In this document: positions 1-11,964 of the stretch, in pieces
How the letters are laid out: every line of letters begins with the position of its first letter
Position numbering within the stretch: position 1 is the first letter of the stretch
Assembly (NCBI RefSeq): GCF_003334255.1
Contig: NZ_QOWU01000082.1
Length of the DNA: 11,964 nucleotides
Source: Escherichia coli
GTDB lineage: Bacteria; Pseudomonadota; Gammaproteobacteria; Enterobacterales; Enterobacteriaceae
Strand: one strand, 5' to 3'
Made by a program: the position numbers and the translations under genes
The notes under the pieces: model-generated
What the model was told of the DNA's origin: nothing
Databases searched by the model: none
What the model saw: only the letters and a program-made list of their open reading frames with translations

Positions 1-227
1 AGCTGATAGAAACAGAAGCCACTGGAGCACCTCAAAAACACCATCATACACTAAATCAGTAAGTTGGCAGCATCACCTATATTCCAATATTTATTCATTT
101 CATATGTGAATATATTAACCAGTGGAATACCTGTGTTTTGATTATTTCTAAAGGTTTTGAATGAATGCTTATTGTCTGATACACAAGAAATAACACTCTT
201 TTTATCGTTAAAAAATGATATTTCACT

Positions 228-256
228 TTGCCCATGCCGTTAAAGTCACTGATAAT
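228..256 (+). promoter_or_regulatory. Candidate sigma70 promoter for the phosphate transporter gene: -35 TTGCCC (228-233), 17-bp spacer, -10 GATAAT (251-256)
   Basis: Hexamers read directly from the AT-rich region upstream of the ATG at 295, about 38 nt from the -10. No experimental support; I looked for a Pho box and found only a weak CTGTGTT-like stretch. Confidence 0.3.
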
Positions 257-294
257 GCGTCCGTTCGTAAATTCAAAATGGCGTAATCTAATAT

Positions 295-1794
295 ATGCTA
301 AATTTATTTGTTGGCCTTGATATATACACAGGGCTTTTGTTATTGCTTGCTCTGGCATTTGTGTTGTTCTACGAAGCAATCAATGGTTTTCATGACACGG
401 CGAATGCGGTGGCAGCCGTTATTTATACTCGTGCCATGCAACCACAACTTGCTGTGGTGATGGCGGCATTTTTTAACTTTTTTGGCGTGTTATTGGGCGG
501 ACTTAGCGTTGCCTATGCCATTGTCCATATGTTGCCAACCGATTTGTTGCTGAATATGGGGTCAACCCACGGCCTGGCGATGGTCTTTTCCATGCTGCTG
601 GCGGCGATTATCTGGAACCTGGGAACGTGGTTCTTCGGTTTACCGGCCTCCAGTTCGCACACCTTGATTGGTGCGATTATCGGCATCGGTTTAACCAACG
701 CGCTGTTAACCGGCTCATCGGTGATGGATGCGTTAAACCTGCGTGAAGTGACCAAAATTTTCTCCTCGCTGATTGTTTCCCCTATCGTCGGCCTGGTCAT
801 TGCGGGAGGCCTGATATTCCTGCTGCGACGCTACTGGAGCGGGACGAAAAAGCGTGACCGTATTCACCGCATTCCGGAAGATCGCAAAAAGAAAAAAGGC
901 AAACGTAAACCGCCATTCTGGACGCGTATTGCGCTGATTGTTTCCGCTGCGGGCGTGGCGTTTTCGCACGGCGCGAACGACGGACAAAAAGGGATCGGCC
1001 TGGTAATGCTGGTACTGGTGGGGATTGCCCCTGCTGGCTTCGTCGTCAATATGAATGCGTCCGGCTATGAAATTACCCGTACCCGCGATGCCGTTACCAA
1101 CTTCGAACACTACCTGCAACAGCATCCTGAACTGCCGCAGAAGTTGATTGCGATGGAACCTCCATTGCCTGCAGCATCGACTGATGGCACGCAAGTAACA
1201 GAGTTTCACTGTCATCCGGCAAATACCTTTGATGCTATTGCGCGCGTTAAAACGATGCTGCCAGGCAATATGGAAAGTTACGAGCCGTTAAGCGTGAGTC
1301 AGCGCAGCCAGCTGCGCCGCATTATGCTGTGCATCTCTGATACCTCCGCGAAGCTAGCGAAACTGCCAGGCGTCAGTAAAGAAGACCAGAACCTGCTGAA
1401 AAAACTTCGCAGCGATATGTTAAGCACCATTGAGTACGCTCCGGTGTGGATCATCATGGCGGTAGCACTGGCGCTCGGCATTGGCACCATGATTGGCTGG
1501 CGTCGTGTAGCGATGACCATCGGTGAGAAGATTGGTAAGCGCGGCATGACGTATGCGCAAGGCATGGCGGCACAAATGACGGCGGCAGTGTCTATCGGTC
1601 TTGCCAGTTATATTGGGATGCCCGTCTCCACAACACACGTCCTCTCGTCTGCAGTTGCAGGGACGATGGTGGTGGACGGCGGTGGGTTACAGCGTAAAAC
1701 GGTAACCAGCATCCTGATGGCGTGGGTATTTACTTTACCGGCGGCAATTTTTCTTTCTGGTGGGCTGTACTGGATAGCATTGCAGTTGATTTAA
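295..1794 (+). CDS. pitB: Low-affinity inorganic phosphate transporter, PiT family (PitA/PitB paralog; pitB inferred from the neighbouring yghT/S/R/Q-like genes)
   Basis: 499-aa ORF with ATG start and TAA stop. The translation is near-collinear with E. coli PitA as I recall it (MLxLFxGLD...[18 protein letters not shown]...[12 protein letters not shown]...[15 protein letters not shown]) and has a lysine-rich cytoplasmic loop ([13 protein letters not shown]). A rho-independent terminator follows. Confidence 0.9.
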
Positions 1795-1803
1795 CCTTCC
1801 TGA

Positions 1804-1840
1804 AAATGCCCGGTCCTGGCGATCGGGCATTTCCATTTTT
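1804..1840. terminator. Bidirectional rho-independent terminator between the convergent phosphate transporter and yghT genes
   Basis: 9-bp inverted repeat AAATGCCCG (1804-1812) / CGGGCATTT (1824-1832) with an 11-nt loop, followed by CCATTTTT on the plus strand and flanked by TTTTCA on the minus strand. Confidence 0.6.
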
Positions 1841-1842
1841 GA

Positions 1843-2535
1843 CTAGTGATAACCACGCGCGGTCATAAAATCCGTAATCGCTTTTTCTGCATCAACCAAC
1901 ACCTGTTCCAGTGGCTGATTGGCATCGATATCAACCAGTTGTGCACCACCAAAGGTTAACTGTGGCGTTATGGCAATCTTCCTCGCCAGCGATTCCCGTT
2001 TATGGTCGGGTTTACGTGCACAGGCAACTTCAAGGTCAACATTGAGTTTGATGACCAGATCAGGCTTATGGCTCGCCATCCAGTGAAACGCTTTACGTTC
2101 CTGGCTTGCCAGCCATGAGACAAAACGACCACCTTCAACGTTAGGTGGGAACACCGTACCATCGTAAGCGCCAGGAATTTGGTCCTGAGGATAACGGTCG
2201 GTTAGAACAATTAACCCGCGACGACGACAGGCAAGCATATGACGAAAGCGCAGTAAGCGACGGGCGACAAACGCTGTAATTACCAGCGCCGGAACTGGTC
2301 CAGGCAATTTTTTTGCTGTTTTCACCTGATTTCGTTCAATTGTTTTATGTAAGGATTTTCCCATCAACGGTAATTTTGTCACTGCACGACCGACATTTCC
2401 GGCCTGTTTTCCTAAATGAACTCTTTCGGCAGCACCATATTTTTCGACAACGGTAATAAGATGTTCACACACCGTTGACTTGCCTGAACCATCGCTACCA
2501 ATAACGGCAATTAATGGAGGTGTTATTGACTGCAT
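1843..2535 (-). CDS. yghT: Thymidylate-kinase-like P-loop NTPase / putative ATP-binding kinase (YghT-like)
   Basis: 230-aa ORF with ATG start and AAGGA Shine-Dalgarno 8 nt upstream; TAG stop. Walker [17 protein letters not shown] motif, and ARKPDH / TPQLTF motifs shared with the two paralogs downstream. Confidence 0.85.
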
Positions 2536-2708
2536 GAATATATCCTTTAATTTAAATATCCATTAAAAATATTTATTTGGTTAATATGTTTTTATGAAAG
2601 CGTAATTCAGGTCAATGTCACAATTAACCATTGTCACAATAAGGTTGAACGGATATTCTGAGCACGGACCACGTAATATTCAATACATTATTTACTGCCG
2701 GGTTTTTC
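2536..2708. promoter_or_regulatory. AT-rich divergent intergenic region between yghT (minus) and yghS (plus); holds candidate promoters and a direct-repeat operator candidate
   Basis: 173-bp AT-rich spacer between divergently oriented starts. Direct repeat TGTCACAAT at 2616-2624 and 2632-2640; the second copy overlaps a possible -35 TTGTCA (2631-2636) with a -10-like TATTCT (2654-2659). Confidence 0.4.
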
Positions 2709-3422
2709 GTGAATCAACGTAATATGTCAATAATTAATTCCACGCCAGTGCGTGTTATTGCCATTGTAGGATGTGATGGTTCAGGTAAATCGACCCTCAC
2801 GGCAAGCCTGGTAAATGAACTGGCAGCAAGAATGCCAACAGAACACATTTATCTCGGGCAATCGTCCGGGCGAATTGGCGAATGGATTTCACAGCTCCCT
2901 GTTATTGGCGCACCTTTTGGGCGTTATCTGCGAAGTAAAGCGGCACATGTGCACGAAAAGCCCTCAACACCGCCTGGCAATATTACTGCACTGGTTATCT
3001 ATCTGCTTTCCTGCTGGCGGGCGTACAAGTTTCGCAAAATGTTGTGTAAAAGCCAGCAAGGCTTTCTGCTCATCACCGACCGCTACCCGCAGGTTGAAGT
3101 GCCGGGGTTTCGCTTTGATGGCCCGCAATTGGCAAAAACCACGGGCGGTAACGGTTGGATAAAAATGTTAAGGCAGCGCGAGCTGAAGCTGTACCAATGG
3201 ATGGCATCTTATTTGCCCGTATTGTTGATTCGTCTTGGCATTGATGAACAAACCGCGTTTGCGCGTAAACCTGACCACCAACTGGCAGCGTTACAGGAAA
3301 AAATCGCCGTTACGCCGCAACTGACATTCAATGGCGCAAAGATCCTTGAACTGGATGGGCGACACCCCGCCGATGAAATTCTGCAAGCGTCACTACGCGC
3401 AATTCACGCCGCGCTTTCCTGA
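2709..3422 (+). CDS. yghS: Thymidylate-kinase-like P-loop NTPase / putative ATP-binding kinase (YghS-like)
   Basis: 237-aa ORF from the GTG at 2709; an in-frame ATG at 2724 is an alternative start, and neither has a strong Shine-Dalgarno. Walker A IVGCDGSGKST, DRYPQ, ARKPDH, TPQLTF. TGA stop at 3420-3422. Confidence 0.82.
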   Translation: MNQRNMSIINSTPVRVIAIVGCDGSGKSTLTASLVNELAARMPTEHIYLGQSSGRIGEWISQLPVIGAPFGRYLRSKAAHVHEKPSTPPGNITALVIYLLSCWRAYKFRKMLCKSQQGFLLITDRYPQVEVPGFRFDGPQLAKTTGGNGWIKMLRQRELKLYQWMASYLPVLLIRLGIDEQTAFARKPDHQLAALQEKIAVTPQLTFNGAKILELDGRHPADEILQASLRAIHAALS

Positions 3423-3453
3423 TCACCAAAATGGATAGGGGATGATTTAACGA

Positions 3454-4212
3454 ATGGATGCACTACAAACTCAAACTGTTAATAGTACAACCGCGCCGCA
3501 GCCCAACTACATTCCGGGGCTGATTGCGGTGGTCGGGTGTGATGGCACCGGTAAATCCACACTGACCACCGACCTGGTGAAATCGCTGCAACAACACTGG
3601 CAAACCGAGCGGCGCTATCTGGGGCTGCTCTCCGGCGAAGACGGCGACAAAATCAAACGATTGCCGTTGGTTGGCGTCTGGCTGGAACGGCGACTGGCGG
3701 CCAAATCCTCGAAAACCCAAAGCATGAAAACCAAATCTCCGGCGCTATGGGCGGCGGTGATTATGTACTGCTTCTCGCTGCGAAGAATGGCGAATCTACG
3801 CAAGGTTCAGCGACTGGCGCAAAGTGGCGTTCTGGTGGTCAGCGATCGCTTCCCGCAGGCTGAAATTTCGGGCTTTTATTATGATGGACCGGGGATTGGC
3901 GTCGAACGTGCGACCGGGAAAATCAGCATGTTTCTGGCGCAGCGCGAACGGCGTTTATACCAACAAATGGCGCAATATCGCCCGGAATTAATTATTCGCC
4001 TGGGCATTGATATTGAGACTGCCATCTCCCGCAAGCCTGACCATGACTATGCCGAGCTGCAGGACAAAATCGGTGTCATGTCGAAGATTGGCTATAACGG
4101 CACAAAAATTCTTGAGATTGATTCCAGAGCGCCCTACAGCGAAGTGCTGGAACAGGCACAGAAGGCGGTTTCTCTGGTTGCCATCGTTTCTGACCGCCGA
4201 AGTTTAACTTAA
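3454..4212 (+). CDS. yghR: Thymidylate-kinase-like P-loop NTPase / putative ATP-binding kinase (YghR-like)
   Basis: 252-aa ORF with ATG start and AGGGGA about 12 nt upstream. Walker A VVGCDGTGKST, DRFPQ, SRKPDH. Paralogous to the two preceding kinase-like ORFs. Confidence 0.87.
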   Translation: MDALQTQTVNSTTAPQPNYIPGLIAVVGCDGTGKSTLTTDLVKSLQQHWQTERRYLGLLSGEDGDKIKRLPLVGVWLERRLAAKSSKTQSMKTKSPALWAAVIMYCFSLRRMANLRKVQRLAQSGVLVVSDRFPQAEISGFYYDGPGIGVERATGKISMFLAQRERRLYQQMAQYRPELIIRLGIDIETAISRKPDHDYAELQDKIGVMSKIGYNGTKILEIDSRAPYSEVLEQAQKAVSLVAIVSDRRSLT

Positions 4213-4257
4213 GGCTGGCGGGATACTTTTTACTATCAACGATAAGGTCAGGCTGAA

Positions 4258-5607
4258 TTGGCGGGTTTTAACATCAAACATTGGTTTGCAGATGGCGCGT
4301 TTCGCACCATTATTCGCAATAGCGCCTGGTTAGGCTCCAGTAATGTCGTGAGCGCCTTGCTGGGTCTGTTGGCGCTCTCGTGTGCCGGTAAAGGGATGAC
4401 GCCCGCCATGTTTGGCGTACTGGTGATTGTGCAATCGTACGCCAAGTCGATCAGCGATTTTATTAAGTTTCAGACATGGCAACTGGTGGTTCAGTACGGA
4501 ACACCAGCATTAACCAACAATAATCCGCAGCAATTCCGCAATGTCGTCTCATTTTCCTTCTCGCTGGATATCGTCAGCGGCGCGGTGGCGATTGTCGGTG
4601 GCATTGCCTTACTGCCATTCCTTTCCCATTCATTAGGTCTGGATGACCAAAGTTTTTGGCTGGCAGCGCTCTATTGCACGCTCATTCCTTCAATGGCTTC
4701 CTCCACGCCGACCGGCATTCTGCGTGCGGTAGATCGCTTCGATTTAATTGCTGTACAGCAGGCGACGAAACCTTTTCTGCGCGCAGCGGGGAGCGTCGTA
4801 GCCTGGTATTTTGACTTTGGTTTTGCGGGTTTTGTTATTGCCTGGTACGTGTCGAATCTGGTTGGCGGCACCATGTACTGGTGGTTTGCCGCGCGCGAAT
4901 TACGCCGCCGAAATATCCATAACGCCTTCAAATTGAATCTGTTTGAGTCTGCCCGATACATTAAAGGCGCGTGGAGTTTTGTCTGGTCAACCAACATTGC
5001 CCACTCCATCTGGTCGGCGCGTAACTCGTGCAGCACAGTGTTGGTGGGGATCGTGTTAGGACCCGCTGCCGCCGGGTTATTTAAAATCGCCATGACATTC
5101 TTCGACGCCGCCGGAACGCCAGCGGGTTTGCTGGGTAAAAGTTTTTACCCAGAGGTGATGCGTTTAGATCCGCGCACCACCAGACCGTGGTTGTTAGGTG
5201 TGAAGTCCGGTTTACTGGCGGGCGGAATCGGTATTCTGGTGGCGCTCGCGGTGTTGATCGTCGGCAAGCCGCTCATTTCGCTGGTGTTTGGCGTTAAGTA
5301 TCTCGAAGCGTATGACCTGATTCAGGTGATGCTGGGCGCAATTGTGATTTCGATGCTGGGCTTCCCTCAGGAGTCATTGCTATTGATGGCGGGAAAACAG
5401 CGCGCTTTTCTCGTGGCGCAAACCATCGCCTCAATCGGCTACATCGTATTGCTGTTCATGTTCTGTCATCTGTTTGGTGTGCTGGGAGCAGCGTTTGCTT
5501 ACTTCGGTGGGCAATGTCTGGACGTGGCGCTCTCGTTAATTCCAACCTTAAAGGCATTTTTTCAGCGCCATTCCTTGCTTTATAACGCAGCCGGAGAGAA
5601 ATCCTGA
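4258..5607 (+). CDS. yghQ: MOP-superfamily (Wzx/polysaccharide-biosynthesis-type) inner-membrane flippase-like protein (YghQ-like)
   Basis: 449-aa ORF, hydrophobic throughout with many predicted TM helices. The only start that keeps the first TM segment is the TTG at 4258 (AAGG 10 nt upstream; in-frame TAA at 4243-4245; first in-frame ATG not until codon 47). The stop overlaps the next start (TGATG). Confidence 0.8.
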   Translation: MAGFNIKHWFADGAFRTIIRNSAWLGSSNVVSALLGLLALSCAGKGMTPAMFGVLVIVQSYAKSISDFIKFQTWQLVVQYGTPALTNNNPQQFRNVVSFSFSLDIVSGAVAIVGGIALLPFLSHSLGLDDQSFWLAALYCTLIPSMASSTPTGILRAVDRFDLIAVQQATKPFLRAAGSVVAWYFDFGFAGFVIAWYVSNLVGGTMYWWFAARELRRRNIHNAFKLNLFESARYIKGAWSFVWSTNIAHSIWSARNSCSTVLVGIVLGPAAAGLFKIAMTFFDAAGTPAGLLGKSFYPEVMRLDPRTTRPWLLGVKSGLLAGGIGILVALAVLIVGKPLISLVFGVKYLEAYDLIQVMLGAIVISMLGFPQESLLLMAGKQRAFLVAQTIASIGYIVLLFMFCHLFGVLGAAFAYFGGQCLDVALSLIPTLKAFFQRHSLLYNAAGEKS

Positions 5608-6431
5608 TGATGAGAAAATATTTCCCGCTTGAGGCGAGCGAGCGTCTATTTGTTGCGATTGAAGAAGATGATGTCGTTGATGCACAGGTTAGTTTGCCGC
5701 CGACTATTGCACTAAGTTGTACCACCGAAATCATTCATGATAATTACGCGTTATGCCTGCAATTCTGGCTCAATGGCGTTGATCGTCAGGAGTTACTGCG
5801 TTTAGTTCGCAAACAAGCCAAAGGCGATGAGCTGACTGCTGATGAGCGCAAACAATTTAAATACATGCGAGCGCGCTACAAGCACCTGCGTTTTGCGCAA
5901 CGGCTGTATTTAAAGAAGCATCAGGCCGGATTTTTATTCGGCAAAACGACCGTTTTTCTGGGGCGTTTTCAGGACGGCTTTCGTAACGGTAAGAAAAATA
6001 TTGTGTCGTATTACGGCAACCTGTTACGGATTTATTTAAGCTCTCCGGTCTGGTCGTTGGTGAACTATTCATTACGCCATAGCCAGTTAGAAAGCGTAAG
6101 CAGTTTTATTGCCTATCGGCAAAAGCAAATGCATACCCTGAAAGAGATTATTGCCAAACCGCGACTAACCGGTAGGGAATTTCATGATGTGCGAAAAATC
6201 ATCAGCCAGCAGGTTTCTTATTACGACACCTTAAGATCGCTTGATCCTGAAAATAAAGAGGCGTTACAGATATCCCGCTTCCTCGCCGCCATTAATGGCC
6301 TGATGGGAGATAAACACGACGACATGGTGGCGGATGATATGGAAAACCGCCAGTCGTATGATGCACCGGTGGCGCTGGATAGCGATATTCGTCAGCGCTT
6401 AGAGCTGCTGATTTCGCGTTTTCCGCTATAG
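5607..6431 (+). CDS. Hypothetical soluble protein, basic and probably helical; no recognisable catalytic motif
   Basis: 274-aa ORF starting with tandem ATG ATG, GGAGAG Shine-Dalgarno 8 nt upstream, and a 1-nt overlap with the yghQ stop. No signal peptide or TM segment seen. Confidence 0.75.
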   Translation: MMRKYFPLEASERLFVAIEEDDVVDAQVSLPPTIALSCTTEIIHDNYALCLQFWLNGVDRQELLRLVRKQAKGDELTADERKQFKYMRARYKHLRFAQRLYLKKHQAGFLFGKTTVFLGRFQDGFRNGKKNIVSYYGNLLRIYLSSPVWSLVNYSLRHSQLESVSSFIAYRQKQMHTLKEIIAKPRLTGREFHDVRKIISQQVSYYDTLRSLDPENKEALQISRFLAAINGLMGDKHDDMVADDMENRQSYDAPVALDSDIRQRLELLISRFPL

Positions 6432-6439
6432 CCGGAGCA

Positions 6440-7003
6440 ATGATGTCATCTCGTTTGATTATTGCGTTGATTATCATGCTCTTAGCCCCGGGTGTGCAGG
6501 CACACAATTTCGTCACTGGCAAAACGGTTACCCCTGTTTATATCCAGGAAGGCGGCGAGCTGCTTCTGAATAGCGACGACGAAATTCACTACCAAAAGTG
6601 GAACAGCACACAATTAGCGGGAAAAGTCCGCATTATTCAGTATATCGCCGGGCGTAAGTCGGCGAAGAAAAAGAACTCACTGTTAATTAAAGCGGTTGAA
6701 GCGGCAAACTTTCCGCAGGATCGTTTTCAGCCCACCACCATTGTGAACACCGATGATGCCATCTTTGGTACTGGCTATTTTGTTGTTGGCAAAATCGAAA
6801 AAAATAAACGCCGCTATCCGTGGGCGCAATTCGTTATTGACGGCAATGGACAGGGACGCGTTGCCTGGCGCTTGCCGGAGCAGAGTTCAACCATTCTGGT
6901 GCTGAATAAAGCCGGGCAAATTCAGTGGGCAAAGGACGGCAGCCTGACGCCGGAAGAGGTAGATCATGTCATTGCGTTGGCGCAGAAACTGATCAATGAA
7001 TAA
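6440..7003 (+). CDS. Secreted/periplasmic protein of unknown function with a Sec signal peptide
   Basis: 187-aa ORF. N-terminus MMSSRLIIALIIMLLAPGVQA|HN has an n-region, hydrophobic core and an AxA-type cleavage site. GGAG lies 2 nt before the first ATG (6440) and 5 nt before the second (6443), so the true start may be 6443. Confidence 0.8.
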   Translation: MMSSRLIIALIIMLLAPGVQAHNFVTGKTVTPVYIQEGGELLLNSDDEIHYQKWNSTQLAGKVRIIQYIAGRKSAKKKNSLLIKAVEAANFPQDRFQPTTIVNTDDAIFGTGYFVVGKIEKNKRRYPWAQFVIDGNGQGRVAWRLPEQSSTILVLNKAGQIQWAKDGSLTPEEVDHVIALAQKLINE

Positions 7004-7033
7004 AAAACTCAAAGGATTGAGGGCGTTAGTGAG

Positions 7034-8104
7034 ATGAAGCTGGTTGAACACTACATCATGCGTGGTACGCGCCGTCTGGTGCTGATTATCGTCGGTTTTC
7101 TGATCTTTATTTTCGCCAGCTACTCCGCACAGCGTTATCTGACCGAAGCGGCAAATGGGACATTAGCTCTTGATGTTGTGCTGGATATCGTTTTCTACAA
7201 AGTACTGATTGCACTGGAGATGTTGTTACCTGTTGGTCTGTATGTGTCAGTTGGCGTGACGCTAGGGCAGATGTATACCGACTCGGAAATTACCGCTATC
7301 TCTGCGGCGGGGGGCAGTCCGGGACGCTTGTACAAAGCCGTTCTTTATCTGGCGATACCGCTAAGTATTTTTGTCACCCTTCTGTCGATGTATGGTCGTC
7401 CGTGGGCTTATGCGCAGATTTATCAACTGGAGCAGCAGTCGCAGTCGGAGCTGGATGTTCGCCAGTTGCGGGCAAAGAAATTTAACACTAACGATAACGG
7501 ACGAATGATCCTTTCGCAGACGGTTGATCAGGATAATAATCGCCTGACTGACGCGCTGATTTATACTTCTACTGCCAATCGAACCCGCATTTTCCGCGCC
7601 CGTTCGGTTGATGTGGTTGACCCATCACCCGAGAAACCGACCGTTATGTTGCACAACGGCACTGCCTATCTTATCGATCATCAGGGGCGTGATGACAACG
7701 AACAGATCTACCGTAATCTGCAATTACATCTGAATCCGCTGGATCAAAGCCCTAACGTCAAACGCAAAGCGAAATCGGTCACGGAGCTGGCGCGCTCCGT
7801 CTTTCCAGCCGATCATGCCGAACTGCAATGGCGGCAAAGCCGTGGCCTGACCGCATTGTTGATGGCGCTGCTGGCCATTTCATTAAGTCGGGTAAAACCG
7901 CGGCAAGGGCGATTTTCAACGTTATTGCCACTGACGTTGCTGTTTATTGCCATTTTTTATGGCGGTGACGTCTGCCGTACGCTGGTGGCTAACGGCGCGA
8001 TTCCCCTCATTCCTGGTTTGTGGTTAGTACCCGGACTCATGCTAATGGGCCTGCTGATGCTGGTCGCACGCGACTTCTCTTTGCTGCAGAAATTTTCCCG
8101 ATGA
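7034..8104 (+). CDS. LptF/LptG-family (YjgP/YjgQ) permease, paralog 1
   Basis: 356-aa ORF. N-terminus LVEHYIMRG followed by a TM helix, family-typical SEITAISAAGGSP motif after the third hydrophobic segment, a hydrophilic middle domain and C-terminal TM helices. This matches LptF/LptG architecture as I recall it. Confidence 0.85.
   Translation: MKLVEHYIMRGTRRLVLIIVGFLIFIFASYSAQRYLTEAANGTLALDVVLDIVFYKVLIALEMLLPVGLYVSVGVTLGQMYTDSEITAISAAGGSPGRLYKAVLYLAIPLSIFVTLLSMYGRPWAYAQIYQLEQQSQSELDVRQLRAKKFNTNDNGRMILSQTVDQDNNRLTDALIYTSTANRTRIFRARSVDVVDPSPEKPTVMLHNGTAYLIDHQGRDDNEQIYRNLQLHLNPLDQSPNVKRKAKSVTELARSVFPADHAELQWRQSRGLTALLMALLAISLSRVKPRQGRFSTLLPLTLLFIAIFYGGDVCRTLVANGAIPLIPGLWLVPGLMLMGLLMLVARDFSLLQKFSR

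Positions 8105-11964: not shown

Follow-up and report, generated by a model that had tools for sequence, protein, structure and literature searches.

The window, by which we mean the whole stretch of 11,964 nucleotides of Escherichia coli DNA analysed here, contains a divergent pair of paralogous genes, yghT (1843-2535, minus strand) and yghS (2709-3422, plus strand), separated by a spacer of 173 nt (2536-2708) with a G+C content of 29.5%. Gene order and the annotation of yghT and yghS were read from NZ_CP025842, an E. coli chromosome that is 100% identical to the window. The product of yghS is P-loop kinase-like; its gene begins with GTG and is the first of a long operon in which it is followed by yghR, a MOP-flippase gene (full-length yghQ), a hypothetical gene, a YtfJ-family gene and LptF- and LptG-like genes. 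Convergent with this operon lie genes for a serine palmitoyltransferase, an ACP, an SDR reductase and a fatty acyl-AMP ligase, and then yghO. The phosphate transporter gene pitB (295-1794, plus strand) adjoins yghT on its other side. Taken together, the window from 1843 to 11964 and the sequence onward look like a sphingolipid or aminolipid synthesis-and-export system. The 'dTMP kinase' names attached to the three paralogous P-loop kinases YghT, YghS and YghR correspond to scores far under the family cut-offs. In K-12 the spacer is identical (NC_000913.3 3133958-3134130), and the locus is truncated beyond yghQ by an IS5 element, the middle of the island having been lost.

The distribution of the locus is patchy, which suggests horizontal transfer. 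The divergent yghT/yghS pair is found in Escherichia clades, E. albertii, Hafnia, Shimwellia, Pseudocitrobacter, Citrobacter amalonaticus, Pluralibacter, Serratia, Erwinia and Kosakonia and, more distantly, in beta- and gammaproteobacterial MAGs; a metagenome scan with the conserved 16-mer at the yghS start returned chiefly chance matches and only three true orthologues. Within E. coli, a 461-nt probe around the repeat described below has matches in 4707 of 5426 complete genomes, at 95-100% identity. Some E. coli genomes carry recombinant paralogues, either a gene of 240-245 amino acids in place of yghS and yghR, with yghR missing, or a yghS-like gene of 241 amino acids directly adjoining pitB. 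Linkage of pitB to yghT is present in Escherichia, Hafnia, Pseudocitrobacter and Citrobacter amalonaticus and absent from Shimwellia, Serratia, Kosakonia, Pluralibacter and Erwinia; because the linkage is limited to some genera, pitB, a second phosphate transporter, may have travelled with the island in one sub-lineage.

An initial annotation of this DNA had singled out a 9-nt direct repeat in the regulatory spacer between the two genes, and both the repeat and its place are as described there. The sequence TGTCACAAT occurs exactly, on the plus strand, at 2616-2624 (copy 1) and 2632-2640 (copy 2), 16 nt from start to start, and the short inverted repeat said to overlap it, ACAAT (2620-2624) with ATTGT (2630-2634), is likewise present. 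If one mismatch is allowed, the direct repeat grows to 12 nt (CAaTGTCACAAT, 2613-2624, and CAtTGTCACAAT, 2629-2640). Copy 2 forms a perfect 5-1-5 palindrome, ATTGT-C-ACAAT, and copy 1 matches this palindrome at 4/5 positions per arm, the inverted repeat being nothing other than the inner arms of the two palindromes. Read from the sequence, the copies belong to two adjoining 16-nt units, CAATGTCACAATTAAC and CATTGTCACAATAAGG (2613-2644), that are identical at 12/16 positions and may be the relic of a tandem duplication; Tandem Repeats Finder did not call them.

By itself, the repeat is only marginally beyond what chance would produce, because shuffled spacers yield similar repeats and the number of occurrences in the window is at expectation; any significance would have to come from conservation. 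When the spacer was shuffled 5000 times with its dinucleotides preserved, an exact direct repeat of at least 9 nt arose in 16% of the shuffles if any distance was allowed and in 3.7% if the copies had to lie within 30 nt, and TGTCACAAT with at most one mismatch is found 3 times in the window, with 3.2 occurrences expected. The spacer also holds two more repeats of similar quality, at 2540/2556 and 2671/2717. The former is a second direct repeat with a 16-nt period (2540-2566; ATATCCTTTAA and ATATCCATTAA), the first copy of which overlaps the yghT ribosome-binding site; an inverted partner of it, TTGAACGGATATT, lies at 2645-2657, adjoining the predicted yghS -10 box. This second repeat is poorly conserved beyond Escherichia. 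The latter is an exact 9-nt repeat, ACGTAATAT (2671-2679 and 2717-2725), extending over about 15 nt with one indel, whose second copy sits in the first codons of yghS just 5' of an ATG (2724) that is in frame; other genera have different codons following the GTG. A further candidate structure, an 8-nt inverted repeat (TGGTTAAT at 2578 and ATTAACCA at 2623), was rejected since E. albertii alters both arms without compensation, and an Rfam search for structured RNA returned nothing near threshold.

One might then imagine that the repeat is a by-product of chance or duplication with no role at all, and that whatever conservation the spacer shows reflects only recent ancestry or transfer of the island. 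The weak outcome of the shuffles and the presence of other repeats of similar quality in the same spacer are what this explanation would lead us to expect, as are the patchy distribution of the locus and the existence of one natural strain, described below, that lacks one of the copies. Two observations count against it. First, the two hexamers that we describe below as promoter elements, and the distance between them, are kept in lineages where YghS is only 71-75% identical and nearby spacer sequence has diverged to 45-65% identity. Second, the block that contains the repeats is far less polymorphic within E. coli than the adjoining 60 nt. We therefore regard an origin without function as quite unlikely.

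The first of these observations comes from an alignment of about 125 nt upstream of yghS in 12 lineages (11 orthologous spacers compared with E. coli, from nine other genera), comprising Escherichia clades, E. albertii, two Hafnia, Shimwellia, Pseudocitrobacter, Citrobacter amalonaticus, Pluralibacter, Serratia, Erwinia and Kosakonia. Identity to E. coli was calculated by segment for the six alignable non-coli lineages; in these, YghS shares 71-89% identity with the E. coli protein. Segment identity is 0.45 in the 20 nt upstream of copy 1, 0.69 in copy 1, 0.71 in the linker between the copies and 0.87 in copy 2. Within and around copy 2 the hexamer TTGTCA (2631-2636) reaches 1.00, as does the slightly longer ATTGTCAC (2630-2637) in which the 5' part of copy 2 lies; identity then falls to 0.65, rises again to 0.97 over a second hexamer, TATTCT (2654-2659), and drops to 0.55 in the 14 nt that follow. 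TTGTCA is unchanged in Escherichia, E. albertii, two Hafnia, Shimwellia, Pseudocitrobacter and Citrobacter amalonaticus. Five of these six lineages have a gap of 17 nt between the hexamers, and Shimwellia has one of 16; across the ten other lineages that align there the gap is 16-17 nt, with 16 in Shimwellia and Pluralibacter. Conservation is also evident at the gene start itself, the GTG of yghS sitting in the conserved block TTTTTCGTGA(A/G)TCAAC.

The initial annotation had asked whether the repeat is conserved in related genomes, and here the outcome is divided: copy 2 is kept, ATTGTCAC being invariant, and the repeat as such is not. When the two 9-mers are compared within the same genome, they agree at 9/9 positions in E. 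coli and Escherichia sp. E1V33 and at 8/9 in E. albertii. Agreement decays to 6/9 in one of the two Hafnia and to 5/9 in the other, a value shared by Shimwellia and Pseudocitrobacter, and Citrobacter is lowest with 4/9, so that the copies do not share one consensus across species. Because of this decay from 9/9 to 4/9, the sequences indicate that the copies are not maintained as two equivalent sites and that only in E. coli and its closest clades do they agree over all 9 nt. Even within copy 2 conservation is one-sided: ATTGTCAC is constant, and the 3' AAT has become AAC, GGC or ATT in orthologues. Such a pattern fits a -35 hexamer and argues against a palindromic or otherwise symmetric operator. 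The core of copy 1, CACAATTA, is retained in Escherichia and Hafnia paralvei, and the above-background conservation of this copy (0.69 versus 0.45) is left unaccounted for if copy 2 is read as a -35 box.

Within E. coli the same block shows a striking uniformity. Positions 2606-2665, a stretch of 60 nt that covers the repeats and the predicted -10 box, are identical in 4412 of 4686 genomes, as against 2674 of 4545 for the neighbouring 60 nt on the yghT side, and the exact 32-mer that spans both copies is present in 4563 E. coli genomes. This uniformity, the above-background conservation of copy 1 and the single deletion described next fit a contribution of copy 1 to the promoter from upstream and a factor bound over the -35 box alike. 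The natural exception is strain 504838 (NZ_CP025856.1 3738191-3738627), where a clean 16-nt deletion corresponding to window positions 2616-2631 has merged the two copies into one and turned the predicted -35 box from TTGTCA into ATGTCA. The event resembles slipped-strand deletion at short direct repeats, in that precisely 16 nt were lost and one copy was left. Unlike what is seen in phase variation, the one-copy allele occurs in only 1 of 5426 complete E. coli genomes, and for this reason we do not interpret the repeat as a phase-variable switch.

What, then, is conserved here? A consensus scan of both strands between 2450 and 2800 found a single promoter-like site, TTGTCA-17-TATTCT, which matches at 9/12 positions and faces yghS. 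We refer to this predicted promoter as P1. Its -35 box (2631-2636, plus strand) agrees with TTGACA at 5/6 positions and its -10 box (2654-2659, plus strand) with TATAAT at 4/6, including the A at position 2 and the T at position 6; the -10 box ends 49 nt before the GTG of yghS. Since shuffled versions of the region contain a mean of 1.8 sites at 9/12, such a match is unremarkable alone. With an approximate sigma-70 weight matrix, P1 is the top-scoring site in E. coli, Escherichia sp. E1V33, E. albertii, the two Hafnia, Shimwellia and Citrobacter; in Pseudocitrobacter it comes second, and a weaker homologue, TTGTTA-17-TATCTT, is found in one further metagenomic lineage. P1 thereby combines a -35 box, a -10 box with both key bases, a spacing of 17 +/- 1 nt and hexamers that are conserved around a diverging spacer. 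It is chiefly the last of these that leads us to read the block as a sigma-70 promoter, because conservation peaks twice, 17 nt apart, and the sequence in between diverges freely.

We consider it reasonably probable, judging by sequence comparison, that the yghS operon has an ordinary, conserved sigma-70 promoter whose -35 box is overlapped by copy 2. TTGTCA, 17 nt and TATTCT would then drive the operon of yghS, yghR, the flippase gene and the LptF- and LptG-like genes from about position 2666 on the plus strand, 7 nt after the -10 box, leaving a leader of about 43 nt and placing copy 1 at roughly -51 to -43. This upstream copy, at a distance of 16 nt, would be a near-duplicate of the -35 region, either left over from a 16-nt tandem duplication or similar by chance because the DNA is rich in A+T, and would provide at most upstream promoter context. 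With canonical sigma-70 promoters (TTGACA-17-TATAAT) P1 shares near-consensus hexamers, the 17-nt gap and the correct orientation, toward yghS; unlike them, it has its -35 box duplicated 16 nt upstream, in a pair that is nearly fixed in E. coli. What the aligned sequences show directly is the elements, how they are spaced and how differently they are conserved, and it is from these that we infer use of P1 by RNA polymerase and the position of the start. No start-site, footprint or reporter data for yghS, and no binding data for the repeat, were found in the literature supplements examined.

The exact start in E. coli is made uncertain by a second conserved -10-like box, which belongs to the better site in Serratia, Erwinia and Kosakonia. 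This box lies in a conserved TAATAT/TACAAT block (2674-2684), about 25 nt nearer to the yghS start codon than the -10 box of P1. In Escherichia it has the form TTCAAT (2679-2684, plus strand), without the critical A at position 2, where other genera have TACAAT or TATAAT. In Serratia, Erwinia and Kosakonia the weight matrix accordingly gives TTGAAC-16-TACAAT or an equivalent as the best site. The same arrangement apparently scores best in a metagenomic relative. To judge from these sequences, there may have been promoter turnover within 2656-2684, and the stronger of two tandem promoters appears not to be the same one in every lineage.

The initial annotation had further proposed that a regulator bound at the paired repeat could control transcription in both directions. 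Across orthologues only copy 2 is maintained, and the idea of one site controlling both directions receives no support from our analysis, because the best yghT promoter candidate lies outside the repeats, at least 22 nt from copy 1, and because the minus-strand hexamers within the repeats (GTGACA, TTGTGA and TTGACC), considered as parts of a yghT promoter and rejected, have no conserved -10 partner in Escherichia. The candidate itself is a weak one. On the minus strand, a -10-like TATTTT (2566-2571) ends 30 nt before the ATG of yghT, and the corresponding -35 position (2589-2594) reads TAAAAA; we hold this candidate with low confidence because its -35 box is poor in E. coli. A TAnnnT hexamer at this distance (29-31 nt in Erwinia) is found in three sequences of the E. 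coli clade and six other lineages. In several lineages the hexamer is accompanied by an extended TG. A 5' RACE primer for yghT is given in Mendoza-Vargas et al. 2009.

An invariant 8-mer over a -35 box would be equally expected of a repressor site that overlaps it. A second scenario can be framed accordingly: the two copies might constitute a paired operator for a putative factor, each 11-nt palindrome A(A/T)TGT-C-ACAAT binding one unit, and occupancy would then occlude the -35 box of yghS and possibly influence yghT too. There is something to be said for this. Dyad symmetry is perfect in copy 2 and near-perfect in copy 1; both copies are nearly fixed in E. coli, as the counts of the 32-mer and of the deletion allele illustrate; copy 1 stands above background in Escherichia, Hafnia and Shimwellia, with the 16-nt phasing kept; and the block overlaps the -35 box, a classic position for a repressor. 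On the other hand, the palindrome arms are not symmetrically conserved and the copies do not converge on one consensus, no cognate regulator was found in the window, the promoters of the cluster show no excess of the motif, and none of the known motifs that we tried fits. Geometry is awkward as well. Half-site centres 6 nt apart are unsuited to dimeric helix-turn-helix proteins, and direct repeats recognised by OmpR/PhoB-type regulators have a period of 10-11 nt and those of LytTR-type regulators one of 21-22 nt, so that 16 nt fits neither. All told, we find a paired operator unlikely.

The motifs in question were 25 literature consensus sequences, for CRP, PhoB, FNR, Fur, ArcA, LexA, DnaA, CpxR, PhoP, IHF, CreB, CusR, LacI, DgoR, FadR, PdhR/LldR, TyrR, SlyA, MarA, OmpR, RcsB, sigma-E, sigma-54, NsrR and TorR, which were scanned over 2596-2665 and over 300 shuffles. 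None of the 25 stands out in that interval, a result that upholds the earlier remark that the repeat is no obvious CRP, Fur or Pho box. The best match of the scan was to the CreB tag (TTCAC-N6-TTCAC): TTCAG-GTCAAT-GTCAC at 2606-2621 agrees at 8/10 positions, a score equalled in 6 of 300 shuffles. This is not significant over 25 tests, and the upstream half is not conserved (Hafnia). The Pho box, CTGTCATAWAWCTGTCAY, to which PhoB binds, consists of two TGTCA repeats 11 nt apart, in 7-nt units CTGTCAT, that stand in place of the -35 box. There is a likeness here, in that a TGTCA(C) half-site is part of both copies, copy 2 is at -35 and pitB adjoins the pair; unlike in a Pho box, the gap to the -10 box is 16 nt rather than about 10. 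The best 18-mer match reaches 11/18, as do 138 of 300 shuffles, and the period is 16 nt and not 11, so that the Pho box was rejected. CRP fared no better: both copies contain TGTGA half-sites on the minus strand, reminiscent of TGTGA-N6-TCACA, but the partner half-sites are missing and the best score, 7/10, is reached in 47 of 300 shuffles.

Operators of the GntR/FadR type (TnGT-N(0-3)-ACnA; for DgoR, TTGTA-S-TACAA) are similar in form to the TTGT-C-ACAA found here, and a gene of the GntR family, glcC, lies about 13 kb from the repeat. This type was nonetheless rejected, the centre being 2 nt shorter than in DgoR and FadR sites and the right arm not conserved; the best matches to the consensus sequences are 6/11 for DgoR and 8/14 for PdhR/LldR. 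Nor do related sites recur elsewhere in the cluster. Allowing up to two mismatches, ATTGTCACAAT occurs at chance level in the window and the 18 kb downstream, including the spacer between the FAAL gene and yghO, and a search for a similar site upstream of the FAAL-spt operon or yghO gave 7 matches with 5.9 expected. Occurrences of TTGTCACAA in two Methylotenera-like loci were dismissed, as they fall inside coding sequence. Among ten proteins of the cluster no DNA-binding family was recognised, and YghO, a 'putative regulator' in the K-12 record, is without a Pfam or NCBIfam match. The readable part of the ChIP-exo supplements makes no mention of yghS or yghT. A weak FlhDC gSELEX peak has been assigned to the yghT/yghS spacer, with the predicted box inside yghT at about 2364-2407 of the window (PMC9962212).

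A third scenario involves nucleoid proteins, the block being mainly a target for silencing by H-NS and counter-silencing by SlyA, and it is compatible with the presence of a promoter. It draws on the G+C content of the spacer, 29.5%, and on published data, which list yghS as a member of the H-NS regulon and show a 3.1-fold increase when SlyA is overexpressed (PMC5797941). Because of this listing and this response, the yghS promoter is probably silenced in K-12 under laboratory conditions. The details do not favour such a role for the conserved block: H-NS binding neither needs nor would preserve an exact 8-mer that contains G and C, and the SlyA consensus is matched at only 7/12 positions, a score reached in 262 of 300 shuffles. 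That nucleoid-protein binding is the main reason for the block strikes us as very unlikely.

Returning to P1 as the reading that we prefer, its significance is first of all that the yghS operon, itself little studied, gains a predicted promoter not annotated before, and the eye-catching repeat becomes for the most part a -35 box together with a drifting near-copy. A site for a dedicated regulator is unlikely and failed every test run here; more specifically, that the two 11-nt palindromes, 16 nt apart, form the operator of a putative factor encoded elsewhere and covering the yghS -35 box is, on our assessment, distinctly unlikely. Were it true, this factor would gate a cryptic, horizontally spread lipid island with three P-loop kinases, a MOP flippase, LptF/G paralogues and a set of serine palmitoyltransferase, ACP, reductase and acyl-AMP ligase. 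The natural one-copy allele of strain 504838 offers a ready test case for the promoter block, and if the lipid island of this operon proves important, the promoter block at 2613-2684 would be the place to seek its control.

Follow-up and report, generated by a model that had tools for sequence, protein, structure and literature searches.

What is the function of the 274-aa protein encoded directly downstream of the flippase gene yghQ in E. coli? The window, by which we mean the whole stretch of DNA analyzed (11,964 nt of contig NZ_QOWU01000082.1, assembly GCF_003334255.1), carries the pitB-yghTSRQ...spt-acpR-cerR sphingolipid locus of non-K-12 E. coli, part of a dihydroceramide gene cluster that is already known (PMC9386255). 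The original prediction, made from the sequence, described the protein as a hydrophilic, basic orphan without recognizable motif, encoded between a MOP flippase and a secreted protein, and proposed that it acts in the same pathway as its neighbors, for example as a regulator, chaperone or novel transferase. The literature searched yielded neither a sphingolipid made by the E. coli locus nor mutants or lipidomics for this gene. The locus is organized as follows.

1843-2535, minus strand: yghT, third thymidylate-kinase-like paralogue, divergent
2709-3422, plus strand: yghS, thymidylate-kinase-like P-loop kinase paralogue
3454-4212, plus strand: yghR, thymidylate-kinase-like P-loop kinase paralogue
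4258-5607, plus strand: yghQ, MOP-superfamily flippase/transporter of 449 aa, with a weak match to NF007773 (MOP flippase)
5592-5609, plus strand: coupling junction, with a Shine-Dalgarno sequence GGAGAG at 5592-5597, the yghQ stop codon TGA at 5605-5607 and the ATG of the next gene at 5607-5609
5607-6431, plus strand: the gene under study, encoding WP_000984978.1 (RefSeq), 274 aa, ATG start
6443-7003, plus strand: YtfJ-family periplasmic protein (RefSeq start; TIGR01626, 5e-63) with a signal peptide
7034-9180, plus strand: LptF-like (7034-8104) and LptG-like (8101-9180) permeases, counterparts of Caulobacter LptF2/LptG2 (bioRxiv 10.64898/2026.04.12.717747)
9178-9212, no strand assigned: hairpin with a 16-bp stem between the convergent lptG-like gene and spt, from a pattern scan only
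9215-11581, minus strand: spt (9215-10387), acpR (10387-10635) and cerR/epimerase-like gene (10667-11581), dihydroceramide synthesis genes (PMC9386255)

The first gene of the operon is probably yghS, with a promoter-like site (2631-2659, a consensus match only) upstream of it, and the hairpin probably serves as a bidirectional terminator at the operon end. A PPK2-like identity for YghR, YghS and YghT was considered and is unsupported, as the NCBIfam matches and the top 60 PDB matches are thymidylate kinases, not PPK2 enzymes.

The 274-aa open reading frame and the overlap of its start with the yghQ stop codon were borne out: the sequence TGATG at the junction forms a 1-nt stop/start overlap, and a further in-frame ATG follows at 5610. 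The gene is also placed as described, with yghQ on its 5´ side and, beginning 11 nt past its stop codon, the gene for the signal peptide-bearing YtfJ-family protein on its 3´ side. It is present in 4166 of 5426 complete E. coli genomes, and its dN/dS of 0.066-0.081 relative to other Escherichia lineages indicates strong purifying selection. A G+C content of 46%, below that of the neighbors, a dS above theirs and an IS1 interruption in at least one E. coli strain (H1) could be taken to suggest that the ORF is spurious or in decay, or that it comes from a mobile element or defense system and has nothing to do with its surroundings. However, the dN/dS of ~0.07, full-length conservation and synteny across three proteobacterial classes, a confident fold prediction and the lack of any PADLOC match, meaningful PHROG match, repeats or RNA families (Rfam) in or around the gene all speak against this reading, which the conservation and selection data effectively refute and which has next to no probability left.

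The protein is likewise not an orphan. Its family comprises 289 clusters at 50% identity. Searches that included a genome scan with a 22-sequence alignment as the query recovered full-length homologues, ~60% identical across the Enterobacterales and 33-50% identical in Xanthomonadales, Sphingomonadales and Acetobacteraceae. The family thus spans alpha-, beta- and gammaproteobacteria, three classes, and reaches far outside the close relatives of E. coli. Fusions were seen in more distant members, the partner being an APH-type kinase domain or a second copy of the same domain; no natural fusion to YghQ or YghR/S/T turned up among the 150 best representatives. The neighborhoods of the distant secreted or fused members P0234 and P0182 were uninformative, and the clusters to which these two belong are unnamed. 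One apparent YghQ fusion ORF in Sphingobium (L053) proved to be an ORF-calling artefact in high-GC DNA, with a stop codon in the yghQ frame and an ATGA overlap both present.

Linkage to yghQ is conserved along with the protein. In 63 of 73 related loci the flippase gene is the immediate, same-strand upstream neighbor. Its stop codon overlaps or abuts the start of the downstream gene at 54 of 67 such junctions (a 4-nt overlap in 39, a 1-nt overlap in nine and abutment in six), an arrangement kept from Escherichia to the Sphingomonadales. The module also contains two or three of the thymidylate-kinase-like kinases: at least one YghR/S/T paralogue is encoded nearby in 67 of the 73 loci and spt in 43, and linkage to the YtfJ-family gene is found only in Enterobacterales (40/73 loci). 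In the Enterobacterales, spt, acpR, cerR, aasR and cerS (yghO) all lie within 10 kb; in the Xanthomonadales, spt, acpR, cerR and aasR do so, and cerS joins them in most cases. The module stands apart from spt in Sphingomonadales and Acetobacteraceae, as is usual in those genomes. Glycosyltransferase genes flank the relatives in Acetobacter, Carnimonas and one betaproteobacterial MAG, and therefore the cargo may not be a sphingolipid everywhere. The proposed functional tie between the gene and its neighbors was upheld by the conserved coupling to yghQ and by the position of the block inside the known dihydroceramide cluster. The co-occurrence with a flippase, thymidylate-kinase-like kinases and sphingolipid genes points to an undescribed phosphate-handling step.

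The protein is predicted to be cytoplasmic, soluble, basic and all-alpha. The description as hydrophilic and basic agrees with the values computed from the sequence (pI 9.27, net charge +7, GRAVY -0.41); no transmembrane segment is expected because the most hydrophobic 19-residue window reaches only 0.82, and no signal peptide was predicted. [quoted passage not shown] The model shows a divergent CHAD-like fold, a variant of a known polyphosphate-binding domain in an undescribed context. The claim that no motif could be recognized therefore did not hold at the level of structure, though the sequence libraries returned no match for the E. coli protein: there was no Pfam CHAD match even at E<=10, and neither the protein nor its close alignment matched anything in NCBIfam or PDB (phmmer and profile searches), an unrelated housekeeping family included. 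A RAST label of 'TPR repeat protein' found no support in Pfam scans or fold searches.

Family-level comparisons agree with the model in part. A profile of the family retrieved 6qv5 (E 6.7e-4), the two motifs falling in register in that alignment, and Pfam CHAD was matched by 23 of 85 family members at E<=0.1 and three of 85 at E<=1e-3, with no other Pfam family recurring in more than three of the 85. The precomputed Pfam annotation lists a 'faint' CHAD match on the fused member P0234. The N-terminal and C-terminal halves of the E. coli protein align in the register expected for CHAD. In profile-profile comparisons, the family did not match the CHAD region of YgiF (E 0.19) and weakly matched, with the motifs in register, a CHAD profile seeded from the 6qv5 segment and consisting of only five near-identical, Ricinus-type fragments (E 0.023). 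Three short segments carry the conserved residues.

5859-5891, plus strand: first basic helix motif K85-x2-R88-x-R90-x-K92-x2-R95 (KYMRARYKHLR), which aligns with the CHAD HxxRxxxR motif
6183-6197, plus strand: second, pseudo-symmetric motif H193-x2-R196-K197 (HDVRK), from the alignment of the two halves and the 6qv5 alignment
6306-6320, plus strand: G234-x2-H237-D238 (GDKHD), counterpart of the CHAD 'LG...D'

Across the 85 members R88, H193 and R196 are invariant, K85, K92 and R95 are at least 93% K/R, and the K197 position is 96% conserved; the G234-x2-H237-D238 segment mirrors G119-x2-Q122-D123 of the first half. Basic character is a property of the family, with a median pI of 9.3 and a pI >8 in 81% of the 85 members. 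For CtCHAD, an H253/R256/R260 triad binds polyphosphate (polyP), and mutating the HxxRxxxR triad lowers binding (PMC6537752). On the strength of the alignments, K85/R88/K92/R95 and H193/R196/K197 may form a phosphate-binding surface.

The CHAD domains (PF05235) of Ricinus RcCHAD (6qv5), Chlorobium CtCHAD (3e0s/6qv7), the Streptomyces phosin PptA (6rn5) and the C-terminal domain of E. coli YgiF (5a61) share with the modeled protein the all-alpha architecture of two four-helix bundles. The protein also keeps the repeat of a basic-x2-R-x3-K/R motif followed by G-x3-D, conserved histidines and a basic pI, and as a stand-alone protein of ~270-300 aa it resembles the 'long' CHAD proteins. Unlike these, the E. 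coli protein falls below any Pfam CHAD score, has Lys85 in place of the first-half histidine and is missing the second-half 'RY' of canonical CHAD. It is encoded with a MOP transporter and thymidylate-kinase-like kinases rather than with polyP kinases, polyphosphatases or CYTH/TTM proteins, and no polyP kinase, polyphosphatase or CYTH gene was found in the annotated neighborhood. For canonical CHAD domains, specificity for long polyP rather than other phosphate ligands has been reported (PMC6537752).

The Caulobacter crescentus locus CC_1152-CC_1168 clusters the same five ceramide genes with a putative flippase and LptF/G paralogues; it encodes ceramide synthesis, ceramide phosphoglycerate decoration, the flippase CC_1166 and LptF2/G2/C2 (PMC9386255, PMC11324152, bioRxiv 10.64898/2026.04.12.717747), with the LptF/G paralogues implicated in sphingolipid export (bioRxiv 10.64898/2026.04.12.717747). 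In place of the Caulobacter head-group genes (CerK, Tam41-like, nucleotidyltransferases, HIT and phosphoesterase), the E. coli locus has YghR/S/T, the CHAD-like protein and the YtfJ-family protein. The CHAD-like protein is thus not a general requirement for sphingolipid export, given that the Caulobacter locus has a flippase and no described CHAD-like gene. YghQ is a distant MOP/PST-type protein and in this respect comparable to the MOP-superfamily lipid flippases Wzx and MurJ. The substrates of Wzx and MurJ carry a pyrophosphate-linked head group, and we know of no soluble, translationally coupled cytoplasmic partner for either; an obligate pairing of YghQ with the CHAD-like protein would be unusual.

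We tentatively favor, at somewhat less than an even chance, a role for the CHAD-like protein as a phosphate- or polyanion-binding accessory subunit of YghQ that works with YghR/S/T on a phosphorylated sphingolipid head group. The overlapping stop and start codons would cause the protein to be made together with YghQ. YghR/S/T would phosphorylate the sphingolipid or a precursor, with the head group possibly becoming pyro- or oligophosphorylated, and the basic surface of K85/R88/K92/R95 and H193/R196/K197 would bind, on the cytoplasmic side of the inner membrane, a phosphate-rich anion, the likeliest ligand being the phosphorylated head group put on by YghR/S/T. The protein could then hand its ligand to YghQ, or gate YghQ, for flipping, after which, in E. 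coli, the adjacent LptF/G-like permeases may extract the flipped lipid. We infer the ligand, the physical contact with YghQ and the order of these steps. Counting against this reading are the missing Pfam CHAD match of the E. coli protein, the weak profile-profile comparisons, the TM score of 0.51, the long-polyP specificity reported for canonical CHAD, the lost second-half 'RY', the lack of polyP-enzyme genes nearby and of fusions to YghQ or YghR/S/T, and the Caulobacter locus, for which no CHAD-like gene is described. As for the roles suggested originally, a novel transferase is unsupported because there is no enzyme-like fold, and the best fit would be a subunit of the flippase/kinase module with a binding, adaptor or regulatory role.

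The CHAD-like protein could alternatively be a true polyP-binding 'phosin' that couples cellular polyP to the module, either as phosphate donor or energy source for YghR/S/T or as a regulator linking the pathway to phosphate status. The fold and the basic motifs, which correspond to the polyP-binding triad validated for CHAD, would be consistent with this, as would the use of the thymidylate-kinase fold by PPK2 polyP kinases, the typical location of CHAD genes beside phosphotransfer enzymes (PMC6537752) and the phosphate transporter gene pitB adjoining the locus. However, pitB is adjacent in Escherichia, Citrobacter and Hafnia only, a few enterobacterial genera, the kinases have no PPK2 or other polyP-enzyme signature (NCBIfam, top 60 PDB matches), the gene is tightly coupled to that of a membrane transporter rather than of a polyP enzyme, and the canonical polyP surface is only partly kept, making a phosin unlikely.

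Translational coupling that is conserved, as here, typically marks stoichiometric partners, and the similarity to canonical CHAD sequences is weak, as might be seen for a protein that serves YghQ, the kinases or both as scaffold, assembly factor or regulator, retaining the CHAD architecture and binding protein instead of phosphate; a conserved acidic N-terminal extension outside the CHAD core (D21/D22, L30-P31) could be its docking element. We doubt this explanation, given that the best-conserved residues are basic and histidine positions equivalent to CHAD ligand sites, not a hydrophobic interface, and that the high pI is itself conserved. The near-invariant residues H105, D123, H193, H237, D238 and N230 might alternatively constitute a metal or phosphohistidine site of an enzyme or phospho-carrier that hydrolyzes or transfers head-group phosphate. 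This is quite improbable: no CHAD domain has demonstrated catalytic activity, metal binding as a general CHAD property has been argued against (PMC6537752), and the protein matches no enzyme family in NCBIfam, Pfam or PDB searches.

A more far-reaching version of the favored accessory-subunit reading, and in our judgment a very long shot, is that the product made and exported by the yghRST-yghQ-CHAD-like module is a lipid with a phosphoanhydride chain, such as ceramide di-, tri- or oligophosphate. The chain would be built by successive thymidylate-kinase-type phosphorylations, and the CHAD-like protein, as the subunit binding the chain, would pass it to the flippase. If true, such a lipid would constitute a new class of envelope lipid, and the protein the first CHAD-type domain with a lipid-linked ligand.

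Roughly three in four sequenced E. coli carry the module, BL21 and many pathogens among them, as do many Serratia, Pantoea, Erwinia, Sphingomonas and Acetobacter genomes. The association of a predicted CHAD-type fold with a flippase and kinases extends CHAD domains to settings other than polyphosphate granules and polyP enzymes, and suggests a concrete idea for the non-ceramide half of the locus, namely that it may phosphorylate and export an anionic lipid. This bears on how bacterial sphingolipids gain their head groups and cross the inner membrane.

The chromosomal gene order around the gene is pitB-yghT-yghS-yghR-yghQ-(target)-ytfJ-like-lptF-like-lptG-like, followed by spt-acpR-cerR on the other strand, with neighbor identities taken from the RefSeq annotation of NZ_CP025842. 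The target, WP_000984978.1, is encoded by

5607-6431, + strand: target ORF, 274 aa

As noted in the original prediction, this ORF is coupled to the flippase gene yghQ through a TGATG junction, in which the target ATG (5607-5609) and the yghQ stop codon (5605-5607) have one base in common, and a ribosome-binding site (GGAGAG) is found ten bases 5´ of the ATG. The YtfJ-family gene starts 11 nt past the target stop codon and has its own GGAG. A pattern scan revealed no notable terminator-like hairpin from yghS to the end of the lptG-like gene. A hairpin at 9178-9212 (16-bp stem, 10 G-C pairs; pattern match only) sits right where the lptG-like and spt genes converge and probably acts as a terminator in both directions. 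Given the lack of a notable internal hairpin and the presence of this closing hairpin, the seven-gene stretch that opens with yghS and closes with the lptG-like gene looks like a single operon. The encoded protein (pI 9.27, net charge +7, GRAVY -0.41) has no hydrophobic stretch of TM-helix or signal-peptide length and is therefore most likely cytoplasmic. The dN/dS of the gene was 0.066-0.081 against three other Escherichia lineages, which marks it as a genuine gene under selection.

The gene had been taken for an orphan, a description that does not hold. A word-indexed protein search found 344 relatives, full length and ~60% identical across Enterobacterales, and when 1.84 billion cluster representatives were searched exhaustively with a profile, 289 clusters matched at E<=1e-3, 87 of them at E<=1e-30. 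The family is thus real but small. Scanning one genome per species yielded 151 loci, the best 79 of which are from Enterobacterales, Xanthomonadales (Luteibacter, Rhodanobacter and Dyella), Carnimonas, Sphingomonadales, Acetobacteraceae and two MAGs. The proteins of the window were compared with these best 79 of 151 loci by tblastn, and neighbors were counted in the 73 loci where at least 3 kb of sequence precedes the target.

Neighbors of the target in 73 loci
yghQ nearby: 66/73
yghQ directly upstream, same strand: 63/73
at least one YghR/S/T paralogue nearby: 67/73
spt nearby: 43/73
ytfJ-like gene nearby: 40/73
lptF/G-like gene nearby: 38/73

The Sphingomonadales unit consists of kinase-kinase-yghQ-target, with no other window genes nearby; this arrangement marks the core module. 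Among 67 yghQ/target junctions, we detected a 4-nt ATGA/GTGA overlap in 39, a 1-nt overlap in nine and direct abutment in six, which argues that translational coupling, as read from these sequences, is an old and conserved feature. The retained junction and the position of yghQ support the earlier suggestion that the target acts in the same pathway as its neighbors. Genes for GT2/GT4 glycosyltransferases flank the module in Acetobacter, Carnimonas and a betaproteobacterial MAG; in the MAG, a homologue (E 4e-32) of the lipid A 1-phosphate O-methyltransferase LmtA also adjoins it. The GT4, GT2 (ArnC-like) or LmtA-type neighbors outside Enterobacterales are

L074, 12786-13700, - strand
L074, 10810-11994, + strand
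L071, 6436-7512, - strand
L071, 12409-13194, - strand
L051, 8814-9566, + strand

Linkage of the YtfJ-family periplasmic protein (6443-7003) to the module is confined to Enterobacterales; this protein could be a periplasmic part of the export route. We also noted a CHAD-like copy, 56-59% identical, between a BCCT transporter and an amidohydrolase gene in two Pluralibacter loci (L017 and L023); it stands by itself there, and neither yghQ nor kinases nor spt lie within 10 kb.

Target DNA was matched in 4166 complete E. coli genomes (77%), much like spt (4135); yghR was matched in 4625. K-12 MG1655 is without the target (L085, NC_000913.3 3130146-3132408). In this strain IS5LO (IS5) adjoins a yghQ truncated to 355 aa and extends into the end of yghO, and the target, ytfJ-like, lptF/G-like, spt, acpR, cerR and aasR genes are all absent; with IS5 directly between truncated yghQ and yghO, the target-to-aasR segment has therefore been deleted. 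IS1 breaks the target in one strain (NZ_CP100525.1) and spt in two others (NZ_CP141736.1 and NZ_AP045828.1), and independent inactivation of the locus is thus under way in some E. coli lineages. The target has a G+C content of 46% compared to about 52% for its neighbors, a dS of 0.67-0.70 compared to 0.22-0.53 for flanking genes, and alleles at only 90-95% identity in 509 E. coli genomes (one such genome for spt), which suggests allelic replacement or recombination.

The E. coli protein itself was silent in the sequence libraries searched (Pfam, NCBIfam, PDB, PADLOC and PHROGs), and formal Pfam CHAD membership was not found for it. An AlphaFold2 model built with 20 homologues is of high confidence (pLDDT 90.9, pTM 0.87) and entirely helical with 11 helices. 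Foldseek ranked the Ricinus CHAD structure 6qv5 first in the PDB, though weakly (E 0.02, TM 0.51), and found homologues with TM of about 0.9 in AFDB50 from Sphingomonas, Zymomonas, Acetobacter, Komagataeibacter and Pseudomonas veronii that UniProt labels "CHAD domain-containing protein", as well as Gluconobacter homologues without a name. The sequence evidence agrees with these structural comparisons but is weaker. For an 85-member profile, 6qv5 was the best PDB sequence (E 6.7e-4, both halves in register); scanned singly, 23/85 members matched Pfam CHAD at E<=0.1 and 3/85 at E<=1e-3, with no non-CHAD family recurring in more than three. The two halves of the target align in the expected register (K85~H193, R88~R196, G119~G234 and D123~D238), matching the internal pseudo-twofold symmetry of CHAD (PMC6537752). 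Profile comparisons with the degenerate CHAD of YgiF and with a thin Ricinus-type CHAD profile were not significant. A CHAD-like fold is well supported and homology to CHAD is likely; we therefore place the target in the CHAD superfamily, as a divergent branch.

Other members vary in architecture. The CHAD-like gene is in tandem duplicate in Luteibacter (L040 and L047) and occurs twice in a gammaproteobacterial MAG (L077), and P0122 (564 aa) has two fused copies. Signal peptides, tandem domain copies or an N-terminal APH-type kinase domain occur in more distant members: P0234/P0240 (L081 8001-10931), P0182, P0216, P0226 and P0268 have N-terminal signal or lipoprotein peptides, and in two distant members a signal peptide and an APH-type kinase domain (HGDLKPxNLF) precede two CHAD-like copies. 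Part of the family is thus probably extracytoplasmic and kinase-fused.

The protein had also been described as having no recognizable motif, a view that is not supported. Over the 85 members (median pI 9.3; pI > 8 in 81%), R88, H193 and R196 are invariant, conservation reaches at least 90% at K92, R95, H105, G119, D123, K197, N230, M233, G234, H237 and D238, and position 85 is K/R in 93%. By alignment with 6qv5, K85/R88/K92 occupy the HxxRxxxR triad positions (H253/R256/R260 in CtCHAD, H29/R32/R36 in SsCHAD), where mutation lowers polyphosphate binding (PMC6537752), and H193/R196 are the second-half counterparts. In contrast to canonical CHADs, the second-half "RY" is not kept. With the triad counterparts present and "RY" missing, the putative phosphate-binding surface appears partly kept and partly altered.

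By sequence, YghR/S/T are P-loop kinases of a divergent, thymidylate-kinase-like type. Their profile matches thymidylate kinase 3hjn (E 3e-7), with an alignment that covers Walker A, DRY and lid motifs, 11/20 members matched Pfam Thymidylate_kin at E<=0.1, and no PPK2 signal was seen in NCBIfam or PDB profile matches. Pairwise identity among the paralogues YghT, YghS and YghR (1843-4212) is 35-40%. All three have DRYPQ and RKPDH as invariant motifs and, after the P-loop helix, an insertion of ~50 residues with a hydrophobic stretch (e.g. ALVIYLLSCW).

Collectively, these data describe a cytoplasmic CHAD-fold protein whose basic and histidine motifs are conserved. It is translated together with a MOP transporter and inherited along with thymidylate-kinase-like kinases, and the taxa concerned are known or predicted sphingolipid producers. 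We hold with high confidence that this is a real gene with a CHAD-like fold in a YghQ/YghRST module. Much more tentatively, the target may bind a phosphate-rich anion and serve YghQ, the ligand most likely being a phosphorylated head group made by YghR/S/T. Thymidylate kinases convert a phosphomonoester to a phosphoanhydride, a linkage that would suit a CHAD-type binder. Alternatively, the target could be a true polyphosphate-binding phosin that feeds or regulates the kinases, a protein-binding scaffold, or a metal or phosphohistidine enzyme. In the proposed anion-binding mechanism, it is the transporter that is the invariable partner of the target.

The right half of the window corresponds to the dihydroceramide gene set already known from E. 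coli B, which comprises spt, acpR, epi/cerR, aasR and the N-acyltransferase gene yghO; E. coli Spt prefers acyl-AcpR (PMC9386255). In Caulobacter, sphingolipid transport needs LptF2/G2, encoded in the sphingolipid locus, and envelope crossing by these lipids was termed an open question (bioRxiv 10.64898/2026.04.12.717747). The Caulobacter head-group genes, which encode CerK, a Tam41-like protein, nucleotidyltransferases, HIT and a phosphoesterase, differ from those of E. coli, and no CHAD-like gene was described there (PMC11324152 and S1 text). The CHAD-type domain is known, but the sphingolipid/flippase context is absent from the literature searched, where "CHAD domain" and "sphingolipid" never occurred in one paper and no functional study of yghQ/R/S/T or Ybl138 was found. 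Most E. coli carry this locus, and the target offers a testable handle on its uncharacterized half.

Follow-up and report, generated by a model that had tools for sequence, protein, structure and literature searches.

A sphingolipid-island paralog of YtfJ in Escherichia coli, a probable non-redox accessory factor of the periplasm

Sphingolipid export in Caulobacter requires the permeases LptF2 and LptG2, which assemble into a complex that also includes housekeeping LptB (bioRxiv 10.64898/2026.04.12.717747). The same preprint describes sphingolipid loci as carrying no further Lpt duplicates, explicitly leaves open the periplasmic and outer-membrane components of sphingolipid transport, and favors the reuse of housekeeping LptC, LptA, LptD, and LptE. 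It also depicts the version of the Escherichia coli sphingolipid island found in strain UTI89. On the biosynthetic side, Spt, AcpR, and AasR of E. coli BL21(DE3) have been found to be enzymatically active, producing 3-oxo-sphinganine (PMC9386255). Neither the Caulobacter-type nor the Sphingomonas-type loci, which are functional, have any described YtfJ-like gene. With respect to the YtfJ family itself, the literature retrieved with the terms YtfJ, PF09695, TIGR01626, and HI0045 consists of proteome and expression lists together with a negative genetic-interaction screen; it reports no function, ligand, or partner for any family member, and it includes no paper concerning sphingolipids or Lpt paralogs.

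The DNA analyzed here (the window) is an 11,964-nucleotide stretch of E. coli contig NZ_QOWU01000082.1, and it is the known sphingolipid island of this species, with genes from pitB to aasR (Table 1). The corresponding RefSeq neighborhood runs from hyb-yghU-gss-pitB through the divergent yghT to yghS, yghR, yghQ, a gene for a 274-aa protein, the gene of interest (here named ytfJ2), and the lptF/lptG paralogs; these are followed by convergent genes for Spt, an acyl carrier protein, an epimerase/reductase, and a fatty-acyl-AMP ligase, and then by yghO and glcC. The 3.6 kb surrounding ytfJ2 has a match in 4176 of 5426 complete E. coli genomes, and ytfJ2 alone has a match in 4147, which places the island in roughly three quarters of them. 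In K-12 MG1655, an IS5 element lies between a truncated yghQ (intact in the window) and yghO, and everything from the 274-aa gene through aasR is absent, the island center having been lost through an IS5 deletion.

The permease pair that follows ytfJ2 belongs to the sphingolipid island and not to LPS export. Both proteins score above the curated NCBIfam cut-offs for LptF and LptG, at only 29% and 28% identity to K-12 LptF and LptG, respectively, and they correspond to the Caulobacter LptF2 and LptG2 proteins of bioRxiv 10.64898/2026.04.12.717747. The placement of ytfJ2 directly before such a pair, as given in the original prediction, is borne out (Table 1), and the arrangement is conserved well beyond E. 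coli, as described below. The start of lptG2 overlaps the stop codon of lptF2 by 4 nt. Upstream, ytfJ2 is separated from the preceding ORF by 8 nt (11 nt if counted from the ATG at 6443) and from lptF2 by 30 nt, all on the same strand. No terminator-like site was detected between 6431 and 7034, and the total number of such sites was not above shuffled expectation. Cotranscription of ytfJ2 with its neighbors is thus likely judging from this layout, and the putative operon would read yghS-yghR-yghQ (flippase)-CHAD-like gene-ytfJ2-lptF2-lptG2. A scan of the window against Rfam found no regulatory RNAs.

Three P-loop kinase-like proteins are encoded in the island, one of which, YghT, is present in every complete island locus. 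We considered whether YghR, YghS, and YghT might be equivalents of the Caulobacter ceramide kinase CpgB and rejected this assignment, as the island proteins are P-loop dTMP-kinase-like whereas CpgB is described by a GGDG motif. This motif is common to sphingosine and ceramide kinases, and the CpgB paper mentions no P-loop or Walker motif.

Table 1. Positions of genes and sequence features in the 11,964-nt window
Feature	Coordinates	Strand	Basis or remark
yghT, third P-loop kinase-like paralog, divergent	1843..2535	-	ORF list, RefSeq
Promoter-like site ahead of yghS	2631..2659		
yghS and yghR, P-loop dTMP-kinase-like pair, first genes of the putative operon	2709..4212	+	Sub-threshold dTMP-kinase matches, RefSeq names
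yghQ, MOP/Wzx-type flippase	4258..5607	+	Weak NCBIfam MOP flippase match; ortholog matches Pfam Polysacc_synt
274-aa protein, cytoplasmic, all-helical, CHAD-like predicted fold	5607..6431	+	
Shine-Dalgarno-like GGAG	6434..6437	+	Direct reading of the sequence
ytfJ2, YtfJ-family periplasmic protein	6440..7003 (stop codon included)	+	ORF list, HMMs, RefSeq
Predicted Sec signal peptide, residues 1-21, cut at VQA|HN	6440..6502	+	Hydropathy, ortholog conservation, model confidence
A70-G71-R72-K73-S74-A75, motif A-G-R-x-S-A	6647..6664	+	Strand-3/helix-1 junction, placed from model secondary structure
T99-T100-I-V-N103-T-D105-D106-A, most conserved stretch of the family	6734..6760	+	Alignments A1 and A2
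A7 homopolymer tract within ytfJ2	6798..6804	+	Site of the -1 frameshift in an allele of other E. coli
lptF2, LptF paralog of the sphingolipid island	7034..8104	+	TIGR04407, 318 bits
lptG2, LptG paralog	8101..9180	+	TIGR04408, 308 bits; RefSeq coordinates
Hairpin, GC-rich 16-bp stem, between convergent lptG2 and spt	9178..9212		Likely terminator
Ceramide-precursor synthesis genes spt-acpR-cerR-aasR	9215..11964	-	NF047599, RefSeq
spt, serine palmitoyltransferase	9215..10387	-	NF047599, 599 bits
acpR, acyl carrier protein	10387..10635	-	
cerR/epi, NAD-dependent epimerase/reductase	10667..11581	-	
aasR 3' end, fatty-acyl-AMP ligase	from 11578, cut at window end	-	

The ytfJ2 ORF was originally predicted as a secreted protein of 187 aa, and both parts of that description hold up well. 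The reading frame is present as described, and the identical gene is listed in RefSeq annotations of E. coli chromosomes as a "YtfJ family protein" (WP_001298770.1). Family HMM matches with E-values of 5e-63 and 2e-59, as well as dN/dS ratios of 0.09–0.20 against orthologs, mark it as a genuine gene and not a chance ORF, and these ratios show that it is under purifying selection. In terms of the translation start, the RefSeq record uses the second ATG (6443), which would shorten the product to 186 aa. This start is the likely one, because the GGAG element lies 5 nt upstream of the ATG at 6443 and only 2 nt upstream of that at 6440.

The N-terminus of YtfJ2, evaluated by inspection and Kyte-Doolittle hydropathy, matches the usual pattern of a Sec signal that is cleaved, here presumably at the VQA|HN junction proposed originally. 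Specifically, a short and basic n-region (MMSSR) precedes a hydrophobic core of LIIALIIMLLAPG and a c-region (V-Q-A) with small residues at positions -3 and -1, and the hydropathy maximum of the entire protein (3.5 with an 11-residue window) falls on residues 6–16. In the 26 orthologs with an intact N-terminus, the A-x-A|H-N-(F/L) junction is kept while the hydrophobic core varies freely, and a hydrophobic leader begins nearly all representatives of the YtfJ family. The first 20 residues form a detached helix of lower confidence in the AlphaFold2 model described below. The protein contains no cysteine and thus no lipobox, indicating that it is not a lipoprotein. Inspection of the ORF translations identified YtfJ2 as the sole island product in the window with a cleavable signal peptide.

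YtfJ2 belongs to the YtfJ family by every measure applied. It scores 212.1 bits against TIGR01626 (curated cut-off 151.1), with residues 2–185 aligned end to end with positions 1–183 of the 184-position profile, and it matches positions 3–159 of the 160 in PF09695 with an E-value of 2e-59. Identity to K-12 YtfJ is 54%. The signal peptide is followed by a mature domain of ~165 aa that carries the family motifs A-G-R-x-S-A and T-T-I-V-N-x-D-D; residues A70, G71, and R72 are invariant in a 21-sequence alignment (A2), and the A-G-R-x-S-A motif is kept in both enterobacterial clades discussed below. A search of 1.84 billion representatives yields 390 clusters at E ≤ 1e-3, which makes the family a small one.

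From an alignment of 104 family sequences (A1), AlphaFold2 gave a confident model, with a pLDDT of 94.8 and a pTM of 0.87. Its topology, an N-terminal beta-hairpin followed by b3-a1-b4-a2-b5-a3-b6-b7-a4, is a thioredoxin fold with an N-terminal hairpin and a central insertion, and in this predicted structure the order of elements is that of extracytoplasmic thioredoxin-fold oxidoreductases. In two structural searches, the best neighbors among the top 50–60 listed for each were all of the TlpA/ResA/CcmG/peroxiredoxin type, and beta-jellyroll proteins were absent from both lists. Neither the protein on its own nor the family profile retrieved a meaningful homolog from the PDB by sequence; the only hit was a marginal alignment to the C-terminal part of ResA (E 0.04). 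No match to OstA- or LptC-type HMMs was seen for YtfJ2 in Pfam or NCBIfam. The original prediction had suggested an analogy with LptA and LptC, alongside a more guarded mention of a thioredoxin-like or YtfJ-like protein, and had proposed a comparison with both types of fold. The second suggestion agrees with both family profiles, the model, and its structural neighbors; the first is contradicted by the missing OstA/LptC profile match and by a predicted alpha/beta thioredoxin fold with no jellyroll relative.

The fold naturally raises the possibility that YtfJ2 is a periplasmic thiol-disulfide oxidoreductase or peroxiredoxin, for example one that supplies reductant to a periplasmic ceramide reductase. 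Enzymes of the TlpA, ResA, and CcmG type are indeed the best structural matches, and Caulobacter CerR has been reported to be periplasmic, with a reductant source that is unexplained as far as the citation of that work in PMC11324152 goes. The sequence of YtfJ2 is nonetheless incompatible with either activity. The entire protein contains zero cysteines, and no conserved Cys column exists across the 104 family members. The strand-3/helix-1 junction, which holds the CxxC site in the oxidoreductases, is occupied by G71-R72-K73-S74-A75, and the segment of ResA that bears the cis-proline aligns with S149-S150, albeit within the marginal alignment noted above. Neither the catalytic CxxC and cis-proline loop of TlpA, ResA, and CcmG nor the peroxidatic cysteine in the PxxxT/SxxC context of AhpC/TSA, BCP, and Tpx proteins is found. 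As a protein without cysteine, YtfJ2 is excluded from thiol-disulfide or peroxidase chemistry, and on these sequence grounds we rejected both assignments; a redox role is effectively refuted.

We turn to the relationship between YtfJ2 and the housekeeping family member. A genome scan with one genome per species, using alignment A2 and the T99–A107 stretch as a peptide pattern, yielded 80 enterobacterial loci, each of which was searched by tblastn for the other proteins of the window. All 27 loci with at least 60% identity to YtfJ2 lie within a sphingolipid island, whereas none of the 53 canonical ytfJ loci (≤59% identity) has island genes within 10 kb. The island loci contain the 274-aa gene and lptF2/lptG2, as well as the P-loop genes, the flippase, and spt where the fetched stretch was long enough, and they come from Escherichia, Pseudocitrobacter, Citrobacter amalonaticus, Klebsiella indica, Mangrovibacter, Serratia, Pantoea, Pluralibacter, Erwinia, Sodalis, and others. 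Five genomes carry both ytfJ and ytfJ2. In a neighbor-joining tree, the island copies and the canonical copies form sister clades, and the E. coli protein groups with the former in addition to being encoded next to the CHAD-like gene and lptF2/lptG2. The gene is, in other words, a second and island-specific paralog and not the housekeeping ytfJ.

The position of ytfJ2 within the island is stable: at least 14 enterobacterial genera share it, and it survives rearrangements of the island. Of the 27 island loci, 24 have ytfJ2 immediately 5' of lptF2, and 26 have the CHAD-like gene directly 5' of ytfJ2 on the same strand (in Sodalis the CHAD-like gene is downstream and convergent). The three rearranged loci (L019, L025, and L032) have lptF2G2 a few kilobases away with ytfJ2 still in the island, beside the flippase and 274-aa genes in two cases and after spt in Sodalis. 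Individual look-ups in Citrobacter farmeri, Serratia liquefaciens, Erwinia billingiae, and a Pantoea sp. revealed the same organization, with the biosynthetic operon on either side of the transport operon and flanking genes that are unrelated between genera. Retrieval in the reverse direction, through LptF2, returned a PF09695 gene directly upstream in three of three cases (Hafnia alvei, Shimwellia blattae, and a Raoultella sp.). Among more divergent members, P0134 (42% identical) is in an island and overlaps its neighbors by 4 and 14 nt, and P0128 (45% identical) is in the canonical context tamAB-msrA-paeA-ytfK-ytfJ-cysQ-cpdB. Distant family members P0127, P0135, and P0161 are standalone genes with unrelated neighbors and no lipid or Lpt context. 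We also encountered in-frame ytfJ2-lptF2 "fusions" of 553 aa in singleton clusters; these were rejected as Rosetta-stone evidence, being topologically implausible and probably the product of a stop-codon mutation or an assembly error.

Such conservation bears directly on whether ytfJ2 is simply a spare copy of ytfJ that entered the island early in the Enterobacterales and has hitch-hiked there since, retaining a general envelope or stress function with no role in sphingolipid handling. The two clades are sisters that have 65 conserved positions in common and are told apart by only six, namely (YtfJ2/YtfJ) F96/Y, P98/T, K118/S, K121/S, A129/S, and T151/A. Moreover, disrupted alleles of ytfJ2, whether frameshifted, truncated, or interrupted by IS elements, circulate in E. 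coli; one allele with a -1 frameshift at the A7 tract (P0096), which reads GKIEK-INAAIRG..., is present on 120 contigs. K-12, for its part, lacks the island center altogether, and ytfJ2 is dispensable in culture. Set against a passenger role are the retention of the same operon slot across these genera, through several rearrangements and down to 42% identity, a dN/dS of about 0.1, start and stop codons that overlap those of neighboring genes in some genomes, and the persistence of both copies in others. On the strength of synteny and selection, a neutral passenger is disfavored, and we consider it quite improbable.

The same gene order can be taken to suggest that YtfJ2 is a functional analog of LptC or LptA, carrying acyl chains from LptF2G2 toward the outer membrane. 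In this regard, the adjacency to lptF2 seen in 24 of 27 loci recurs at the P0134 locus and in each of the three loci retrieved via LptF2, no LptC2 is encoded in the enterobacterial island while Caulobacter has one, and the periplasmic step of sphingolipid transport has no assigned protein (bioRxiv 10.64898/2026.04.12.717747). The predicted structure, however, is a compact thioredoxin alpha/beta domain as opposed to the OstA-type beta-jellyroll of the Lpt bridge, without any HMM or structural match to LptA or LptC, and the conserved surface of YtfJ2 appears from its sequence to be polar rather than hydrophobic. In the three rearranged loci, it is lptF2G2 that has moved off, leaving ytfJ2 with the flippase and CHAD-like genes or with spt, and the Caulobacter authors prefer reuse of the housekeeping LptC/A/D/E proteins (bioRxiv 10.64898/2026.04.12.717747). 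Given the modeled fold and the nature of the surface, a true lipid-carrier role is disfavored, with a probability that we would put as low as that of the passenger.

We instead lean, by somewhat better than an even chance, toward YtfJ2 being a Sec-exported, soluble periplasmic YtfJ protein that serves the lipid pathway of the island as a non-redox binding or accessory factor and not as a bridge of the LptA/LptC type. The protein would share a pathway with the products of its neighboring genes and act in the periplasm, at a step that probably falls after YghQ has flipped the lipid and at or before its extraction by LptF2G2, which in Caulobacter works with housekeeping LptB. Binding may involve a site composed of the conserved residues R72, S74, K76, K78, N103, D105, D106, D134, R140, W54, and W143. 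Its target would be either the island lipid, through a head group that is polar and probably anionic or phosphorylated, or a periplasmic domain of the transporter, and YtfJ2 would not itself be expected to form a beta-jellyroll bridge.

Several features of the conserved positions speak to this proposal. The conserved polar positions are R72, S74, K76, K78, N79, N103, D105, D106, D134, R140, S149, S150, K165, and D166, and the conserved aromatic ones are W54, W128, W143, and W163. Since conserved positions are mostly polar or aromatic, recognition of a head group or of a protein partner is favored over sequestration of acyl chains. In addition, the presence of three P-loop kinase-like proteins and a CHAD-like neighbor, the latter with a polyphosphate-binding fold, hints at a phosphorylated product. 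Two of the six discriminating positions, K118 and K121, are added lysines on helix 112–125 of YtfJ2. Nearly all conserved positions are nevertheless common to the two clades, and for this reason YtfJ and YtfJ2 most likely have a single biochemical activity, differing only in partner or substrate, as far as can be judged from their sequences. The site is equally conserved in housekeeping YtfJ where the genome has no island, as in K-12, and this common activity is therefore not specific to sphingolipids but more general; YtfJ2 would be a specialized version of it. By the same token, as the Caulobacter- and Sphingomonas-type loci manage without a YtfJ-like gene, YtfJ2 is not a general requirement for LptF2G2 function. 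Further points against the proposal are the absence of lipid or Lpt genes around the distant family members and the dispensability of ytfJ2 in culture.

The main rival to a binding function is a catalytic, non-thiol role at the very same site, with YtfJ2 and YtfJ acting as periplasmic hydrolases or transferases that remodel the polar head group of the flipped lipid, for instance by trimming or transferring phosphate groups. Thioredoxin-fold proteins with non-redox catalytic sites do exist, and in YtfJ2 a cluster of Arg, Ser, Asp, and Asn residues would occupy the former CxxC site. The mainly polar and charged character of the conserved positions is reminiscent of an active site, and the kinase-like and CHAD-like proteins of the island suggest phosphorylated intermediates on which such an enzyme could act. 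We nonetheless regard this role as unlikely, if with an appreciable chance of being correct, in that neither sequence nor fold matches a characterized hydrolase or transferase family, no recognizable catalytic motif was found, and the same site is present in the housekeeping YtfJ of island-less genomes.

Returning to YtfJ2 as a binding or accessory factor, a bolder version of this proposal would make it the missing periplasmic component of enterobacterial sphingolipid export. The protein would then bind a (poly)phosphorylated ceramide produced by the island, via its anionic head group, and couple YghQ to LptB–LptF2G2, replacing LptC2. We rate this version as distinctly unlikely; if it were true, the orphan YtfJ family would gain a role in envelope lipid or glycolipid trafficking. 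If, on the other hand, ytfJ2 were irrelevant to lipid handling, all that would remain is a routine family annotation.

Both the gene with its family label and the island were already on record in databases and publications. The apparent novelty lies in recognizing the island copy as a separate YtfJ clade that forms an invariable component, kept by selection, of the operon for enterobacterial sphingolipid transport. As the one conserved and dedicated protein of the enterobacterial island that is predicted to be periplasmic, YtfJ2 provides a concrete and testable candidate for the periplasmic leg of sphingolipid export. It also offers a first functional handle on a family that has been without an assigned function since the first genome annotations, and the mere six clade-defining positions between YtfJ and YtfJ2 are a natural basis for a specificity swap.

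Among known systems, the closest relative is the family of K-12 YtfJ (b4216) and HI0045. K-12 YtfJ has the same length, a signal peptide, the A|H-N/Q-F mature N-terminus, and the 65 conserved positions, including A-G-R-x-S-A and T-T-I-V-N-T-D-D. It differs in belonging to a separate sister clade, in having Ser where YtfJ2 has K118 and K121, and in its genomic context of cpdB-cysQ-ytfI-ytfJ-ytfK-paeA-msrA-tamAB in place of the sphingolipid island. Relative to the TlpA/ResA/CcmG (DsbE)/Etrx-type oxidoreductases, YtfJ2 shows just 7–19% identity, without the CxxC or any Cys and with Ser-Ser at the cis-Pro loop. The LptA/LptC bridge for LPS is likewise periplasmic, and its genes lie near a permease pair of the LptF/LptG type, but it has no sequence or fold similarity to YtfJ2, which matches neither the OstA HMM nor the jellyroll. 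The Caulobacter protein LptC2 (CC_1168/CCNA_01226) resembles YtfJ2 as an envelope protein of a sphingolipid locus, encoded alongside LptF2/LptG2 and a candidate accessory factor for export. LptC2 is a membrane-anchored, beta-jellyroll LptC homolog found only in Caulobacter and not homologous to YtfJ2, whereas YtfJ2 is soluble, has a predicted thioredoxin fold, and was found here in enterobacterial-type contigs only. By analogy of position, LptC2 may nonetheless be viewed as the nearest functional counterpart of YtfJ2.

Within Escherichia, the sphingolipid island diverges most in the CHAD-like gene and in ytfJ2, the adjacent gene for a predicted periplasmic protein of the YtfJ family. Compared with a second E. 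coli strain (locus L009), these two genes retain 90-91% amino acid identity, whereas the other genes of the yghS-lptG2 operon retain 95-98%. Across E. coli, ytfJ2 nucleotide identity falls into three bands: at least 99% in 2077 genomes, 95-99% in 1529 and 90-95% in 540. At the sequence level, this pattern of divergence suggests either separate allele families or recombination.

Some alleles of ytfJ2 are also broken. The 153-residue database protein P0096 represents a -1 frameshift at the A7 tract within the gene and was found on 120 contigs, one of which is a 5.44-Mb chromosome; P0020 and P0013 are further truncated or partial alleles. Judging from these frameshifted and shortened alleles, some lineages of E. 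coli carry ytfJ2 as a pseudogene. Additional evidence for decay of the island in some lineages comes from IS1 or ISApl1 insertions within the 5600..9200 segment in some strains (MRE162 sublines and SC516). In K-12 MG1655 (locus L093, 3124000-3137500, compared with window positions 4258..11964), an IS5 element (insH9) is flanked by yghO and a truncated yghQ, and the CHAD-like gene, ytfJ2, lptF2, lptG2, spt, acpR, cerR and aasR are absent, which explains the 'orphan' yghQ/R/S/T/O genes of K-12.

Features of the window discussed here
Feature	Window position	Description
YghT, YghS, YghR	1843..4212	Three paralogous P-loop proteins
CHAD-like gene and ytfJ2	5607..7003	Most divergent part of the island within Escherichia
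ytfJ2 and lptF2	6440..8104	Shared reading frame, 30 nt apart
A7 homopolymer tract	6798..6804	Within ytfJ2
Hairpin	9178..9212	GC-rich, 16-bp stem, exactly between the stop codons of convergent lptG2 and spt

With respect to gene organization, a handful of singleton entries in the database, 544-553 residues long, combine the YtfJ family domain (PF09695) with PF03739 and resemble fusions of ytfJ2 and lptF2 by stop-codon read-through; these are probably mutations or assembly errors. The hairpin downstream of lptG2 is likely a bidirectional terminator. Typical enterobacterial ytfJ2 or ytfJ loci were also observed on contigs of two public assemblies with non-enterobacterial labels, 'Martelella alba' BGMRC 2031 and 'Chryseobacterium sp. 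18061' (L030 and L058), both of which are probably contaminated or mislabelled.

In terms of head-group chemistry, YghT, YghS and YghR show only sub-threshold similarity to dTMP kinase, despite which two of the three carry the PGAP label 'dTMP kinase'. CpgB, the Caulobacter ceramide kinase, is described by the GGDG motif common to sphingosine and ceramide kinases rather than by a P-loop, and so, compared by description, the three island proteins differ from it in kind. This distinction argues that the enterobacterial island probably has a head-group chemistry different from that of Caulobacter.
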